This document shows, piece by piece, positions 1 through 64,000 of a stretch of DNA of 64,000 nt (position 1 is the stretch's first letter; every line of letters begins with the position of its first letter). A program made the translations under genes and the position numbers. The notes below the pieces were generated by a model. The model had not been told where the DNA came from. It did not search any database and saw nothing but the letters and a program-made list of their open reading frames with translations. The DNA comes from an uncultured Rhizobium sp. Its GTDB lineage: Bacteria; Pseudomonadota; Alphaproteobacteria; SMXQ01. The stretch lies in NCBI GenBank assembly GCA_964628235.1, contig CAZVLU010000005.1, positions 16,296 to 80,295 on the forward strand, in the 5' to 3' direction.

Positions 1-260
1 GAGCCGACGAAGAAGACGACCATCATCCACGGATGGCTCCAGCGGTCGCCGAGCCAGCCGGCCAGCGGCGCGCAGACGCCGACAAGAAGGGCGCCGAGCG
101 TCCACAGGCCGATCAGGCTGCTGTAGCCGATGCTCCACTCGCCTTCGAGCGACAGCACGATGGTGAGATAGAGCGCCACCAGCAAATGCATATAGCCATG
201 GCCGAGCCAGGCGAAGAGCTGGGACCAAGCGGCGGAACGGGATTGGGCAATCGGCGACAT
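1..260 (-). CDS. MFS-type transporter, N-terminal fragment (gene continues past window start)
   Basis: Manual reverse-strand translation from ATG at 260: MSPIAQSRSAAWSQLFAWLGHGYMHLLVALYLTIVLSLEGEWSIGYSSLIGLWTLGALLVGVCAPLAGWLGD... hydrophobic MFS-like; no stop before position 1. Confidence 0.4.
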   Translation of the reverse strand, partial: MSPIAQSRSAAWSQLFAWLGHGYMHLLVALYLTIVLSLEGEWSIGYSSLIGLWTLGALLVGVCAPLAGWLGDRWSHPWMMVVFFVG

Positions 261-327
261 CAGCCGGTTATAGGCCGGCGTCACGAGAGCGACAATCTTC
301 GTCAGCGCATCGAGTCATGCGAAAAAC

Positions 328-720
328 TCATGTTCCGTTCGCCTCATCCCTTAGCCAATCGAGATAAGGCGCGTGGCCCGTTTCGATGGTCCACGCCACG
401 ACGCAGGGCAGATCGTAGCTGTGCAGTTCGATCAGCCGCGCCGTCAGATCCGCCAAGCGGTCGGCGCGCGTTTTGAGGATGAGAACCGCCTCGTCCTCCT
501 CCTGCAGCTTGCCCTCCCAATGGTAGATCGCCGTCATGCCATCGAGCACATTGGCGCAGGCGGCGAGCCGCTCGTCCACCAGGGCACGGCCGAGCTGCAA
601 CGCCTCGGCACGCGACGCGGCGGTGACATAGACCATCATGAGGTCGGGGGGTGCGCTGGCGACCATAGGAGCCTGCAAATTCGAGGGGCCATTAGCGATT
701 GTGAAAGGGTTCGCAACCAT
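328..720 (-). CDS. cutA: divalent-cation tolerance protein CutA
   Basis: 130 aa; CutA1 signature IYHWEGKLQEEDEAVLILKT. Confidence 0.85.
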   Translation of the reverse strand: MVANPFTIANGPSNLQAPMVASAPPDLMMVYVTAASRAEALQLGRALVDERLAACANVLDGMTAIYHWEGKLQEEDEAVLILKTRADRLADLTARLIELHSYDLPCVVAWTIETGHAPYLDWLRDEANGT

Positions 721-810
721 TCTCGGAGGAAGCGCTGGCGCGCCGCCCGGACTCTAAAATAAACTGTTCAAGCCGTCAGCGCAGGACCAGAACGGCATGA
801 GGGACGTCAG

Positions 811-1083
811 ATGAGCGAATCAGCAGAACGCAGCGACAACCTTGCGTCACATCGCCCAAGCCTGCCGCAACGCAATTGGTTGGTGCGCGGTCTCGATCAA
901 CCTGGCGGCAAGCTGCCGCTATTCGACCGCGATGGTCAGCGGGTTGACGTGCAGACGGTGCGCAGTTGCTTGCAAGCCGGCTGGGCAGAGCCTTGGTTTC
1001 GCAACCCTTTGAAGCCCGATTGGCTGGTTTGCAAGATCACCGACAAGGGCCGCAAAGCGCTCGCCGACAACGACGCGCCTTAA
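811..1083 (+). CDS. hypothetical protein
   Basis: 90-aa ORF in intergenic space, followed by hairpin ctaacgag...ctcgttag; no recognisable domain. Confidence 0.4.
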   Translation: MSESAERSDNLASHRPSLPQRNWLVRGLDQPGGKLPLFDRDGQRVDVQTVRSCLQAGWAEPWFRNPLKPDWLVCKITDKGRKALADNDAP

Positions 1084-1308
1084 AGCGCTGCGCAAAATCC
1101 ATAACGCAAGGCTGTTTTGCGTGAGCAGCGCGCTCACGTTTATGCCCTGTTCTTGCCACTCGTGATCTCGAGTTCCCAATGCAACATGCCTCTCACAACT
1201 AACGAGCGGCCGGGGACCTCGTTAGGAATACCTTCGCCTTGCATTCAAGTTCCTCCCCGGATAAGACGAAAGTAATATTTCTTTCTACTTATCGAGGAGG
1301 ATATTGCG

Positions 1309-3540
1309 GTGACCGCACACTCCGTCGGCGAAAGAGTTCCCGCTTCCGATCAAATCGCGCCTGACCGCATCGTCGAATTTCCCGTCCCCAGCGCAATCCG
1401 CTGCCTATCGGTGGCGGCGCGCCACTTCGGCGTCCATCTCGCGCCGGAAGAACTCATCAAAGAACACGGCCTCACGAACGATGAGCCGGATTGCGCCACG
1501 CTCATCGCGCTTGCCGAAACCGTCGGCTTGGAACTCGCCGCCCTGCCGCTCGCGAACGCCGATGCCGCACAGTTGGCGCCCGCGCTACCTGCCATCGTCC
1601 GCCTCAGCAACGGCAACGCCCTCCTCCTCCTCGAAATCACGCGCGCCCGCGACGGCTTTACCGCCAAGCTTTACGACCCGGCGGTTGGCGAATCTGCGCC
1701 GATGGTCATCGCTTGGGACCGCCTGACAGCCGCGACCCAAGATATCCTATTGGTGAAGCGCAGTGCCAACGCCGGCGAGAACACGGATAGCGCCTTCGGC
1801 ATTGGCCGGCTGATTGCCGAGATCCGCCGCGAAAAGCGCCTGTTCCGCGATATCGCTCTCGCCGCCACCCTGATGAGCATCACCGCCCTCGTGCCGGCGC
1901 TGTTCTGGCAGCTCGTGATCGACCGCGTGCTGGTCTACAAGAGCCTCTCGACGCTGCATGTGCTGGTCGGCGGCCTGCTGTTCATCGTGCTGTTCGACAC
2001 GCTATTCGGCTATCTGCGCCGCAGCTTGATCCTCGTCGCCACCGCGCGCATCGACGCCCGCCTGTCATCCTTCATCTTCGGCCGGCTGCTCGATCTCGGC
2101 ATCGACTATTTCGAGCGCACGCCGACCGGCGTGTTGATCCGCGACGTCAACGAAGTCTGGCGGGTGCGCAACTTCCTCACCGGACAATTGTTCGGCACCC
2201 TGCTCGACGCCATCGTTCTGCTCGTCGTGTTCCCAGTGATGTTCTGGTTCAGCCCGGCGCTTGCCGCCGGCGTGCTCGGAATCGGCCTGCTGATGATGCT
2301 CGCCATCCTCGGCTTCCTGCCCTTCGTGCGGCGCCGCACCTCGCGCGCCTTCGAGGCCGAAGGCCGCCAGAATGCCTATCTCGTCGAATCGGTGCAGGGC
2401 ATCCGCACGGTCAAGTCGATGGCGATGGAAGGCCGCCGCCGCCGTATGTGGGACGGCCATGCCGCCGACGCCGCGCGCTTGCGCCGCCAGGCCGGCGGCA
2501 CCATCAACGCATTACAGACCGTCGTCGCCCCGCTCGAAAAGCTGATGACCAGCGGCATCATCGCCATCGCCGCCTATATGGCCGTCACCAGCAACGACCC
2601 GGTCTATGTCGGCGCGCTGATCGCCTTCGGCATGATGACGCAGCGCGTCGCCCAACCGCTGATCCAACTCGCCTATATGGTTCAGCAGTTCGACGAGGTC
2701 AGCCGGGCGCTGCGCACCGTCGCCGCCGTCGTCAACCAGCCGCGCGAAGAAGGCCGCGGCGCCGGCGGGCTCGCAACAACGCTCAGCGGGGCTGTCGAAT
2801 TCTCCAATTTGCGTTTTCGCTATCCGGGAGCCGCCGCCTGCGCTCTCGACGGCGTCTCGTTCAAAATCGAGGCCGGGACCGTCTTCGGCATCATGGGCCG
2901 CAGCGGCTCCGGCAAGACGACGGTGACTCGCCTGCTGCAGGGACTGCATCGCGGCTACGACGGCCTCATCAAGATCGACGGCACCGACATCCGCGCCATC
3001 GATCTCGGCCATCTGCGCCGCAGCACCGGCGTCGTGCTGCAAGACAGCTTCCTGTTCTCCGGCAGCATCCGCGACAATATCGCCGCCGGCGCGCCAGGCG
3101 CCAGCTTCGAGCAAGTCGTCAACGCCGCGCGCCTCGCCGGAGCGGAAGAATTCATCGAACGCCTGCCGCGCGGCTACGACACGCCGGTCGAGGAAAACGC
3201 CAGCAATCTCTCCGGCGGGCAAAAGCAACGCCTCGCCATCGCCCGCGCGCTGATCGTCGATCCCGCTCTGCTGATTTTCGACGAAGCGACCAGCGCGCTC
3301 GACCCGGAAAGCGAGGCGATCGTCAACGCCAACCTGCGGCGCATCGCCGCCGGCCGCACCGTCATCGTCATCTCGCACCGCCTGTCATCGCTCATGCGCG
3401 CCGACGCCATTCTGGCGCTCGATAACGGCAAGGTCGTCGGCGTCGGGCCGCATGAACAGCTTCTGCGGAACTGCGACCTCTATCGTCGTCTATGGCAGCA
3501 ACAAAACAGCCACAGTTTATACGCGGAGGCGGCCGAATGA
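1309..3540 (+). CDS. type I secretion system ABC transporter/ATPase with N-terminal C39-like domain (HlyB/PrsD family)
   Basis: 743 aa; C39-like N-term, 6 TM region, Walker A GRSGSGKTT, ABC signature LSGGQKQRLAIARAL; GTG start after RBS gaggagga. Confidence 0.9.
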   Translation: MTAHSVGERVPASDQIAPDRIVEFPVPSAIRCLSVAARHFGVHLAPEELIKEHGLTNDEPDCATLIALAETVGLELAALPLANADAAQLAPALPAIVRLSNGNALLLLEITRARDGFTAKLYDPAVGESAPMVIAWDRLTAATQDILLVKRSANAGENTDSAFGIGRLIAEIRREKRLFRDIALAATLMSITALVPALFWQLVIDRVLVYKSLSTLHVLVGGLLFIVLFDTLFGYLRRSLILVATARIDARLSSFIFGRLLDLGIDYFERTPTGVLIRDVNEVWRVRNFLTGQLFGTLLDAIVLLVVFPVMFWFSPALAAGVLGIGLLMMLAILGFLPFVRRRTSRAFEAEGRQNAYLVESVQGIRTVKSMAMEGRRRRMWDGHAADAARLRRQAGGTINALQTVVAPLEKLMTSGIIAIAAYMAVTSNDPVYVGALIAFGMMTQRVAQPLIQLAYMVQQFDEVSRALRTVAAVVNQPREEGRGAGGLATTLSGAVEFSNLRFRYPGAAACALDGVSFKIEAGTVFGIMGRSGSGKTTVTRLLQGLHRGYDGLIKIDGTDIRAIDLGHLRRSTGVVLQDSFLFSGSIRDNIAAGAPGASFEQVVNAARLAGAEEFIERLPRGYDTPVEENASNLSGGQKQRLAIARALIVDPALLIFDEATSALDPESEAIVNANLRRIAAGRTVIVISHRLSSLMRADAILALDNGKVVGVGPHEQLLRNCDLYRRLWQQQNSHSLYAEAAE

Positions 3541-4874
3541 GCAGCTATGACAATCCCTCGACACCGAGCGAGACTCTCGCCCGCTTCCGGTCGGAGGTCG
3601 AAGCGCTCGGCCAGGAGCCGGAGCCGCGCCTCGCACGCGCAACTCTGCTGATCGCTGCCGGCACCTTGATCGCCGGTATGCTTCTCGCTTCGCAGGCGCG
3701 GATCGACCGCATCGTCACCGGCACAGGCCAGCTTTCGACTGCCGAACGCACCGTCGTCGTCGGCACACTGAACCGCGCCATCATCAAATCGATCGACGTG
3801 CGCGAAGGCGACCAAGTGAGCGCCGGACAGATCCTCACCACGCTCGATCCGACCTTCGCCGAAGCCGACGTCGCCCAACTCGAAGTGCAATTGCAGAGCC
3901 TCGATGCCGAGATCGCCCGTCTGGACGCGGAATTGGCCGGCAAACCCCTGGATGAGTCGGAACTCGCGAAAAGCTACGCCCTCATGCAGCGCAGCCTGAT
4001 GGCGCAACGCGCGGCGCAGAAGGCCGAGCAACTGCGTGGCTTCGATTCCAAGATCAGCCTGCAAGAGGCGACCATCGTCAAGCTGACGGCCAACCGGCAG
4101 CGCTATGACGAGCGCGGCAAGCTCATGCGCGAGGTCGAAGAGATGCGGCGTAAATTGGCCGAGCAGCAAGTCGGCAGCCGCCTCATGCTTCTGCAGGCGA
4201 CGGATCAGCGCATCGAAATGCTGCGCAACGCCGAGTCCGACGCGCACAGCCTGGAAGAAGCGCGCCATCAGCGCGATAGCTTCCGCTCAGAACGCGAGAC
4301 CTTCCTGGAGCAATGGCGTACGCAGGCTCAACTCGACCTCGTGAAAGCGCGCACGACGCGCGACGGCGCCGTCGAGCAGCTCGCCAAGGCCCGCAAGACC
4401 CAAGATCTCGTCACGCTGCGCGCGCCGTCGGACGGCATCGTGCAGCAGATCGGCAAATTCTCCGTCGGCTCGGTGCTGACCGAAGGCGCGCCGCTCGTCA
4501 CATTGATCCCGCTCAACGCGCGGATGGAAACCGAAGTCGCCATCGATGCCCGCGACATCGGCTTCGTGCGCGCCGGCGATCCCGTCACGCTCAAGCTGGC
4601 CGCCTACGACTATCTCGAACACGGCCATGTCGAAGGCACGGTCCGCACGATCAGCGAGGACGTCTACAGCCAGCAGGCGAATCAGCCCGTGCGCCCCTAT
4701 TATAAGGCCACCATCGCCATCGACCGCGCCGCCCTGCGCAACGTACCCGACAGCTTCCGCCTCAATCCGGGCATGCCGGTGACCGCCGACGTCAAGGTCG
4801 GCACGCGCTCGCTGCTGTCTTATCTCGCGCGCGGCGCGTTGCGCACCATGGACGAGGCGATGCGCGAACCATGA
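3537..4874 (+). CDS. HlyD-family type I secretion periplasmic adaptor subunit
   Basis: ATG overlaps upstream stop (ATGA); N-terminal TM, long coiled coil, C-terminal beta domain typical of HlyD/PrsE. Confidence 0.9.
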   Translation: MSSYDNPSTPSETLARFRSEVEALGQEPEPRLARATLLIAAGTLIAGMLLASQARIDRIVTGTGQLSTAERTVVVGTLNRAIIKSIDVREGDQVSAGQILTTLDPTFAEADVAQLEVQLQSLDAEIARLDAELAGKPLDESELAKSYALMQRSLMAQRAAQKAEQLRGFDSKISLQEATIVKLTANRQRYDERGKLMREVEEMRRKLAEQQVGSRLMLLQATDQRIEMLRNAESDAHSLEEARHQRDSFRSERETFLEQWRTQAQLDLVKARTTRDGAVEQLAKARKTQDLVTLRAPSDGIVQQIGKFSVGSVLTEGAPLVTLIPLNARMETEVAIDARDIGFVRAGDPVTLKLAAYDYLEHGHVEGTVRTISEDVYSQQANQPVRPYYKATIAIDRAALRNVPDSFRLNPGMPVTADVKVGTRSLLSYLARGALRTMDEAMREP

Positions 4875-5755
4875 TCGCTCGCCTTTCGCAATGGTGGCGC
4901 GACCGTTTCAAGCGCCCGGCGCAATCGCACGTCACGCTAGCGCGATTGCAGCGCGATGCCGAACGCGGCGACGGCGAGGCGCGATACCGCTTGGCCCAAA
5001 CTTATCTCGCCGACCGACAGAGCGGCGAAGCGGCGCACAAGGCCGTGAATTGGCTGGAATTGGCGGCGCGCAGCGGCCATTCCAAGGCGCAGTATCGCCT
5101 CAGCCTGATCTATCTCAACGGCTTTGCCGCCAGCGGCCCGACCGCAGTCTGGCAAGCCGAAGCCTGCAGCGCGGCTGCGCAAGACAATCTGCGCCTGCTC
5201 TATCCCGACGGCGCGGCCATCGCGCCGCAGCCCGAACGCGCCTTCGCGCTCGCCGAAGCCTCCGCCATGCAAGGCCATGCCGCCGCCCAGGCCCATCTCG
5301 GCATGTTGCTGCTGCGCGGCGTCGGCTGCGTCCAGGATTTCGCCGCCGCCACCATCTGGTTCCGCCGCGCCGACGATCAGCAAGCCGATGATGTGATCGG
5401 CGGCGGCGGCGCCCTCGGCCTCGGCTTGATCCTCGAACATGGCCTGGGTTGCGCGGCCGACCCGGCGCGGGCCGCCCTCTATTACGAGCGCGCGACGAAG
5501 GCCGGCAACGACGCCGCCGCCACAGCGCTGGCTCTCATGCATCTCAACGGCCGAGTAGAAGCCGATCTAGCCCAAGCCGAACGCTTACTTATCGGACCCG
5601 CAGCTCGCGGAAACGCCTTCGCTCAACATGGCTTGCAACGCCTCCGTGAAACTCTCGCGGAAGCTAATCCCGTCGCCCTTCAACCCGATTATCAGAAGGA
5701 TTCATCCCATGGCTCTCAACGACCTCCGCCTGTCCTTTCGCGACGAATTCAATAG
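4871..5755 (+). CDS. Sel1-repeat (TPR-like) protein
   Basis: 294 aa; repeated AQYRLSLIYLNG / AQAHLGMLLLRGVG / GLGLILEHGLG Sel1 motifs; start overlaps HlyD stop (ATGA). Confidence 0.7.
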   Translation: MIARLSQWWRDRFKRPAQSHVTLARLQRDAERGDGEARYRLAQTYLADRQSGEAAHKAVNWLELAARSGHSKAQYRLSLIYLNGFAASGPTAVWQAEACSAAAQDNLRLLYPDGAAIAPQPERAFALAEASAMQGHAAAQAHLGMLLLRGVGCVQDFAAATIWFRRADDQQADDVIGGGGALGLGLILEHGLGCAADPARAALYYERATKAGNDAAATALALMHLNGRVEADLAQAERLLIGPAARGNAFAQHGLQRLRETLAEANPVALQPDYQKDSSHGSQRPPPVLSRRIQ

Positions 5756-8309
5756 CCTCAGTCTTGACACCGGGACTCCCGCGACCGACGCCAACTTCTG
5801 GAACAGCTCGATGCATGACGGCTACGTTCGCACGCTATCCAGCAACAACGAAAAGCAGATCTATATGGACGCCGATTATCTCGGCCTCGGCGTCAACCCG
5901 TTCTCGGTCAACAATGGCATTCTCACGATCAGCGCCGCGCAATCCTCATCGGCTGTCAAGGCCGCGACCGGCTACGATTACACCTCCGGCGTGCTGACCT
6001 CTCAAGGCGCGTTTTCGCAGACCTACGGCTACTGGGAAGTGCGCGCGCAAATCCCTGAGGGCAAAGGGCTTTGGCCGGCCTTTTGGCTGCTCAATGAGAA
6101 CAAGCAATGGCCGCCCGAACTCGATGTCCTCGAGGCCATCGGCAGCGAAACCAACTGGCTGCATCAGACCGTGCACACCGCGACGGGATCCGCGACCAGC
6201 GCTGCGACATGGAACATCGAGAAGCTATCCGCCGGCTACCACAGCTACGGCATGGATTGGACGCAAAGCGGCATCACATTCTATCTCGACGGCCGCGCCA
6301 CCTACAGCATGGCGACGCCGAGCGACGTCAACACGCCAATGTACATGGTGCTGAACCTGGCGGTCGGCGGCAATTGGCCCGGCTCGCCCGACGCGACGAC
6401 AAACTGGGCCAATGCCAAGTACAACATCGATTATGTCCGCGTCTATGAGCACACCGGCGTCGCCGGCTCGGGCGGCGTGCTCAACCCCGATGGCTCGGTC
6501 TATGTGCCGCCTCCCGTGATGCAGCTCGTCGGGCTCATCATCAGTAACGGCGAGGATATCACCGGCATGACCGGCGTAAAATTTACCGCACCCGACAGCG
6601 GCGCTTCCACAAGCAGAACTTACTCGGCGAGCCAACTCGGCCTCGGCACGCCGAGCGGCGCGACCCTGACCGTGTCTTACGACGCGCAGAAGAATGTCGC
6701 CGCCACCAATAACGGCAAATGGAACGACATCAAGAACGGCGCTTACGCCTCCGACACGGCCCAAGGCGTGAGTCTGACCAATTTCGTCGGCGTCAGCGTC
6801 CATATGAACGGCAACCAGAATTCGGTGGTTGCCGTGAAGGACGCCAAGCGCGGCAAGATCACCACCACGGGCGGCAACGACGCGATTACCGTCAATGCCT
6901 GGAGCAACGGCCAGACGGACAATATCGTCACCATCGACAGCGGCGACGGCACAGACACGATCGCATTCGCCGGCGCCGACAACACCCGCGCCGCGATCAG
7001 CGCCGGCGACGGCGCCGACACGATCTCCTTCGCCGACATGGCCAACGGCACGGCCAACGGCGGCGCCGGCGACGACCGCTTCGTCATCCGCTCAGGCGGC
7101 GTGATTTCGCTGACCGGCGGAAGCGGCATCGACACATACGATCTCGCCGCCGGCAATCGCGTCACTATCGCCGACTTCAAGCTCTCCGAGGACATCCTCA
7201 CCCTGAACGGCGTCGCCGCCAGCGCCATTCAAGTGCGCAACGCGAATGGCAACAGCTACGTCGATGTGAACGGCAGCACTGTCGCGACCTTGTCGGGCGT
7301 CACGCACAGCGCCGGCGATCTCGGCATCGGCGTGCCGCCGCCTCCGCCCGTCACGATCCCCGTCTTCGATTCGCAGACGGAGATGCCGACAGCCTTGCTC
7401 GCGCCGGACGCGTCGTTCAGCGGCTGGCCCGTGAGTCACGTCAAGCTCAGCAACGGCTCGGCGATCGCCGTCGATAGCACCAGTTTCACCGCTGGCGAGA
7501 CCGGCGCCAACAGCTCGAGAACTTATAGCGCGACCGACATGAGCAAGCTTGGCGTCAGCGCCCAAACCAGCGTGGCTGTTGCTTACGACGCGCAGAAAAA
7601 CATCACTGTCACCAACAACGGCGCTTGGGGCGGCATCAAGAATGCAGCGGTCCGTTCCGGCGCCATGACCAAAGCGACGGTGAACAATTTCGTCGGCGTC
7701 GATATCGACATCAACGCCAACCAAAGCGCCAATGTGACGGTCAACCGCGCCATGCGCGGCTCTATCGCCACCGGCGCCGGCAACGACACGATCTCCGTCG
7801 TCGGCCAAGCCAACGGCGACAACTCGAACTTGATGAACATTTTGGCCGGCAACGTGGCGAGCAACATCACCTACGCCGGCGGCAGCTCGAATTTAATGAC
7901 CATCTCGGCCGGCAATGGGGCGAACAACATCACCTACACCGGCGGCGGCTACAACCGCGCGGCGATCATCGCCGGCAGCGGCGCCGACACGATCACCTTT
8001 GCCGGCCAAGCCAACGGCGCGATCAACGCCGGCGGCGGCAACGACCGGGTGAACGTGCGCACGACCGGCAACGTCTCGGTCACGGGCGGCGCCGGCGCGG
8101 ACGTGTTCTCCTTCATCGCCGGGGCCCATGCGACGATCGCCGATTTCAAAGCCAACGAAGACCGCCTTGAAATCTCCGGTGTGAGCGCCAGCGGTCTGCG
8201 GGTGCGCAACAACGGCAACAGCACGCTGATCGACCTCAACGGCCAAAGCGCCGTGGTGTTGGCCGGCGTCTCGCTCTCGGCCAGCCAGATCAGCCTAAGC
8301 TACGTCTGA
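5709..8309 (+). CDS. secreted GH16 beta-glycanase with two tandem RTX-like Ca-binding modules (ExsH-like, putative T1SS substrate)
   Basis: GH16 motifs FRDEFNSLSLDT, WPAFWLL, ELDVLEA; nonapeptide repeats GGNDAITV/GDGTDTIAF/GDGADTISF/GAGDDRFVI; no signal peptide; start placed at M27 of the track ORF (RBS aagga). Confidence 0.8.
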   Translation: MALNDLRLSFRDEFNSLSLDTGTPATDANFWNSSMHDGYVRTLSSNNEKQIYMDADYLGLGVNPFSVNNGILTISAAQSSSAVKAATGYDYTSGVLTSQGAFSQTYGYWEVRAQIPEGKGLWPAFWLLNENKQWPPELDVLEAIGSETNWLHQTVHTATGSATSAATWNIEKLSAGYHSYGMDWTQSGITFYLDGRATYSMATPSDVNTPMYMVLNLAVGGNWPGSPDATTNWANAKYNIDYVRVYEHTGVAGSGGVLNPDGSVYVPPPVMQLVGLIISNGEDITGMTGVKFTAPDSGASTSRTYSASQLGLGTPSGATLTVSYDAQKNVAATNNGKWNDIKNGAYASDTAQGVSLTNFVGVSVHMNGNQNSVVAVKDAKRGKITTTGGNDAITVNAWSNGQTDNIVTIDSGDGTDTIAFAGADNTRAAISAGDGADTISFADMANGTANGGAGDDRFVIRSGGVISLTGGSGIDTYDLAAGNRVTIADFKLSEDILTLNGVAASAIQVRNANGNSYVDVNGSTVATLSGVTHSAGDLGIGVPPPPPVTIPVFDSQTEMPTALLAPDASFSGWPVSHVKLSNGSAIAVDSTSFTAGETGANSSRTYSATDMSKLGVSAQTSVAVAYDAQKNITVTNNGAWGGIKNAAVRSGAMTKATVNNFVGVDIDINANQSANVTVNRAMRGSIATGAGNDTISVVGQANGDNSNLMNILAGNVASNITYAGGSSNLMTISAGNGANNITYTGGGYNRAAIIAGSGADTITFAGQANGAINAGGGNDRVNVRTTGNVSVTGGAGADVFSFIAGAHATIADFKANEDRLEISGVSASGLRVRNNGNSTLIDLNGQSAVVLAGVSLSASQISLSYV

Positions 8310-8397
8310 GCCTGACGGCGGCCCGGCATCAACCGGGCCGCCGCAGATTCTCCGACTGGTTCTTGCAGGATGGCCGCGATTGCAGTCTTATCGGCGG

Positions 8398-8616
8398 ATG
8401 AGCACCGATTCCCTGACCCAACGCCTGATCGACATCGAGCATCGCCTCGCCCATAGCGAACGCATGACGGAGGACTTGTCCGCCATCGTCGCCAAGCAGG
8501 GCGACGAAATCTCGCTGCTCAACCAGAAGATCGCCGTGCTGACCCAGCGGCTGAAGGACAGCGCCGGGGCCTGGGATCCGTCGCCACGCGACAGCGAACC
8601 GCCGCCGCATTACTGA
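8398..8616 (+). CDS. slyX: SlyX family protein
   Basis: 73 aa coiled coil ending PPPHY as in E. coli SlyX. Confidence 0.8.
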   Translation: MSTDSLTQRLIDIEHRLAHSERMTEDLSAIVAKQGDEISLLNQKIAVLTQRLKDSAGAWDPSPRDSEPPPHY

Positions 8617-8627
8617 GCGCAGCGCGC

Positions 8628-8882
8628 GTGGACGACGACATCCCCGAATATTTCGTCTATGTCCTGCGCAACGGCGCCGGCACGCTCTATACCGGCATCG
8701 CCAAGGATGTCGACGCGCGGCTCACGACGCATAACGCCGGCAAGGGCGCGCGTTTCACGCGCGGCCGCGGCCCCTGGACCGTGGCGCATGTCGAAGGCCC
8801 CCTCGCCCACGGCGAAGCGCTGCGCCGCGAAGCCGCCCTCAAGCGCGACCGCGTCTTCAAGGCGGCGCTCAAGGCGAGATAG
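8628..8882 (+). CDS. GIY-YIG nuclease family protein
   Basis: 84 aa; YFVYVLR...GTLYTGIA...RL..HN GIY-YIG motif; GTG start. Confidence 0.7.
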   Translation: MDDDIPEYFVYVLRNGAGTLYTGIAKDVDARLTTHNAGKGARFTRGRGPWTVAHVEGPLAHGEALRREAALKRDRVFKAALKAR

Positions 8883-8919
8883 GGCTATAGTGCGGCTTCC
8901 AGCATCACAGGAGTCCGTC

Positions 8920-9774
8920 ATGCCGCATCCCCTCATCTCCCGCCGCGCCCTTCTCGCCGGCTTGGGCGCTAGCCTCGTTCTTGCGCCGCTGCTGACGTCG
9001 CGCGCTAGGGCGCAGGGCAACCTGCTCGACCAAGGCCGCAATCTTCTTGGCGGCGGGGCGCCGGGGAGCAGCAGCGGAACCGGCGGCGGCGCGAGCGGCC
9101 TGACCACGCAACAAGCCGACTCAGGCTTGCGCGAAGCGCTGCGCGTCGCCAGCCAGCGCACGGTGTCGCAGCTCGGCAAGCCGGGCGGCTACCTCAACGA
9201 TCCGGCGGTGAAGATTCCGCTGCCGAGCTATTTGGAGAACGCGCGGCAACTGCTCGCCAAGGCCGGCATGGCCGGCCAACTCGACGATCTGCAGCTTCGC
9301 ATGAACCGCGCCGCCGAAGCTGCCGCGCCCAAAGCGCTCGATATCTTCACCAAGGCGATTTCGTCGATGACGGTGAGCGACGCGCGCGGCATCGTTAGCG
9401 GTCCGCAAGACGCCGCCACGCAATATTTCAAGCGCACGACGACGCAGCCGCTGTCGCAAGCGTTCCGCCCGATCATCGACCAGAACCTGTCGCAAGCGGG
9501 CGCGACGCAAAGCTTTCAGAAAGTCTCGCAGAGTTTGTCGTCGAGCGCCGGCGGCGCTACCGGGGGACTGGGCGGTCTCGCCGGCATGGCGGGACTCGGC
9601 GGCGGCGCCCCTGGATCGTCGGGCACACCGCAGAACTTCAACTTCACCGACTATGCATTGGAAAAGGCGCTCGCCGGCCTCTTTACCTACATCGGCAAAG
9701 AAGAAGCGGCGATCCGCAGCAATCCCGCGGCGCGCAGCACCGACTTGCTCAAGCAGGTTTTCGGCAGCCGTTGA
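8920..9774 (+). CDS. DUF4197-like secreted protein
   Basis: RBS aggag; signal peptide MPHPLISRRALLAGLGASLVLAPLL; LREALRVASQRTVSQLGKPGGYLNDPAVKIPLP resembles DUF4197. Confidence 0.55.
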   Translation: MPHPLISRRALLAGLGASLVLAPLLTSRARAQGNLLDQGRNLLGGGAPGSSSGTGGGASGLTTQQADSGLREALRVASQRTVSQLGKPGGYLNDPAVKIPLPSYLENARQLLAKAGMAGQLDDLQLRMNRAAEAAAPKALDIFTKAISSMTVSDARGIVSGPQDAATQYFKRTTTQPLSQAFRPIIDQNLSQAGATQSFQKVSQSLSSSAGGATGGLGGLAGMAGLGGGAPGSSGTPQNFNFTDYALEKALAGLFTYIGKEEAAIRSNPAARSTDLLKQVFGSR

Positions 9775-9776
9775 AG

Positions 9777-10070
9777 CTAGGCTGAGCGCGCCACCGGCGC
9801 GTGCGGCGTCCAGAAATAGACCAACTGCAGGCCTAGGCGCTCTTCCAGCCGTTCGAGCGCCGCATGCGCGGCGCGGCGCTGCGCCTCATGCAGCGGTTCG
9901 CCGGCGCGCGGCCGCACGGCGACATATTCGGCGTCGCCCTCCTGCAGATCGGCTCCGAACACGGCATAAGCTTTATTGCCAGCGATGCCGAGGCTGGCGC
10001 GCGCGGCGGCCGAGTGCGGCGTCGAGACGGCGCTGTCAGGCACGGTGTCGAAGGCGATCATGCTGGCCAT
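9777..10070 (-). CDS. hypothetical protein
   Basis: 97-aa ORF, no recognisable domain. Confidence 0.3.
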   Translation of the reverse strand: MASMIAFDTVPDSAVSTPHSAAARASLGIAGNKAYAVFGADLQEGDAEYVAVRPRAGEPLHEAQRRAAHAALERLEERLGLQLVYFWTPHAPVARSA

Positions 10071-10259
10071 GGAACTCTCCGTTTAAATGACTGTTCCCGA
10101 TGCTAACGGCGCGGCAATCAAAATGCTGCGACGCAAAACATCCATCATAAAACGTCCATATCTATGGCAAAGACGATCACAACGTCGCGCGGGCAAGCGC
10201 GTCGCGCGTTCAATGCGGGTTTGAACGCGTCATCGATTCGGCAAGTTGTGAGTGAAAAT

Positions 10260-10336
10260 GGTCGGGACGATAGGATTTGAACCTACGACCCTCAGACCCC
10301 CAGTCTGATGCGCTACCAGGCTGCGCTACGCCCCGA
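10260..10336 (-). tRNA. tRNA-Pro (anticodon GGG)
   Basis: Reverse complement CGGGGCGTAGCGCAGCCTGGTAGCGCATCAGACTGGGGGTCTGAGGGTCGTAGGTTCAAATCCTATCGTCCCGACCA folds as cloverleaf; anticodon loop CTGGGGG; CCA end; coordinates hand-counted (+/-1). Confidence 0.85.
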
Positions 10337-10475
10337 CCTTGTCCGCCGGCCGGCATGGGAAACCTAAGCCGTCGGCGGAGGGGGCGGAATGTACCCTGCC
10401 CGTCCCACCGCCGCAATGGCTGAACGCCGCGAAAACAATGGAGAAAACTGCGCCGAAAAAGCGCCGAACAGCGGC

Positions 10476-10991
10476 CTATTTGCGCAAAAGCGCGCGCAAG
10501 CCGGACAATTCTTCGAGCAGCGCCTTGAGCGCCAGCTTGGTGTCGTCGTCGAGGCCGGAGACACGCACCGCTTTGGCAGCGCCGGCGATCGAGGGGGCTG
10601 CAGGCTTGGGCGCTTCGACGACGCGCGGCGCTGGCGCTGGATTCGGCTCAGCGGACGGACGACCCGGCTTGAGGCCGCCATCGCGCAGCAGCTTCTGCAC
10701 GCCCTTAATCGTGTAACCGTCGCCATAGAGCAACGCGCGGATGGCGCGCAGCAGTTCGACGTCTTCCGGGCGGTAATAGCGCCGACCGCCGCCGCGCTTG
10801 AGCGGGCGGATCTGCGAGAACTTGGTTTCCCAGAAGCGCAGCACATGCTGCGGCACGTCAAGGTCGGTGGCGACCTCGCTGATCGTGCGGAAGGCGCTGG
10901 CGGACTTCATGCCGCGCCGCGCCGCCAAAGCGTCTGCTGCCTCCGGCCCATCTTTGAATAGGCCGGCTGTCTGTTCTGCACGATCGGCCAT
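10476..10991 (-). CDS. MerR-family transcriptional regulator
   Basis: HTH_MerR motif [24 protein letters not shown]...[19 protein letters not shown]; conserved partner downstream of ihfA. Confidence 0.8.
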
Positions 10992-10992
10992 C

Positions 10993-11337
10993 TCACGCCT
11001 GGGTCGGCGTCGGCGACGTCGCGCTCGCGACGTCCGGCGCGGCGCCAGCGTCGTTGATGCGGTTTTTCAGGACATGCGAGGCGCGGAACACCAGCACCCG
11101 GCGCGGCAGGATCGGCACTTCCTCGCCGGTCTTGGGATTGCGGCCGACGCGCTGGCCCTTTTGACGGACGGAAAAACTGCCGAAAGACGAGATTTTCACC
11201 GGCTCGCCGCGAATCAGCGCGCCGCTGATCTCCTCCAGCACCGCCTCGACCAGATCGGCCGATTCGTTGCGGGACAGGCCGACTTCCTGATAGACGGCCT
11301 CGCTCAACTGGGATCGGGTAACCGTATTGCCGCTCAT
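10993..11337 (-). CDS. ihfA: integration host factor subunit alpha
   Basis: 114 aa; [20 protein letters not shown]...[23 protein letters not shown]. Confidence 0.9.
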
Positions 11338-11617
11338 GCCACTTCCCCCAACGCTGCTGTCATCGCCAAGCTTCGGCAGTGACGTTACCGCCAGCGCAGA
11401 AATACGTCAATAATCAAAGGGATGGCAGACTTCGCTCACGTCTTGCCCGAATCGCGTCATGGAACTAGCGATTCGGCTGGATTCCTCAATGCGCAGAGCA
11501 AGACGCAGCGCTAAAGGTCGGACAAGAATCAGGAAGTGGAATTCGACGACGGCTATCAGCGAACGCCAGCAGACGCCCTGCTCGCCAGCGGCGAGCGCAT
11601 GAAAGAATCTTGGGCCG

Positions 11618-12592
11618 TTACCAGCGCACGGCCGCTGAGGCCCAAGTGAAGCCGGCGCCCATGGCTTCCAGCATGACCAACTGGCCGGGCTTGATGCGGC
11701 CATCGTTGGCCGCCTCGGCGAGCGCCAAGGGGATCGACGCTGCCGAGGTGTTGGCGTGGCGATCGACCGTGATGACGACCTTCGCTGTCGGCAAACCGAG
11801 CTTCTTCGCGGTGGCTTCGAGAATGCGCAAGTTGGCTTGGTGCGGCACCAGCCAGTCGATCTCGGCCGAGGTCAGGTTGTTGGCGACCAGCGCCTCCTCC
11901 AGCACCGCCGCCATATTGACGACGGCATGGCGGAACACTTCCTTGCCTTGCATACGGACCTTGCCGACCGTGCCGCTGCTCGACGGGCCGCCGTCGGCAT
12001 AGAGCATGTCGTGCTGGCGGCCATCGGAATGGAGATGGGTCGAGAGAATGCCGCGATCGGCGCTCGTCCCTTGTCCCTCGCCGGCCTTCAGCACCACCGC
12101 GCCGGCGCCGTCGCCGAACAGCACGCAAGTCGTGCGGTCTTCCCAGTCGAGCAGGCGCGAGAAAGTCTCGGCGCCGATGACCAGCGCCGTCTTGGCCTGT
12201 CCGAGCCGGATGGCGTTGTCGGCAACCGACAGGCCGTAGATGAAGCCCGAGCAAACCGCCTGCACGTCGAAGGCAACGGCCTTGTGTGCGCCGAGCGCGG
12301 CTTGCACCTTCACCGCTGTGGCGGGAAAGGTATGGTCCGGCGTGGCGGTGGCGAGCACGATCATATCGACGCTCTCGCCCGCGACGCCGGCCTTCTCGAG
12401 CGCTTGGCGCGCGGCGGCGATGGCGAGGTCGGAAGTCTTTTCGCCTTCGGCGGCGACATGGCGCTGGCGGATGCCGGTGCGCTCGATGATCCATTCGTCG
12501 GACGTGTCGACGCGCGTCGCCAATTCGTCGTTGGTGACGATGCGGCTCGGCAGATAGGAGCCGCAGCCGGCGATATAGGACCGCGTGAGCAT
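11618..12592 (-). CDS. fabH: 3-oxoacyl-ACP synthase III
   Basis: 324 aa; active-site [24 protein letters not shown]. Confidence 0.9.
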
Positions 12593-13650
12593 TACGAGAC
12601 CGTCGCCTCTTGCGCCACGGGCACGACAGGAACTGCCGGCGTCAGCGCTTGCAGTTCATGCAGGATCTTGGCGTTGAAGCCGCCTGCCGCCATGTCGATG
12701 GCGACGCCGACAGCATTGGCGAAGCCGAACGCGTCGGTGCTGCCGTGGCTTTTGACGGCGATGCCGTTGAGGCCGAGGAACATCGCGCCGTTGTAGCGGC
12801 GCGGATCGAGGCGCGAGCGCAATTTGTTGAGCGCCGGGCGCGCCAGCAGATAACCCAGCATCGCCAGCAGCGAGCTGCGGAACGCGGCGCGCAGGAAGTT
12901 GGAGTAGAGCCGCGCCAAGCCTTCGGCGGTCTTGAGCGCGACGTTGCCGGTGAAGCCGTCGGTGACGACGACGTCGACCGCGCCGGCCCACACGTCGTCG
13001 CCTTCGACGAAGCCCTCGAACAGGATCGGCAGATTGCTGGCGCGGATCATCGCCGCGGCGTCGCGCAGCACGTCATGGCCCTTGAGGTCTTCCTCGCCGA
13101 CGTTCAACAGCGCGATGCGCGGCTTGACCATGCCGAACACGGTGCGCGCGAAGACTTCGCCGAGAATGGCGAATTGCGCGAGATTGTTGGCGTTGCAGGA
13201 AATGTTCGCGCCGAGGTCGAGCATGACGCTTTCGCCGCGTTGCGTCGGCACGATGGAGGCGATGGCAGGACGGTCGATGCCGGGCAGCGTTTTCAGCACC
13301 ACCTTGGCCATCGCCATCAGCGCGCCGGTGTTGCCGGCGGAGACGATGCCGGCGGCGTCGCCCGAGGCGACGGCGTCGATGGCGAGGCGCATGGAGGATT
13401 GCCGCGCGCTGCGCAGCGCCACGGAGGGCTTGTCGTGGTCGGAAACGGCGGCGTCGGTATGGCGGATCTCGCAGATATCCGCAGCGACCTTGTGACGCGC
13501 GAGCAACGGCTCAAGCTTCGCCTTGTCGCCGAACAGCAGGAAGCGCGCTTCGGGATGACGCTTATGGGCGATCTCGATGCCCTGAACGACCATGTCGGGG
13601 GCTTTCTCGCCCCCCATGGCATCGATCGCGATCGTCAAGCGCTCGGCCAA
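12592..13650 (-). CDS. plsX: phosphate acyltransferase PlsX
   Basis: 352 aa; AIDAMGGE...[12 protein letters not shown]. Confidence 0.9.
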
Positions 13651-13686
13651 AGCCTCGCTCCCGCGCGAATCGGCCAGGCGGCCGAT

Positions 13687-13872
13687 TTAGGCGCGGCTCT
13701 TGGGCGCGACGACCTCGCGGCCGTCGTAATGGCCGCAAGAGGGGCACACATTGTGCGGACGCGCGAGTTCGCCGCAGTTCTTGCACTCGACATGCGCGGT
13801 GGTCTTCAGCGCGTGGTGCGAGCGGCGCATGTTGGTGCGCGACTTGGAAGTTTTAGCTTTCGGAACAGCCAT
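13687..13872 (-). CDS. rpmF: 50S ribosomal protein L32
   Basis: 61 aa [23 protein letters not shown]...C..C zinc ribbon. Confidence 0.9.
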
Positions 13873-14066
13873 GATACGTCTCTTTCAACCGCGTTATTTC
13901 GAACGGAGCCGGATGGCCCCGGTGATCGCAAATCTTGATCGCCAATTCTGCCCAGATAATTCAACGCCGGCACGGGCGCCCGCAGGATATCCTGAAGGGC
14001 AGCCTTAGCGGCCGGCGGAAAGGCGCTTACTTACTCAAAAAGGCCGAGTGAGGCAAGCGTTACGGT

Positions 14067-14636
14067 TCATGTGTTGCCCTTTCTTACCAGCCTTGCCAGG
14101 GCCACGAAAGGCGAATTCTTGGCGGCGGAACCCTCAGATTCCACAGGCTTTTCGTCCTCGGCAGCAATCACGCCGTCCGGCAGCGCCGCATCCGGGGCCC
14201 GCGGGTAGGGATCGAGCGCCAGGGCAAGCTGCTCAGCCGCCGCCTCGCCGACGTCCACCGCCTCGTTTTCCAACGGATCTGGCGGATCCTCCGCCTCGGG
14301 ATCCAGCTCCAGTTCCTTTTCCATCGCGGCCGTGGTGACGTCGTCGGCGTAGTCCTGGGTGAAGCGCTCGTCGATGTCGCCCCCGACAGGCTCCAGGGTG
14401 ACGACGCAGCTTTGCACCACGTGGGCCCGAATATGCGCCTTCAGGATGGCCCGACGGCCGCCGTCGAGGGTTTTCAAGCTGCCCTCGGCCGTAAAGCGCT
14501 CGATGGCGATGATGCCGAAGCGCTTGGCAAGCGCCGCGCGCTCAGCTTCGTTCGCCTCATATGCGAAGGTCTGCAGCGGCTCGACGCCGCGGTGGACCGG
14601 CAAACGGCGCGAAAACTCAGGGATGAGCGCAGTCAT
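14067..14636 (-). CDS. YceD/DUF177 family protein
   Basis: Upstream of rpmF as usual; start moved to M74 of the track ORF (MTALIPEF...); acidic C-terminus. Confidence 0.75.
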   Translation of the reverse strand: MTALIPEFSRRLPVHRGVEPLQTFAYEANEAERAALAKRFGIIAIERFTAEGSLKTLDGGRRAILKAHIRAHVVQSCVVTLEPVGGDIDERFTQDYADDVTTAAMEKELELDPEAEDPPDPLENEAVDVGEAAAEQLALALDPYPRAPDAALPDGVIAAEDEKPVESEGSAAKNSPFVALARLVRKGNT

Positions 14637-14646
14637 GGGAGCCTCC

Positions 14647-15192
14647 TCAGGCCGCTGCGGCGGGCGGCGGCGCGAAACGAACGCGTCCGGCCGCCAGTTC
14701 GGCGATCGGTTGAGTCGCGAGCAGGCCATCGGCCTGGCGCAGATAGGCCGCCAGGGCTGCCACGGCAGCGGCAGACGGCGCAGCCTGCCCTGGGGCATCC
14801 TCGTAAACGTTGCGCGCCAGGGCTGCTTCCAGACGGTCGGCAGCGAGGCCGTCCTCATAGGCGGCGATGCGCCCGTAGAAGGATTTGGCCAATTTTTTGA
14901 TGCGCTTGCCGACGGCGAGGTCGCCGGTGCCCAATTCGCGCAGGTTGCGGTCCATGTCGGCGAACATCAGATCGAACAACTCCTGCGCCAGCGGGCCCGC
15001 CCCCTCGCCGGTCTTGAGCCGGCGCATCACCAAGAAGGCATGCAGCGCGATCATCTCAAAGCGGCCCTGCACCGTGTCGGGCACGGCGCAGACGGTATAG
15101 AACGCCGGCTGGCGCGCCTGGGCGACGAGCTGGCCATAAAGGGCCGCGGCGGGATCGGCGCCGAACCGGCGAAACAGGCTGCGAAAGATCAT
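14647..15192 (-). CDS. ubiquinol-cytochrome c chaperone family protein
   Basis: 181 aa from MIFRSLFRRFG; resembles Ubiq_cyt_C_chap/Cbp3-like domain. Confidence 0.6.
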   Translation of the reverse strand: MIFRSLFRRFGADPAAALYGQLVAQARQPAFYTVCAVPDTVQGRFEMIALHAFLVMRRLKTGEGAGPLAQELFDLMFADMDRNLRELGTGDLAVGKRIKKLAKSFYGRIAAYEDGLAADRLEAALARNVYEDAPGQAAPSAAAVAALAAYLRQADGLLATQPIAELAAGRVRFAPPPAAAA

Positions 15193-15334
15193 CTTTTTCA
15201 AACGGCCACAGAATGGAACAAAGCGTGATTGACAGCTTGGCAAGGCCGGTGCGACTGTCCCCGCGAGGCGCGCAACATGGCGATTTTCACGCCCGCCGTC
15301 AACCGCTAGAACCTTGTGCGGTTTGTGAGGTTAT

Positions 15335-15817
15335 ATGACTAAGACACTGAAAAATATTCTTCTTTCGACAGCTATTGCTTCGCTTTTCGCGACCACGGCC
15401 TGCGAAAGCGATATCGCCGCGCGCGGCAATATCCCCAAACCCGAAAAACTGGCCGAAATCACGCCCGGCGCCACGCGCGATCAAGTGCTGCAGGCTATCG
15501 GCTCGCCGACCTCGATGGGCACGTTCGACAATAAAACTTGGTACTACGTCGGCCAACTGACTGAGGACTATGCATTTTATTCGACGAAAGTGATCGACCG
15601 CAAAGTCGTCGCCATCACCTTCGACGACAGCGGCCGCGTCGCCGAAGTGAAGAACCTGACCAAGGAAGACAGCCAGGACGTCCAGATGGTATCGCGCACC
15701 ACGCCGACCGTGGGCCGCGACATCAGCTTGTGGAACCAAATCTTCAGCAATCTTGGCCGCGGCGCCGCTTTGCCCGGCGGCACCAGCGGCAGCGGCGGCA
15801 GCGACAGCGGCCTCTGA
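15335..15817 (+). CDS. bamE: outer membrane protein assembly factor BamE
   Basis: Lipobox LFATTAC; SmpA/OmlA core NIPKPEKLAEITPGATRDQVLQAIGSPT. Confidence 0.8.
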   Translation: MTKTLKNILLSTAIASLFATTACESDIAARGNIPKPEKLAEITPGATRDQVLQAIGSPTSMGTFDNKTWYYVGQLTEDYAFYSTKVIDRKVVAITFDDSGRVAEVKNLTKEDSQDVQMVSRTTPTVGRDISLWNQIFSNLGRGAALPGGTSGSGGSDSGL

Positions 15818-15845
15818 GGCTACGCCCCTCTTTCGCGACGCTGCT

Positions 15846-15882
15846 TCTCACAGCAAAAAGCCGCGCGGTCGCCCGCGCGGCT
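15846..15882. terminator. bidirectional rho-independent terminator between bamE and hppA
   Basis: aaaaagCCGCGCGGtcgccCGCGCGGctttttc perfect 8-bp stem flanked by A and T tracts. Confidence 0.6.
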
Positions 15883-15907
15883 TTTTCTTTAGTCGATCTC
15901 AGATCGC

Positions 15908-17983
15908 TTAGGCGGCGAGCGCCAGCAGCAGCAGCGCCACGATGTTGACGATCTTGATCATCGGGTTGATGGCCGGACCGGCAGTATCCTTGTACGGATC
16001 GCCCACCGTGTCGCCCGTCACGGCAGCTTTGTGGGCTTCCGAACCCTTGCCGCCGAAGTGGCCGTCTTCGATGTACTTCTTGGCATTGTCCCACGCGCCG
16101 CCGCCCGAGGTCATCGAGATGGCGAGGAACAGGCCGGTGACGATCACGCCGAGCAGCATCGCGCCGAGCGAGGTGAAGGCCGCGGACTGGCCGGCGATCA
16201 GCATGATCACGAAATACAGGACGACGGGCGCCAGGATCGGCAGCAACGACGGGACGATCATTTCGCGGATCGCCGCCTTCGTCAGCATGTCGACGGCCTT
16301 GCCGTATTCCGGCTTGCCGGTGCCTTCCATGATGCCCGGGATTTCCTTGAACTGACGGCGCACTTCGACGACGACCGCGCCAGCGGCGCGGCCGACGGCG
16401 CGCATGCCCATCGAGCCAAAGAGGTAGGGCAACATGCCGCCGAACAGGAGGCCGATCACCACGAACGGATCCTGCAGACGGAAGGTCACCTGCAAGTTCG
16501 GGAAGTAGTGCGTCAGGTCTTCGGTGTAGGCGGCGAACAGCACGACAGCGGCCAGCGCGGCCGAGCCGATGGCGTAGCCCTTGGTCACGGCCTTGGTGGT
16601 GTTGCCGACGGCGTCGAGCGCGTCAGTCACCTTGCGGACTTCCGGCGGAAGCTGCGCCATTTCGGCGATGCCGCCGGCGTTGTCCGTCACCGGGCCATAA
16701 GCGTCGAGCGCCACGACCATGCCGGCCAGCGCCAGCATGGCGGTCGCGGCGATGGCGACGCCGAACAGGCCGGCCACCAGGTAGGAGCCGAGGATGCCGC
16801 CGCAGATGACGATCGCCGGCAACGCCGTCGATTCCATCGAGACCGCAAGGCCCTGGATGATGTTGGTGCCATGGCCAGTCTCCGCCGCCTTGGCGACGCT
16901 GACGACCGGGCCGCGGCCCGTGCCGGTGTAGTATTCGGTGATCCACACCAGCAGGCCGGTGACGACCAAGCCGATGAGAACGGCATAGACCAAGCTCAGG
17001 CCGGTGAAGGTCTGGCCGGCGACCGTGAACTGCGTCGCGAAGCCGATCCAGTAGTAGATCGCGGCGGCAACGAGACCAGCCGAAATCACGGCGCTGGCGA
17101 CGAAGCCCTTATAAAGCGCGTTCATGATGTTGTTGGTCGAGCCGAGACGCACGAAGAAGGTGCCGGCGATCGAGCCGACGATGCCGAGACCGGCGATCAC
17201 CAGCGGCAGCATCATCATGGTCGCCTGCGTGGCGCCGGTGAAGAAGATGGCGCCGAGCAGCATCGTCGCGACGATCGTCACGGCGTAAGTCTCGAACAAG
17301 TCGGCGGCCATGCCGGCGCAATCGCCGACGTTGTCGCCGACGTTGTCGGCGATGACGGCCGGATTGCGCGGATCATCCTCCGGGATGCCGGCTTCGACCT
17401 TGCCGACCAGATCGGCGCCGACGTCGGCGCCTTTGGTGAAGATGCCGCCGCCGAGACGGGCGAAGATCGAGATCAGCGAGGCGCCGAAGCTGAGCGCCAC
17501 GAGCGCTTCGAGGATCGTGCGGATTTCGAGGCCCATGCGCTGCAGCACGAAGTAATAACCGGTGACGCCCAGAAGACCGAGGCCCACGACCAGCATGCCG
17601 GTGATGGCGCCGGCCTTGAAGGCTAGAGCGAGCGCCGGCTTCATGCCGCTGCGCGCCGCTTCCGCCGTGCGATGGTTGCTGCGCACGGAGATATTCATGC
17701 CGATGTAGCCGGCGGCGCCGGACAGCACCGCGCCGATGACGAAGCCGATGGCCACGGTCAGACCGAGCTGCCAAAGCAATAAGACGGCGATGACGATGCC
17801 GACGATGCCGATAGTACGATACTGACGGTTCAAGTAGGCGGCGGCGCCTTCCTGAACGGCAGCCGAAATTTCACGCATGCGGTCGTTGCCGGTCGGTGCG
17901 GCAAGCACGGAGCGGCTGGCGAAGATGCCGTAAAGCACGGCGAGAACGCCGCAAGCAAGCACCACCCAATAAGCAGTCATCAC
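15908..17983 (-). CDS. hppA: K+-insensitive H+-translocating pyrophosphatase
   Basis: 691 aa polytopic protein; [33 protein letters not shown] motifs. Confidence 0.9.
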
Positions 17984-18220
17984 TCTAGTCCCCTTGAGAT
18001 TTGATCTCTGATTGTCTCGGCGGACGCCGGGTTCGGCGTTCGCGCCGGCAGGGCTCGGTTTTTTTCCGTATGCCGCGATGCCGGGTCGCGCTTCTCGAAA
18101 CGGGCGGATTCCCGGCCAAAAAGCCGGCGGAACATGACAGAACTGGTTCAGATACGCAACTGGCTAGGCTGTCTCGGCAGCCCTGCCCTCCTCTGCTCAC
18201 TGGGCGGAAAATGCCCTTTT

Positions 18221-19435
18221 TTAATGCCTCGTCTTCACGCGAAGCCATAGCACTGCCACGAGTGCTGCCAGCACAAGCGGCGTCACCACCAAGTTGACGA
18301 ATATCCAACCCAATTGATGCTGCACTGCACCGGAGGCCAAAGAGGCGAGCGCCACCGCGCCGAAAATGACGAACTCGTTGAGGCCCTGAACGCGCGCCCT
18401 CTCGGCGGCGTCATGGGTGGCGGTGAGCAACGCCGTCGCGCCGATGAACATGAAATTCCAGCCCACCCCGAGCAGCACGAGGGCGACGATATAGTTCGGG
18501 AAATCGGTACCCGAGAGATTGATGCCGACGCAAGCCAGGATCAGCAGCGCGCCTGTGGCGATCACGCGATGAACGCCAAAACGCGCGATGAGATGGCCGG
18601 TGAAGAAGCTCGGCGCGAACATCGCGAAGACATGCCACTGGATGACGGTGGCGGCATGGTCGAACGGATGGTGATGCCCGACCATGGAGAGCGGCGTCGC
18701 CGTCATCACCAAGTTCATCGAGGCATAGCCGGCGACGGCGGCGAACATGGCGACCAGAAAAGCCGGCCGGCGCAGAATAACCGCCCAAGGCGCCCCGCTT
18801 TGCCCCGGCCCCACGGCTGCGGGTTTGGGGATGTCGATGCCCGAGAGCATAAGGAGCGCCAGCAAATGCACGCCGGCGAGCAAAGCGAAGCTGCCGGCGT
18901 AGATCGTGCCGGCAATGGCGTCGACGCCGAGCTTGGCCAAATTCGGCCCGATGAACGCCGCGACCACGCCGCCCGCCATCACCAAGGAAATCGCCTTGGC
19001 GCGGAAAGCAGGATCGGCCGTGTCGGCAGCCGCGAAACGATAGAAGGCTGCGCAGCCGTTGAGCACGCCGATCAAGAGCGCCGCGAGGCAAAACAGCAAG
19101 AAATCATGCCACAGCAGGGCCAGCAGGCTCAGCCCCGCGCCGGCGATGCCGCAGGCCGCGCCGAGCCCGACGCCGGCGCGCCGACCGAAGCGGCGCATGA
19201 ACAGCGACGCCGGAATCGTCGCCGCCATGGTGGCGATGAATTGCAAAGACAGCGGCAAGGTCGCAAGGATGGGATTGGGCGTGAGCGACGCGCCGGCAAG
19301 CGCCGTGACGGTTAGCACCAGCGAGGTGCCGCTCATGTAAAGCGCCTGACAAATAGCCAGCAAAGCCACGTTGCGCCGCGCGCGGCGGCGTTGGGCCTCA
19401 TCAGATGCGGAAGGGTCGGCGGCGACGGCGTTCAT
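18221..19435 (-). CDS. MFS transporter
   Basis: 404 aa, 12 predicted TM helices. Confidence 0.8.
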   Translation of the reverse strand: MNAVAADPSASDEAQRRRARRNVALLAICQALYMSGTSLVLTVTALAGASLTPNPILATLPLSLQFIATMAATIPASLFMRRFGRRAGVGLGAACGIAGAGLSLLALLWHDFLLFCLAALLIGVLNGCAAFYRFAAADTADPAFRAKAISLVMAGGVVAAFIGPNLAKLGVDAIAGTIYAGSFALLAGVHLLALLMLSGIDIPKPAAVGPGQSGAPWAVILRRPAFLVAMFAAVAGYASMNLVMTATPLSMVGHHHPFDHAATVIQWHVFAMFAPSFFTGHLIARFGVHRVIATGALLILACVGINLSGTDFPNYIVALVLLGVGWNFMFIGATALLTATHDAAERARVQGLNEFVIFGAVALASLASGAVQHQLGWIFVNLVVTPLVLAALVAVLWLRVKTRH

Positions 19436-19485
19436 GCGCCAGGGAGGATGCGCCCGCCCTGCTGCTTAGGCAATGGGGGCCTAAG

Positions 19486-19968
19486 CTAATTCAGCGGACG
19501 CTGGGAAACGCCGCGCACCAGGATGCTGTTGACCACGCCGGGACCGAGCAGCTTGTCGCTGACTCGCGCTAGGCGAATTTTCACCACCTGCTGATCGAAC
19601 AATTGGCCATCGGCGCGCTTGATCGCCAGCAGGCCGTAGAGATCGCGCAAATAGGCATCGTAAAGCTTGTAGCGGTCGGTGATGACTTTATCGCGGTTCT
19701 TCTCGCCCTTGGTCTCGACGACGATGGCGATGTTCACGTGATCGGTCACCTCGTTGTCGCGGATGACCGGGATGCTGAACAGCGGCAGCGGCAGATGCTC
19801 GACCAACTCGCCGCCGAACATGGCGCGGATCTTATCTTGGGCCGAGGGGTCGTCTTTCTTGCCATCGCCGGCGGCTTGAGCAGCAGACGTGAAACCGCCC
19901 AGTCCCGCCGCCCAAAAGGCCAGCAGGAACAGCGCCAGACCGACAGAGCGTGCGCGCGGCTTTTCCAT
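19486..19968 (-). CDS. hypothetical secreted protein
   Basis: Start moved to M82 of the track ORF (MEKPRARSVGLALFLLAFWAAG signal-like). Confidence 0.4.
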   Translation of the reverse strand: MEKPRARSVGLALFLLAFWAAGLGGFTSAAQAAGDGKKDDPSAQDKIRAMFGGELVEHLPLPLFSIPVIRDNEVTDHVNIAIVVETKGEKNRDKVITDRYKLYDAYLRDLYGLLAIKRADGQLFDQQVVKIRLARVSDKLLGPGVVNSILVRGVSQRPLN

Positions 19969-20017
19969 GCCGCCAGCCTGGCGGCGGCGGGTAAAGATCG
20001 CGTTAAAGCTGAAAGGC

Positions 20018-20605
20018 TCAGGCGGCGCCGAGAATGCGTCCGGCCGGCGGCGTCGAGAGGTGCAGCACCTCATAGGTCTGCACCGTATCGGCGCGGGCCT
20101 TATTCTTGCCTGCCGTTTCGTCGCGCCACAAACTGAAGCGAACCAATTCCCAGTGATCGGGATCGAGCGCCACGGCATGAGAATGAAGCCCCGAAATGCC
20201 GTGCAATTTGTCATGGGCGGCGCGCTCGGCCTTGGCCAATTCCGATAGGCGCCCTTCCGGCGCGATGGCGTCGGATTCGCGCACGGCCAGAGTCGGCGTC
20301 ATGCTGTGATCGAACACGTCGTAGCTGATGATGTTCCAGGTGCGCACGCGCGGGCGGCTAAAAGTGTCGCTGACATTCTGGAAGACGTCGCCGATCAGGA
20401 AGTCGCGGGCGGCGTCATGGTCGGCCCAAATATAGAACGGGGCGTAAAGGCGATCCGTCGGGCTGAACAGATAGGACTTGTGGGCGAGGCCCGGCAAGTT
20501 GTCGAACATCGAGTAGCGCTGCTGGACGCGGGTGCGGATGTTCTGCGCGCCATAATCGTCGGCGAGCCGAATCGTGTACTGCATGGCGATCATGGCGGGG
20601 GACAC
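20018..20605 (-). CDS. DUF4865-like protein
   Basis: 195 aa; general resemblance to DUF4865 family, assignment tentative. Confidence 0.5.
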   Translation of the reverse strand: MSPAMIAMQYTIRLADDYGAQNIRTRVQQRYSMFDNLPGLAHKSYLFSPTDRLYAPFYIWADHDAARDFLIGDVFQNVSDTFSRPRVRTWNIISYDVFDHSMTPTLAVRESDAIAPEGRLSELAKAERAAHDKLHGISGLHSHAVALDPDHWELVRFSLWRDETAGKNKARADTVQTYEVLHLSTPPAGRILGAA

Positions 20606-20765
20606 CTTACGCTTGTGACAGCTTCGTTTACTCGGAGGCTGGGTTTACTCGAAGGCTGGGATTTTCGACAAATGTTCTCGCCGCATGGCACCTATGCATG
20701 ACATTTCAATAACTTGGCCAGCCTCATTAAAGCTTTGAAGAAATCGGTTTAAACTATTGCTTTGA

Positions 20766-21785
20766 TTAGAAATGCCTATAGCCCTTTCGCATTAGCGAAA
20801 TAACTTGGCCGGCACCATCGAGAACGGTAACTCCGTTGCCTGGTTCGATCCGACCGATGGCTGTGACAGCCACCCCCAGCCCTAGCGCGACATCACGGAC
20901 AGCGCGTTCGGCCTCCGGCGCGGCGGTGAAAAGCATTTCGTAATCGTCACCACCGGTGAGCAAACGGACGCGACTCTCGGCCTCCGGCAGCGCCGCCATG
21001 GCCGCCGGCGAGACCGGGACATCCGCCGCCACGAAGCGCGCAGCAAGGCCTGAGGCGGCGCAGATATGACCCAGGTCGGCGACAAGCCCATCGGAGACGT
21101 CGGCAGCGGCATGAACCCCGGGCACGGCGGCGAGCGCCTGGCCAAAGGCAACGCGTGGCAGCGGCAAGCGATAACGCTCGATCAGCGCGGCGCGATGCGC
21201 GCCAGCCAAGCCGGCGAATTCGCCCTGCTGAAGCGCGAGGCCAAGATGGGCATCGCCGATGGTGCCGGTGACGAAGACGATGTCGCCGGCCTGAGCGCCC
21301 GAACGCAGCAACGGCGCGCGGCCAACCGGCATCAAGCCTACAGCGGTCAGCGAGAGTGTGAGCGGCCCAGGGGTGCGCGTGGTGTCGCCGCCGGCGAGCG
21401 GAAAGGCATATTCAGCCGCGTCAGCCGCTAGACCCTTGGCGAAAGCGGCGACCCAGCCCTCCTCCGTGCCACCAGGCAAATAAATGGGCGGCAGGCAGAT
21501 CGTGAGCAGGCAGGCGTAAGGCGTCGCGCCTTTGGCGGCGAGATCGGACAGATTCACACGCATCAGCTTGCGCGCGATCAGGTCCGGCGGGTCGTTTTCG
21601 AAGAAATGCACGCCGGCGACCATGGCGTCGGCAGTGACGACAAGGCGCGCGCCGGCGGGCGGATCGAACAGCGCGACGTCGTCCTTGAGGCCCAACGCGC
21701 CAGGAAAGGCCGCTGCGATGGGCGCAAAGTAACGCGCGATCAGATCGAATTCGCCGGCCACGGAAGATTGGGGCGCGGCGACCAT
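20766..21785 (-). CDS. thiL: thiamine-monophosphate kinase
   Basis: 339 aa; AIR-synthase-related fold motifs GEFDLIARYF, DGLVADL. Confidence 0.85.
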   Translation of the reverse strand: MVAAPQSSVAGEFDLIARYFAPIAAAFPGALGLKDDVALFDPPAGARLVVTADAMVAGVHFFENDPPDLIARKLMRVNLSDLAAKGATPYACLLTICLPPIYLPGGTEEGWVAAFAKGLAADAAEYAFPLAGGDTTRTPGPLTLSLTAVGLMPVGRAPLLRSGAQAGDIVFVTGTIGDAHLGLALQQGEFAGLAGAHRAALIERYRLPLPRVAFGQALAAVPGVHAAADVSDGLVADLGHICAASGLAARFVAADVPVSPAAMAALPEAESRVRLLTGGDDYEMLFTAAPEAERAVRDVALGLGVAVTAIGRIEPGNGVTVLDGAGQVISLMRKGYRHF

Positions 21786-21791
21786 GCGGCC

Positions 21792-22325
21792 TTAGGAGCG
21801 CGCGGCGGCCGAGCCCGCCATCTCGCCATCGCGGAAACTGCGGGCGATCTTATCGAGCACGCCGTTGACCAAGCCCGGCTCCTGCCCGGCATAGAAGGCG
21901 TGAGCGACATCGACATATTCGGTGATGACGACGCGCGGCGGAATGTCGGTGCGCTCGGTCAGCTCGAACGCGCCCGCCTCCAAAATGCGGCGCAGCACCA
22001 GCTCGAGCCGGCCCACCGTCCAATCGCCCGACAGCGACGCGCCGACGATCTCGTCGAGCCCTTCGCGCTTGGCCGAAACGCCGACGACCAGGGCGTTGAA
22101 CAAGCCTTTGTCGAACTGGACGAGCTTTTCCTCAAGCCAGCCCTCGGCATGCTCGGGATCGAGGAACTGCGCGACCACAGCAGCGCCGGAAATGCCGGTC
22201 ATATCCATTTGATAGAGCGCCTGCACGGCGGCGAGGCGCGCCGACGAGCGGCGCACAGCATTGTTTCTAACGCCAGCATTCTTTGCCGAAGGTTTGGACT
22301 CGCTGGTCACGCCGCCCTCAAACAA
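21792..22325 (-). CDS. nusB: transcription antitermination factor NusB
   Basis: 177 aa; AVQALYQMDM...ELTERTDIPPRVVITEYVDVAHAF. Confidence 0.9.
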   Translation of the reverse strand: MFEGGVTSESKPSAKNAGVRNNAVRRSSARLAAVQALYQMDMTGISGAAVVAQFLDPEHAEGWLEEKLVQFDKGLFNALVVGVSAKREGLDEIVGASLSGDWTVGRLELVLRRILEAGAFELTERTDIPPRVVITEYVDVAHAFYAGQEPGLVNGVLDKIARSFRDGEMAGSAAARS

Positions 22326-22797
22326 CCGGAAGGCCGAAGTGGCGCTTCATCTTGATCATGTCGAGACAGGCGCGCGTCACCGTGCCGCCCTTGTCGCCCT
22401 CGGTCACGCGCGCGCGCGCCCAAGCTTGCGCCTCGTTCTCGACGGTCAGGATGCCGTAGCCGATGGCGATGTTGTGACGCAGCGCCAAGTCTTGCAGGCC
22501 GCGGGCGCTTTCGCCGCAGACGTAATCGTAATGGGTCGTCTCGCCGCGGATGACGCAGCCGAGCCCGACATAGCCGTCGAACGCCTTGCGCTTCGGATCG
22601 AGCTTCTGCGCCGCGACGGCGAATTGCACCGCCGCCGGCACTTCAAACGCGCCGGGCACCGAGAATTTCTCGTAGGTCGCCCCGGCAGCCTTGATGGCGG
22701 CGAGCGCGCCCTTCAGCATCTCGTCGGCGATGTCTTCGTAGAAGCGGGCTTCGACGATCATGATATGCGGCGCGTCGGACAACTCAGATCTCCTCAA
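22318..22797 (-). CDS. ribH: 6,7-dimethyl-8-ribityllumazine synthase
   Basis: 159 aa; HIMIVEARFY...VPGAFEVP...HYDYV. Confidence 0.9.
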   Translation of the reverse strand: MRRSELSDAPHIMIVEARFYEDIADEMLKGALAAIKAAGATYEKFSVPGAFEVPAAVQFAVAAQKLDPKRKAFDGYVGLGCVIRGETTHYDYVCGESARGLQDLALRHNIAIGYGILTVENEAQAWARARVTEGDKGGTVTRACLDMIKMKRHFGLPVV

Positions 22798-22884
22798 TCA
22801 AGACGAAGGGCGGACCATACGGCAAAGCCCGGCCCCCGCAAAGCGGCGGCTAAAGCTTTCTTACGGCACGGCTTTTTGGCCGGA

Positions 22885-23493
22885 TTACTCTTTGCCGAGG
22901 GCGCGGGCGACGTAACGGGCCAGCATGTCGATCTCGATGTTCACGGGATCGCCGGCCTGGGCCTTGCCGAAGGTGGTCTCCTTCAGCGTGTGCGGAATGA
23001 TGTTCACGGCGAAGGTCTCGTCCGCCACCTGGTTCACGGTGAGCGACACGCCGTTGAGCGTGATCGAGCCTTTGGCCGCGATGTAGGACATCAGCTTGGC
23101 CGGCGCGCGGAAGGTGAAGGCCGTGCTGCCCCATTTATCGCCGACCGGAATGGCCGAGACGATCTCGCCGACGCCGTCGACATGACCCGACACGATATGG
23201 CCGCCGAACTCGTCGCCGACCTTCATGGCGCGTTCGAGATTGATGGCCGTGCCTGCGGTCCAGTTCGCCAATGTGGTTAACGACAGGGTTTCCGGCGAAG
23301 CCTCGACGGCAAACCAGTTCTGGCCCGCATCCGTGCCCTTCTCGATCACCGTCAGGCAGACGCCCGAGCAAGCGATCGACGCGCCCAGCGCGATGCCGGC
23401 CGGATCGTAGACCGTGTCGATGTCGAGGCGGACGTCGGTGCCCGGCACGACGCGCCGCACCCGACCGATGTCGGAGATGATTCCTGTGAACAT
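22885..23493 (-). CDS. riboflavin synthase (alpha subunit)
   Basis: 202 aa; MFTGIISDIG...CSGVCLTV, duplicated lumazine-binding halves. Confidence 0.9.
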   Translation of the reverse strand: MFTGIISDIGRVRRVVPGTDVRLDIDTVYDPAGIALGASIACSGVCLTVIEKGTDAGQNWFAVEASPETLSLTTLANWTAGTAINLERAMKVGDEFGGHIVSGHVDGVGEIVSAIPVGDKWGSTAFTFRAPAKLMSYIAAKGSITLNGVSLTVNQVADETFAVNIIPHTLKETTFGKAQAGDPVNIEIDMLARYVARALGKE

Positions 23494-23502
23494 GGCTTTA
23501 AG

Positions 23503-24600
23503 TTAATGCGCCCGCGCGTAGTATTCCACCAGATCGTCGCCGACCTGCCGGACTTCGCTGCGTTTGTAACGGTGCATGTCGGCCAGTTTTTCCACTCCGT
23601 AGGCCTGGGTCGCCTGTTTGCCGTCGCCGCCCATCAGGCTCGGGGCATGGAACCAGACCAGCCGATCGATCAAATCCTCACGCAGCAGGGCGCCGGCCAG
23701 CTTGGCGCCGCCTTCAGCCAGCAGCGTCGTCAAGCCGCGCGCGGACAGCGCTTCCAGCATCGGCAGCAGCAGCGGCTTATGTTCGGCGTCGCCAGCAACT
23801 TCGATCACTTGGCAGCCGACATCTTCAAAGGCTTTGCGGCGGTCGGGGTCGACACCCGCCGTCACAACCATCCAGGTCGGCGTCTCGCGCGCCGTCGCCA
23901 CGAGCTTGCAAGTCAACGGCGACCGCAGCCGGCTGTCGGCGACGATGCGGACAGGCGAGCGGTCTTCGAGGCCTGGAATCCGGCAAGTCAGCATCGGATC
24001 ATCGGCCAGCAACGTGCGAAAGCCGACAATGATGCCGTCGTTGGTGGCGCGCAGCATATGGCCGACCTGACGCGCCGGCTCGCCGGTGATCCACTGGCTC
24101 TCGCCGGTTTTGGTGGCGATGCGTCCGTCGAGCGTTGTCGCGAGCTTGAGCGTGATGAGCGGGCGGCCGCGACGTACTTTGCTGAAGAAGCCCGCGTTCA
24201 GTTCTTCGACTTCGGCCTGGCAAACGCCGACCGTCACCTCGATGCCGGCGTCCTTGAGCATCTTAATGCCGGCGCCGTTGACGCGCGGATCGGGATCGCC
24301 GCAGGCGACGACGACGCGCTTCACGCCGGCTTCGATCAAAGCGCTGGCGCAGGGCGGCGTCTGGCCGTGATGGCTGCAAGGCTCCAGGGTGACATAGGCG
24401 GTGCCGCCCTTGGCGCGGCCGCTGGCGCGCGCGAGCGCTTCGGTTTCCGCATGGGGACGGCCGCCGCGCTGGGTCCAGCCACGACCGGCGACTTGGCCGC
24501 CCGCGTCGAGAATGACGCAGCCGACCGCCGGGTTGGGCCAAACCACGCCGAGGCCACGGCGCGCCAAGGTCAGCGCGGCCTTCATCCAATCCTTATCCAT
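23503..24600 (-). CDS. ribD: bifunctional riboflavin biosynthesis deaminase/reductase RibD
   Basis: Start moved to MDKDWMKAAL; deaminase HAETEAL...LEPCSHHGQTPPC; reductase C-domain. Confidence 0.9.
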   Translation of the reverse strand: MDKDWMKAALTLARRGLGVVWPNPAVGCVILDAGGQVAGRGWTQRGGRPHAETEALARASGRAKGGTAYVTLEPCSHHGQTPPCASALIEAGVKRVVVACGDPDPRVNGAGIKMLKDAGIEVTVGVCQAEVEELNAGFFSKVRRGRPLITLKLATTLDGRIATKTGESQWITGEPARQVGHMLRATNDGIIVGFRTLLADDPMLTCRIPGLEDRSPVRIVADSRLRSPLTCKLVATARETPTWMVVTAGVDPDRRKAFEDVGCQVIEVAGDAEHKPLLLPMLEALSARGLTTLLAEGGAKLAGALLREDLIDRLVWFHAPSLMGGDGKQATQAYGVEKLADMHRYKRSEVRQVGDDLVEYYARAH

Positions 24601-24607
24601 AGCCGGG

Positions 24608-25075
24608 TTACTCGCGATCGATGACGCCGCCGCCAAGCTTGCCGAGGAAATCCTCGAAATCCTTGGCTTCGCGGAAGTTGCGATAGACCGAGGCGAAGCG
24701 GACATAGGCGACCTTGTCGAGATTGGCCAGCGCGTCCATGACCAATTCGCCGATCACGGTCGAGGGAATCTCGCTCTCGCCAGAACTTTCCAGGCGACGC
24801 TGGATCGAATTGACGATGCGCTCGACTTGCTCGTCGTCGATCGGGCGCTTGCGCACGGCGATGCGGATCGAGCGGGCCAACTTGTCGCGGTCGAACGGCG
24901 CGCGCTGGCCGCCCTTCTTGATCACCGTCAGTTCGCGCAGATACACGCGCTCGAAGGTCGTCCAACGCGAGCCGCAGGCCGGACAGAAGCGACGGCGGCG
25001 AATCGCCGCATTGTCTTCGGTCGGACGCGAGTCCTTCACCTGGGTGTCGTCATGACCGCAGAACGGGCAACGCAT
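24608..25075 (-). CDS. nrdR: transcriptional repressor NrdR
   Basis: [18 protein letters not shown]...zinc ribbon + ATP-cone. Confidence 0.9.
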
Positions 25076-25103
25076 CGTCTATCTCCCCCACACGCAGCGC
25101 GCG

Positions 25104-26414
25104 TTATTTCATATCGGCGTAAATCGGGAAGCGCTCGCAAAGTTCGAGCACTTTCCGGCGCACTGCCGCTTCGGCTTTGGCGTTATCGTCCGGATTGGCG
25201 GCGAGGCCATCGAGCACTTCACCGATGTACTGGCCGATGGTCTTCCATTCGGCGATGCCGAAGCCGCGCGTCGTGCCGGCCGGCGTGCCGAGACGCACGC
25301 CCGAGGTGACGAACGGCTTCTCGGGATCGAACGGAATGGCGTTCTTGTTGCAGGTGATGCCGGCGCGCTCGAGGCTGGCTTCGGCCAGCTTGCCGGTGAG
25401 CTTCTTGGGGCGCAGATCGACCAACATCAGATGCGTGTCGGTGCCGCCCGACACGATATCGACGCCCTGCCCGACCAGCGTTTCCGCCAACGCCTTGGCG
25501 TTGTCGCGCACGGCGGCGGCGTAAAGCTTGAAGTCGGGCGTCAGCGCTTCGCCGAAGGCCACGGCCTTGCCGGCGATGACATGCATCAGCGGGCCGCCCT
25601 GGATGCCCGGGAAGATCGATGAATTGAACTTTTTGCCGAGCTCGAGATCGTTCGACAGGATCATGCCGCCGCGCGGACCGCGCAAAGTCTTGTGCGTCGT
25701 CGTGGTGACGACATGGGCGTGCGGCAGCGGACTCGGATGCGCGCCGCCGGCGACGAGGCCGGCGAAGTGGGCCATGTCGACCATGAAAAACGCGCCGACC
25801 GCGTCGGCGATTTTGCGGAATCGCGCGAAGTCGATGATGCGCGGATAGGCCGACCCGCCGGCGATGATCATCTTCGGCTTATGCTCGTTGGCGAGGCGCT
25901 CGACTTCGTCGTAGTCGATCAGGTTGTTGTCCTGACGCACGCCGTACTGCACGGCGTTGAACCACTTGCCAGACTGGTTGGGCGCCGCGCCGTGGGTGAG
26001 ATGGCCGCCGGCGGCGAGCGACATGCCGAGAACCGTGTCGCCCGGCTTGATCAGCGCGAAGAACACGGCCTGATTGGCCTGGCTGCCCGAATTGGGCTGC
26101 ACGTTGACATATTCGCAGGAGAACAGCTGCTTGGCGCGGTCGATGGCCAACTGCTCGACGACGTCGACGAATTCGCAGCCGCCGTAGTAGCGCTTGCCGG
26201 GATAGCCTTCGGCGTATTTGTTGGTCAAAACCGAGCCCTGCGCGTCGATCACAGCGCGCGAGACGATATTTTCGGAAGCGATCAGCTCGATCTGAGTCTG
26301 CTGGCGATCCAATTCGCCCTGCATAGCCTTGAACAAGGCGGGATCCTTGTCTTCCAGGCTTTGCTGGAAGAAACGATCGAGATTGGAACCGGCTTTGGCG
26401 GCAGTCGCAGACAT
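25104..26414 (-). CDS. glyA: serine hydroxymethyltransferase
   Basis: 436 aa; PLP site [13 protein letters not shown]. Confidence 0.95.
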
Positions 26415-26456
26415 CAGACACAGACCTCTTGGTAAAACATGAACTCGCCGCTGCGT

Positions 26457-26900
26457 TCAGCAGGCGTGGGACATCTTGGCGACACGGCGGGCGTGGCGTC
26501 CGCCTTCGAATTCGGTTTTCAGAAAAACGTCGAGGCAATCCTTGGCCAGTTCGATGCCGAGGATGCGGCCGCCCATGACGATCACGTTGGCGTCGTTGTG
26601 CAAGCGCGACAGGCGAGCCGTCAAAGCGTCATGCACCAGCGCAGCGCGCAATTGGGTGTGGCGATTTGCCGCGATGCTGATGCCGATGCCGGTGCCGCAC
26701 AGCAAGACGCCGCGCCCCGCCTGGCCCTCGCCGATCGCCTTGGCCATCAGATCGGCATAATCGGGATAGTCGACCGACTCGGGACCGTGGGTGCCGAGAT
26801 CGAGAACCTCGAAGCCTTTGGCGCGCAAGTCGTCGATCAAAAGCTGCTTCAGATCGTACCCGCCATGGTCGGATGCGATGGCAATGATGGCTGCGGACAT
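26457..26900 (-). CDS. rpiB: ribose-5-phosphate isomerase B
   Basis: Start moved to MSAAIIAIASDHGG; LCGTGIGISIAANR. Confidence 0.85.
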   Translation of the reverse strand: MSAAIIAIASDHGGYDLKQLLIDDLRAKGFEVLDLGTHGPESVDYPDYADLMAKAIGEGQAGRGVLLCGTGIGISIAANRHTQLRAALVHDALTARLSRLHNDANVIVMGGRILGIELAKDCLDVFLKTEFEGGRHARRVAKMSHAC

Positions 26901-27115
26901 GTCGCCGAAAATCCTCAAAACGCGAGGGGCCTAAATACCATATGTCGAAAGGCCACGCCAGCGTGCCACTACCTGTCGCGAGTGGCGGTATTTTGGCAGT
27001 TTAGCCAGGAGAAAGGCGTATTTTGCGCCGACCTAGACATGACAAGGCGCGGCGAAGGCCGTGGCTATATTCACATAAAATATATGTATTTATAGAGAAT
27101 TGGCTTCGTGGCTGC

Positions 27116-27337
27116 TCAACGCGCTTTACGCGACATGACGTAGTCGAGTTTGCGCAGCGCATTGGCCGTCATCAGGCGTTCGCCGAGACCGGCGGGCGCG
27201 ATGATCGACACTTCGGTCAAGCTGACGGGATCGAGCGCCGAGACTTTCACTTGGCGGCCCATACGGTGAAATTCGACGAGGGCTTCACGCGCGCCGCTGG
27301 CGAACGGCCCCTCGGCTTCGAAGGCGGTCTGCGCCAT
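27116..27337 (-). CDS. small conserved hypothetical protein
   Basis: 73-aa ORF between rpiB and MarR gene. Confidence 0.35.
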   Translation of the reverse strand: MAQTAFEAEGPFASGAREALVEFHRMGRQVKVSALDPVSLTEVSIIAPAGLGERLMTANALRKLDYVMSRKAR

Positions 27338-27345
27338 GACGGGGA

Positions 27346-27831
27346 TTAGGCGGCCGCCGTGCCGAGCGGCGCCGGGCGGCGCGCGGCGATGCTCATCTGG
27401 CGATTCCAGAATTGCTCGAGCACCTGCAACTGCTTGATGACGTCTTTCAGGCCCTCTTCGCTGATGGCGGCGTCGCCGAGCGCGGCGATATGGCGCGTGA
27501 ACATCTCCGACATCCGGGTGAACAGCTCCAACCCCTTGGGGCTCAGGCGCAGGCGCACCGAACGACGATCGTGGGTCGAGCGCTCGTTCTCGAGATAGCC
27601 GTTCTCGACCATCTTCTTGACGTTATAGGAGACGTTCGAGCCGAGGTAGTAACCGCGGTTGGTCAACTCGCCGACCGTCAACTCTTCCTGGCCGATGTTG
27701 TAGAGGATCAGAGCCTGGACGTTGTTGATGTCCTCGACCGCCGCACGGTCCAACTCAACCTTCACCACTTCCAGGAAGTGACGATGAAGACGTTCGATGA
27801 GAAAAATCGCGTCGCGGTAGGGATGGGTCAC
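27346..27831 (-). CDS. MarR-family transcriptional regulator
   Basis: 161 aa winged-helix: QALILYNIGQEELTVGELTNRGYYLGSNVSYNVKKMVENGYLE. Confidence 0.7.
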   Translation of the reverse strand: MTHPYRDAIFLIERLHRHFLEVVKVELDRAAVEDINNVQALILYNIGQEELTVGELTNRGYYLGSNVSYNVKKMVENGYLENERSTHDRRSVRLRLSPKGLELFTRMSEMFTRHIAALGDAAISEEGLKDVIKQLQVLEQFWNRQMSIAARRPAPLGTAAA

Positions 27832-28111
27832 GGCAACCTCGGCTTTGAATCTGACGATGGGGCCGGGATAAGGACCCCGACAAGATGCGAGTATCCGCGC
27901 TTATTTCTTAATTTTTTCTTGCATACTCCGTAATGCAGCGGCTTTTGCCGAATCCGAGACGGGCACGGCAAGGCTCTGAGGCGCATGGCTTTATTGTAAA
28001 GATCGCCTGTCTTTTTGTATGTCATTGTATCTAATCAGAAAGCCAATAGCCTTAGGGGGATTATCGGCTAACTGTAGGTCATGTCTGACCTGTGTAGGTC
28101 ACTTTCTGCGC

Positions 28112-28132
28112 CCAAATTGGGCGCTTGCGCTC
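28112..28132. terminator. palindromic terminator just downstream of integrase gene
   Basis: GCGCCCaaattGGGCGC perfect 6-bp stem. Confidence 0.4.
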
Positions 28133-28144
28133 AACGCCTGACGC

Positions 28145-29284
28145 CTATTTTTCCACCGCCACGAGCTTGAATTTCCCCGATCGGATAGCTTCGATCATCG
28201 CCGCTTCGGTCTGGCTGTCGGGCGCCGTGGACTGCGAGATCTGATTTACCGCGTCGAGCGACGCCTTGGGGCAAAGGTGGCCGTAGGTCCGCTCGACCAT
28301 GTCGACCGACATTTCGAGGGTCTTCGACACGGTCCAAACCGAAACGCCATTTTTAAGCATGATCGTCGCCGCCGTGTGGCGCATGACATGCGGACTGACA
28401 TTCGGCACCTTGGCCTGCCGCGCCAGAGCCTTGAAATTTTTGTAGAGGTCTGCGTCGCTGTCGAGCACAAAGTCGGAAATGCGCTCCTTGTAGGCTTGCT
28501 CCAGCACGTTCCGCAGGGTGCGCGACATCGCCACGACGGCCCGTCGCTTCTTCGTTATCTTCCGCCCCGGCACGTTGTAGTCGATCATGCCGGCGGAAAA
28601 GTCGACGCGCGACCACTGGAGCTGTTGCACCGCCGTCTTGCGCGCGCCGGTTTCGCGCGTCAGCCAGTAAAAACGCTCGATCCGCGAGAGCCGGCCGTCA
28701 CGCCGGCGCGTCTTGATAGCGGCCGCCGCCAGGCGCTCCAGCTCTTCCGGCTCCAGCCAGCGCGCACGGGCTGCGTTTTTCGGCGGGAGGTCGAAGGCGG
28801 GCACGTCGCCCGCCGGTATGAGCTTGCGTTTCCGGTCTGCGCACCAATTGAACATGGCGACCAGCATGAGCAATTCGCTCCGCACGGTCGAGCGCATGAC
28901 GCCCGAGCTGGAGCCGAGCTTGCCGCTGACGCGCTTATCCTCGTAGGCGTCGACGGCGTCCTGATTGACCTCCGGGTAGAGCAGCCGGCCGAAGTGCCTT
29001 TTCAGTCGGCGCCCGACGCGGCGGAGCGGCCCGATCGAGAGCGAGTTTTTTTCCAGGTGCTTCTTCTCGTAGACGTCCCAAAGATCTTCGACCGTGTAGA
29101 CATCGCTTGGGGCTGCGCCCTGCCCCATCAAGAGCCACTGGCCGAAGAAAGCCTTCGCAGCGCCCAAATCCTTCGTGCGCGTGCTGACGCGCTTGCTGCG
29201 TCCTCGTTTGCCCTTGGGGCTTGGTTCGGTCCAGTGAACGTACTGGACGCCGTTTTTGTCGGGCTTGAGGTAGGGCGCTGACAT
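28145..29284 (-). CDS. tyrosine-type site-specific integrase
   Basis: 379 aa; C-terminal catalytic region HVMRHTAATIMLKNGVSVWTVSKTLEMSVDMVERTYGHL. Confidence 0.9.
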   Translation of the reverse strand: MSAPYLKPDKNGVQYVHWTEPSPKGKRGRSKRVSTRTKDLGAAKAFFGQWLLMGQGAAPSDVYTVEDLWDVYEKKHLEKNSLSIGPLRRVGRRLKRHFGRLLYPEVNQDAVDAYEDKRVSGKLGSSSGVMRSTVRSELLMLVAMFNWCADRKRKLIPAGDVPAFDLPPKNAARARWLEPEELERLAAAAIKTRRRDGRLSRIERFYWLTRETGARKTAVQQLQWSRVDFSAGMIDYNVPGRKITKKRRAVVAMSRTLRNVLEQAYKERISDFVLDSDADLYKNFKALARQAKVPNVSPHVMRHTAATIMLKNGVSVWTVSKTLEMSVDMVERTYGHLCPKASLDAVNQISQSTAPDSQTEAAMIEAIRSGKFKLVAVEK

Positions 29285-29442
29285 TTCTTCACAGCCTCCT
29301 TGTATATTTCAAGATCCTCGGATTCGATCTTCGGCGGGCGGCCCGGCAGATACGCCAAAAGCCCGGCCAGGCGCAGGCGCTTGACCGTCGAGACCGAACA
29401 ACGAAGCTCTTTAGCGACTTCCGTTTCCGTCAATAGCGGCAT
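29128..29442 (-). CDS. excisionase / AlpA-like HTH DNA-binding protein
   Basis: Internal start MPLLTETEVAKELRCSVSTVKRLRLAGLLAYLPGRPPKIESEDLEIYK (HTH_17-like); 3' part overlaps integrase start, true stop/extent uncertain. Confidence 0.5.
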   Translation of the reverse strand: MPLLTETEVAKELRCSVSTVKRLRLAGLLAYLPGRPPKIESEDLEIYKEAVKKCQRPTSSPTKTASSTFTGPNQAPRANEDAASASARARRIWALRRLSSASGS

Positions 29443-29899
29443 CGTCGGCCTGCAACAGCTCGGCGACCTTGAGCGCCGTGGTGAGATAAACGAGTTTGTT
29501 GACGCGGAGGAACGCGAGGTTCGGCGCCGTGCTGCTCGCCTTGACCTCGAAGGCGGCAACGGCCGCTTCCGGCGTTTGGCTGGCGTCGTCTGCGAAGCGA
29601 ATGCCTCGATTGTAGCGGGTGGGCTCCAGCTCCTCGGGCTTCATGTCGAAGACCTTCGCCAGCTTCTCAAGGTTTTCGTCGTCCGGCAGGACGGCCGCGC
29701 GGATATAGGTCGAGATGGCCGCGCGCTGAATGTCAGCCCGGCGTGCCAATTCGCTTTGGTGCCAGCCCTTGCTGACCATCAGCTTGTAGAGACGCCGACT
29801 AAATTCCTTTTTCGCCGTCTGTTTAGCTGAAATGCGATCTTTCGCGCTCGCATCAGCTAACTCGTTTTCCCCGGTGCGGGAGCGAGGTTTTCTAGCCAT
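29411..29899 (-). CDS. XRE-family (Cro/CI-type) repressor-like protein
   Basis: HTH: LYKLMVSKGWHQSELARRADIQRAAISTYIRAAVLPDDENLEKLAKVFDM; divergent from a Cro-like gene. Confidence 0.7.
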   Translation of the reverse strand: MARKPRSRTGENELADASAKDRISAKQTAKKEFSRRLYKLMVSKGWHQSELARRADIQRAAISTYIRAAVLPDDENLEKLAKVFDMKPEELEPTRYNRGIRFADDASQTPEAAVAAFEVKASSTAPNLAFLRVNKLVYLTTALKVAELLQADDAAIDGNGSR

Positions 29900-30006
29900 C
29901 TTTTCGGCTCCAAACGATTAATTAAGTATGTCTGTTGTATATCTTAAAACAGGCGCTTGCAAGACAATTTGTCTGCATCCTCTTGACGCGCTACAGGGGC
30001 GGTTCT
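29900..30006. promoter_or_regulatory. divergent lysogeny-switch promoter/operator region
   Basis: AT-richer intergenic region between repressor (-) and Cro-like (+) genes containing tatgtctgttgtatatc and aatttgtctgcatcctcttgacg. Confidence 0.5.
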
Positions 30007-30267
30007 ATGACTAGAGGGCCTGAAACCACTAGATTTCATAAAGTAATGTTCGCCACAAAGCTTTTTCTCGAAGAAAAGTTTAAATCTCCGTCGGCGCTTG
30101 TGTCTTTTTTGTCTGCTTATGACTGTCAGACACCAAATATAAGCGCTGTAGAGAAGTGGTTTCAGCGCGGCGCGGTCCCTGGCTTTTGGTTTCCGCTGCT
30201 CGTCGGTTACTTGGAGCTGGACGAGGGGCGGCCGGTCTCGATTGTGAGATACTTTAAAAAAGGGTGA
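30007..30267 (+). CDS. small Cro-like / early regulatory protein (hypothetical)
   Basis: Start moved to MTRGPETTRF (RBS caggggcgg); low-GC gene divergent from repressor. Confidence 0.4.
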   Translation: MTRGPETTRFHKVMFATKLFLEEKFKSPSALVSFLSAYDCQTPNISAVEKWFQRGAVPGFWFPLLVGYLELDEGRPVSIVRYFKKG

Positions 30268-30270
30268 GAA

Positions 30271-30498
30271 ATGCACGGGGGAGAAACACTAGAAGCCGAG
30301 ACAAAGCTCTACTGGGAGTCGGTATCGGCGGCCCGCGGCGCGCTACGCGCCGCGCCAGGCAGCGATGTTTCCGAGCACTACGACGACATCGCGGGGATCG
30401 CGACCCACAGCGAATCTCCCGGCCTGCGCGACCATTGCAGAAATGCGCTCTCGGATCTCGAACACCACAAGCCGGGCCTATGCGGATCGCCGGCGTAG
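30271..30498 (+). CDS. hypothetical phage protein
   Basis: 75 aa, RBS gggtgag 7 nt upstream. Confidence 0.35.
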   Translation: MHGGETLEAETKLYWESVSAARGALRAAPGSDVSEHYDDIAGIATHSESPGLRDHCRNALSDLEHHKPGLCGSPA

Positions 30499-30992
30499 AC
30501 CCCGGCGCCTGGGGTGCGATCTCTTTGATCGACAATGGCCGCCTGGTCGAAGTCCACGACATGCCGCGGCTCATGCTTAGACGCGGCAAGACGGACAAGG
30601 CGGAGGTCGACGGCTACCTGCTAGGGCGGCTGCTCGCCGACCTGCGCGCCGACATCGCCTATATCGAGAAGGTCGGCGGCATCATGGGCCAATCGGCCTC
30701 CTCGTCGTTCAATTTCGGACGTGCGGCAGGCGCCCCCGAGTACGCCTTCAAAGCGCTCGGCGTGCGCGTCGAAACCGTGCCGCCGGGAACGTGGAAAAAG
30801 ACGCTCAAGCTGAACAAAGGCAAAGACGCGGCCGTCGCCCGAGCCTCGGCGCTGTGGCCGCAGATGTCGCACCATTGGGAAGAGCGCCGCGGCAATGGCA
30901 AACGCGAACAGCGAGAGGGGCGCGCCGAAAGCGCGCTGGTGGCCGAGTTCGGCCGGTTAGCAAACGATGGAGGGTCGAATGTCTTCGGGTAA
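30480..30992 (+). CDS. RuvC-like Holliday-junction resolvase (phage type)
   Basis: MRIAGVDPGAWGAISLIDNGRLVEVHDMP...AYIEKVGGIMGQSASSSFNFGRAAGA...VETVPPGTWKK: RuvC-fold catalytic D/E pattern. Confidence 0.65.
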   Translation: MRIAGVDPGAWGAISLIDNGRLVEVHDMPRLMLRRGKTDKAEVDGYLLGRLLADLRADIAYIEKVGGIMGQSASSSFNFGRAAGAPEYAFKALGVRVETVPPGTWKKTLKLNKGKDAAVARASALWPQMSHHWEERRGNGKREQREGRAESALVAEFGRLANDGGSNVFG

Positions 30993-31365
30993 TGTCGCCA
31001 CGGCGCGTTGCGCGCCCATTTCGGAAGCCGCGGAAGAGCGGATGCAGACCACAGGCCCGATCGAGGCGCCGGCCGCGGCGATATGCCGGACGGCGCACGA
31101 GCTGGTCGGCGGCGATCGCGCCCGAACGCACGGTGACAAGGTCGAGAACCATGCCAACATCGCGCGGCTCTGGAACGCCTACCTCGTCAACAAGCACCCC
31201 TCGGCGCCGCCGCACGTCCCTGTCATAGAGCCGCGCGACGTCGCGCTCATGATGGCGCTCCTCAAGGTCGCGCGCACGCAGCACGGCGCTTTCAACCTTG
31301 ACGATTACATCGACTTGGCGGGCTACGCCGGGGTCGCCGGAGAGATCGCTCAAAAAACTCGTTGA
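30979..31365 (+). CDS. conserved phage hypothetical protein
   Basis: GDKVENHANIARLWNAYL...DVALMMALLKVAR...DDYIDLAGYAG; family not confidently named. Confidence 0.45.
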   Translation: MSSGNVATARCAPISEAAEERMQTTGPIEAPAAAICRTAHELVGGDRARTHGDKVENHANIARLWNAYLVNKHPSAPPHVPVIEPRDVALMMALLKVARTQHGAFNLDDYIDLAGYAGVAGEIAQKTR

Positions 31366-31464
31366 CGTTGTATGTCGGTTGTATGATGCTGACAGACACC
31401 GCCAGACGTTTTGTTCCTGCTTTCACGCTTTCCGGCTCTACCGAGGCCCACCTTGCCCGCACCA

Positions 31465-32823
31465 ATGCCGCACCAGATCGTAGGCGCCCGCTTTCTTGCA
31501 GACCGCCCCGCGGCGCTGCTCGCAGACGAACAGCGCGTCGGCAAAACAGCGGCCGCGATAATTGCGGCGGACTACATCTTCGCCGGCAGCATTCTCGTCG
31601 TCACCAAGGGCTCGGCGCGGGCCAATTGGGGCCGCGAGGTCCGCGAGTGGCAGTCCCTCCCCCGCTCCGTTCAGGTGCTCTACGCAGGCCACGAGAAGAT
31701 AACCGACGCGGCGGTCGTGGTCGTCGGGTGGGGCATGGTCTACGACAAGCGCGTGCTCAAAGCGCTTCTGGCGCGCAATTGGGACGTGCTCATTCTCGAC
31801 GAGAGCCACGAGGCCAAGAACCCCGAGGCAAAGCGAACGAAGGCCGTCTACGGCTCGACCCTGGCGCCGAATCTCCCGCACGCGCCGAAGGGCCTTATCG
31901 AGCGCGCCGGGCATACCTGGTCGCTGTCCGGCACGCCGGTTCCGAACGCCCCGAACGACCTCTTCCCGATGCTGCGCGCGATGGCGCCGGCACGGTTGGC
32001 CGCCGACGAGGCGAAAAACTGGCCCGACGTCTCGACCTACGACCGTTTCGTAAAGCGCTTTTGCGTCGTCCGACCGAAATTCATCAACGGCCGGCGTATC
32101 GACGTCATCGTCGCGGGGAAAAACCTCGAAGAATTGAACGCCCGCCTGGAGGGGTTTTGGCTCCGCCGCACGCAGCAGGACGTCGGCATCGGCAAGCCGC
32201 TGTTCAGCCTCTTCACAGTCACGGCCGGCGACTACGGCAGCGACGCGCTGAAAGAAGCGCTTGAGGAGATCGGGCCGCGTGCGGCCGCCATCCTCGAAGC
32301 GGCCGAGACTGGCTCGCGCCTGGACGCCGAAGATGAAATGCACCTCGGCACTTTGCGGCGCGTCACTGGCGAGATCAAAGCTCACGCGGTCGTCGAGGCG
32401 ATCAAAGACGAGCTGGACGACGGTCTCGATCGCATTGTCCTCATGGCCTGGCACACGAACGTCATCGAAACGCTGCGCGAGGGGCTTCAAGCCTATGGCG
32501 TCGTCGTTCTCGACGGCCGCACGCTGCCGACGAAACGACAGACGCCCGTCGATATGTTCACGAGCGGCCTCTCGCGCGTTTTCATCGGCCAAATCCAAGC
32601 CGCCGGCGAGGCGATAGACCTCTCCGCAAGCTGCAACCTCATGTTCGTCGAGCCTTCCTTCATCCCGAAGGACATGAGCCAGGCCGCGCTACGGATCACC
32701 AATCACACGCAGAAGCGCCAGGCTCTCGTCCGCGTCTGCGCGCTCGAAGGCAGCATCGACGAGGCTCTAATGCGGATTCTCACCCGCAAAGTTTCCACCA
32801 TTAAACAGATCATGGAGAGTTAG
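31465..32823 (+). CDS. SNF2-family DEAD/DEAH-box helicase
   Basis: MPHQIVGARFL; Walker A DEQRVGKTAAAI; DESH box VLILDESHEAKNP; C-terminal helicase domain. Confidence 0.85.
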   Translation: MPHQIVGARFLADRPAALLADEQRVGKTAAAIIAADYIFAGSILVVTKGSARANWGREVREWQSLPRSVQVLYAGHEKITDAAVVVVGWGMVYDKRVLKALLARNWDVLILDESHEAKNPEAKRTKAVYGSTLAPNLPHAPKGLIERAGHTWSLSGTPVPNAPNDLFPMLRAMAPARLAADEAKNWPDVSTYDRFVKRFCVVRPKFINGRRIDVIVAGKNLEELNARLEGFWLRRTQQDVGIGKPLFSLFTVTAGDYGSDALKEALEEIGPRAAAILEAAETGSRLDAEDEMHLGTLRRVTGEIKAHAVVEAIKDELDDGLDRIVLMAWHTNVIETLREGLQAYGVVVLDGRTLPTKRQTPVDMFTSGLSRVFIGQIQAAGEAIDLSASCNLMFVEPSFIPKDMSQAALRITNHTQKRQALVRVCALEGSIDEALMRILTRKVSTIKQIMES

Positions 32824-32824
32824 A

Positions 32825-33475
32825 ATGACGACCCGAATCGAGATTTACGGCGAGAACGCGGCCGAAGCCCTCGCCGAGCTGCGCGGGCTCTCGGCTGGCC
32901 TGTTTGTCGGCGGCGAGCTTTCCGCCGCGCTTGACGCGCGCACCAGCGGCGCCGGGAAGCCCACAGCCCCTTTGCAGGCGGCCGCTGCTCCTGCGGCAGC
33001 GGCGAGCGAGCCGTCCCCGTTGGCGTTGGCGGCGAGCGCTGGTGCTGCTCCTTCTGCATCCCCTTCTGACGCGACGAAGCCGAAGGCCGAGACCGCCAAG
33101 GAACGCAAGGCGCGCGAAGCGGCCGAGAAGAAGGACCGCGAGGCCCGCCAAATCAGCGACAACCCGGAAAACCGCGCCAATCCGGCCGACGAGGCGCAAG
33201 ACGCCGAAGACGACACGGCGGCGGGCGAGGCCGTGACCGGCAGCGAGTCGAAGCTCACGCATGACGACGTGCGCAACGCGCTCGGCGGCTACGTCAAGAA
33301 ATACGGCATGGAAATGGCGCAGGTCGACGGGCCGGCGACCATCGAGCGCCGCTTCGGAAAGGGCAAGGTCAAGGTGAGCGACATTCCCGACACGCAGGAA
33401 GATCTCGCCCAGGCCGTCGCCGACGTCCACGAGATGATCGCCAAGAACCCGTATAAGCGCACGGCGGTTGCGTGA
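32825..33475 (+). CDS. hypothetical phage protein (Ala/Lys-rich, low complexity)
   Basis: 216 aa ORF immediately after helicase stop. Confidence 0.45.
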   Translation: MTTRIEIYGENAAEALAELRGLSAGLFVGGELSAALDARTSGAGKPTAPLQAAAAPAAAASEPSPLALAASAGAAPSASPSDATKPKAETAKERKAREAAEKKDREARQISDNPENRANPADEAQDAEDDTAAGEAVTGSESKLTHDDVRNALGGYVKKYGMEMAQVDGPATIERRFGKGKVKVSDIPDTQEDLAQAVADVHEMIAKNPYKRTAVA

Positions 33476-33684
33476 TGGAGGCGGGCTACATCGCCCGGCT
33501 GAAAGGCCGGATGGAGCGCTACAAGGAGGCGCGGCGTAAAGCCCGCCTCTACCGCCGCGAATCGTCGCGCTCGAAATATCTGCCGCACCAAAGCGACAGA
33601 GAGACCGCGCGTCGCCGTCGGCAAATCGCCGCCGGGCAGCTTCGCGAACAAAACGGCCTGGTGCGGGGGGTGTCTCTTGACTGA
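33472..33684 (+). CDS. hypothetical small basic protein
   Basis: 70 aa, ATGA-type overlap with upstream stop. Confidence 0.3.
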   Translation: MMEAGYIARLKGRMERYKEARRKARLYRRESSRSKYLPHQSDRETARRRRQIAAGQLREQNGLVRGVSLD

Positions 33685-33874
33685 CGAAAAGCTCGTCGAC
33701 GCCTTGGAGGCGACCTCGAACATGCTCTACGGCATGGCCGCGACCGAAAAGATGTCCGGCAAGCTGCGGAGCACCATGCGGCTGCAAGCGCAGAAGCTCG
33801 AATGCATCGTTGCCGACGCGCGCAACGCGCCGCCTGACGACGAGCCCGTGAATGGTGCGACCTATGAGCACTAG
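33677..33874 (+). CDS. hypothetical small protein
   Basis: 65 aa, coupled to neighbours. Confidence 0.3.
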   Translation: MTDEKLVDALEATSNMLYGMAATEKMSGKLRSTMRLQAQKLECIVADARNAPPDDEPVNGATYEH

Positions 33875-35147
33875 GCAGGTCGACCCCTCCCCGCACGCGA
33901 CATGGGCCGCGTCGTCGACAGCCCGCAATTGGGCCTGCTCGGGCGCGCTCGCGTTGGGGGCGAAGATCCCCGAGCCGCCGACCAATTTCGCGGCTGCCTG
34001 GGGGACGGCGTGTCACACCGTCAGCGAGGAGAGCCTTCGCAACAAAACCGACCCGAACGTCTTTCTCGACGAGGTGCTTGAAGTCGAGACGCACAAAATC
34101 GAGGTCGACGAGGAGCTTGTCGAAACGGCCCGCGAATACATCGACTATGTTCGCGACCGTCTCGCCGCCTACAAAGCCGAGACGGGGCTCGACGACGCCG
34201 TGCTCTACGTCGAGCAGTATTTCTCGCTCAAAAAGCTCAACCCGCCCTTCGACGCCGGCGGCACGGGCGACGCCGTGCTGTGGTTTCCTGCCTGGCGCCT
34301 GCTCGAAGTCGTCGACCTCAAGGGCGGCCGCGGCGTCGTCGTCGAGGCGCACGGTAACAAGCAGGCCCGCACCTACGGTCTCGGCTCCGTCCTGACCAAT
34401 CCGGGCCTCGACATCGAGCGCGTCATGTCGACGATCGTTCAGCCACGCGCCGGGCACAAAGACGGTCGAATCCGCTCCGAAACATACCATGTCGCCGACC
34501 TCATGGAGTGGACGTCCGAGCTTGTCGCCCGCATGGCGCGCGCCAAGCGCGCCAGCGACGAATACGAGAAAATCACGGGCGACGTCTCGCGCGAAGCCTG
34601 GGGTGACGAATTTCTCGAAGCCGGCGAGCATTGCCGCTTCTGCAAGGCAATGGCGATCTGTCCGGCGATCGAAAAGAAAGCGATGGCATCGGCCGGTTTG
34701 TGGTTCGACGACCTCGACCAGCCGAAGCTGAAAAATACGCCCGACGAGCTGGACCCGGTCAAGCTGGCCCAAAAGCTCGACGCGGCCGATCTGGTGCAGG
34801 ATTTCTTTAACGCCTGCCGGGCGATGGCGCATCGCATGGCGGACAGCGGCGTCGAGATCCCCGGCTACCAGCTCGTCGAGAAGATCGGCAACCGCAAGTG
34901 GAAGGGCGAAGACGACCAGATCCGCGAAAATCTGTTCCTCAAGCTCGACCTCACCGACGACGAAATTTTTGCCCGGAAGCTGCGGAGCCCGGCGCAGATC
35001 GAGAAGGTGCTCGGCGCCAAACGCAAGAACCTGATCGCCGACCTCGTACACCGCGAGGTGACGGGCACGAATCTCGTGCGCGTCGACAAGACGACCCGGC
35101 CGGCCGTGGCGGCCGCCGTCAACAAGCATTTCACGCCAATCGACTAG
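33864..35147 (+). CDS. DUF2800-type PD-(D/E)XK (Cas4-like) phage exonuclease
   Basis: N-terminal WAASSTARNWACSGALAL; C-terminal Cys cluster EHCRFCKAMAICP; classic partner of DUF2815. Confidence 0.75.
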   Translation: MSTRQVDPSPHATWAASSTARNWACSGALALGAKIPEPPTNFAAAWGTACHTVSEESLRNKTDPNVFLDEVLEVETHKIEVDEELVETAREYIDYVRDRLAAYKAETGLDDAVLYVEQYFSLKKLNPPFDAGGTGDAVLWFPAWRLLEVVDLKGGRGVVVEAHGNKQARTYGLGSVLTNPGLDIERVMSTIVQPRAGHKDGRIRSETYHVADLMEWTSELVARMARAKRASDEYEKITGDVSREAWGDEFLEAGEHCRFCKAMAICPAIEKKAMASAGLWFDDLDQPKLKNTPDELDPVKLAQKLDAADLVQDFFNACRAMAHRMADSGVEIPGYQLVEKIGNRKWKGEDDQIRENLFLKLDLTDDEIFARKLRSPAQIEKVLGAKRKNLIADLVHREVTGTNLVRVDKTTRPAVAAAVNKHFTPID

Positions 35148-35160
35148 AAGGAGAAAGCCT

Positions 35161-35781
35161 ATGGCCTCGCGTTCCGAAGACCTCAAGACGTGCCTTGTCC
35201 GCGCCGCTTTCACGCAGGGTTTGTTCGAGCTGCAAACCACGCAGAACGGCAAGAAGCAATGGGGCTGCTCGCTGCTCTTTCCCAAGGGCACCGACATGAC
35301 GCCCTACGAGAATGCCGCTCTGGAGGCCGCCAAGGCCGAGTGGGGCGACAAGGCCGTGCAGCTCATCAAGGACGGCCTGGTGCATAACCCGTTCCTCGAC
35401 GGCGACGGGCCGCAGGGCAAGAGCAAGAAGACCGGCGAGCCGCACGCGGGCTTCCCCGGCACCGTGTTTCTGCGCGTGATTTCCGGCGAAGACTACCGCC
35501 CGAAACTCGTCAACAAGAAGGTGCTGCCGATCACCGGCAAGGACGAGCTTTATTCCGGCTGCTACGTCTACGCCGTCATCAACGCTTTCACCTGGGAGAA
35601 CAAGGAGAAGGGCAAGGGCATCAGCTTCGGCGTGTCGATGATCCAGTTCGCCAAGGATGGCGAACGGCTCGGTGGCAGCGGCGGAGGCGATCCCGAGGAC
35701 CACTTCGAGAAGATCGAAGACGAAGGCGAAGCCCCCGCCGCGACCAAGACGGGCAAGGGCGCCGGCGGCCTCTTCGGCTAA
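35161..35781 (+). CDS. DUF2815 phage ssDNA-binding protein
   Basis: 206 aa; RLIFPKG-like LLFPKGTDMTPYE...SGCYVYAVINAFTWEN. Confidence 0.75.
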   Translation: MASRSEDLKTCLVRAAFTQGLFELQTTQNGKKQWGCSLLFPKGTDMTPYENAALEAAKAEWGDKAVQLIKDGLVHNPFLDGDGPQGKSKKTGEPHAGFPGTVFLRVISGEDYRPKLVNKKVLPITGKDELYSGCYVYAVINAFTWENKEKGKGISFGVSMIQFAKDGERLGGSGGGDPEDHFEKIEDEGEAPAATKTGKGAGGLFG

Positions 35782-35866
35782 CTGCGCCTGGAGTGTCTGA
35801 TAAATCTTGCCGGCGGCATACAAAGCCGCCGGCAGGGCAACCCTCAAAATGCACAGGAGAATTTCT

Positions 35867-36199
35867 ATGGACAACAGCCACGGCGCCGACGCCGCCATTT
35901 ACAAGCAAGGCCCCCGCCAAGGCGTCTACGCCTCCGAGCCGGCCTTACAAGCCGGTAGCGCACGCCGCACGCCGTTCCATGCGCTCCATGACGTCATGGA
36001 ACGGCTCGACCAAGTCGAAAGCCGTCTGCTCACCATCGCTGCGCGGCTCGCGGGCACGTTCCCCTTGCCGGCGCTCGACGAACCGAAAGCCAGCGGCGAC
36101 GGCATCTTCCACGCGCTCGAAGTCGGCGCGCAGACCGCCTCCAGCCGTCTCGATCGCATGAACGGCGCCATGTCCGTCATCGAGAGCAACCTCCCGTAA
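35867..36199 (+). CDS. hypothetical phage protein
   Basis: RBS aggag; 110 aa. Confidence 0.4.
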   Translation: MDNSHGADAAIYKQGPRQGVYASEPALQAGSARRTPFHALHDVMERLDQVESRLLTIAARLAGTFPLPALDEPKASGDGIFHALEVGAQTASSRLDRMNGAMSVIESNLP

Positions 36200-36263
36200 G
36201 ACCACGAAACGGCGGCCCGCCTCGGCCGCCGTTTTTCCTCCCTACAGCACACAGGAAACCATC

Positions 36264-36995
36264 ATGGAATTGACCCCGAACGATGTCCGCTTCGTCGTGC
36301 AGCGTCTCCCGCGCGACGTTCGCGACATGCTGTCGCACCACCCCCGCAGGCTCTATGTCGGAGGCGGTTTCGTCCGCGCTGTCGTCGCCGGCGAGACGCC
36401 CAACGACATCGACGTTTTCGGCCCGAGCGCCGAATATCTCGAAAACGTCGCGAACCTGCTCGCCGCCAATCGGCCAGGCTCGAAGCTGCACAAATCGAAA
36501 AACGCGATCACCCTGCTCACGCCCGAGCGCATGGCGGTCCAATTCATCACGCGCTGGACCTTCGAGAAGCCGCGCGACGTCATCCGCTCCTTCGACTTCA
36601 CCGTCTGTCAAGCGGCCGTCTGGCGCGCCGGCAGCCAGTCCAACGCGAAGTGGGAGTCGGAAGTCGGCCCCGACTTCTATGTCGACCTGGCCGGACGGCG
36701 GCTCGTCTACACGAGCCCGATCCGCGAGGAGGAGCCGGGCGGCTCCATGCTGCGCGTCATCAAATACGTCAAACGCGGCTACTCGATCCAGGTCGCCAGC
36801 CTCGGCGCCGTGATCGCCCGCCTCACGAGCAAGGTCCGTGACAGTCACCTCGCCGGCGACGAGGCCGGCGCGGCCCTCTGCATCGCCGGGCTTCTACGCG
36901 AGGTCGACCCGCTCTTCGTGATCGACGGTTTCGAGATCGTCGACGACCACGCGCCGATCGAAGGCGACGTGCAGGAGGGCCTTGCCAATGGTTAA
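36264..36995 (+). CDS. Pol-beta superfamily nucleotidyltransferase (CCA-adding/poly(A) polymerase head-like)
   Basis: GGGFVRAVVAGETPNDIDVFG matches GGxVRDxLLG...DIDI motif of the PolyA_pol/CCA-enzyme head domain. Confidence 0.5.
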   Translation: MELTPNDVRFVVQRLPRDVRDMLSHHPRRLYVGGGFVRAVVAGETPNDIDVFGPSAEYLENVANLLAANRPGSKLHKSKNAITLLTPERMAVQFITRWTFEKPRDVIRSFDFTVCQAAVWRAGSQSNAKWESEVGPDFYVDLAGRRLVYTSPIREEEPGGSMLRVIKYVKRGYSIQVASLGAVIARLTSKVRDSHLAGDEAGAALCIAGLLREVDPLFVIDGFEIVDDHAPIEGDVQEGLANG

Positions 36996-37284
36996 GCCCT
37001 CGGCGACGAGCGACGGAAAGCCCCGTCCGAACACTGGCGGCGTTGCCGCCGACCAGCTTCGCAGCTTCATCGAGCGCGTCGAGCGCTTGGCCGAAGAGAA
37101 GGCGACGCTCACCGAAGACATTCGCGAGGTCTTCGCCGAAGCCAAAATGACCGGCTTCGACACGAAGGCCATGCGTCAGCTCATCAAGCTCCGCAAGATG
37201 GAAAGCGCCAGCCGCGAGGAGCAGGCCGAAATCCTGAAACTCTACGCCCACGCGCTCGGCATGGACGAAGGAGTTTTCCTTTGA
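36988..37284 (+). CDS. GapR/DUF2312-family DNA-binding protein
   Basis: QLRSFIERVERLAEEKATLTEDIREVFAEAKMTGFDTKAMRQLIKLRKM...EILKLYAHALGM. Confidence 0.8.
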   Translation: MVKPSATSDGKPRPNTGGVAADQLRSFIERVERLAEEKATLTEDIREVFAEAKMTGFDTKAMRQLIKLRKMESASREEQAEILKLYAHALGMDEGVFL

Positions 37285-37652
37285 GCGCCGCGGGCTGGAT
37301 CGGCGTCGACCTCGACGGCACGCTCGCCATGTACGACCACTGGCGCGGGCCGGATCATATCGGCGAACCGATCCCCGCAATGGTCGAGCGCGTCAAAAGA
37401 TGGCTCGCCGAAGGCGTCGAAGTGCGGATCTTCACCGCGCGCGTCTCTGACGATGGCACGCCGGAACGGATGGCCGACGCAATGGTCGCGCGCAACGCCG
37501 TGAAAGCTTGGTGCGCGAAGCACCTCGGGCGCGTCGTCCCCGTAACCAACATCAAAGACTACGCGATGTTGGAGCTTTGGGACGACCGCGCGGTTCAGGT
37601 CGTCATGAACACCGGGGCTCCGGTCGGCGTGTCGACGCGAGGTCTGTCATGA
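37281..37652 (+). CDS. HAD-superfamily phosphatase-like protein
   Basis: HAD motif I GVDLDGTLA; RIFTAR; small (123 aa). Confidence 0.45.
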   Translation: MSAAGWIGVDLDGTLAMYDHWRGPDHIGEPIPAMVERVKRWLAEGVEVRIFTARVSDDGTPERMADAMVARNAVKAWCAKHLGRVVPVTNIKDYAMLELWDDRAVQVVMNTGAPVGVSTRGLS

Positions 37653-37915
37653 GCGGGCAAACGCTCGATGGGCTATTCGCCGACATGGCGGCGAACGGGC
37701 TCCAACTCGTCGGCTTGAACGAGCTGGACAACGGCCAGTGGCACGCCGCCTTGAAAGAAAAAGGCAGCGACTACAGCAAGCTCGACGGCTTCGACCACCA
37801 ACGCGGCAAAACCGCTGTGGAAGCCGTCGCGCGGGCTCTCAAAGAGGCCGGAACCGCACGCGCCGAGCGCGCCCCGGCGCCGCCGGCCAAAGCAAGCGCG
37901 GGCGTCTTTGACTAA
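37649..37915 (+). CDS. hypothetical phage protein
   Basis: 88 aa; ATGA overlap with upstream stop. Confidence 0.35.
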   Translation: MSGQTLDGLFADMAANGLQLVGLNELDNGQWHAALKEKGSDYSKLDGFDHQRGKTAVEAVARALKEAGTARAERAPAPPAKASAGVFD

Positions 37916-38247
37916 TGCCTGTCTCGGCTCGGATCATGCGGGCGCGCGGCCTTGCCTGCCCCTACTGCGGGCAGCGGATGGACGGGCGCAAGCGCAAGCA
38001 CCGCAACAGTCCGAGCCGAGATCACGTCTACCCGAGGAGCAAAGGCGGCCGCCGAACAATTATCGTCTGCAACGGTTGCAACAGCGACAAAGGCAACCTG
38101 ACGCTCGACGAGTGGGCGCTGATCCTCCTGCGGCGTCGAGATCGCCGCGCTCAATTCGTCATGTTCATAGCGCGCGGCCTGACCGACGGCCGGTTGCGTC
38201 TCACGACCGGAAATGTCATCGGCCTCGCCGACGGGGTGTTCGCATGA
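37915..38247 (+). CDS. HNH endonuclease
   Basis: CPYCG...RDHVYPRSKGG...CNGCNSDKGN. Confidence 0.75.
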   Translation: MPVSARIMRARGLACPYCGQRMDGRKRKHRNSPSRDHVYPRSKGGRRTIIVCNGCNSDKGNLTLDEWALILLRRRDRRAQFVMFIARGLTDGRLRLTTGNVIGLADGVFA

Positions 38248-38690
38248 TCCTCGGCAGAGACGAACGCGGCCGTTTCCTGGGGCGTTGGACGAACGACCCG
38301 TTCGACCCGCGCGGCTGGCCGCCCGACGAGGAATGCCGGATCTGGCTCGACCCGGAAAACGGCATCTTCTGCGTCGTCGACGAGGTCGATTTTCAATGGG
38401 CGCTGCAATGGGCCTGGAGCGCGACGCCGAACAGCACGCGCCTCAAGTGGTATGCGACGCGCTCGACCCGCCTCCGCGGCTCTGACGGCCCCCAGGTCAA
38501 AGTCTACCTGCACAAAGAAATTCTGCTCCGCCATGCCGGGCCGGCGCCGAGCGAGAAACATATCATCGGCGATCACCTCGACGGCGACAGTTTGAACGAC
38601 CGTCGCGGCAACCTGCGATGGGCGACGCCAAAAGAGAACCGCCACAACCGGGGCGGCGCGTATCTGCGCCAGCTTCAAATGAGGGTCTGA
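38244..38690 (+). CDS. HNH (HNH_3-type) homing endonuclease
   Basis: VYLHKEILLR...IIGDHLDGDSLNDRRGNLRWATPKENRHN. Confidence 0.7.
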   Translation: MILGRDERGRFLGRWTNDPFDPRGWPPDEECRIWLDPENGIFCVVDEVDFQWALQWAWSATPNSTRLKWYATRSTRLRGSDGPQVKVYLHKEILLRHAGPAPSEKHIIGDHLDGDSLNDRRGNLRWATPKENRHNRGGAYLRQLQMRV

Positions 38691-38692
38691 CC

Positions 38693-38905
38693 ATGAGCCA
38701 ATCGCGAAAATACTCGTTTTTCGAGAGCCTTATAAACGTCGCGATCGGCTACGGCGTAGCGCTCGCCTCGCAGCTCCTCGTTTTCCCGCTCTTCGGAATC
38801 AATATCCCGCTGGCGAGCAACATCGCCATCGGGGTCATTTTCACCTTTATCAGCATCGGCCGGAGCTATTGCCTGCGCCGGCTCTTCAATTGGATCGGTC
38901 GCTAA
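38693..38905 (+). CDS. small two-TM membrane protein
   Basis: 70 aa MSQSRKYSFFESLINVAIGYGVALASQLLVFPLFG... Confidence 0.4.
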   Translation: MSQSRKYSFFESLINVAIGYGVALASQLLVFPLFGINIPLASNIAIGVIFTFISIGRSYCLRRLFNWIGR

Positions 38906-38906
38906 A

Positions 38907-39602
38907 TTGATCGAAATTCTTCAAGGCGACTGCCTGGCGGAGATGAAAAAGCTTCCCTCCGACAGCGTCGATGTCGTCGCAACAGACCCGCCGTTCTCCA
39001 GCGGAACGCGGAAAGAGGGCGCGAAGGGCCTGCGTAAAAGCATGAGGCGCGGCGTCGCCAGCAATGCTTGGTTCGGCTCCGACAGTCTCACGACAAATGG
39101 CTTTCTTTGGCTCATGCGGTCGTGCGCCGTCGAGTGGCAGAGACTTCTAAAGCCAGGCGGTCACGCGCTTGTTTTTATCGACTGGCGCATGATGTCGGCT
39201 CTTGCCGGCGCGCTAGAAAGCGCCGATCTGCGCCACGCCGGACTCCTCGTATGGGACAAAACCTATTTCGGGATGGGAACTACCTTTAGAAATCAGCATG
39301 AGCTGATCCTACACTTCACGAAAGGCGTCCCGCCGGAGCCTGCGCGGCGCGATGTCGGGAACGTGCTCGCCTTCAAGCCCATACGCAACGGCCTCCACCC
39401 GACGGAAAAGCCGACAGAGCTTTTAGTCGAATTGCTCTCCGTCGTTGCTTTCAAAGGCGCGGTCGTCTTAGACCCCTTCGCCGGCTCCGGCGCTACGCTG
39501 GTCGCAGCGCAGCGTCAAGGTTGCAGCGCCATCGGCATTGAGCGTGAACAGCACTACGTCGACATCATGCGAAAGCGAACCGCAGGAGACGTTTTCGCAT
39601 GA
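38907..39602 (+). CDS. site-specific DNA methyltransferase (N6-adenine/N4-cytosine, beta class)
   Basis: TTG start; GDCL; catalytic DPPF; AdoMet motif DPFAGSGAT. Confidence 0.85.
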   Translation: MIEILQGDCLAEMKKLPSDSVDVVATDPPFSSGTRKEGAKGLRKSMRRGVASNAWFGSDSLTTNGFLWLMRSCAVEWQRLLKPGGHALVFIDWRMMSALAGALESADLRHAGLLVWDKTYFGMGTTFRNQHELILHFTKGVPPEPARRDVGNVLAFKPIRNGLHPTEKPTELLVELLSVVAFKGAVVLDPFAGSGATLVAAQRQGCSAIGIEREQHYVDIMRKRTAGDVFA

Positions 39603-41755
39603 GCCTTAAACTCGATTGGGAGACGCGCAGCGACATCGACCTGCTAAAGCGCGGCGTTTACGTCTACTGCGAAAGCCCCTACACCGACGCGCTGCTCGCC
39701 TCCTATCGCATCGGCGACGGCCCGCTGCGGCGCTGGAAGCGCGGCCAGCCCTGCCCGGACGACATTCGCGGGCATGTCGCCGCCGGCGGCGAGATCAAAG
39801 CCCACAACGCCGCCTTCGAGCGCCTGATCTGGTGGAAGATCATGCACGCCAGGCACGGCTGGCCGAAACCGCGCATCGAGCAATTTCGCTGCACAGCCGT
39901 AACGGCGGCCGCGATGAGCTTGCCGCGAAGCCTTGATCGGCTCGGCGCCGCGCTCGACCTGAAAGTAAAGAAAGACAAAAAGGGCAAAGCCCTGATTAAC
40001 AAGCACTCGAAGCCGTGCGGCTGGCGTCGAGACGAAGCCGGCCGCGACGTGCCGATTTTCGACGAAGACCCCGTGTCGCTGGAAGAGTTTCACGACTATT
40101 GCGACACCGACGTCATCACCGAAGAGGAGGCCGACGCGCGCCTCGTGCCGCTCTCCGAACAGGAACAGGCGGTCTACGTCCTGAACGAGAAAATCAACGA
40201 TCGCGGTATCCGGCTCGACGTGAAGTCCGCCCGCGCGGCCGTCGTCCTTATCGAGCGCGCCAAGGCAAAACTCGACCGCGAGATGAGGCTGACGACAGAC
40301 GGCTACGTCAAAGCCTGCACCAACGTCAAAGCGCTGGCCGAGTGGATCGAGGCTCAAGGCGTCGCGTTGGCGTCCGTCGCCAAGGAGGACATCGAGGAGC
40401 TGCTTGACGAGGTCGACGACCTCCCCGAGCGCGTCCATCGCGCGCTGGAGCTGCGCCAGGAAGCCGCCAAGACCTCCGTGTCGAAGATCGTTACCATGCT
40501 GGAGCGCGTGAACAACGATGGCCGAATCCGGGGCGTCTATCTCGACCACGGCGCCGGGCAGACCGGCCGCTTTTCGAGCCGCGGGGTCCAGGCGCACAAT
40601 ATGCCGACCTACCGGCCCGAGTTCGAGAGCGCGCACCTGCGCCTCGACTTGCTCTTCGAGGCGATCCGCAGCGGCCAGCCCGAAGCCCTGGAGTTCCTTT
40701 ACGGGCCGAAGCTCGGCCGCCCCCTCCACCTGCTTTCCGACGCCGTGCGCAGCTTCCTATGGGCCGCGCCGGGCCACGAAATGATCGTCGCCGACTACTC
40801 CTCGATCGAGGGCCGTCTCGCGGCCTATATCGCGGGCGAGGAGTGGAAGCTCGAAGCCTTCCGTAAATATGACCGCGGCGAAGGCCCCGGCATGTACGAG
40901 CTGACGGCGGCGCAGATCTATGACATCGACGTCGCCGACGTCGACAAGCCGAAACGCGCCGTCGGTAAGGTCGGCGAATTGTCGATGGGCTATCAAGGCG
41001 GCGTCGGCGCGCTCTCGAAAATGGCGCGGCAGAAAAAGCTCAAGCTGCATACGGTTTTCCCCTCCGTGTGGGCGGCCGCGCCGCAGGAGCGCCGCGAGGA
41101 AGCCGAATCGCGCTTCGACGAGCGCTTGCAGAAGAACGACGAGACCGCGAAAAAGCTCGGCCGCGAAGGCTGGATTGCCGGCGAGCTGGTCAAGGTGGGC
41201 TGGCGCCTGGCGCACCCGGCCATAACGAGCGCCTGGAAGCTGCTCGAAGAAGCCGTCTTTGCGGCCGTCACCGAGCCAGGCACGCAGCATCACGCGCTCG
41301 GCGTGACCTACCTCGTTGCGCACGGCTTCCTCTGGTGCCAGCTCGCCAGCGGCCGCTGCCTTGCTTACGGCCGGCCGCGCGTTCAGGAAGTCGAGGCGCC
41401 TTGGGCCGACAAGACCGTCGAGCCGAAGAAGCGCGAACAGAAAACCTCCGTGACGGTGCTCGGCGTCGACAGCCAGACCGAGAAGTGGGTCCGCTCGCCG
41501 ATCTATGGCGGCTCGCTGTTCAACAACGTCGTGCAAGGCACGGCGCGCGACGTGCTGGTGCATGGCATGTTCAACGTCGAGGCCGCCGGCTACCCGATCG
41601 TTCTGCACACGCACGACGAGGTCGGCGCCGAATTGCCGATCGGCGTCGGCGATCCCGAAGAGTTCGGGCGCATTCTGAATCGTCTGCCCGCTTGGTGCGC
41701 GGATCTGCCGCTCACCGCCGCAGCCTTCAAGACGAAACGCTACAGAAAAGATTGA
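39599..41755 (+). CDS. family-A DNA polymerase with 3'-5' exonuclease domain
   Basis: 718 aa; exo motifs LDWETRSDIDL, AHNAAFE; polymerase region RAVGKVGELSMGYQGG, HTHDEV. Confidence 0.85.
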   Translation: MSLKLDWETRSDIDLLKRGVYVYCESPYTDALLASYRIGDGPLRRWKRGQPCPDDIRGHVAAGGEIKAHNAAFERLIWWKIMHARHGWPKPRIEQFRCTAVTAAAMSLPRSLDRLGAALDLKVKKDKKGKALINKHSKPCGWRRDEAGRDVPIFDEDPVSLEEFHDYCDTDVITEEEADARLVPLSEQEQAVYVLNEKINDRGIRLDVKSARAAVVLIERAKAKLDREMRLTTDGYVKACTNVKALAEWIEAQGVALASVAKEDIEELLDEVDDLPERVHRALELRQEAAKTSVSKIVTMLERVNNDGRIRGVYLDHGAGQTGRFSSRGVQAHNMPTYRPEFESAHLRLDLLFEAIRSGQPEALEFLYGPKLGRPLHLLSDAVRSFLWAAPGHEMIVADYSSIEGRLAAYIAGEEWKLEAFRKYDRGEGPGMYELTAAQIYDIDVADVDKPKRAVGKVGELSMGYQGGVGALSKMARQKKLKLHTVFPSVWAAAPQERREEAESRFDERLQKNDETAKKLGREGWIAGELVKVGWRLAHPAITSAWKLLEEAVFAAVTEPGTQHHALGVTYLVAHGFLWCQLASGRCLAYGRPRVQEVEAPWADKTVEPKKREQKTSVTVLGVDSQTEKWVRSPIYGGSLFNNVVQGTARDVLVHGMFNVEAAGYPIVLHTHDEVGAELPIGVGDPEEFGRILNRLPAWCADLPLTAAAFKTKRYRKD

Positions 41756-41774
41756 GTGTCTTTTGTATGTCTAT

Positions 41775-41815
41775 TTTGTATGTTGACAAGTGACATACAT
41801 CGGACATATAGTCCT
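41775..41815 (+). promoter_or_regulatory. sigma70-like promoter embedded in palindromic operator
   Basis: TGTATGTTGACAagtgACATACA (TTGACA -35 inside inverted repeat) followed by TATAGT. Confidence 0.45.
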
Positions 41816-41819
41816 GAAT

Positions 41820-42041
41820 ATGGTTAATGAGCCTTCGGAGACAGTGGTGTCCCTCAAGAAATCGACAGCCCCCAAGCGGACCCTGACGACCATGCGCCTG
41901 CCGGTCGAGCTTATGAAGCAGCTCAAGATTGTCGCGCAGCGCGAGAACCGTTCTCGCTCGAACCTCGTCGAGAAGATCCTCCGCGACGCCTTGACGCGCC
42001 GCAAGAAGGACGACGCCGACGGCAAGTCCGTTTTCGGTTGA
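41820..42041 (+). CDS. ribbon-helix-helix (CopG/Arc) DNA-binding protein
   Basis: Start at M10 of the track ORF (upstream part lies in promoter); RLPVELMKQLKIVAQRENRSRSNLVEKILRDAL. Confidence 0.55.
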   Translation: MVNEPSETVVSLKKSTAPKRTLTTMRLPVELMKQLKIVAQRENRSRSNLVEKILRDALTRRKKDDADGKSVFG

Positions 42042-42253
42042 GCGTCATGAGCCTCGACGAGCTGCGCGAGAAACACCCCGGCTTTGGCTTCGCCGTCTAT
42101 GCGATGGAGCCGGGCGCGAGCGTCACTTTCGAGGTCCACACGCCCGACGGCGACGTCTTCGCCTTCGTCGGCGCCACCGAAGCGGCCGCCATCGAGAGCG
42201 CCTTCCCCGAGACCCCTGAACCCGAGCCGCCATCGACCGACGTTTTCGCCTAA
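42038..42253 (+). CDS. hypothetical phage protein
   Basis: 71 aa coupled ORF. Confidence 0.35.
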   Translation: MSVMSLDELREKHPGFGFAVYAMEPGASVTFEVHTPDGDVFAFVGATEAAAIESAFPETPEPEPPSTDVFA

Positions 42254-42288
42254 GCCCCCGCCCCTTCGTCCGCACAACGAGGCAGAAC

Positions 42289-42549
42289 ATGAAGACCCTA
42301 GACGCCTTCCGGCAACGCTGCGCCGCCCGCCAGCACCGCCGCAACAATCTCAAGAAGCGCAAAGCGGCCGTTGCCGAAGCCCGCGCGCTGGCGCGCCAGC
42401 GCACGGGCTATCTCGCCGTCCATATGCGCAACGCCGAGCCTCTATCGACGCAAGAGGCGGCCTGGCTGGCGTTCAAGATTGCGGCTGGCATCGCCGCCCT
42501 GGCGCTGCTCTTCGTCGCCGGCGCCATCCTCGTTGCGAAGGGGCTCTAG
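42289..42549 (+). CDS. small membrane protein
   Basis: C-terminal TM AWLAFKIAAGIAALALLFVAGAILVA. Confidence 0.4.
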   Translation: MKTLDAFRQRCAARQHRRNNLKKRKAAVAEARALARQRTGYLAVHMRNAEPLSTQEAAWLAFKIAAGIAALALLFVAGAILVAKGL

Positions 42550-42551
42550 TC

Positions 42552-42800
42552 ATGGCCGCCCCTTCGGTCGACGAGGTCGCAAAGCTCGTCCGCACGTTCA
42601 GCGCCATCACCATTGAGGAGGCCCCGGCCCTGCCGCCCGGCTACATCGTCGCGGCGGACGCGGAGGGCAACAAGCTCGCTGTCTGGAGCCCGACGCTGCG
42701 CGTCTGGTCGGCTCCGCTGTCGAACGACAATTTCACGCGGCTCCTGATCGCCTCCGAGCAGTATCGGGAAGCCCTGGAGCTGGTAGGGGCGACGCGATGA
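42552..42800 (+). CDS. hypothetical phage protein
   Basis: 82 aa from MAAPSVDEVAKLV (internal start of the 42084 track ORF). Confidence 0.35.
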   Translation: MAAPSVDEVAKLVRTFSAITIEEAPALPPGYIVAADAEGNKLAVWSPTLRVWSAPLSNDNFTRLLIASEQYREALELVGATR

Positions 42801-43180
42801 AACGTGCGCTCGTCGCCCTGCTTCTCGTCCTCACCGGCTGCCAGTCCGTTTTCGAGACGCAGCTCGGCTTGGCGGCCAAGCGCCACCCGTCCGGCTTCGC
42901 GCTCGGCGAAGACTACATCGTCACACACGCGCCGCAGGCCGTCATCGACCTGCGCCACCCCGGCGCGGGCGCTTACGTCTACAACGGCCGGGGCTACGCG
43001 CGCCCGTTCGTCATCGTGTGGTCCGACCAGGTGCCGTTTAACCGTTGCCTCCTCGATCATGAGCTTTGGCACCTCACCGACGACCCGAAAGATCCAGGCT
43101 GGCGTCGCCGGCACGCGATCGGCACGAACATTTGGGACGACACGGGGCACGACGCGCCTTGCGGGGAGTGGCGGCGATGA
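42797..43180 (+). CDS. lipoprotein with HExxH motif
   Basis: Lipobox LVLTGC; CLLDHELWHL zinc-metallopeptidase-like motif. Confidence 0.5.
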   Translation: MKRALVALLLVLTGCQSVFETQLGLAAKRHPSGFALGEDYIVTHAPQAVIDLRHPGAGAYVYNGRGYARPFVIVWSDQVPFNRCLLDHELWHLTDDPKDPGWRRRHAIGTNIWDDTGHDAPCGEWRR

Positions 43181-43226
43181 GCGCGCTTCTGTCCTGCCAC
43201 GACCTCGTGAATGAAGGAACAGCACC

Positions 43227-43820
43227 ATGACGCAAGCCTACCCGCTCCACTGGCCGCCAGGCTACCCGCGCACGAAGGCGCCCGGAAAAAGCCGCTTCAA
43301 GACCTCGTTGGCGGGCGCCGTAGCGAACGTGCAAGACGAGCTGCGCCGCTTCGGTAGCGACACCAAGCTCAAGGTCGAGAGCATCGTCATTTCGGCGAAC
43401 GTCTCGCTCGCGGAGCAAAGGCCGGCCGACCCCGGCGTCGCCGTCTATTTTCGATGGGACAACATCGACTGTTGCATCGCCGTCGACCTCTACCACTGGC
43501 CGGAGGAGAACCTACAGGCCATCGCCCTGATCGTCGAAGCCGACCGCGCGAAAATGCGGCACGGCGGCCTGAACATCATACGATCAAGCTTTCGCGGCTA
43601 CGCTGCACTCCCGCCGCCGAAAGGCCCCGACGGGCAGCTCGCGCCGCCCTGGTGGCACGTCCTCGGCTTCAAGAACGAAGGCGCTGTGACGCTCGAAGCC
43701 GCCGAGCAGAAATACCGCGACAGCGTGAAGACGAAGCACCCGGACAGAGGCGGAAACGCAGCAGAATTTAACGCGCTGACAGACGCCATTCGGCAAGCGC
43801 GGGAGCTTCTGAAAGCATGA
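43227..43820 (+). CDS. J-domain (DnaJ-like) protein
   Basis: C-terminal KYRDSVKTKHPDRGGNAAEFNALTDAIRQA with HPD tripeptide. Confidence 0.7.
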   Translation: MTQAYPLHWPPGYPRTKAPGKSRFKTSLAGAVANVQDELRRFGSDTKLKVESIVISANVSLAEQRPADPGVAVYFRWDNIDCCIAVDLYHWPEENLQAIALIVEADRAKMRHGGLNIIRSSFRGYAALPPPKGPDGQLAPPWWHVLGFKNEGAVTLEAAEQKYRDSVKTKHPDRGGNAAEFNALTDAIRQARELLKA

Positions 43821-44125
43821 GACAGCCCGTGACATACCGCCGGCGCGCGCCGAAGACGCCAGGGCTGCACGACGAAGTGCGGATCTCGCTCAACGACGTC
43901 CACCTAGCGCACCGCGAGGCGGCTCTCGTCGCCGGCATGATGGCCGGCCACTGTCGAAAGCGGCCGCTGCTCGAATTTATGTTCGGCGCCGACAACCGCG
44001 TCAGCGATCGCTACCTCCGCGAGCTGGTGGGGCGCACCCGTAAGCGCCTCGCCGGGTCCGGCTTCACCATCACCGACTACGAACCCCGCGGCTACGCGAT
44101 CATTCTGGAGGCCAAGACACCATGA
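43817..44125 (+). CDS. hypothetical phage protein
   Basis: 102 aa coupled ORF. Confidence 0.35.
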   Translation: MRQPVTYRRRAPKTPGLHDEVRISLNDVHLAHREAALVAGMMAGHCRKRPLLEFMFGADNRVSDRYLRELVGRTRKRLAGSGFTITDYEPRGYAIILEAKTP

Positions 44126-45960
44126 AGCGTAAAATTCTAGTGGCGGATCTGCTCTGCGGCGCGGGCGGCTCCTCGACCGGCGCGGCGCAAGCGCTCGTCG
44201 AGCTTGGCCTCGATATGGAGCTGGTCTGCGTCAATCACTGGAATGTCGCGATCGAGACCCACAAGGCGAATCACCCGCACGCCCGGCATTACTGCCAGGA
44301 CATATCGACTGTCCGGCCGCACCTTGTGGTGCCCGAGGGCTATCTCGACCTGCTCATGGCGAGCCCCACCTGCACGCACCACTCCGTCGCGCGCGGCGGA
44401 AAGCCGACCAGCGACCAGCAGCGCTCCGACCCTTGGCATATCATAACCTGGCTGACCGAGCTGCGGGTCAAGCGAATCATGATCGAAAACGTATGGGAGT
44501 TCGTGAAGTGGGGTCCGGTCGACCCGCGCAGCGGCAAGCCCATCAAGTCGCGGCAGGGCGAATACTTCAACGCCTGGATCGAGACCATGCGCCGGCTAGA
44601 CTTCGAGCTGGAGTGGCGCAAGCTGAACGCGGCCGACTACGGCGAAGCGACGACGCGGCAGCGCTTCTTTCTCCTCGGCCGCAGCGACCGCAAGCGTATC
44701 GCCTGGCCCTCGCCGACGCACACGAAGCGGCAACCCGAAGCGCCGGCCGGTCTGCACCCTTGGCGGCCGGCGCGCGAGATCATCGACTGGAACATCAAGG
44801 GCCGGTCGATCTTCACGCGCAAGAAGCCGCTCGCGCCGAAGACCCTCGCGCGGATCTATGCGGGCGCCGTCAACCTTCAATGGCCCGAGCCGTTCCTCGT
44901 CATCTTGCGAAACCATATGGGCGCGCAATCCGTCGACGCGCCGTTGCCGACTGTGGCGGCGAACGGAACGCATATCGGCCTGGCGCAGCCCGTCGTCATG
45001 AACGGCCGGAAGGGCTCGAAGGCCAAAGGCGTAGAGACAGCGCCGATCCCGACGCTCGACACCAAGGGCGGCGTATGGCTCGCAGAGCCGGCGCTGATCG
45101 CCACGGCCCACGGAAACGCCGCGACGGAGAAGAACCCGAACAAGCGGCGCGCCAAAGGCGTCAGCGAGCCCTTGGGGGCGATCCACGCGAGCGGCGGTAA
45201 CTTCGCCGTCGCCGAGCCTCTGATCCTCTCGCAGCAAGCCAGCGGTCGGCCACGTTCGGCCGAGGAGCCGCTACCGACGATCTTGACCGGCGGCGCCGGC
45301 ACGGCGGAGCGGCCGGGCTGCGCGCGTCACGCTGTCGTGCAGCCTTTCGTCCTGTCCCGGCTCGGAAACGGCGCGCCCCGCCCGACCGACCAGCCGACGC
45401 CTACGCAGGTCGCGACGCACAGCCACGTTCTAATCGCGCCTTACTACAGCAGCGGCTCGGGCGAAACGTGCAAGAGCGCCGACGTGCCGCTCTCCTCCCT
45501 GACGACTAAGGCGCGCTTCGGCATGGTCATCCCCGTCACGCACAGCGGCGACGAGAGCAACCGCTCGCGCGACGTCGAGACCGACGGCTTGCCGACCGTA
45601 ACGGGCGCCAATCGCGGCGAGCTGGCTTTTATAACAGCCGCCTTCGGCGAGCGCGAAGGGCAGGCCCCGCGGGTTCATGATCTCGGAGAGCCGGCGCCGA
45701 CGATCTGCGCGACCGGCGGCAGCGTCAACCTGGTCGAGCCGACAGAGAGCTACGACATTCTATTTCGGATGCTCGAACCGCATGAGCTGGCGGCCGCGAT
45801 GGGCTTCAACGACGAAGACGCGACATACGCATTCAGCGGAAACAAGACCGAGCAGATAAAGCAAATCGGAAATGCCGTGTCCGTCCGGCAGTCAAAGGCC
45901 CTCGTCAAAGCGATGCTGGCCGACAGCGCCGAGCCGAGCAAGGCGGAGCGAGCGGCGTAG
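44122..45960 (+). CDS. DNA (cytosine-5)-methyltransferase
   Basis: Motif I LLCGAGGSS, catalytic-Cys region ASPTCTHHS, ENV motif IMIENVWEF, motif X IGNAVSV; long variable region. Confidence 0.8.
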   Translation: MKRKILVADLLCGAGGSSTGAAQALVELGLDMELVCVNHWNVAIETHKANHPHARHYCQDISTVRPHLVVPEGYLDLLMASPTCTHHSVARGGKPTSDQQRSDPWHIITWLTELRVKRIMIENVWEFVKWGPVDPRSGKPIKSRQGEYFNAWIETMRRLDFELEWRKLNAADYGEATTRQRFFLLGRSDRKRIAWPSPTHTKRQPEAPAGLHPWRPAREIIDWNIKGRSIFTRKKPLAPKTLARIYAGAVNLQWPEPFLVILRNHMGAQSVDAPLPTVAANGTHIGLAQPVVMNGRKGSKAKGVETAPIPTLDTKGGVWLAEPALIATAHGNAATEKNPNKRRAKGVSEPLGAIHASGGNFAVAEPLILSQQASGRPRSAEEPLPTILTGGAGTAERPGCARHAVVQPFVLSRLGNGAPRPTDQPTPTQVATHSHVLIAPYYSSGSGETCKSADVPLSSLTTKARFGMVIPVTHSGDESNRSRDVETDGLPTVTGANRGELAFITAAFGEREGQAPRVHDLGEPAPTICATGGSVNLVEPTESYDILFRMLEPHELAAAMGFNDEDATYAFSGNKTEQIKQIGNAVSVRQSKALVKAMLADSAEPSKAERAA

Positions 45961-45983
45961 AGATTCACAGAGAGGCAAAAATC

Positions 45984-46538
45984 ATGGCCGGCTTTAGTTT
46001 TCAAACGCGCGTTCGGGCCTGGATGCTGCATTGCTTCAACGCCGAGATCGCGGCCGACAAGCTGACGCGCAATTTTCGTTTCCTCGAAGAAGCGATCGAG
46101 CTGGTGCAAGCCTGCGGCTGCACGGCGACAGAAGCGCACCAGCTCGTCGACTACGTCTTCGGCCGCCCGATCGGCGACCCGCCGCAGGAAGTCGGCGGCG
46201 TCATGGTCACGCTGGCGACGCTATGCGACGCGCAAGGCATCGACCTCATGGTCTCGGCCGAGACCGAGCTTGCGCGGATCTGGAGCCCCGAGGTCGTGGC
46301 GAAGATCCGCGAGAAGCAGGCAACGAAGCCGAACCACTCGCCGTTGCCGGGGGCAAGCGGCCGAGACGCCTGGTCGGCGGCACAGATCCGCAGCCGCATC
46401 AAGCACCTCGACAGGAAGATAGCCGGCGCGCAAGCCTGGGGCTCGGCGCTAGGCGCGATGGACGAAGAGCGCACGGAGTTACAAAAGCGCCTCAACGCCA
46501 TGACGAAGCCCCTCGCCGAGCCGCAGGAACGCGCCTAG
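45984..46538 (+). CDS. hypothetical protein (possible MazG-like NTP pyrophosphohydrolase)
   Basis: FLEEAIELVQA...EA.QLVDYVF...E.GGVMVTLATLCDAQGIDL pattern; tentative. Confidence 0.4.
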   Translation: MAGFSFQTRVRAWMLHCFNAEIAADKLTRNFRFLEEAIELVQACGCTATEAHQLVDYVFGRPIGDPPQEVGGVMVTLATLCDAQGIDLMVSAETELARIWSPEVVAKIREKQATKPNHSPLPGASGRDAWSAAQIRSRIKHLDRKIAGAQAWGSALGAMDEERTELQKRLNAMTKPLAEPQERA

Positions 46539-46579
46539 AATGGCGGCCCCCACCACCCGAGCAAGGCCGCCGTCGCACC

Positions 46580-46888
46580 GTGGAGCCGAGCGAAGTCTAC
46601 CCGATCGAAAGCGGCATCCCGATTCCGCCTCGAAAATACGGCATCGACGCTCCGAAGCCCGCGCGCGTCCCGCGATCGCCGCTTCGCCAACGGCCAAGCC
46701 GGCGGCGCTACCCTTTCATGGATCTGCACGTCGGCGAGAGCTTTGTCGTGCCGTTCGGCGACGAGCACCCCTACATGGTGCAGAACCGCCTGACGGGCGC
46801 CATTCGCTCCTGCAACCGTCGTCATGGGCTCTGCTTCACGACACGCCTCGTGGAGCGCGGCGTGCGCATTTGGCGGGTCGCCTGCTAG
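46580..46888 (+). CDS. hypothetical phage protein
   Basis: C-terminal part of the 46031 track ORF beyond upstream stop; GTG 46580 or ATG 46718 possible. Confidence 0.3.
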   Translation: MEPSEVYPIESGIPIPPRKYGIDAPKPARVPRSPLRQRPSRRRYPFMDLHVGESFVVPFGDEHPYMVQNRLTGAIRSCNRRHGLCFTTRLVERGVRIWRVAC

Positions 46889-47046
46889 GTCTAAACGCGC
46901 CTCGATTGTATGGCGTGTCTGATAAATCTAGCCGCAAGTGCGACAGTTCGCCTACACTCGCCAGCCCCTAAGCGAAAGAGGCGACCCGCCCCGAAGAGCG
47001 AGCCGCCTCCTCCCACCACCTACTGCCGCACAGCAGAGACCCATTT

Positions 47047-49272
47047 ATGACGAAAACCGCAGCGTTTAGCAAGTTCTGGTCTCTCGGCTTCCGCTCGCTC
47101 GTGCCGATCACGCCGCCGGGCGCGGCCGTCTCCGAGAAATCGACACTGGCGAAACGACCGGGCTCGATCGGCAAAGCCGTCGGGATTCGGGGCGGAGATG
47201 GGCTCTGGCGCGGCTTCGATTGGGTCAAGCATCATACATCGGCGACAGACATCGAGGCATGGGCCGAGATGGGCGCCGGCGTCGGCATCCGCACGGGCGA
47301 CGGCATCATCGCCATCGACGCCGACACCTTCAACGCGAAGTATGTCGAGGAGATCGCCAAGGCGGCGAAGGCGCTGCTCGGCGACGCGCCCGTGCGCATC
47401 GGCAACCCACCTAAATTCCTTCTGCTCTACGCCGTCTCCGAGCCCGTGGCCTATCAGCGCGTGCTGTTCGACGACGGGCTGCCGTTCCGCCCTGGCGCCG
47501 AGCCGCGCGTCGAGATGCTGTCGGACGGCCGGCAGTTCGTCGCCGACGGTATCCACCCCTCCACCGGCAAGCCCTACACCTGGCCGGGCCGCGGGCTGTG
47601 GCCCCGCGACAAGCTCACCACCGTCACGCCGCAACAGCTCAACGCCTTCTTCGCCCGCCTCACCGAGATCCTGCCGGCAGCCGCGCGCGTCGAGACGACG
47701 GCAGCCAACGACCGCAGCAACATCGACCAGGCGTCGCTGGAAGGTGACAGCAAGACCGTCGAGGCCGCCGTGCGCGCCCTCCCCAACACCACCGAGCTAT
47801 TCCCGACCTATGACGACTACATCCGCGTCGGCGCCGCCATCAAGGGCGCGGCGCAGGGTCTCCCCGATCACGGTCTCGCCCTCTTCCTCGAATGGGCGGA
47901 GCGCTGGTCGGGCGGCAACGACCTGGAGCGCGCGGCGGCCGACTTCGCCCGGATCAAGCCGCCTTACGAGCTTGGCGCGCGCTGGCTCTACGAGATGGCC
48001 GACAGCCACGGCAAGGGCGCGTTCCGCCATGCCGACGTTTGGTTCGAGCCGCTGGCCGAGGTCGAGCTAAATCCCTTTGAGGCCGCCCGCCTCAAGCAAG
48101 CCGAAGAGACGCGCATCGAGCCGATCCGCTGGATACGGCCGAGCGAGTGGAAGGGCCGCACGCCGCCGGATCGCGAATGGGAGGTGGAAGGCTGGATACC
48201 CAAGGGCGAGGTGACGCTGCTCTACGGCGACGGCGGCATCGGCAAGACCCTCCTGGCCCACCAATACGCCACAGCGGCCGCGGCGGGCGTCTCATGGCTC
48301 GGGCTGAACACCCGGCAAGCCAAGGTCATGTGCTTTTTCTGCGAAGACAGCGAGGCCGAGCTGCACCGCCGGCAAATCGACATCAACAACGCCCTCTGCC
48401 TCGACTACGACCAGGCCGACGCCAATCTGCGCATCGCCAGCCGCAAGTACATGGACAACCTGTTCATTCTTTGGGACCGCAACACGGGGGCGATGAAGCG
48501 GCAAGCCGTATGGGCGCAGCTCCTAGAAGACGCCGTCGCCTTCGGCGCGGAGGTCATCGTCGTCGACACCATCGCCGACACCTACGGCGGCTCCGAGATC
48601 GACCGCGGCCAAGTCAACGCTTTCGTGAAGTCCTGCCTCGGCCGGCTCGCCTCCGAGATCCAAGGCTCGATCATCGCCCTCGGGCACCCGTCGATCGCCG
48701 GCAAGACAGAAGGCCGATCCGGCAGCACCGCCTGGAGCAACGCCGCGCGCTCGCGCCTGTTCCTGCGCTACCCGAAGAACGTCGAGAAGGGCGACATTCG
48801 CGAGCTGGAGGGCATGAAGCTGAATTACGGGCCGAAGGGCTCGCTGCTCAAGCTCCAGTGGAAGCGCGGCGCGTTCGACGTGCTGGCCGGTTCGACGGCG
48901 GGCACGGTCCATCTAAACGCCTTGAACGACCCCAAGACAGCGCCCGCCTTCGAGCGCATCGAGGATATGGCCGAGCGCGCCGTGCTCGCCGCCGTGGCGG
49001 CCGCCGAGGCGGAAGGCGTCGCGCTCGGGGCGTCCTCGCGGTCGCCCGTCTACGCGCCGCGCGTGCTCAAGCAGCGCGAGCCGGAAGCGCTGGCCGTCTA
49101 CACGGCCGAAGAGGTCGAGACGGCGCTAAGGAGCCTAGAACGGAGGGGGCTTGTTCAAGCCAAAGAGGTTGCGCGCCGTGGCAACCGTCACCCCGTCATG
49201 GGCTATGCCGTCGTCCGGCAAAAGCCGGAAGCGGCGGACAATCTGTCCGAAGGGTCGGGCGTTTTCCAGTGA
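47047..49272 (+). CDS. bifunctional primase-polymerase (Prim-Pol) / RecA-like helicase-loader replication protein
   Basis: N-terminal GAGVGIRTGDGIIAIDADT Prim-Pol motif; central Walker A LLYGDGGIGKT (AAA_25-like), Walker B VIVVDTIAD. Confidence 0.85.
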   Translation: MTKTAAFSKFWSLGFRSLVPITPPGAAVSEKSTLAKRPGSIGKAVGIRGGDGLWRGFDWVKHHTSATDIEAWAEMGAGVGIRTGDGIIAIDADTFNAKYVEEIAKAAKALLGDAPVRIGNPPKFLLLYAVSEPVAYQRVLFDDGLPFRPGAEPRVEMLSDGRQFVADGIHPSTGKPYTWPGRGLWPRDKLTTVTPQQLNAFFARLTEILPAAARVETTAANDRSNIDQASLEGDSKTVEAAVRALPNTTELFPTYDDYIRVGAAIKGAAQGLPDHGLALFLEWAERWSGGNDLERAAADFARIKPPYELGARWLYEMADSHGKGAFRHADVWFEPLAEVELNPFEAARLKQAEETRIEPIRWIRPSEWKGRTPPDREWEVEGWIPKGEVTLLYGDGGIGKTLLAHQYATAAAAGVSWLGLNTRQAKVMCFFCEDSEAELHRRQIDINNALCLDYDQADANLRIASRKYMDNLFILWDRNTGAMKRQAVWAQLLEDAVAFGAEVIVVDTIADTYGGSEIDRGQVNAFVKSCLGRLASEIQGSIIALGHPSIAGKTEGRSGSTAWSNAARSRLFLRYPKNVEKGDIRELEGMKLNYGPKGSLLKLQWKRGAFDVLAGSTAGTVHLNALNDPKTAPAFERIEDMAERAVLAAVAAAEAEGVALGASSRSPVYAPRVLKQREPEALAVYTAEEVETALRSLERRGLVQAKEVARRGNRHPVMGYAVVRQKPEAADNLSEGSGVFQ

Positions 49273-49470
49273 TTCGCGCTGCGTCAAGCTGCGTCGAGCT
49301 TCCTTGCAAGTCATTGATTTTGCTTGCGTCGAGCTTCGGCGGTTGTATGGCTGCGTCAAGCTGCGTCAAGCTGCGTCAAGCTTCCACGCAAACCATTGAG
49401 ATAAAAGAAAATTGGTGCTGTGCGTCAAGCTGCGTCGGGGTTCTGCGTCAAGCTTCACCCCTAAAGGGGG
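49273..49470. repeat. iteron array (putative phage replication origin)
   Basis: 8-9 copies of (C)TGCGTCRAGC within 200 bp incl. a 3x perfect tandem, AT-rich core gagataaaagaaaattgg, immediately 3' of primase gene. Confidence 0.7.
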
Positions 49471-49572
49471 AGGGCGCGGGCTTCGCCGCCCGCTCGCCGC
49501 CGCCCTCTCCCCTGGGGTCTTGGGCGCGGGGCTTCGGACAAATTGTCTTAGCAACGGCCGAGACCAGGCCCC

Positions 49573-49600
49573 AATAAAAAGGCCCGCCGATCATGGCGGA
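49573..49600 (-). terminator. rho-independent terminator of the antisense operon
   Basis: minus strand: CCGCCatgatcGGCGGgcctttttatt. Confidence 0.5.
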
Positions 49601-49679
49601 CCTTGCTGTCGTTTGTAGAGCCAGGCAGCGAGCCGCCCGGCATAGATGGCAGGGAGCGAGACCAGCCCGCAGAGCCCGG

Positions 49680-49949
49680 CTAAGGCGAGGAGCCAGAACA
49701 GCATGGACGCCCCCCTAGCTTTTCCCATTGCAGGCGGTCGTATTCCGCCACAAGCCTAGGCGAGCCGCGACCGATGGCGGGGCGCGTCGCGTAGGCGTTC
49801 TCTATCGCGAGCATGGCGAAGGCGACGCCTTCGGGGTCTTTCTTGGCGTTCTCCGCATTCTGGCTTGTCGGGTAGGCGTAGACAGTCGCGCCTGTCTTCG
49901 TGTCGCCGCAGACGAACGCGCCGTCGGGCATGAGCTTGTGCAGGATCAT
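49680..49949 (-). CDS. hypothetical protein
   Basis: 89 aa, last gene of antisense operon. Confidence 0.35.
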   Translation of the reverse strand: MILHKLMPDGAFVCGDTKTGATVYAYPTSQNAENAKKDPEGVAFAMLAIENAYATRPAIGRGSPRLVAEYDRLQWEKLGGRPCCSGSSP

Positions 49950-49953
49950 GGCG

Positions 49954-50643
49954 CTAGTCCTCTTCGGGGAAGCTGTCGGATTGCTCGCCCCGCTCGTGCT
50001 GATAGCGCGCCAGTCCGGCGGCCAGCTCGTCGCTTGTGGCGAGACGCCAGCCGTCGGGCAGGTTCTCCGCTCCGTCGTCGCCGTCGACGGTTTCGTCTTC
50101 GGGGTCTAGCTCTGCGTCGAAATTGCCGCGCGCCGATTCGAGAGCTTCGTCGAAGGGCTGCAAGTCGTCGACGCGCGCCAGGTGCATGAGATCGCAAAGC
50201 AGGTCGCGGAGGTGGCTTTCGTCGGGTTGTGGATCGCCGAGGGCGGCCCGATAGGCTTCGAGAGCCGCGCGGGCGCGCTCGGCGCGGTCTTCGTTCGTCG
50301 GCTCGCTTGTGAGAGGTTGCCGCGCGGCCGCTTCTAATTCGTCGTCTGTGTTTTCCTCCGTCGCGTCGGCTGCGGCTGACACCAGCGCGGCGGCCGCTGC
50401 GTCGGGCTGCGTGCCCTGCCCTTGCATGATCGCGGGCGTGGCGTCGAGATTGATATGCTCGCAAAGCTCGTCTATTTCGTCCGGGCTTAGGGGCTTGTCG
50501 TGATCGCCGTTGGCGATATCCCAAATCATGCGTTGTTGCGCCTTAGAGGGTGAGCTGCGCCGCTGGTGCCAGTGTTGCCAGAAGCGAAGCGCCGCAAGTG
50601 TGGTGTCGCGTTGGCGTTCGGATATTTCCAGGTCGATTTGCAT
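49954..50643 (-). CDS. highly acidic hypothetical protein
   Basis: Start moved to MQIDLEISERQ (RBS aaggacag); ~25% D/E. Confidence 0.5.
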   Translation of the reverse strand: MQIDLEISERQRDTTLAALRFWQHWHQRRSSPSKAQQRMIWDIANGDHDKPLSPDEIDELCEHINLDATPAIMQGQGTQPDAAAAALVSAAADATEENTDDELEAAARQPLTSEPTNEDRAERARAALEAYRAALGDPQPDESHLRDLLCDLMHLARVDDLQPFDEALESARGNFDAELDPEDETVDGDDGAENLPDGWRLATSDELAAGLARYQHERGEQSDSFPEED

Positions 50644-50654
50644 GATGGCTGTCC

Positions 50655-51089
50655 TTATGGCTGTGTGATCGGGGCGGCCGCGAGGTAGAGCCGCAGGGCG
50701 TCTAGCTCTTCGTGGCTGTCGAGGTATTCGCCTGCCGCGATGTTGGCGTCGGCAGCGTGGCGGCAAGCGCCGTCGAGGTGCGCGAGACATTCGGCGCGAT
50801 GGGCTTCGCTCTGGATCTTCGCGGTTGACGCGAAGGCGTAGAGGCAGAGCCCCGGATCTGTGTCGTTGATGTAAGACGCCCATTCGTGCGCGGCCGCGCT
50901 GGCTTCCTGCGCCGACAAGATCGGGTAAGCCCCGATTTTGGCGAGAGCTGTTTTCAGCTCGATAACGCGGGCGTCTAGCATTTCCTGCGTCGGGAAGCCT
51001 TCTTGGTTCGCCGCGTCCTGCTCGCACCATTCGAGGGCGCTTTTAAGTGCGGCGACGGTCTCCGCGCCAGGGTTGATTTCTTGCTGCAT
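50655..51089 (-). CDS. hypothetical protein
   Basis: 144 aa, coupled in antisense operon. Confidence 0.45.
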   Translation of the reverse strand: MQQEINPGAETVAALKSALEWCEQDAANQEGFPTQEMLDARVIELKTALAKIGAYPILSAQEASAAAHEWASYINDTDPGLCLYAFASTAKIQSEAHRAECLAHLDGACRHAADANIAAGEYLDSHEELDALRLYLAAAPITQP

Positions 51090-51155
51090 CGCTTGTGCTC
51101 CTTGTCCGGTCGAGAGGCAGAAAGGCGCGGCGCTACGGGGCGCCGCGCCAAGCGG

Positions 51156-52028
51156 TTAGGCCGCTTTGAGTTTCTGCATCTCGGCCGCGAGGGTCCAAAG
51201 GGCGCGGTTCAAGGCGACGTTGCCGTCGATACCGTTGACGGGGCGCGTCTGGCGACGCGCGACGCGGCGGCCGTTGGCGTCGCGCTGGACGTAGTCGAGA
51301 CCGCCGCGCACCAAGTTTTCCTGTGCGCGGTTGAACGTCCGCCACAGGTCATTGCCCGCGTCTTCGCGCCGGCGGGGTGCGTTGATGAGAGCCGGCGCGA
51401 TGGGCGCTTTGCCTTCCTCGAAGCGAAGCTCGGCCGCGGCGGCCGCGAAGGCTTCCTGCTCGCCAGGGTGCAATTCGATCGCGCGCATTTCGGCGACGCT
51501 GGCGTCGATCCGCGCGCCGTCTTCGATCACGCGATATGCGCCTTCGATCACTTGGCCGACGATGTCGCCTTTGTGCGGAATGCGGATCGACTGCATTTCG
51601 CCTTCGCAGACCACCAGGCCATTCGAGCAGACCATGCGGAAAAGCCCGCTCATGAGCTGGTAGGACGACGTTCCGTCGTGGCTGTTGAGCATGACCACTT
51701 CGCGCAGGCTGTCGCCGACAGTGACGGAGTCGGCGCGGCGGAAGCGGATGAGGTGCTTGGTAAAGCCCCGCTTTTCTTCGCTGCGCGAGCCGCCCTGCCG
51801 CACCTCATAGGGGAAAAAGCCCTCGTTGCGCAGGCCCGCGAGCACTTCGCGCGTCGGGATATAGGTGTATTTCTCGCTGCGGCTGTCGTGCTTGTCTTCG
51901 GCGAAGACCGAAGGGGCGACGCGCGCGATTTGCTCATCGTCGAGTGCGTCGCGCGAGCGAAGGATCGCGCCGCCCGCGCCAAAGCGAGAGATGCGACCAG
52001 AGCCAGAGGTCATGACGTTTGCATACAT
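51156..52028 (-). CDS. DUF932 (phage/plasmid-related) protein
   Basis: ~290 aa; YTYIPTREVLAGL...MLNSHDGTSSYQLMSGLFRMVCSNGLVV pattern typical of DUF932/TIGR03299. Confidence 0.7.
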   Translation of the reverse strand: MYANVMTSGSGRISRFGAGGAILRSRDALDDEQIARVAPSVFAEDKHDSRSEKYTYIPTREVLAGLRNEGFFPYEVRQGGSRSEEKRGFTKHLIRFRRADSVTVGDSLREVVMLNSHDGTSSYQLMSGLFRMVCSNGLVVCEGEMQSIRIPHKGDIVGQVIEGAYRVIEDGARIDASVAEMRAIELHPGEQEAFAAAAAELRFEEGKAPIAPALINAPRRREDAGNDLWRTFNRAQENLVRGGLDYVQRDANGRRVARRQTRPVNGIDGNVALNRALWTLAAEMQKLKAA

Positions 52029-52087
52029 TGGAGAGCCTTTCCGTTGTGCCCGCTTCGCGGACTGTTCAAAGGCGGGCGTTCCCGTCT

Positions 52088-52145
52088 CTGTATGGCTGTT
52101 GTATGCCTGTTGTATGTCTGTCGTCAACCGCCTTGATTGACAAAA
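52088..52145. promoter_or_regulatory. divergent promoter region with triple TGTTGTATG direct repeat
   Basis: ctgtatggcTGTTGTATGccTGTTGTATGtctgtcgtcaaccgccTTGATTGACAaaaa. Confidence 0.45.
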
Positions 52146-52211
52146 ATTTGCCGAGTAGGCGCGGAGGTGCTAAGGCTATTAGCGCCAATGGGTTACGGCG
52201 GAGGGCAAGGA

Positions 52212-52670
52212 ATGCCAGATCAGCGAGGGCGCAAGACGCCACAAGAAAGCCTCTTCGTTCAGGCGATGGCGGCCACGAATGACGCTGTGTTTTCGGCCCG
52301 TGAGGCCCAATACGCCCACCCCGCGCAACGTGCGCACGATTTAATGAAGCGGCCCGCGATTGTCGCGGAAGTGCTGCAATTGCAGCAGGAACGGCTGTTT
52401 AACGAGATTCTGCCGCTCGCCGTTGAGGTGCATAAGGCTCTCTTGCTCAATCCCGCGACGCCAGCGGGCGCGAAGGTGCGCGCCGTTGAGTTGGCGTATG
52501 ATCGGGCGTTCGGCGCGGAGGGTGCGGCCAGCGGCAAGCAACCGCACGAAATGACGGCCGATGAGCTGGCGCGCGAGCTGGATCGGCTCAAGAGCGAAGC
52601 GGCCGCGCGCGCTCGCCCCGTGATCGAGGGCACGGCCGAGACCGTCGAGGAGCCGGGCGTTTTCGCCTAG
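52212..52670 (+). CDS. terminase small subunit-like protein (Terminase_2-like HTH)
   Basis: TPQESLFVQAMAATNDAVFSAREAQYAHPAQRAHDLMKRPAIVAEVLQLQQE matches KLTPKQE.F...GNATQAA..AGYS...A...LLKNP.V TerS N-domain; RBS ggagg. Confidence 0.55.
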   Translation: MPDQRGRKTPQESLFVQAMAATNDAVFSAREAQYAHPAQRAHDLMKRPAIVAEVLQLQQERLFNEILPLAVEVHKALLLNPATPAGAKVRAVELAYDRAFGAEGAASGKQPHEMTADELARELDRLKSEAAARARPVIEGTAETVEEPGVFA

Positions 52671-52884
52671 CTGCGCCCTGCCTGCGCCCAAGTGTCTAGC
52701 CTAAGTGCTTGTTATACCGTGCTTTGCTTGGCTATATGCAACACTCCGCCCGGCTCGCTGCGCCTGGCGTCGAGCCCTGCCGGGGCGCGCCGCCCGCCGG
52801 GCCGACCCCCGGCCTATAGTCCGACGTCGCGCCGGATTCGGTGCCCCGACGCGCATAAAAATTTGCAGCCGAAAAACATTTTCG

Positions 52885-52940
52885 GACATTCTGTCTGCTA
52901 TCGCTTGACTGAATGACAGACACCGACCTACATTCCGCGT
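52885..52940 (+). promoter_or_regulatory. candidate late promoter flanked by palindromic TGTCTG operator
   Basis: TGTCTGctatcgcTTGACTgaatgaCAGACAccgaccTACATT (TTGACT-N18-TACATT). Confidence 0.4.
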
Positions 52941-53484
52941 AGGCGTCCTGGCGAGAAACCCCGCGCGTAGTTGCTGCCGCAAGCCAGTGGACACGGGCGG
53001 ACCTAACCGCCGGGGCGCCTAGGCGAAAAAACACGGTGAACCTCCCGGCCGTAGGACGGCGCAAGCCGGATCGCGTGATGGTGGCCCGCAAGGGATGGGA
53101 GCCCATCTTTCGCTTATCACCGCGTAACCGTTTCGGCGGCCCGATTTCTTCCACGCCCCCGCAGGAATGCGGAGACGCTGCCAGCCAGCAGTAGGCGCCG
53201 CTTCACAGCGGCAGGGAGTCGGGCCGCCGCAGCGCCGTATCGGTGAGTATCTGGGCGAAGGTGCGCGCCTTCGTCTGCCCCGCGCAGGGCTACCCCGTGA
53301 AGGGGCCGGATGCTCACCGCTGCGGCGACGGAGTAAGCAGGGCCGTACCTGGGCTAACAAGCGACTGTGAAAAGGTCGCCCTATAGCCCGTCAAGTGAGG
53401 GGTAGGACGCCGGGAAGCGAGGCCCGGACTTAGCTAGGGTTGCGCCTAGCCCGCGGTATATCGACAGCCACCGAAGGAGCCACC

Positions 53485-53793
53485 ATGAGCGACGAGAAAT
53501 CCACCGAAGAAATGATCCAGGCGAAGGGCCTGAACGCCCCTCGCCTCACGCCCGAGATGATCGACGCGCAGATCGTCACGAAGCTCTTCCACGTTTTCCC
53601 GAAAACCACCACGACGGTTTGCTGCATCGTTCTCGACAACGGCTACACGGTCGTCGGCGAGAGCGCCTGCGTCAGCCCCGAGAATTTCGACGAAGAGATC
53701 GGCCGCAAGGTGTCCTTCGAGAACGCCCGGCAAAAGATTTGGACGCTCGAAGGCTACGCGCTGCGCAACCGACTGGCGGCCGCTGCCGTCTGA
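53485..53793 (+). CDS. Gp49-like phage protein
   Basis: RBS gaaggag; TTTVCCIVLDNGYTVVGESACVSPENFDEEIGRKVSFENARQKIWTLEGY resembles Phage_gp49_66 family. Confidence 0.45.
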   Translation: MSDEKSTEEMIQAKGLNAPRLTPEMIDAQIVTKLFHVFPKTTTTVCCIVLDNGYTVVGESACVSPENFDEEIGRKVSFENARQKIWTLEGYALRNRLAAAAV

Positions 53794-53825
53794 TTAGCCT
53801 CTGCTCGACTAGTTCGCGTTTGTTG

Positions 53826-53868
53826 AACGCCGCCGGCGCCCTTCCACGGTTCCGGCGGCGTTTTCTTG
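53826..53868 (+). terminator. rho-independent terminator after Gp49-like gene
   Basis: GAACGCCGCCGG-16nt-CCGGCGGCGTTttcttg, 11-bp perfect stem. Confidence 0.55.
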
Positions 53869-53932
53869 ATTTTGTATGATGATGTCTGTAGGTTGCGCCT
53901 GACAACCCGCGTCGCGGCATACATTTAGCCCC

Positions 53933-56386
53933 GTGAGTGTGATGGCCGATCCGAGCAAATACACGCCAGATTACAGCTTCACCGACTATCAGACCTCGGA
54001 GCCGACCCGGCCGCTTCCAGGCGTTCGCGTCGACGTCGAGCTTGCCGCGATCGCCGAATCCATCGACGAAAGCGTCGACGCGATCAAGGACGTGCGGCGC
54101 AGCGACGGCGCGCTGAAAAACGAAATCGTCACGGTCGAGAGCTTGAGCCCCCAGGTCGCGGCCGGCGTCGGCTCGGGCGCTCTGGCTGCGCAAGAGGCCG
54201 CCGAAGCGGCACAGGAAGCGGCGGAAACGGCTCAAACCGCCGCCGAGCTGGCGCAGAGCGGCGCCGAGGCGGCCGAAACGGGCGCGGTCGCCGCGCAGGC
54301 GGCCGCCGAAGGCGCCGCCGAAGGGCTGCCGATCAATCCGAAGCAAGCGCCGTTCAACGCGAAAGGCGACGGCGCCACCGACGACTACGCGGCGATCACC
54401 GCCGCGTTCGCGGCCGCCGCCTCGTCGGGCCGCCGCGTTAAGTTTCCCGCCGGCCGGTTTATGATTAGCCAGCCGATCGACCTTCTCGGGTCGAACGGCA
54501 CCGACGAAAACTACTACGGCATGAGCTTTTCCGGCGAAGGCCACAACGCCGGCCCGACGTTCCGCAAAGTCGCGACGAGCATCGTCCAGACGTCCGACAA
54601 CGTCCCGATCGTCAAGCTGTGGGGGCCGTGCGTACTCACCGACATCGAGTTCGAGTACGAGACCCAGCAGACGACCAGCGACACGGACTCCATCGGTCTT
54701 GAGCTTCACAATTGCTCGGCCAGCGAATTTCACAACATTCGTATCTGGTACGCCCATATCAGCATGGGGCAGCCGCAAGCCGCTTTCGGCGCGACGTCGT
54801 TCAACGCCGTGTGGAACAGCGTTTTCGACAATGTTTCGAGCTATAACGCCTCGCACACGCACTACGATTTCCGCAATTATGCCGGCGGCGGCACGAACAC
54901 GCAGTTCCAGAAGCTCTACATTAACGGCGGCGGCAGCCTCGATTTCGCGACGCAGGGGCAGACCTGCCTCTACGGTATCCGCGGCACGAATTGGTCCGGC
55001 TTCGCGCTGAACGAATTGAGCGTCGACGCCTGCACCTTCACCGAGAAGCTGATCGAGATCGAGAACGCCAATTTTACGATCGACACGATTCGTTTCGAGA
55101 GCGTCGAGTGCCAGAAGAACAACGACGGCTGGATTAAATTCGTCGGCGGACAATGTTCGGTGCGCATCGGCACGCTTGAGCTTTATCGCTGTCGCGGCCT
55201 CGCGGCCAATCTCACGACCGGAACCTATATCCTTTACGCCAACGCGGTTCTGTCGCTGCTTGCCGTCGGCAACATCATCATGTCGAGCAATTGCGATTTT
55301 CCGTCTGGCAAGGTCAATCGCCTGGTCTACGTCGGGGCGACCGACGTCAATTCGGACATTCGCATCGGGCCGTGCAACATCGCGGCGGCCAACGTGAGCG
55401 TCGACGTCTGGACCGAGACGCATAACGGTTTCTCGATCGTCAAGGAGTTCGTCGGCCGCTTTGTGGCTCGCTGGCTCAAGGCCGGCTCGATTAACTCGAA
55501 GGAGTGGGTCGGGACGGCGATTCCGACCGCCGGCGCGCATATCTACGGCGATCGCATGATTTTTGCACAGCCCGGCGACTTTGGTCGTCCGGTCGCGGCG
55601 ATTATCGGCTCGCAGGGCACGCCCGGAACCTGGGCGACTTACGCTTGGGTCGGCGGGCAATTCACCTACACGACCAACGGCGACGCGAACCTGACGTATA
55701 CGCCGAAGGTCTCGCGCGGCTTCTACCTGTTCAACGTGACCTTGACCGCCGCGCGAACGATCACGTTGAGCACCACGGGCGCGACCAACGGCGACATCGC
55801 CGTGTTTTCGCGCCGAGCGGCCGGCGCGTTCCCCGTCAACGTCGGTGCCGGTACTCCGCTCTGTCAGCTTCTCGACTACGAAACCTGCGTCCTTCAATTC
55901 AACGGTGGCGCCTGGGGCGTCATGTTCAAGGGCGCTTTCGCCGATGGGGCGTCGTCCGTCGTCGCGCACAAGAACGGCACCGATCAAACCGGCGTCGTCT
56001 GCGACACGCTGACCAAGGTGACGTTCGCCACCGAGGACAGCGACCCGCAGTCGCTTTGGGACGCGACCAATTCGAGGCTCGTTGCGCTGGTGCCGGCGCG
56101 CTATCGCGTTTCCGCAGCGGTTGCCATCAAGACGACGAACGTCGTCGACGCGACGCCTTACGAGCTGTGGCTCTACAAGAACGGCGCGGCCTACCGTCGG
56201 CTCGACAAGCGACAGGCCAGCGGGACCGGCGAGTTTTCGCTGACGGGCGGCGCGACGTTCTTCGCCGACATCACGACGCCGGACGTATTCGAGATCTATG
56301 TGAAGTGCGGCGCCGCGGCCGAAAGCGATAAGACGATCGACGGCACCGCGACGAACACCTTCATTTGCTGCGAAAAACTCTCCTAG
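53933..56386 (+). CDS. tail fiber / tailspike protein with pectate-lyase-like beta-helix depolymerase domain
   Basis: 817 aa; N-terminal tail-fiber anchor; NAKGDGATDDYAAITAAFAAAASSGRRVKFPAGRF (Pectate_lyase_3 signature); C-terminal receptor-binding domain. Confidence 0.8.
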   Translation: MSVMADPSKYTPDYSFTDYQTSEPTRPLPGVRVDVELAAIAESIDESVDAIKDVRRSDGALKNEIVTVESLSPQVAAGVGSGALAAQEAAEAAQEAAETAQTAAELAQSGAEAAETGAVAAQAAAEGAAEGLPINPKQAPFNAKGDGATDDYAAITAAFAAAASSGRRVKFPAGRFMISQPIDLLGSNGTDENYYGMSFSGEGHNAGPTFRKVATSIVQTSDNVPIVKLWGPCVLTDIEFEYETQQTTSDTDSIGLELHNCSASEFHNIRIWYAHISMGQPQAAFGATSFNAVWNSVFDNVSSYNASHTHYDFRNYAGGGTNTQFQKLYINGGGSLDFATQGQTCLYGIRGTNWSGFALNELSVDACTFTEKLIEIENANFTIDTIRFESVECQKNNDGWIKFVGGQCSVRIGTLELYRCRGLAANLTTGTYILYANAVLSLLAVGNIIMSSNCDFPSGKVNRLVYVGATDVNSDIRIGPCNIAAANVSVDVWTETHNGFSIVKEFVGRFVARWLKAGSINSKEWVGTAIPTAGAHIYGDRMIFAQPGDFGRPVAAIIGSQGTPGTWATYAWVGGQFTYTTNGDANLTYTPKVSRGFYLFNVTLTAARTITLSTTGATNGDIAVFSRRAAGAFPVNVGAGTPLCQLLDYETCVLQFNGGAWGVMFKGAFADGASSVVAHKNGTDQTGVVCDTLTKVTFATEDSDPQSLWDATNSRLVALVPARYRVSAAVAIKTTNVVDATPYELWLYKNGAAYRRLDKRQASGTGEFSLTGGATFFADITTPDVFEIYVKCGAAAESDKTIDGTATNTFICCEKLS

Positions 56387-56395
56387 GGATCGCCC

Positions 56396-56641
56396 ATGTT
56401 CGAGCAAGTTCTATCGAAGACGAAAGCAGCCTTTGCCCTTGGTTTCCTCGTCGCGCCCTTGTGGGCCTCCTCGGCAAAGGCGCAGGCCGCCGTCGGTGCC
56501 GCGCTTCTCGCAACGCCCTGGTGGGCGTCGGCGATGGAGCTTGTGAATTACACGGCGAGCACCTTTGCCGTCGTCTGCGGCGCCATCATTGGCGGTCACG
56601 GCGTCTGGCGCATCATTCGCGGCAAGCTGAAAGGCGAGTGA
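56396..56641 (+). CDS. holin-like membrane protein
   Basis: 81 aa, two TM helices, immediately upstream of endolysin with overlapping stop/start. Confidence 0.45.
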   Translation: MFEQVLSKTKAAFALGFLVAPLWASSAKAQAAVGAALLATPWWASAMELVNYTASTFAVVCGAIIGGHGVWRIIRGKLKGE

Positions 56642-57312
56642 TGGACGACACCGAAACGCTGGCGCGCACGCTCTACGGGGAGGCCGAGGCTAACGATAAG
56701 GCTGACGTCGAGGCGATTGCCGGCGTCGTCTTGAACCGTGCAGCCAACAAGAAATGGCCGAAGAGCATCGCTGCCGTCTGCCGGCAGCCGGCGCAGTTTT
56801 CTTGCTGGAACGCGGACAACCCGCGCCTCGGCAAGATCCTCACCGTGAGCAGCCGCGACAAATGGTACGCCTATTGTTACGGCGTGGCGGCTCGCGCCGT
56901 CGACGGCGATCTCACCGACCCGACGGGCGGCGCGACGCACTACTACGCCAGCTACATCGACACGCCAAAATGGGCCAAGGGCAAGGTGCCTTGCCACGAG
57001 ACGCCAGCGGGAAAATACAATCACCTGTTCTTCAACGACATCGACACGCCGAAGCCGCGTCTCGCCACAGCCGCCAAGGTCACGGCCGGCGCAACGGCCG
57101 CCGCCGGCGCTGCGAGTGCCGTCGTCGACAGTGGCTTGCTCGATCAAGTCAAGCAGGCGGGCGAGATCGCGTCCGGTCTTGAGCCGGTTTTCTCGCTGCT
57201 TGGCAACCTCGGCCCGGCGTTGCCCTACCTCCTCGTCGCCGGCGGTCTCGCGGTCGTCGGCTGGCTCGCCTGGTCGTGGCGGCGTGACCGTAAAGACGGG
57301 GGCCGGACGTGA
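56641..57312 (+). CDS. SleB/CwlJ-type cell-wall hydrolase (endolysin) with C-terminal TM segment
   Basis: TLARTLYGEAEANDKADVEAIAGVVLNRAANKKWPKSIAAVCRQPAQFSCW Hydrolase_2; C-terminal PALPYLLVAGGLAVVGWLAW. Confidence 0.75.
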   Translation: MDDTETLARTLYGEAEANDKADVEAIAGVVLNRAANKKWPKSIAAVCRQPAQFSCWNADNPRLGKILTVSSRDKWYAYCYGVAARAVDGDLTDPTGGATHYYASYIDTPKWAKGKVPCHETPAGKYNHLFFNDIDTPKPRLATAAKVTAGATAAAGAASAVVDSGLLDQVKQAGEIASGLEPVFSLLGNLGPALPYLLVAGGLAVVGWLAWSWRRDRKDGGRT

Positions 57313-57539
57313 GCTTTTTGGTCGGGCTCAAGGCGAAGGCCATCGCCGCCGGGCTTGTCGTTCTGGCGCTTCTCGCCGCGCTGGCGAAAGCGTTCTACGC
57401 CGGCCGCCGTTCGGCAGAGGTCGACAGCATGAAAGACCAGCTCGGCAACGTGGAGGTGCGAAATGAAGTCGATTCGCGGATTGATCGCGCTCCTCCTGTT
57501 GAGCGTCGGCGCCTGCGGGACAAGTGGACCCGCCGTTAA
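57309..57539 (+). CDS. i-spanin-like protein (Rz-like)
   Basis: GTG start overlapping endolysin stop; N-terminal TM AKAIAAGLVVLALLAALA then charged region. Confidence 0.4.
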   Translation: MSFLVGLKAKAIAAGLVVLALLAALAKAFYAGRRSAEVDSMKDQLGNVEVRNEVDSRIDRAPPVERRRLRDKWTRR

Positions 57540-57669
57540 GCCCGGCTGCGAATGGACGTCGCCGATTTACTTGGACAAGGACGACGTTCTGACGGAGCGA
57601 ACGGAGCGCGCCATCATCGCGCTCAACGAAGCCGGCGAGAAAATCTGCGGCTGGCAGCCGCCACAGTGA
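57463..57669 (+). CDS. o-spanin-like outer-membrane lipoprotein (Rz1-like)
   Basis: Lipobox LLSVGAC; starts inside 57309 ORF in another frame (overlapped spanin architecture); RBS ggaggtg. Confidence 0.45.
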   Translation: MKSIRGLIALLLLSVGACGTSGPAVKPGCEWTSPIYLDKDDVLTERTERAIIALNEAGEKICGWQPPQ

Positions 57670-57675
57670 GGATCT

Positions 57676-59319
57676 ATGTCTAGCTCCGCTTCCAGCAGCA
57701 CTCGACCGATCCGGCGCCCCGGCGTGCCGGCCGTCGTTCGCGCGCGCGCCGACGATGTCGAGCTGGCCGAGATCAATAAGCGGATCAAGCTTCTCGAACG
57801 TCAACAGCGCGCCCTCGAAGCGCATGACGATCTGCTCGTCTACACCAAATTCACCATGCCCCACCCCGAGGCGCCGAACGACGTCAACCGTTCGCGCTAC
57901 GAGGACGAGCTGTTTCACCGCGAGGTGGCGAAGGCGCTCGAAGCTGTCGAGCGCGGCGAAATCGTCCAGCTCATCTATTGTATGCCGCCCCGCCACGGCA
58001 AGACCGAGATGGCGACGAAGCGCATGGCCGCCTGGTGTAGCGGCCGGCATCCCGATTGGGACGTCGCGGTCGCTTCCTACTCGGATACGATGGCGCAGGA
58101 CATGGGCGCCGACACGCGCGCTATCCTGACGTCGGCGCAGCACAAGCAGGTGTTCCCGAGCTATCGCCTGCGGCGCGGCGGAAACGCCAAGGATAACATT
58201 CAAACCGATCGGGGCGGCCGTATCGTTTTCGTCGGCCGCGGCGGCGCGCTCACGGGCCGCGGTATGCATATCGGCCTCGGCGACGATCTGTTTAAGGACC
58301 ACGAAGAGGCGCGGTCGCAGGCCATTCGAGACCAGGCTTGGAATTGGTTCACGAAGGTCTTCATGACTCGCCGAATGGGCCTCAAGCTGGTCATCCTGAC
58401 GATGACGCGCTGGCATAGCGACGACATCATCGGCCGCCTCACCGACCCGGAAAATCCCTACTACAACGCCATCGAGGCGAAAAAATGGAAGATTATCCGC
58501 CTGCCGGCCATCGCCGAAGACGACGACCCGCTCGGCCGCACGCCTGGCGAGGCGTTGTGGCCGGCGCGCTACGACCTGGATTTTCTTGAGAGCCAGCAGC
58601 GCCTCGATCCTCTCGGCTTCGCCTCGCTCTACCAGCAGCGGCCGAGCGTCGCCGACGGCGTGCTGTTTCGTCGCGAGAACGTGCGCTACTACAAGCCGAG
58701 CGAGCTTCCCGAGGATCTGCGGATCTATTGCGCGAGCGATCACGCCGTTTCGACCGGCCAGCGCAACGACCCGACCGTTTTGCTGAAAGTCGGCATCGAC
58801 CGTCAGAGCAACATCTATCTGCTCGAATGCTACTGGCAGAAAGTGAAAACCGACGTCGCTGTCGAAGCGATGCTCGAAATGGGCCGGGGCAACATGCGCC
58901 CGCTGATCTGGTGGGCGGAAAAAGGTCATATCTCGAAGTCGATCGGGCCATTCCTCTACAAGCGCATGGTGGAGACGCAGACTTACCTGAATATCCGCGA
59001 AGTGCCGCCGATCGGCGACAAGGAGCAACGCGCGCAGTCGATCGCCGCGCGGCACGGCATGGGGAAGGTGTTTTTCCCGATTGGCGCGCTTTGGACCGAG
59101 CGCGCGATCGAGGAAATGCTCGCCTTCCCGAACGGCACGCACGACGATTTCGTCGACACGCTGGCTTACATCGGCCTTGGCTTGCAGAGCCAATTCAAAG
59201 CCGGCGCGCCCGCGAAGAAAGAAAACGAGCTGCCGAAATTCGGATCGCTGGCTTGGGTCAAGTACATGGACAAATTCAAGCGGATGCAGCGCGAGCAGAC
59301 CGCCGCCGGAGGCTTTTAG
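57676..59319 (+). CDS. terminase large subunit
   Basis: Walker A CMPPRHGKTEMATK; C-terminal nuclease domain; Terminase_6-like. Confidence 0.9.
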   Translation: MSSSASSSTRPIRRPGVPAVVRARADDVELAEINKRIKLLERQQRALEAHDDLLVYTKFTMPHPEAPNDVNRSRYEDELFHREVAKALEAVERGEIVQLIYCMPPRHGKTEMATKRMAAWCSGRHPDWDVAVASYSDTMAQDMGADTRAILTSAQHKQVFPSYRLRRGGNAKDNIQTDRGGRIVFVGRGGALTGRGMHIGLGDDLFKDHEEARSQAIRDQAWNWFTKVFMTRRMGLKLVILTMTRWHSDDIIGRLTDPENPYYNAIEAKKWKIIRLPAIAEDDDPLGRTPGEALWPARYDLDFLESQQRLDPLGFASLYQQRPSVADGVLFRRENVRYYKPSELPEDLRIYCASDHAVSTGQRNDPTVLLKVGIDRQSNIYLLECYWQKVKTDVAVEAMLEMGRGNMRPLIWWAEKGHISKSIGPFLYKRMVETQTYLNIREVPPIGDKEQRAQSIAARHGMGKVFFPIGALWTERAIEEMLAFPNGTHDDFVDTLAYIGLGLQSQFKAGAPAKKENELPKFGSLAWVKYMDKFKRMQREQTAAGGF

Positions 59320-61539
59320 ATGGCTATGGAAGACGATAGCGACGACCAAATGGACATGCTCTCGTCCGAGCCGGACGAGGCCGCCACCGGCCCCGCCTCC
59401 GAGGACGACAAGGAGAAGCGTGAGTCCGACGTGCGCCTTGCCGCGCGCATCGTCAAGACGATCCGCGACGACAAGAAGTTTCACGACAAAGCTTTCAAGC
59501 GGATGCAGCGCGACATGCAGGTCGCGATGCACGGGCACGAGAAGGACTGGAGCGAGAAAAACTACAAGGCGAACATCACGGGCCGCCACGTCAAGCAGAA
59601 GACGGCCGCGCTCTACGCCAAAAACCCGAAGGCTGTCGCGCGCCGCCGGGAAACGCTCGACTTCGCCATTTGGGACGAGACGCCCGAATCGCTCCAGCTC
59701 GCCTTTATGCAAATCCAGCAGGCGGCGCAGGCGACGGCGCTCGCCGCGCAGACGCCGCCGACCGTCTCGCAAGACCCTTTGACTGGCGCGGTTGTCGAGG
59801 TTCCGGCGCAACCGCAGATCCCGCCCGGCTTCGCCGAGGCGCAGGCCCTTGTCGCAGATTTCCAGCAGGGTTTCGCGCGGCGCCAGCAGCTCAAGAAATT
59901 CGGCCGGACGCTCGAAATTCTATTCGCGCAGGCGCTTCGCGAGCAGCAGCCGGTAGACTTCAAGACCGCCATGAAGCAGCTCGTTCGGCGTGGCTGCACG
60001 ACCGGCGTCGGCTATGTCGAGCTTGGTTTCCAACGTGAATACGGCCCGGCGCCGGAGACCGTGGCGACCCTCACCGACGCGCGGACGCGCATCGAGCATT
60101 TGCGCCGGCTGTCCGAAGAGGCCGCAGAGGGCGAGATCGAGGAGATGGACGGCGAGATGGCCGAGCTTGAGCGCTCTGTCGCGTCGCTCCAGCAGGAAGA
60201 AGAGATCTTGTTGCGCGAGGGTCTTATTTTCGACTTCCCCGCCAGCACGAAGGTTATTCCCGATCGGCTCTGCAAGTCGCTTGTCGGCTTTATCGGCGCG
60301 CGCCATGTCACCATCGAATATCTCTACACGCGCGACGAGATCAAAGAACGATTCGGCGTCGAGATCGGCAGTAATTATGTGCCCTACTCCGTCGAAGGGT
60401 TGCGGCAGTCCGGCGGCTTGGCCGACGACGACGGGCAGGTCGAATTTGATTTGAACGACGACAGCAGCAACCGCAAGCGCGGCGGAGATCTGGTCTGCGT
60501 CTGGAAGCACTACGACAAGCCGAGCGGTCTCGTTTACATCGTCTGCGACGGCTACAAGGGCTTTTTACGCGACCCGGCGCCGCCCGATGTCTTCGTTTCC
60601 GACTTCTGGCCGTTGTACGCTTTGACGTTCAATGCCGTGGAGAGCGAAGACGAGCTTTTCCCCCCGTCGGACGTCACGCTGCTTCTCGATATGCAGCGCG
60701 AATATAATCGCTCGCGGCAGGGCCTACGCGAGCATCGCGACGCGGCGCGCCCGCGTTGGATTTACACCAACGGCACCTTCGATGAAGAGGCGATTCCCGA
60801 CTTTCAGAAGCTCAAGCCGTTCGAGGCTCTTGGCGTGGATAAAGACCCCGCGACAAAGATCTCCGACGTGCTCGAAACGATTCCTGTTCCCGGCGTCGAC
60901 CCGAACCTCTACGAAACGGCGCAGCTCTTCAAGGACATGCAGCTCGTCGCCGGCACGCAAGAGGCACAGCTTGGCGGCCTTTCCAAGACAACGGCCACCG
61001 AGAGCGCGATTGCTGCCGATTCGTCCGCCACGTCGGACGGCTCCAGCATCGACGATCTCGACGGTTTCTTGAGCCGGGTCTCGCGCGCGTCGGGGCAAAT
61101 CCTCTTTCGCGAGATGACGCCGGAGCAGGTCACGAAGCTCGTCGGGCCTGGCGCCGTGTGGCCTGACGATTTGACGCTCGCGAATATCGCCGACGAGGTC
61201 TTCCTTGAGGTTGAAGCCGGCTCGACGGGCAAGCCCAATCAGGCGATCGAAATTCGCAATTGGAAAGAGATGCTGCCGTTCCTCATTCAGATGGGGAACA
61301 TTCCGGGGCCGTGGCTCGCTCGGGAGAGCCTGCGTCGTCTCGATGACCGCCTCGATCTCACCGAAGCCGTGGCGGCCGGCATCCCGTCGATCGTCGCGCA
61401 GAACCAAAATGCGCAGCCCGCCACCGGAAACGCGGCCACCGACCCGGCGTCACAAGGCCCCGCCGGAGCGTCCAACGGCCCCGCTCCGCCTGGCGGGCCG
61501 GTCGGCACGGGACCGGCCTTCGGCAACAATCAAATGTAG
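59320..61539 (+). CDS. portal protein
   Basis: 739 aa ORF directly after TerL (TAGATG), RBS ggagg; size/position typical of portal. Confidence 0.65.
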   Translation: MAMEDDSDDQMDMLSSEPDEAATGPASEDDKEKRESDVRLAARIVKTIRDDKKFHDKAFKRMQRDMQVAMHGHEKDWSEKNYKANITGRHVKQKTAALYAKNPKAVARRRETLDFAIWDETPESLQLAFMQIQQAAQATALAAQTPPTVSQDPLTGAVVEVPAQPQIPPGFAEAQALVADFQQGFARRQQLKKFGRTLEILFAQALREQQPVDFKTAMKQLVRRGCTTGVGYVELGFQREYGPAPETVATLTDARTRIEHLRRLSEEAAEGEIEEMDGEMAELERSVASLQQEEEILLREGLIFDFPASTKVIPDRLCKSLVGFIGARHVTIEYLYTRDEIKERFGVEIGSNYVPYSVEGLRQSGGLADDDGQVEFDLNDDSSNRKRGGDLVCVWKHYDKPSGLVYIVCDGYKGFLRDPAPPDVFVSDFWPLYALTFNAVESEDELFPPSDVTLLLDMQREYNRSRQGLREHRDAARPRWIYTNGTFDEEAIPDFQKLKPFEALGVDKDPATKISDVLETIPVPGVDPNLYETAQLFKDMQLVAGTQEAQLGGLSKTTATESAIAADSSATSDGSSIDDLDGFLSRVSRASGQILFREMTPEQVTKLVGPGAVWPDDLTLANIADEVFLEVEAGSTGKPNQAIEIRNWKEMLPFLIQMGNIPGPWLARESLRRLDDRLDLTEAVAAGIPSIVAQNQNAQPATGNAATDPASQGPAGASNGPAPPGGPVGTGPAFGNNQM

Positions 61540-61608
61540 GTCGTCTGTCTGATACTTGCTAAACCGCCATACAAACGCTAAACTCCCCACCATTTTAAGG
61601 AGCTACCC

Positions 61609-62607
61609 ATGCCCCGATTGGACGATAACACCGAGGAATTGGACTCGTCCGCCGATTCCGAAGCCCTGGACGTAGCGAACGAAGCGGCCGAAGCGGCCGC
61701 TGCCGACGCAGCCGCGAACTCGTCCGACGCGAACGGCGAAACCGAGGAGGATCTGCTTTCCGTCGTCCGAGACGTGGTCGACGAATCGCGAAAACCTGCC
61801 GAGGCGGCCTCGCCAGCCGAAGGCGAAGACGACGGCCAGTCGGCCGCCGATCCTTCCTCCAAGAAGGAACAGGACGACGAGGATTACTCGGACGTCCCGT
61901 TTCACAAGCATCCCCGCTTTCAGCACCTTCTGCGCAAGTCGAAGGAACTCCAGACCGACGCGACGCGATACCGCAACGTCCAGAACTTCATGGACGGACA
62001 GGGTCTCGAAGCCGAAGAGGTCGCGGACGGGCTAGTCATCATGGGCCTCATGAAGACGAACCCGCGGGAAGCGTGGGCTCGCATGAAGCCCGTCGTTCAG
62101 AAATTGCTGATCGCCGCCGGCGAAGTGCTCCCCGAAGACCTGGCGCAGCGCGTGCAAAATGGCGAAATGAGCCAGGAAGCCGCGCAGGAAGTCAGCCGCT
62201 CGCGCGCTGACGTCCAGACTGTGCAGCACCAGCGCACTTTCGAGGAGCAGCAAGCCGCTCGGCGTCAGCACAACGATTTGGTGAAGAGCCTCGGGGATGC
62301 TGCGAATGCTTGGGAGGCGGATCGGCGGAAGAAAGACCCGAACTTCGCCGCAAAATTCGTGCCGATCCAGAAGGAACTGACGTATCTGCAAGCGACCGAA
62401 GGAAAGCCGACGACGCCCGACGGCGTCAGGGACCAGCTCGCACGCGCCTACAAGGCCGTCAACGAGCAGGTCCGCGTAGCGGCCGCCCCCGATCGCCGAA
62501 AGCCTGCGTTGCGTCCCGTGACGGGCGGTCAAGCAAACGGCAACGCGAAGCCTCAACCGACCAGCACGCTCGACATCGTTCGAGCCAATCGGCGGGCCTC
62601 GCGCTAG
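61609..62607 (+). CDS. scaffolding protein (putative)
   Basis: Acidic N-terminus, coiled-coil Q/E/R-rich middle, between portal and capsid; RBS aaggag. Confidence 0.5.
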   Translation: MPRLDDNTEELDSSADSEALDVANEAAEAAAADAAANSSDANGETEEDLLSVVRDVVDESRKPAEAASPAEGEDDGQSAADPSSKKEQDDEDYSDVPFHKHPRFQHLLRKSKELQTDATRYRNVQNFMDGQGLEAEEVADGLVIMGLMKTNPREAWARMKPVVQKLLIAAGEVLPEDLAQRVQNGEMSQEAAQEVSRSRADVQTVQHQRTFEEQQAARRQHNDLVKSLGDAANAWEADRRKKDPNFAAKFVPIQKELTYLQATEGKPTTPDGVRDQLARAYKAVNEQVRVAAAPDRRKPALRPVTGGQANGNAKPQPTSTLDIVRANRRASR

Positions 62608-62625
62608 TAATCCAGGGTGACGTAA

Positions 62626-63702
62626 ATGTCTTTCACTCCCGACGAACTGACGAACATCAACAACAGCGCGCTCGAAGACTACATCGACAAGGGCAAGGTC
62701 TGGAAACAGAACGTCGCCAACAAGCCGATGCTCAAGGCGTTCAACGACGCGGCCGGCCGCTTCTCCGGCGGCAAGGAGTACGTCTCGTTCGGCGTGAAGG
62801 CCGGCCAGGGCGGCGGTTCGCTTACCGGCTACACGCATGACGACCAGGTCGGCTACTACAACCCGGCCACGACCAAGCGCGCCAAGTTTCCGTGGAAAGA
62901 GCATCATATCGGTATCACCATCACGCATACCGAGCTGAAAATCGACGGCATCGACATCGACGACAACGACGAGACGTCGGACATGAACGGCCGCGAGGAG
63001 CACGCGCTCGCCAATATCTTCGACGAAAAGCTCGACGATCTCGGCGAAGACTACTCCTACAGCCTCGACGACCTGCTCCACACGGACGGTTCCGGCGACG
63101 TGAAGGCTCTCGCCGGCGTTCCGTCGCTGATCCTCGACGTGCCGAACGCGGGTTCGACCGGCGGCGTCGGTCGCGTTGCGAATCCCTGGTGGGCCAATCG
63201 CGCGGCCACCGCGGCCTACGGCGGCGCCGGCGGCCAAGGCGCCATCACGGTCAATACCGCGAACGGCGGCGCGCTCATCGCTTTCTTGGAGTCGGAGCAC
63301 CGTCAGCTCACGAAGTTTCAGGACGGCGCGACCAAGTGGCGGGCGTTCTGCGGTTCGTCCTTCCTCGACGGCTATATGTCGGAGATCCGCGCGAACGGCA
63401 ATTACTCGATGACCGGCTTCCGCGGCGAAGGCGTCGTCGACGGCGGCATGTCGGAGCCCTACTTCAAGGGTGTGAAGCTCGAATACGATCCGACGCTCGA
63501 TCGCCTCGGCCATGCGAAGCGCATGTACTGGCTCGACATGAGCAAGAAGGGCGTCCGGCTCCTTTACATGGACGGCCAGCGCATGAAGAAGCACAACCCG
63601 GCGCGGCCTTACGATCGTTATGTGATGTACAACGGCATCACCATGACGGGCGTTCTGATCGCCAAGAAGCTCAACACCTCGGGCGTGTACGACATCGCCT
63701 AA
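62626..63702 (+). CDS. major capsid protein (putative)
   Basis: 358 aa after scaffold, followed by strong hairpin; composition typical of coat proteins. Confidence 0.6.
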   Translation: MSFTPDELTNINNSALEDYIDKGKVWKQNVANKPMLKAFNDAAGRFSGGKEYVSFGVKAGQGGGSLTGYTHDDQVGYYNPATTKRAKFPWKEHHIGITITHTELKIDGIDIDDNDETSDMNGREEHALANIFDEKLDDLGEDYSYSLDDLLHTDGSGDVKALAGVPSLILDVPNAGSTGGVGRVANPWWANRAATAAYGGAGGQGAITVNTANGGALIAFLESEHRQLTKFQDGATKWRAFCGSSFLDGYMSEIRANGNYSMTGFRGEGVVDGGMSEPYFKGVKLEYDPTLDRLGHAKRMYWLDMSKKGVRLLYMDGQRMKKHNPARPYDRYVMYNGITMTGVLIAKKLNTSGVYDIA

Positions 63703-63705
63703 ACG

Positions 63706-63742
63706 ACGCTGGCGGGGCGCTTCGGCGCCCCGTTTCGTCCTG
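63706..63742 (+). terminator. hairpin/terminator after capsid gene
   Basis: GGCGGGGCGCttcgGCGCCCCGtttcgtcc. Confidence 0.45.
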
Positions 63743-63765
63743 AACCCTTTTCTTTGGAGAAATCT

Positions 63766-64000
63766 ATGTACACTCCCAATGCGGGCGCCAGCGCCGAGGT
63801 CATTCTGTCGGCGGCCGTTGCCGACAGCGGCACGTTCGATGTCGCCTACCCGACCGGCTACACGCAAAGCGACTTCAACGCCGGCCTGGCCGGCACCGGC
63901 AGCTACGTCATTCTCAACGACAACGACAAATGGACCGCCGCCGCCGGCGACGTCTCCTACTCGTTCGGTGCGTCGAACATCACCGTGACCAACAGCTCCG
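63766..64000 (+). CDS. phage structural protein, N-terminal fragment (continues past window)
   Basis: RBS ggaga; MYTPNAGASAEVILSAAVADSGTFDVAYPTGY... no stop before window end. Confidence 0.4.
   Translation, partial: MYTPNAGASAEVILSAAVADSGTFDVAYPTGYTQSDFNAGLAGTGSYVILNDNDKWTAAAGDVSYSFGASNITVTNSS

Follow-up and report, generated by a model that had tools for sequence, protein, structure and literature searches.

A DUF932-led antisense operon with a modular acidic protein in a rhizobial prophage: a candidate counter-defence or establishment cassette

Among the closest described counterparts of the locus analysed here are the anti-defence islands of plasmid leading regions (PMC11541004). Their third-largest family is DUF932/YubP/YafZ, with 4661 members (FDR p = 0) at a median position of 1 from oriT (PMC11541004, supplementary file 3, 'Top 100 leading region families'). 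It was tentatively labelled anti-restriction by Samuel et al. 2024 (PMC11541004), and DUF4942 and DUF5983 likewise belong to the leading-region families (PMC11541004). We found that in the F plasmid and in the IncF plasmid pSurvcare220 the DUF932 gene adjoins oriT, in a region carrying ParB, psiB, ssb or psiA, hok, DNA methylases and an antirestriction gene. In F-type plasmids no gene lies closer to oriT than DUF932/YubP, which therefore enters the recipient first.

Here, we analysed an antisense cassette of a prophage lying in a window of 64,000 nucleotides from an uncultured Rhizobium sp. The cassette shares with the plasmid islands the DUF932/YubP family, a small acidic domain that we call M (present in pSurvcare220) and the neighbours DUF4942 methylase, ParB and DUF5983. 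Leading-region membership was found for two cassette families only, DUF932/YubP and the M domain. The theme is also alike, i.e. small uncharacterised proteins. Yet this is a prophage operon, with no conjugative transfer and no oriT, and ArdA, KlcA, PsiB, SSB and Acr, the validated members of the plasmid islands, are all absent from it. Judged from its sequence, the cassette is a reasonable candidate for a role in counter-defence or establishment.

Anatomy and control of the antisense operon

The operon is tightly packed on the minus strand and runs from 52028 down to 49591. It starts with the DUF932 gene (51156..52028, 290 aa, ATG start), followed on the same strand by the genes of a 144-aa protein (50655..51089), a 229-aa protein (49954..50643) and an 89-aa protein (49680..49949), with intergenic gaps of 66, 11 and 4 nt. 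The four ORFs have a coding-type GC3 (0.74-0.81) and Shine-Dalgarno-like sequences, and the NCBI records hold exactly four products here, of 290, 144, 229 and 89 aa. The four-gene antisense operon of the preliminary description is thus well founded, but its gene count probably has to be raised by one, since a further minus-strand ORF (49591..49728) encodes a 45-aa peptide and overlaps both the 89-aa gene, by 49 nt, and the terminator. Two longer readings were rejected: a DUF932 protein of 323 aa with a TTG start at 52127, given the position of the RBS, the lengths of homologues (286-306 aa) and the 290-aa call of NCBI, and a 358-aa extension of the acidic ORF, given RBS position, homologue lengths and NCBI calls.

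The operon has the primase gene and iteron origin on one side and a small-terminase-like gene on the other. It had been described as holding the sole minus-strand genes of the prophage body. This is true between 30264 and 64000, where all other genes are on the plus strand; the integrase and a CI-like repressor at the left end (28145-29899) are the only other minus-strand genes of the element. The operon does have its own intrinsic terminator, as first proposed, and a strong one: a minus-strand hairpin (49604..49579) with a 10-bp stem including 7 G-C pairs, a 6-nt loop and the tail TTTATTGGGG.

The case for a private promoter is less clear. The DUF932 gene, on the minus strand, and the small-terminase-like gene, on the plus strand, diverge from a control region (52029..52136) that contains two 11-bp direct repeats, TGTTGTATGCC and TGTTGTATGTC, at 52097-52118, and TTGACA occurs on the plus strand at 52137. 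The core of the repeats, TGTTGTATG, is present twice and exactly, at 52097 and 52108, in agreement with the first description, which regarded the repeats as part of a divergent promoter of the antisense operon. Yet a census of the window allowing at most one mismatch gave 11 copies of this motif against 3.1 expected, and all 11 are on the plus strand; tandem pairs of 11-13 bp precede plus-strand gene blocks (31366, 41761 and 52097). Scanning the minus strand for a sigma-70-like promoter found no consensus site. Control of the plus-strand genes is therefore likelier than a promoter private to the antisense operon, and the repeats may not be the latter. Related phages carry 11-bp tandem repeats of their own at the equivalent place of the control region.

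The DUF932 protein and its small partners

A Pfam profile search confirmed the identity proposed for the first product. It matches DUF932 (PF06067) over the full domain, profile positions 1-227 of 227, with E 1.9e-47 and 162.4 bits against a cut-off of 23. All of 62 close homologues share residues H92, N115, H117, D118, C134, N136, G137, H152, D223, Q236 and E237. Most of these residues are still invariant in 38 diverse DUF932 loci down to 31% identity (H92, N115, C134, N136, G137, H152, D223, Q236 and E237), with H117 and D118 conserved in at least 90% of them. Such invariant His, Asp, Cys, Asn and Glu residues suggest that DUF932 is an enzyme or a metal-binding protein. The protein resembles YubP (F plasmid 'gene 32'), YafZ and YfjQ (UPF0380) in its full-length Pfam match, in the motifs NSHDG, FRxVCSNG and IRH, in being carried by a mobile element and in heading a series of small accessory genes. 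Its identity to enterobacterial members, most of which are on plasmids, is 45-51%. In contrast to YubP, it is encoded antisense between replication and packaging modules and has no oriT beside it. Elsewhere among phages (L002, L133, L135), DUF932 also leads a series of small ORFs, at times as part of an early operon that includes ERF/RecT and YqaJ. With its rank as family 3 in PMC11541004, this agrees with the earlier statement that DUF932 proteins are typical of plasmid leading regions and phage early regions.

The 229-aa protein is very acidic (pI 4.20, 24% D+E, net charge -36) and is built of an N domain, an acidic linker, an M domain and a short C-terminal LPDGW motif. A HMMER search against 1.84 billion representatives gave 349 matches at E<=1e-3, located on residues 1-66 or 113-183, and the AF2 model is all-helical (pLDDT 74.6, pTM 0.35). 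Two or more small helical domains are fused in this protein, all of them acidic, widespread and uncharacterised. The N domain (residues 1-66; 50446..50643, minus strand; alignment A3) is a three-helix unit with the motifs T.LAALR.WQ and EID.LCE.IN; it was found at 70 IMG/VR loci and is fused to DUF5983 in one protein (P0103). The M domain (residues 113-183; 50095..50307, minus strand) is another three-helix unit, with the motifs PTN.DRA.RA and DLL.DLMH and the invariant positions D37, H44 and E68 in alignment A2. It corresponds to phrog_3963, which matches residues 103-180 (E 1.6e-10). Most members of phrog_3963 are stand-alone proteins of 65-100 aa, whereas here the domain is fused to the N domain and the C-terminal motif. 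Acidity is a family trait of both M and N, and stand-alone M-domain members have a median pI of 4.31 and a median net charge of -11 on about 80 aa. The C-terminal mini-motif LPDGWRLATSDELAAGL (residues 195-211; 50011..50061, minus strand) weakly matches a 106-aa protein of the antisense cassette in the related phage L129 (pairwise E 3e-4 over 17 aa), a kinship that is suggestive only.

Word-indexed searches with the 229-aa protein returned only itself, and tblastn searches of phages and plasmids, probably limited by low-complexity filtering and by the shortness of the domains, gave no match. Sequence and profile searches of the PDB with the four proteins and both domain profiles were negative, and hhalign showed the N, M and 144-aa-type domains to be unrelated to each other. 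It had been suggested that the acidic protein might represent a new anti-defence family. Sequence and fold searches bore out the lack of a match to any named one, but the two domains belong to existing uncharacterised families, one of them phrog_3963. A structural or scaffold role was rejected, as the gene is outside the structural module and the relatives of its domains are found in early or replication contexts.

The remaining products have few relatives. The 144-aa protein is also acidic (pI 4.47, net charge -14), and a rare domain, marked by the motif W..G..LYAFAST..QS..H.A, occupies its C-terminal ~90 aa. Proteins of ~236 aa encoded by three large phage contigs (L063, L065, L073) share this domain, in each case with an N-domain gene 1-3 kb away, and the profile of the domain recovered only contigs already known. 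A word search of 5.8 billion proteins with the 144-aa protein returned only itself, and there was no match in Pfam, PHROG, NCBIfam, PADLOC or PDB. The 89-aa gene (GC3 0.79, GAGGA 9 nt upstream) encodes a protein without family match, PDB match or IMG/VR relative, which forms a one-member cluster in the protein collection. As IMG/VR and metagenome scans gave no relatives of either, the 144-aa and 89-aa proteins are near-orphans. The 45-aa peptide is hydrophobic, with a single helix (Kyte-Doolittle 19-residue maximum of 2.2); its ORF has a weak RBS and is absent from the NCBI calls. In related phages the last product before the terminator of the equivalent cassette is likewise a hydrophobic peptide, with 51 aa in L129 and 40 aa in L134, the former matching ours with a pairwise E of 0.002. 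The ORF is probably a fifth gene, encoding a membrane peptide. The peptide did not match a hok-type toxin: it had no Pfam match, and the Rfam scan of 48800-52800 (E<=1) had no match at all, hok/sok included.

Conserved slot, variable cargo and recurrent company

Compared as DNA with the INPHARED phages, the cassette had no match. Related phages carry an antisense cassette in the equivalent slot. In L130/L134 it contains an antisense DUF932 gene, 66% identical to ours, and then six or seven different small genes, and in L129 it lacks DUF932. Each of these cassettes ends with a small hydrophobic peptide and a terminator, the hairpins with T-runs after those of L129 and L134 being equivalent to the terminator of our operon. 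The flanking primase and terminase-like genes are kept and the cargo differs. Hence, the slot is conserved and its cargo is variable.

The families of the cassette also meet outside this group. Of the 70 N-anchored loci, five have DUF932 no more than 3 kb from the N domain, a count to be set against only a rough background, the DUF932 frequency near random phage genes being estimated from PHROG sizes; a 144-aa-like domain is present in 3/70 and an M domain in 2/70. DUF932 and the N domain are translationally coupled in L072, the M domain is near DUF932 in four loci (L051, L054, L136, L141), and four others (P0004, P0006, L119, L094) have N and M either fused or side by side. The leading region of pSurvcare220 (L136) encodes an M-domain protein (E 3e-12); YubO of the F plasmid was considered as another and rejected, as it is not one. 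ParB, RadC, DUF4942 methylase, C5 methylase and HNH proteins are recurrent neighbours of these families. The recurrence of N, M and 144-aa-like domains with DUF932 in unrelated phages and plasmid leading regions supports, by association, a role in establishment or counter-defence. No validated anti-defence gene was found in the operon or adjoining it, and the candidates closest to it, 3-11 kb away in the early region, are two orphan DNA methyltransferases. Searches of Pfam, NCBIfam and PHROGs with the five products found no match to ArdB/KlcA, ArdC, PsiB, SSB or other named leading-region functions.

Possible roles of the cassette

These observations lead us to favour, at somewhat less than even confidence, an accessory establishment or counter-defence cassette whose small acidic domains neutralise host proteins. 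The cassette would be expressed as one minus-strand transcription unit from the conserved slot that, in this temperate phage, separates the replication module (primase-helicase and iteron origin) from the packaging module, and we infer that this happens early after infection or induction. Its cargo (the 144-aa protein, the N-M fusion, the 89-aa protein and the membrane peptide) would deliver small, very acidic helical proteins, whose most likely mode of action would be to bind and neutralise host proteins, e.g. defence or DNA-processing factors. DUF932 might act on the incoming or replicating DNA of the element, or on a host factor. The swapping of cargo among related phages is as expected of arms-race genes.

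One might alternatively regard the operon as a moron, or lysogenic-conversion cassette, transcribed in lysogeny to the benefit of the lysogen through superinfection exclusion or defence, and not serving phage entry; the membrane peptide would then be the candidate effector. Antisense orientation within a prophage, combined with a terminator of the unit's own, is the classic anatomy of morons expressed in the lysogen, and the independence of its orientation from the flanking operons and the differences in cargo between close relatives are also moron-like. The conserved small membrane peptide at the operon's end fits as well. The palindrome GACAAWWTGTC, a likely repressor/Cro site, was searched for in the control region and does not occur there, so that the operon may not be under lysogenic repression. 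Yet here the slot and the frame, i.e. the leading DUF932 and the terminal membrane peptide, are themselves conserved. PADLOC defence models had no match among six proteins (E<=0.01), and the fact that DUF932 elsewhere heads early operons, or is first into the recipient in conjugation, points to a role at entry. Observations on an integrated plasmid of Variovorax have been used in favour of defence: loss-of-function DUF932 alleles rose to >70% of Variovorax populations after phage exposure, with a start-codon mutation reaching 50-60%, and the authors interpret DUF932 as defence-related and the start-codon mutation as truncating the protein (bioRxiv 10.1101/2025.06.20.660599). But these mutations, including that of the start codon, were selected under phage pressure, which is the opposite of what one expects for a defence gene. 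The rise of these alleles is what one would predict for a resident anti-defence gene that weakens the immunity of its host, and we take it as a hint in this direction. Overall, we find the moron explanation unlikely.

Another explanation places the cassette in DNA establishment or replication. DUF932 would be a DNA-processing or DNA-end-binding protein working on the element's own DNA, beside whose origin it is encoded, and its acidic partners would modulate, instead of immunity, proteins with which the host replicates or recombines its DNA (beta clamp, SSB, RecA-type). To this explanation, too, we give only a small chance.

Small acidic helical DNA mimics exist, and the 229-aa protein was initially likened to Ocr and ArdA. 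The likeness holds for its extreme acidity, to which the charge of stand-alone M domains may be added, and for carriage by a mobile element. It does not extend to sequence or fold: the Pfam scan of the acidic protein at E<=0.1 gave only a sub-threshold HAMP match, and none to ArdA, Ocr or KlcA; anti-restriction families had no Pfam, PDB or PHROG match to it; phmmer and profile searches of the PDB gave nothing below E 0.07; and the best Foldseek hits had E 1.1 against PDB and 0.087 against BFVD, for a model of low pTM with small domains. Where Ocr (T7 gp0.3) and ArdA are single rigid mimics, this protein is modular and multi-domain, and structure prediction gave, instead of an elongated mimic, several independent small bundles strung on acidic, low-confidence linkers, with about half of the net charge in linker and tail. 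Since neither sequence nor fold matches, Ocr/ArdA-type mimicry is unsupported, and we consider the blocking of type I restriction enzymes by such a mimic very improbable.

The counter-defence reading can be carried further. N, M and the 144-aa-type domain might be three undescribed families of small acidic inhibitors which, together with a DUF932/YubP enzyme, would make up a portable counter-defence toolkit common to temperate phages, large phages and the leading regions of conjugative plasmids. This generalisation is possible, though rather doubtful at present. If it is true, a single prophage operon would give the first functional handle on DUF932, one of the most abundant uncharacterised leading-region families. 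The operon physically ties DUF932/YubP to two widespread small acidic domains for which Pfam has no model, and also to a third, rare domain, and it provides a small, testable set of constructs for the activity of DUF932 and for the inhibition of immunity by the acidic domains. Should these domains inhibit immunity, the signature of DUF932, N, M, DUF4942 methylase and ParB/RadC could be used to mine more counter-defence genes.

Organization and control of the antisense cassette

A temperate phage occupies the window (G+C ~64%) from ~28 kb onward. Its integrase (28145-29284) and CI-like HTH repressor (29411-29899) lie on the minus strand and are followed by a long plus-strand series encoding a resolvase, a helicase, an exonuclease, a gp2.5-like SSB, an HNH protein, a DNA methylase, DNA polymerase A, a second methylase and a Prim-Pol/AAA_25 primase-helicase (47047-49272). 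Downstream of the cassette come a small-terminase-like gene (52137-52670, a weak match) and, to its right, a gp49-like gene, a tail fibre, an endolysin, the large terminase and the major head protein; the window stops within the head genes. The sole tRNA gene in the window, a tRNA-Pro with a GGG anticodon (10259-10335), is 18 kb from the integrase and is therefore not an obvious attachment site.

The preliminary description of four antisense genes, the only minus-strand genes of the prophage body, is largely correct, with three amendments. All four listed ORFs are real: their GC3 is 0.74-0.81 vs 0.44-0.67 in overlapping alternative frames, Shine-Dalgarno-like sequences precede them, with intergenic gaps of 66, 11 and 4 nt, and NCBI records contain the exact products of 290, 144, 229 and 89 aa. 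Yet the genes probably number five, since a minus-strand ORF for a 45-aa peptide with a single hydrophobic helix (49591-49728) reaches into the cassette terminator (49604..49579, minus strand). The DUF932 start also moves, to the ATG at 52028, given homologues of 286-306 aa; an upstream TTG was rejected on the same lengths. Elsewhere, a minus-strand ORF of 96 aa with borderline coding statistics (46535-46825, GC3 0.71) lies between two plus-strand genes. This ORF is probably spurious; otherwise the cassette would lose its status as sole antisense unit of the prophage body.

The third amendment concerns the operon's own divergent promoter. Its two exact TGTTGTATG repeats are present at 52097, but attributing them to the operon is doubtful. 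With at most one mismatch the motif has 11 copies in the window (3.1 expected), all 11 on the plus strand, and a scan for a minus-strand sigma-70 promoter of the operon identified none. Tandem TTGTATG-type pairs, spaced 11-13 bp from start to start, stand upstream of plus-strand gene blocks: before the helicase (31366-31385), directly before a near-consensus TTGACA-N17-TATAGT promoter (41761-41782), and 20 bp before a plus-strand TTGACA (52097-52116). Single copies occur at 28013, 29933, 49341, 53870 and 57976. Hence the repeats are more likely sites for a factor controlling rightward transcription than a private promoter, and they could have some effect on the divergent operon as well. We regard the motif as a candidate signal for a phage activator or a temporal class. 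At the equivalent spot, related phages carry 11-bp tandem repeats of other sequence.

An origin-like region (49237-49547) separates the primase-helicase stop from the cassette terminator. It contains nine 10-bp-periodic iteron copies (TGCGTCAAGCT, 49280-49456) as well as an A/T-rich patch (GATAAAAGAAAATT), and a 16-nt inverted repeat (49237-49252 and 49532-49547) encloses it. The palindrome GACAAWWTGTC, found three times in the window (0.17 expected), flanks the iterons with two copies (49237-49247 and 49537-49547), and its third copy (29963-29973) separates the CI-like repressor gene from the first genes transcribed rightward. The palindrome is probably a repressor or Cro operator, in which case the origin would be under direct control.

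A conserved slot with variable cargo

A search with the primase led to two related phages (54% and 48% identity), which also have the polymerase, the terminase and the 177-aa product of the small-terminase-like gene in common with this prophage. L130, whose phage type is that of L134, carries a 66%-identical DUF932 gene in antisense at exactly the equivalent position, where it diverges from the 177-aa homologue and converges with the primase. The six or seven small genes behind it are unrelated to the cargo of this prophage. At L129, the slot lacks DUF932 and is occupied by a run of small antisense genes. The last product of the cassette, in three of three related phages, is a hydrophobic peptide of 40-51 aa with a single helix (here 49591-49728; L129, 12648-12803; L134, 8281-8403), encoded just upstream of a hairpin-plus-T-run terminator. 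These peptides are alike only weakly in sequence (E 0.002), and a search for hok/sok matches found none. The slot is thus conserved among related phages and the cargo is not.

In three less related phages (L002, L133, L135) DUF932 again leads a run of small ORFs. For two of these phages the run belongs to an operon that includes genes for RecT or ERF and for YqaJ; the L002 operon adjoins a small gene of DNA-binding type. Other phages' DUF932-led cassettes frequently encode a 'TPGPW...AAAPELLEAL' protein (Phage_P22_Y8K6, PF27050; L133, 6979-7425; L134, 7979-8284; L002, 7006-7296), and L133 additionally encodes a small GerE/sigma-70-region-4 HTH protein. Both are further recurrent partners of DUF932 and both are absent here.

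Cassette proteins and their neighbours

The 229-aa protein is very acidic (pI 4.20, net charge -36). A word-indexed search matched only the protein itself; exhaustive HMMER comparison with 1.84 billion representatives gave 349 relatives, mapping to two separate stretches. These are an N domain (residues 1-66, motifs T.LAALR.WQ and EID.LCE.IN) and an M domain (residues 113-183, motifs PTN.DRA.RA and DLL.DLMH, equal to phrog_3963), and profile comparison revealed no relationship between them. Both are mostly stand-alone proteins of 60-100 aa, and they also occur in tandem, fused in either order (P0004, P0006) or as adjacent genes (L119, L094). Acidity runs through both families: the median pI is 4.31 for stand-alone M proteins, with a median net charge of -11, and 4.72 for N proteins. 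In the AF2 model (pLDDT 74.6, pTM 0.35), two three-helix bundles are accompanied by additional helices and by acidic linkers of low confidence. The model had no Foldseek match in PDB or BFVD, nor did either domain profile match PDB sequences. The protein also has a short C-terminal motif (LPDGW..., residues 195-211) with weak similarity to one product of the L129 cassette.

The 144-aa protein (pI 4.47) is almost an orphan; its C-terminal ~90 residues have a clear motif, LYAFAST..QS..H.A, in common with ~236-aa proteins from three large phage contigs. No relatives of the 89-aa protein were detected. In the model of DUF932 (gene 51156-52028), an invariant CSNG loop (residues 133-139), surrounded by invariant His and Asp residues, is the sole segment with pLDDT below 50 and may be a flexible active-site loop.

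We surveyed the neighbours of 70 IMG/VR loci retrieved with the N-domain profile. No neighbour family is present in more of them than a divergent DUF932, which occurs in 5 and at L072 has a 4-nt overlap with the N gene; further recurrent neighbours are ParB, RadC, DUF4942 methyltransferases, C5 methylases, HNH proteins and, in 3 loci, 144-aa-type proteins. One N-domain protein carries a DUF5983 fusion. Four further sites have an M-domain gene within ~1-4 kb of DUF932. Two are enterobacterial loci (L051, L054), and a third is a metagenomic element (L141) that also encodes a beta clamp, ParB and a DUF4942 methylase. The fourth is on the IncF plasmid pSurvcare220 (L136), in its leading region, where M stands between an N6 methylase and DUF932 in a region also holding ParB, psiB, psiA and hok. 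We take the enrichment of co-occurrence to be at least tenfold, a rough estimate with a background from PHROG family sizes. In the F plasmid, DUF932 adjoins oriT and traM. The family (YubP/UPF0380/YafZ, PF06067) is leading-region family 3 of Samuel et al. 2024 (suppl. tables, PMC11541004), its tentative anti-restriction label there coming from a single structural match, to P1 Hdf; the same table lists DUF4942 methylases and DUF5983. DUF932 is therefore, as first proposed, typical of plasmid leading regions and phage early regions, and the acidic protein's two domains belong to the same loose guild.

Possible functions of the cassette

The best-supported reading, which we advance tentatively and at somewhat under an even chance, is that the cassette is an accessory establishment or counter-defence unit. 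DUF932 would be its enzyme-like lead gene, and the exchangeable small acidic proteins behind it would probably act by binding host proteins. The sole experimental hint we found comes from Variovorax: once populations had been exposed to phage, loss-of-function DUF932 alleles of an integrated plasmid swept through them (bioRxiv 10.1101/2025.06.20.660599). Such a sweep would fit a resident anti-defence gene that weakens host immunity, and other explanations exist. The phage's more obvious anti-restriction measures are its HNH gene (37908-38690) and two apparently orphan early-region DNA methyltransferases (38907-39602, phrog_67; 44122-45960, phrog_116).

The main rival, an unlikely one, is a moron expressed in the lysogen, which would fit the antisense orientation, the separate terminator, the variable cargo and the terminal membrane peptide, as well as the absence of the GACAAWWTGTC palindrome from the cassette control region. 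It is likewise improbable that the operon is a helper of DNA establishment or replication: the site adjoins the origin and DUF932 has replication and recombination neighbours in other elements, but L129, which combines the same replication module with a lack of DUF932, speaks against an essential role in replication. An Ocr/ArdA-type DNA mimic, as originally suggested for the 229-aa protein, finds no support in sequence or fold and is very unlikely, charge-based mimicry by the small M domain being still conceivable.

Of the proposed anti-defence island, a real association with the leading-region and early accessory guilds stands, and the DNA mimicry is unsupported. This is a known kind of accessory cassette, and what it adds is a compact operon joining DUF932 to two unmodelled domain families.

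Follow-up and report, generated by a model that had tools for sequence, protein, structure and literature searches.

A gene-free prophage interval behind a small terminase gene joins a conserved DNA module to a putative, strongly folded leader

The window analysed here, a 64,000-nt stretch of DNA from an uncultured Rhizobium sp., contains a prophage in which 814 bp (window positions 52671-53484) are devoid of genes. The interval reaches from the TAG stop codon of the upstream gene (52668-52670) to the ribosome binding site (RBS) GAAGGAG (53473-53479) and the ATG at position 53485 of a gp49-like gene. The phage is temperate and carries an integrase gene (28145-29284). The interval is composite. 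Its first part (52671-52940) is a DNA module common to a group of phages, and its second part (52940-53460) is a putative leader present in this phage only. The following features were located in and around it.

52212-52670, + strand: small terminase (TerS) gene
52671-52689, + strand: two direct copies of CTGCGCCC, 11 nt apart
52701-52738, + strand: block CTAAG..TTGTTA-N18-TATATG, putative promoter-like site with operator (P1)
52745-52804, no strand assigned: GC-rich spacer (about 85% GC) with assembly breakpoints
52800-52898, + strand: core module
52838-52846, no strand assigned: predicted right physical end of the virion DNA (terminal-repeat boundary)
52905-52934, + strand: sigma-70-type promoter sequence TTGACT-N18-TACATT (P2), from a consensus scan
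52940-53460, + strand: putative 5′ leader preceding the gp49-like gene, about 520 nt
52936-53028, + strand: D1, compound hairpin with a closing stem of 14-17 bp
53134-53232, + strand: D3, 17-bp stem with a multi-branch junction and three small hairpins
53233-53332, + strand: D4, Y-shaped hairpin with a closing stem of about 22 bp, abutting D3
53351-53389, + strand: D5, nested hairpin GGGCTA-acaa-GCGAC-tgtgaaaag-GTCGC-ccta-TAGCCC
53473-53793, + strand: RBS (53473-53479) and gp49-like gene (53485-53793)
53825-53874, + strand: intrinsic terminator at the end of the P2-leader-gp49 unit

Both flanking genes had been named in a first-pass annotation made from the sequence, and both assignments hold. 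The upstream gene shows the GC-frame signature of coding DNA and has 48 homologues, several of which carry the Terminase_2 domain (PF03592). Its match to the terminase small subunit family PHROG_51 is weak (E=0.003), and its nearest relatives are at most 62% identical. The downstream gene belongs to PF13876 (E=1e-30); the nearest relatives of its product are at most 71% identical, and no homologue above this value was found.

The interval had been described as free of open reading frames and dense in stop codons. The former is borne out by codon usage, as the log-likelihood did not exceed −0.08 per codon in any of the six frames (150-nt windows, 52645-53470), compared with +0.17 at the 5th percentile of the true genes of the prophage. 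Three-base GC periodicity is weak (chi2 9.6 versus at least 26 in coding pieces) and marginal in significance (p ~0.04). Eight translated reading frames from the interval gave no match in Pfam, the frame at 53036-53191 gave none among the PHROGs, and a 113-amino-acid frame on the minus strand matched none of 5.8 billion proteins. In two other assemblies with identical contigs, gene callers placed no gene here. Stop codons are dense in comparison with genes but not in comparison with shuffled sequences (47 stops in six frames versus 40.5 ± 5.5, p ~0.12). Their density is the ordinary level of non-coding DNA.

No known RNA family accounts for the interval. A scan of the whole window with Rfam 15, including GOLLD, ROOL, HEARO, C4 antisense RNA, group I and II introns and riboswitches, returned a tRNA at 10262-10335 as its sole match, and no family reached the gathering threshold in the interval. 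Permissive scans of the interval gave chance-level matches only (E at least 1.5, bit scores far below gathering). ARAGORN found no gene between 52500 and 53600, in agreement with the earlier remark that no tRNA or tmRNA was recognised by eye. The ZMP/ZTP riboswitch (RF01750) was considered for D1 and rejected. Members of this class score at least 39 bits and possess both sub-domains with the conserved ACUGGCG, GGUGGA..ACCACCGGGG and CCGCCUGGGC. D1 scored 15 bits (E=1.5-5.7) with a 37-nt insertion and a poor 3′ sub-domain (CCUCCCGGCC), and its genomic neighbourhood shows no relation to purine or folate genes. Neither repeats tying the interval to the rest of the window nor internal tandem repeats were found, and a DGR template, CRISPR-like repeats and ToxI-like repeats were rejected on this basis. 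Outside the interval, the phage-promoter motif CATACATT occurs at 52022 and 53918, two hits that were matched by 5 of 100 shuffles.

About 37 related phages with genomes of 46-50 kb each contain a single copy of the module just 3′ of TerS; the nearest cultured relative is Rhizobium phage RHph_N65. The module begins about 130 nt past the TerS stop codon in all relatives. The gene order primase, TerS, module, cargo, tail fibre, lysis, TerL is found in RHph_N65, in the collected loci L117-L123 and in many of the loci L124-L283. Directly after the TerS stop codon, the two CTGCGCCC copies belong to a family block, TTGTGCGCAA-N5-GTGCGCAA, whose position is kept in most of the 37 relatives. These repeats are a putative binding site for a protein, perhaps TerS itself. 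Alignment of the 37 stretches downstream of TerS revealed a second block, P1, which in the relatives reads TTGATA-N17/18-TATnnn and overlaps the palindrome ACTGTnTA..TAnACAGT; judging by these motifs, it may be a promoter-like site combined with an operator. The adjoining GC-rich spacer differs among the relatives in length and sequence. It is followed by the core, in which a C-box GACCCCCGG (52804-52812), AGTCCG (52818-52823), CATAAAAATTTGC (52854-52866) and CGGACATTCTGTCTG (52883-52897) succeed each other. The core matches its profile with E=8.5e-19 (nhmmer). About 37 distinct loci contain it, each time on the + strand at a distance of 3.5-8 kb upstream of TerL. It includes four half-sites of the GTCCG/CGGAC type flanking an A/T-rich box. 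As RNAalifold found 0 conserved pairs in the module, it is best regarded as an element acting at the DNA level.

A pac region was among the readings originally offered for the interval. For the first third, this reading agrees with the DNA-level module beside TerS, with contig ends and with the aligned boundary of a phage whose termini are known, while the rest of the interval fits other readings. Microcystis phage Mae-Yong1326-1 (OP028995.1) has fixed termini with a direct terminal repeat (DTR) of 366 bp determined experimentally with PhageTerm (PMC9503304). Both ends of its database record are identical over 366 nt. The DTR boundary aligns to window position 52845/52846 in a module match that is itself weak (nhmmer E=0.11), and the TerS-like open reading frame of this phage matches the TerS profile marginally (hhalign E=0.0012, probability 19%). 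Two independent metagenome contigs stop within 8 nt of the boundary; in alignment coordinates, L117 ends at about 52846 and L295 at about 52838. Just 5′ of the module there is an excess of contig starts: among the 14 TerL-anchored contigs whose left end lies on that side, 8 begin no more than 180 nt from it. Contig ends spread over about 180 nt in this way could also be caused by coverage loss in GC-rich DNA or by strain variation. Among Logan contigs of the same phage, ends fall at 52775 and 52779, starts at 52747 and 52782; the breaks at 52779/52782 resemble a 2-nt variant bubble. Judging from homology and contig ends, terminase cleavage within the core, near 52838-52846, most likely generates the right-hand genome end, and the stretch preceding the cut would become a short direct terminal repeat.

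Downstream of the core, the proposed promoter P2 withstood closer inspection. With −35 and −10 hexamers separated by 16-19 nt as the criterion for a sigma-70 promoter, TTGACT (52905-52910) and TACATT (52929-52934) at a distance of 18 nt match TTGACA/TATAAT in 9 of 12 positions. P2 is one of two consensus hits in 2 kb, versus 0.3 expected. It had been placed inside a perfect palindrome. The arms TGTCTG (52892-52897) and CAGACA (52917-52922) do exist but enclose the −35 hexamer only and not the whole promoter. An equivalent of P2 matching at least 9 of 12 positions was found in 14 of the 37 relatives, compared with 9.4% of control segments; the other 23 show no clear match. The −10 hexamer TACATT is identical in RHph_N65, L147, L158 and L160. 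P2 probably closes the module as an active host-type promoter, from which the leader would be transcribed.

The second part of the interval, about 520 nt long and without coding signal, is absent from all relatives. In RHph_N65, L147, L156, L158 and L160, the gp49-like gene begins about 40-100 nt past the −10 hexamer. The slot after P2 is occupied in the relatives by HNH endonuclease genes, Acb2/Tad1-like genes, small open reading frames or tandem repeats. Searches of 283 related loci, of INPHARED phages and of PLSDB plasmids yielded nothing similar to the segment. Pattern scans of IMG/VR gave no hit for the nested hairpin, none for the arms of D4 and three for the arms of D3, which are chance hits with unrelated interiors. 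A TerS-based viral scan was empty. Loci retrieved through TerS protein homologues and 160 TerL-anchored loci contain the module without the segment, and in 112 gp49 loci taken from genomes and IMG/VR the gene is preceded by a short gap with no similarity to the leader. When the segment was compared with the cargo genes of the relatives by tblastx, only GC-rich noise was obtained. The suggestion that the interval is a long cis-regulatory leader suits its last two thirds by position and strand, as these lie past the conserved promoter, fold best on the sense strand and extend up to the RBS.

Few local RNA structures in the 64 kb are as stable as those of the leader. In a GC-adjusted scan of both strands with 100-nt windows (about 16,000 windows), D4 ranked 2, D3 ranked 8 and D1 ranked 14, and their energies were reached by none of 200 shuffles. 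D1, whose stem starts at the predicted transcription start, has a free energy of −54.3 kcal/mol (z −4.3 to −4.6), versus −44.2 kcal/mol (z −1.8) on the minus strand. D4 has −65.1 kcal/mol (z −5.3 to −6.0) at a minimum free energy (MFE) frequency of 0.31, versus −47.9 kcal/mol on the minus strand. The sense strand is thus favoured by 10 kcal/mol in D1 and by 17 kcal/mol in D4. D3 (−58.5 kcal/mol, z −5.2, MFE frequency 0.20), which includes GCCGC-ttcaca-GCGGC at 53197-53212, is equally stable on both strands. The nested hairpin D5 is a smaller structure of −21 kcal/mol (z −2.2 to −2.5). It was one of four hairpins named by the first-pass annotation; all four exist, although the spacer in D5 is CCTA rather than CC and the main structures are larger than those listed. 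Among the relatives, only L131 and L161 have leader hairpins of comparable stability. A few hairpins of equal stability exist in the GC-rich background of the window, for instance at 51097-51196.

The RBS of the gp49-like gene is free in local folds. Past the gene, a GC stem of 10-12 bp (GAACGCCGCCGG..CCGGCGGCGUU) followed by UUCUUGAUUUUG forms an intrinsic terminator. As the unit has its own terminator past gp49, there is no obvious feed into the structural operon. The label 'late' given to the downstream genes is doubtful, because the unit of promoter, leader, gp49-like gene and terminator would be located at the leading end of the virion DNA, where relatives hold HNH and Acb2/Tad1-like cargo.

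On balance we consider it probable, if by no means assured, that the interval is a non-coding control region with a two-part layout and a cis-acting leader at the packaging end of an integrated RHph_N65-related phage of about 46-50 kb. The P2 transcript would begin with some 540 nt of 5′ leader and form a self-contained unit of leader, gp49-like gene and terminator, and the leader would be an insertion peculiar to this phage. Folding during transcription might yield three stable domains of about 100 nt, with D1 at the very 5′ end of the RNA, and the leader would most likely act in cis on its own transcript, through its stability, processing or attenuation. A 5′-terminal hairpin could shield the RNA against 5′-end-dependent decay, and the long perfect stems could be RNase III-type processing sites or elongation barriers. 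Several observations weigh against this explanation. The 520-nt part lacks a homologue in any collection searched, a leader of 40-100 nt suffices in most relatives, D3 folds alike on both strands as a DNA palindrome would, and the background holds equally stable hairpins such as 51097-51196. In addition, the module match in Mae-Yong1326-1 is weak and its TerS-like open reading frame marginal. A serious rival is that the 520-nt segment is functionless, left behind by a decayed cargo gene and/or by between one and three insertions of selfish palindromes, and that the RNA folds only because the DNA is palindromic. The insertions would be imperfect palindromes of about 100 bp resembling REPIN, MITE or ERIC elements that entered an insertion-tolerant slot. 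We regard this rival as possible though somewhat unlikely. The position right after P2 is indeed a cargo hot spot in the relatives, the segment was found in one phage only, and its three domains of about 95-100 nt, closed by inverted repeats of 17-22 bp, resemble palindromic mobile elements in size and shape. The strand symmetry of D3 also suits a palindromic origin, and the marginal GC periodicity might be a coding relic. Neutral decay of a palindrome, however, does not predict the sense bias of D1 and D4, nor does a decayed gene predict ranks 2, 8 and 14 of 16,000. Moreover, no second copy of any domain was detected in the 64-kb window or in IMG/VR, no target-site duplications were seen, and the three domains are mutually unrelated.

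An antitermination target had also been proposed, in which RNA polymerase would be halted or paused at the hairpins and a phage factor would permit read-through into gp49 and beyond, in the manner of pR′-qut-tR′ of lambda. For this phage the proposal finds no support, as there is no intrinsic terminator in 52940-53484 and no recognisable Q-like protein among the frames scanned, and we consider it improbable. No leader hairpin is followed by a U-tract, and a weak terminator candidate at 53093-53112 (GGGAUGGGAGCCCAUCUUUCG, −8.8 kcal/mol, z +0.7) was discarded, being no better than shuffles. Among about 40 small phage reading frames compared with Pfam and PHROGs, no Q, RinA/ArpU, sigma-like or late-activator protein was recognised. 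The terminator after gp49 likewise argues against read-through. In favour of antitermination, the leader lies directly 3′ of a conserved promoter, and equivalent leaders of relatives do contain strong canonical terminators (L126, L131, L193 and L208, about 130-160 nt past the module; L130; and L161, with two). Stable hairpins without a U-tract have been proposed to terminate transcription in GC-rich bacteria. Still less credence is due to an independent RNA of a new family acting in trans, such as a decoy or anti-defence RNA expressed early from the leading genome end. The exceptional stability of the well-defined folds (MFE frequency 0.1-0.3), the strong sigma-70 promoter upstream and the anti-defence-like (Acb2/Tad1-like) cargo of relatives at the same position would suit such an RNA. 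On the other hand, no terminator or processing signal precedes the gp49 RBS to free a discrete RNA, neither a complementarity target nor a repeat architecture was found, and as there is no homologue, there is no family yet. A hidden gene, either for a small protein or reading through an in-frame TAG (53192-53194), is highly improbable. Between 52943 and 53386, one + frame is interrupted by this single TAG only and has a somewhat raised third-position GC content of 0.78 over 52995-53335, but its codon-usage score is below that of every window from true genes and its second-position GC content is too high. It has no RBS and no Pfam match, and the outcome for 53036-53191 and for the minus-strand frame, together with the silence of the gene callers, points the same way. 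A bolder extension of the control-region reading, which we hold to be rather unlikely, is that the 520-nt segment gives rise to a novel, functional structured RNA element at the end that enters the host first, and, separately, that the module defines the terminus and packaging signal of the group together with its early-promoter architecture. If so, the segment would be either a cis leader whose three 100-nt domains govern stability, processing or elongation, or a processed early non-coding RNA acting on the host. The RNA family would have escaped sampling so far because the phage lineage is a singleton.

Reading the interval as a two-part control region turns an anonymous gap into a dissected region for a phage group often encountered in metagenomes. 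Over 35 distinct genomes of this group have been recovered, RHph_N65 and Mae-Yong1326-1 being its sole cultured members, and it would constitute a widespread, uncharacterised environmental group associated with alphaproteobacteria. The analysis makes specific predictions, namely a virion DNA end at about 52838-52846 and which promoter fires first. It can help to orient and annotate genomes of the group and to locate the cargo expressed first, which in relatives includes anti-defence-like genes. If functional, the leader would exemplify a large lineage-specific cis-RNA gained at a cargo hot spot. If not, it shows how palindromic insertions can mimic non-coding RNAs in GC-rich genomes.

Several known systems resemble parts of this arrangement. 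REPIN, ERIC, Correia and MITE elements are likewise intergenic, imperfect palindromes of about 100 bp that are co-transcribed into long RNA hairpins. The domains described here differ from them in lacking further copies in the 64-kb window and IMG/VR as well as target-site duplications, in being unrelated to one another and in the sense-strand bias of two of the three folds. The late leader of phage lambda consists of pR′, qut, 6S RNA and tR′, and HK022 possesses put RNAs. Common to these and to our phage is a structured transcript right after a phage promoter, and promoter-proximal terminators occur in the relatives of our phage. In contrast to lambda, the leader described here has no intrinsic terminator and no Q-like gene was found; its domains exceed the put stem-loops in size, and the monocistronic unit ends in a terminator of its own. 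Closer relationships exist to Mae-Yong1326-1 (TerL 44.6% and portal 37% identity), which has a TerS-like reading frame at its right genome end and a recognisable C-box and CATAAAATTT box in the same order with the DTR boundary in between. Its leader past the boundary is about 190 nt long and unrelated to the 520-nt segment, its early region is arranged otherwise, and the module match is weak (E=0.11). RHph_N65 (MN988536.1) is closer still, with 64% identity in TerL, an identical gene order and all boxes of the module, followed by the TACATT hexamer and the gp49-like gene. However, only 247 nt separate TerS from gp49 in this phage, and its leader of about 45 nt is devoid of the 520-nt segment. 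The left end of phage T7 comprises the terminal repeat, the host-polymerase promoters A1-A3, the RNase III site R0.3 and gene 0.3. There is no sequence relationship between T7 and our phage, which is temperate, has one promoter instead of three and has a much longer leader with three 100-nt domains instead of one hairpin of about 60 nt. Nevertheless, both have about 0.8-0.9 kb free of open reading frames at a genome end, the terminus being predicted by homology in our phage, and in both a terminal-repeat boundary is followed by sigma-70 promoters or a single such promoter, a structured leader hairpin and a first gene of the accessory or anti-defence type.

The 814-bp gap between the TerS gene and the gp49-like gene (52671-53484) probably belongs to a known class of features, the control regions at phage genome ends. 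Its first third is a conserved module (52671-52940), and the leader RNA that would follow is an orphan with a very stable predicted fold and a putative function. The window, of about 65% GC, is bacterial in composition and prophage-bearing:

28145-29284, minus strand: integrase, one end of the prophage, adjoined by a CI-like repressor
plus strand: replication genes SNF2, DUF2800 nuclease, PolA, C5-methylase and primase/AAA_25 (the last at 47047-49272)
minus strand: short gene block after primase/AAA_25, ending in DUF932 (51156-52127)
52212-52670, plus strand: 152-aa gene (TerS), directly before the gap
53485-53793, plus strand: gp49-like gene (PF13876), directly after the gap
downstream of the gp49-like gene: tailspike, endolysin, spanins, TerL (57676-59319) and portal

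By homology, the 152-aa gene can be assigned as the small terminase because PF03592 was found in several of its 48 homologues, despite its own marginal match to PHROG_51. At 18 kb from the prophage end that carries the integrase and CI-like repressor (28145-29899), the sole tRNA gene (10262-10335, minus strand) is too distant to be the attachment site; the host genes plsX, fabH, H+-PPase, ribD and glyA lie in between. In the 400-bp gap behind primase/AAA_25, at least four direct copies of GCTGCGTCAAGC-type units (49278-49458) form iteron-like repeats, likely the phage replication origin. The top GC-adjusted 100-nt fold of the entire window (51097-51196, plus strand, −65.2 kcal/mol) sits between the minus-strand genes 50655-51089 and DUF932.

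The first-pass annotation had described the gap as free of ORFs, and this holds: per-codon usage is at most −0.08 in all six frames, whereas true genes score +0.17 at their 5th percentile. Three-base periodicity is marginal (chi2 9.6 versus at least 26 in coding pieces), and gap ORFs had zero matches in Pfam, as had the one ORF compared with PHROG. The gap had also been called stop-codon-dense, but its 47 stops are no excess over shuffled sequence (40.5 ± 5.5) and thus merely reflect non-coding density. Rfam at gathering and permissive thresholds returned no known family, and ARAGORN no tRNA or tmRNA. A ZTP riboswitch at 52934-53057 was rejected (15 bits versus a family threshold of 39, 3′ sub-domain missing); the sub-threshold likeness to the ZTP 5′ sub-domain (CUGGCG, GGCGGA..ACCGCCGGG), inside hairpin domain D1, is judged to be chance.

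The gap travels with TerS and shows no link to the gp49-like gene, whose upstream spacers are short and unrelated in 112 gp49 loci. TerS- and TerL-anchored loci form one phage group of 46-50 kb contigs with identical gene order, the nearest cultured member being Rhizobium phage RHph_N65 (TerL identity 64%). Alignment of 37 stretches downstream of TerS defined these module blocks:

block 1: TTGTGCGCAA-N5-GTGCGCAA, immediately 3′ of the TerS stop; in the window, CTGCGCCC twice, 11 nt apart
block 2: CTAAGC.ATTGATA-N17/18-TATnnn, overlapping an ACTGT..ACAGT palindrome
block 3: GC-rich spacer of variable length
block 4: GACCCCCGG...AGTCCG
block 5: CATAgAAATTTGCGCCCGAAAA......CGGACAnnnTGTCC
block 6, shared by many members: TTGAC-N17-TACAnT, or TTGTCC-N17-TACATT, whose −35 hexamer is the palindrome's right half

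The 100-nt core profile occurs exactly once per phage, invariably on the strand of TerL and upstream of it. As RNAalifold predicted no conserved pairing in the module and four GTCCG/CGGAC half-sites lie among its conserved pieces, we read it as a putative DNA-level protein-binding region. In some related loci the GGAC-box or promoter part is tandemly amplified, as a (GTCCTGATC)n array (L124:5680-5900), a repeated unit of ~55 nt (L144:3695-3850, L132:1925-2100) or a duplicated promoter (L235:3457-3700), which suggests iterated protein-binding sites.

Contigs of independent assemblies end in the module far above chance. Among 14 TerL-anchored contigs with a left end upstream of the module, eight start no more than 180 nt from it, although these starts are scattered across the 180 nt and may owe something to strain variation or to dropout of GC-rich sequence. 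Both Logan assemblies of the identical phage (SRR12822863, SRR12808459) break at 52747-52782, inside the GC-rich spacer; one contig pair leaves a gap of exactly 2 nt (52780-52781) and the other shares a 29-nt overlap. The break at 52779/52782 looks like a 2-nt variant bubble. For Microcystis phage Mae-Yong1326-1, PhageTerm established fixed termini and a direct terminal repeat of 366 bp (PMC9503304), and in its record the two ends are identical across 366 nt. It shares 44.6% identity in TerL and 37% in portal with the window phage. In structural-gene direction, its repeat comprises the final ~253 nt of a TerS-like ORF (hhalign E=0.0012, a weak match covering the C-terminal half of the profile for TerS), then 113 nt including the conserved C-box, and ends 13 nt upstream of the CATAAAATTTCGC box. 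Because this boundary aligns with 52845/52846 (weak module match, E=0.11), and contigs L117 (JGI, 46.8 kb) and L295 (ENA) end at ~52846 and ~52838, we infer by homology a right end of virion DNA at ~52838-52846, with a short terminal repeat leftward. Sister contigs of both phages continue through the module. The proposed pac region finds support in the first third, probably a module combining pac/terminus and promoter; the remainder would be a long cis leader. For an under-studied phage group, this provides a predicted, testable terminus position.

The promoter noted at first pass, TTGACT-N18-TACATT (P2, 52905-52934), was recovered by a consensus scan, and a P2-type promoter (at least 9/12) occupies the homologous position in 14 of 37 relatives, versus 9.4% of control segments. 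CATACATT, which resembles the CCTACATT −10 of P2, occurs just twice in the window, at 52022-52029 and 53918-53925, both on the plus strand and preceding the plus-strand genes TerS and tailspike. Either a shared promoter element or chance might account for this; 5 of 100 shuffles perform equally well. TACATT and the start of the gp49-like gene are 40-100 nt apart in RHph_N65, L147, L156, L158 and L160, with a conserved CCCGAAGAGGAAG ribosome site in front of the gene; in the window, the equivalent promoter and ribosome site CCACCGAAGGAG lie ~520 nt further apart (52940-53460). This segment had no similarity to 283 related loci (blastn, nhmmer, tblastx), INPHARED phages, PLSDB plasmids or the remainder of the window. 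Its longest spurious ORF had zero matches among 5.8 billion proteins, and its hairpin-arm patterns gave three matches in IMG/VR with unrelated interiors. The nearest relatives of the flanking proteins reach at most 62% and 71% identity, and the window phage is a singleton.

The hairpins listed in the first-pass annotation are present. Folded as one piece, 52943-53484 reaches z = −3.6 for the plus strand, compared with −0.5 for the minus. Three domains stand out:

D1, 52936-53028: plus −54.3 kcal/mol, z −4.3 to −4.6; minus −44.2 kcal/mol
D3, 53134-53232: plus −58.5 kcal/mol, z −5.2; minus −60.4 kcal/mol
D4, 53233-53332: plus −65.1 kcal/mol, z −5.3 to −6.0; minus −47.9 kcal/mol

Their minimum free energies were matched by none of 200 shuffles, and the corresponding structures make up 0.10-0.31 of the ensemble. 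A GC-adjusted scan of all 100-nt windows, covering the 64 kb in both orientations, places D4 2nd, D3 8th and D1 14th; with ~0.09 top-14 folds expected per 400 nt, three are far from chance. The transcribed strand is favoured by 10 kcal/mol in D1 and 17 kcal/mol in D4, owing to G-U pairs, and D3 is symmetric. The main stem of D1 starts at the predicted transcription start (~52941). No unusual structure was found at 53029-53133 or in the final 80 nt upstream of the start codon, nor is the ribosome site sequestered.

Our data favour a long cis leader past the module, one of the original proposals, which is not demonstrated as an antitermination target or conserved ncRNA. U-tracts are missing 3′ of every hairpin in the leader. 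Antitermination is weakened by the lack of a terminator there and of a recognisable antiterminator among the ~40 ORFs scanned with Pfam or PHROGs, even though several relatives carry promoter-proximal terminators. One relative, L161 (4536-4800), has its own ~430-nt non-coding leader, unrelated in sequence. It contains a near-perfect ~33-bp hairpin (z −6.5) with runs of A and U on its flanks, and immediately upstream of the first gene lies a second canonical terminator. In the window, a strong intrinsic terminator with a 15-nt loop, missed by a simple scan, lies directly 3′ of the gp49-like gene (53825-53874); P2, leader, gp49 and terminator are therefore a self-contained monocistronic unit. 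The main rival, a serious though less probable one, regards the 520-nt segment as junk: a cargo gene that has decayed, or inserted palindromes, at a site permissive for insertion. It is favoured by the lack of a comparably structured leader in most relatives and by D3, which acts like a DNA palindrome, but the sense-strand folding bias, the extreme fold stability and the lack of other copies in the window or IMG/VR argue against it.

If the terminus is correctly placed, the P2-leader-gp49 unit would be the first at the leading end of virion DNA and would be transcribed from P2 by host polymerase. As a 5′-terminal hairpin, D1 might shield the transcript against 5′-end-dependent decay, and the near-perfect 17-22 bp stems of D3 and D4 may be where RNase III-type processing occurs, or may act as barriers to elongation. 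In relatives, the position behind the conserved promoter is a hot spot for cargo (L120:5503-5901, L291:1388-1765, L118:5856-6233, RHph_N65 5206-5751) occupied by HNH endonucleases, small ORFs and Acb2/Tad1-hairpin-like genes resembling anti-CBASS/Thoeris sponges. The left end of T7 carries a terminal repeat, promoters A1-A3, the RNase III site R0.3 and gene 0.3. The arrangement proposed here would resemble it in its terminal-repeat boundary, host-type promoter, structured leader and first accessory gene.
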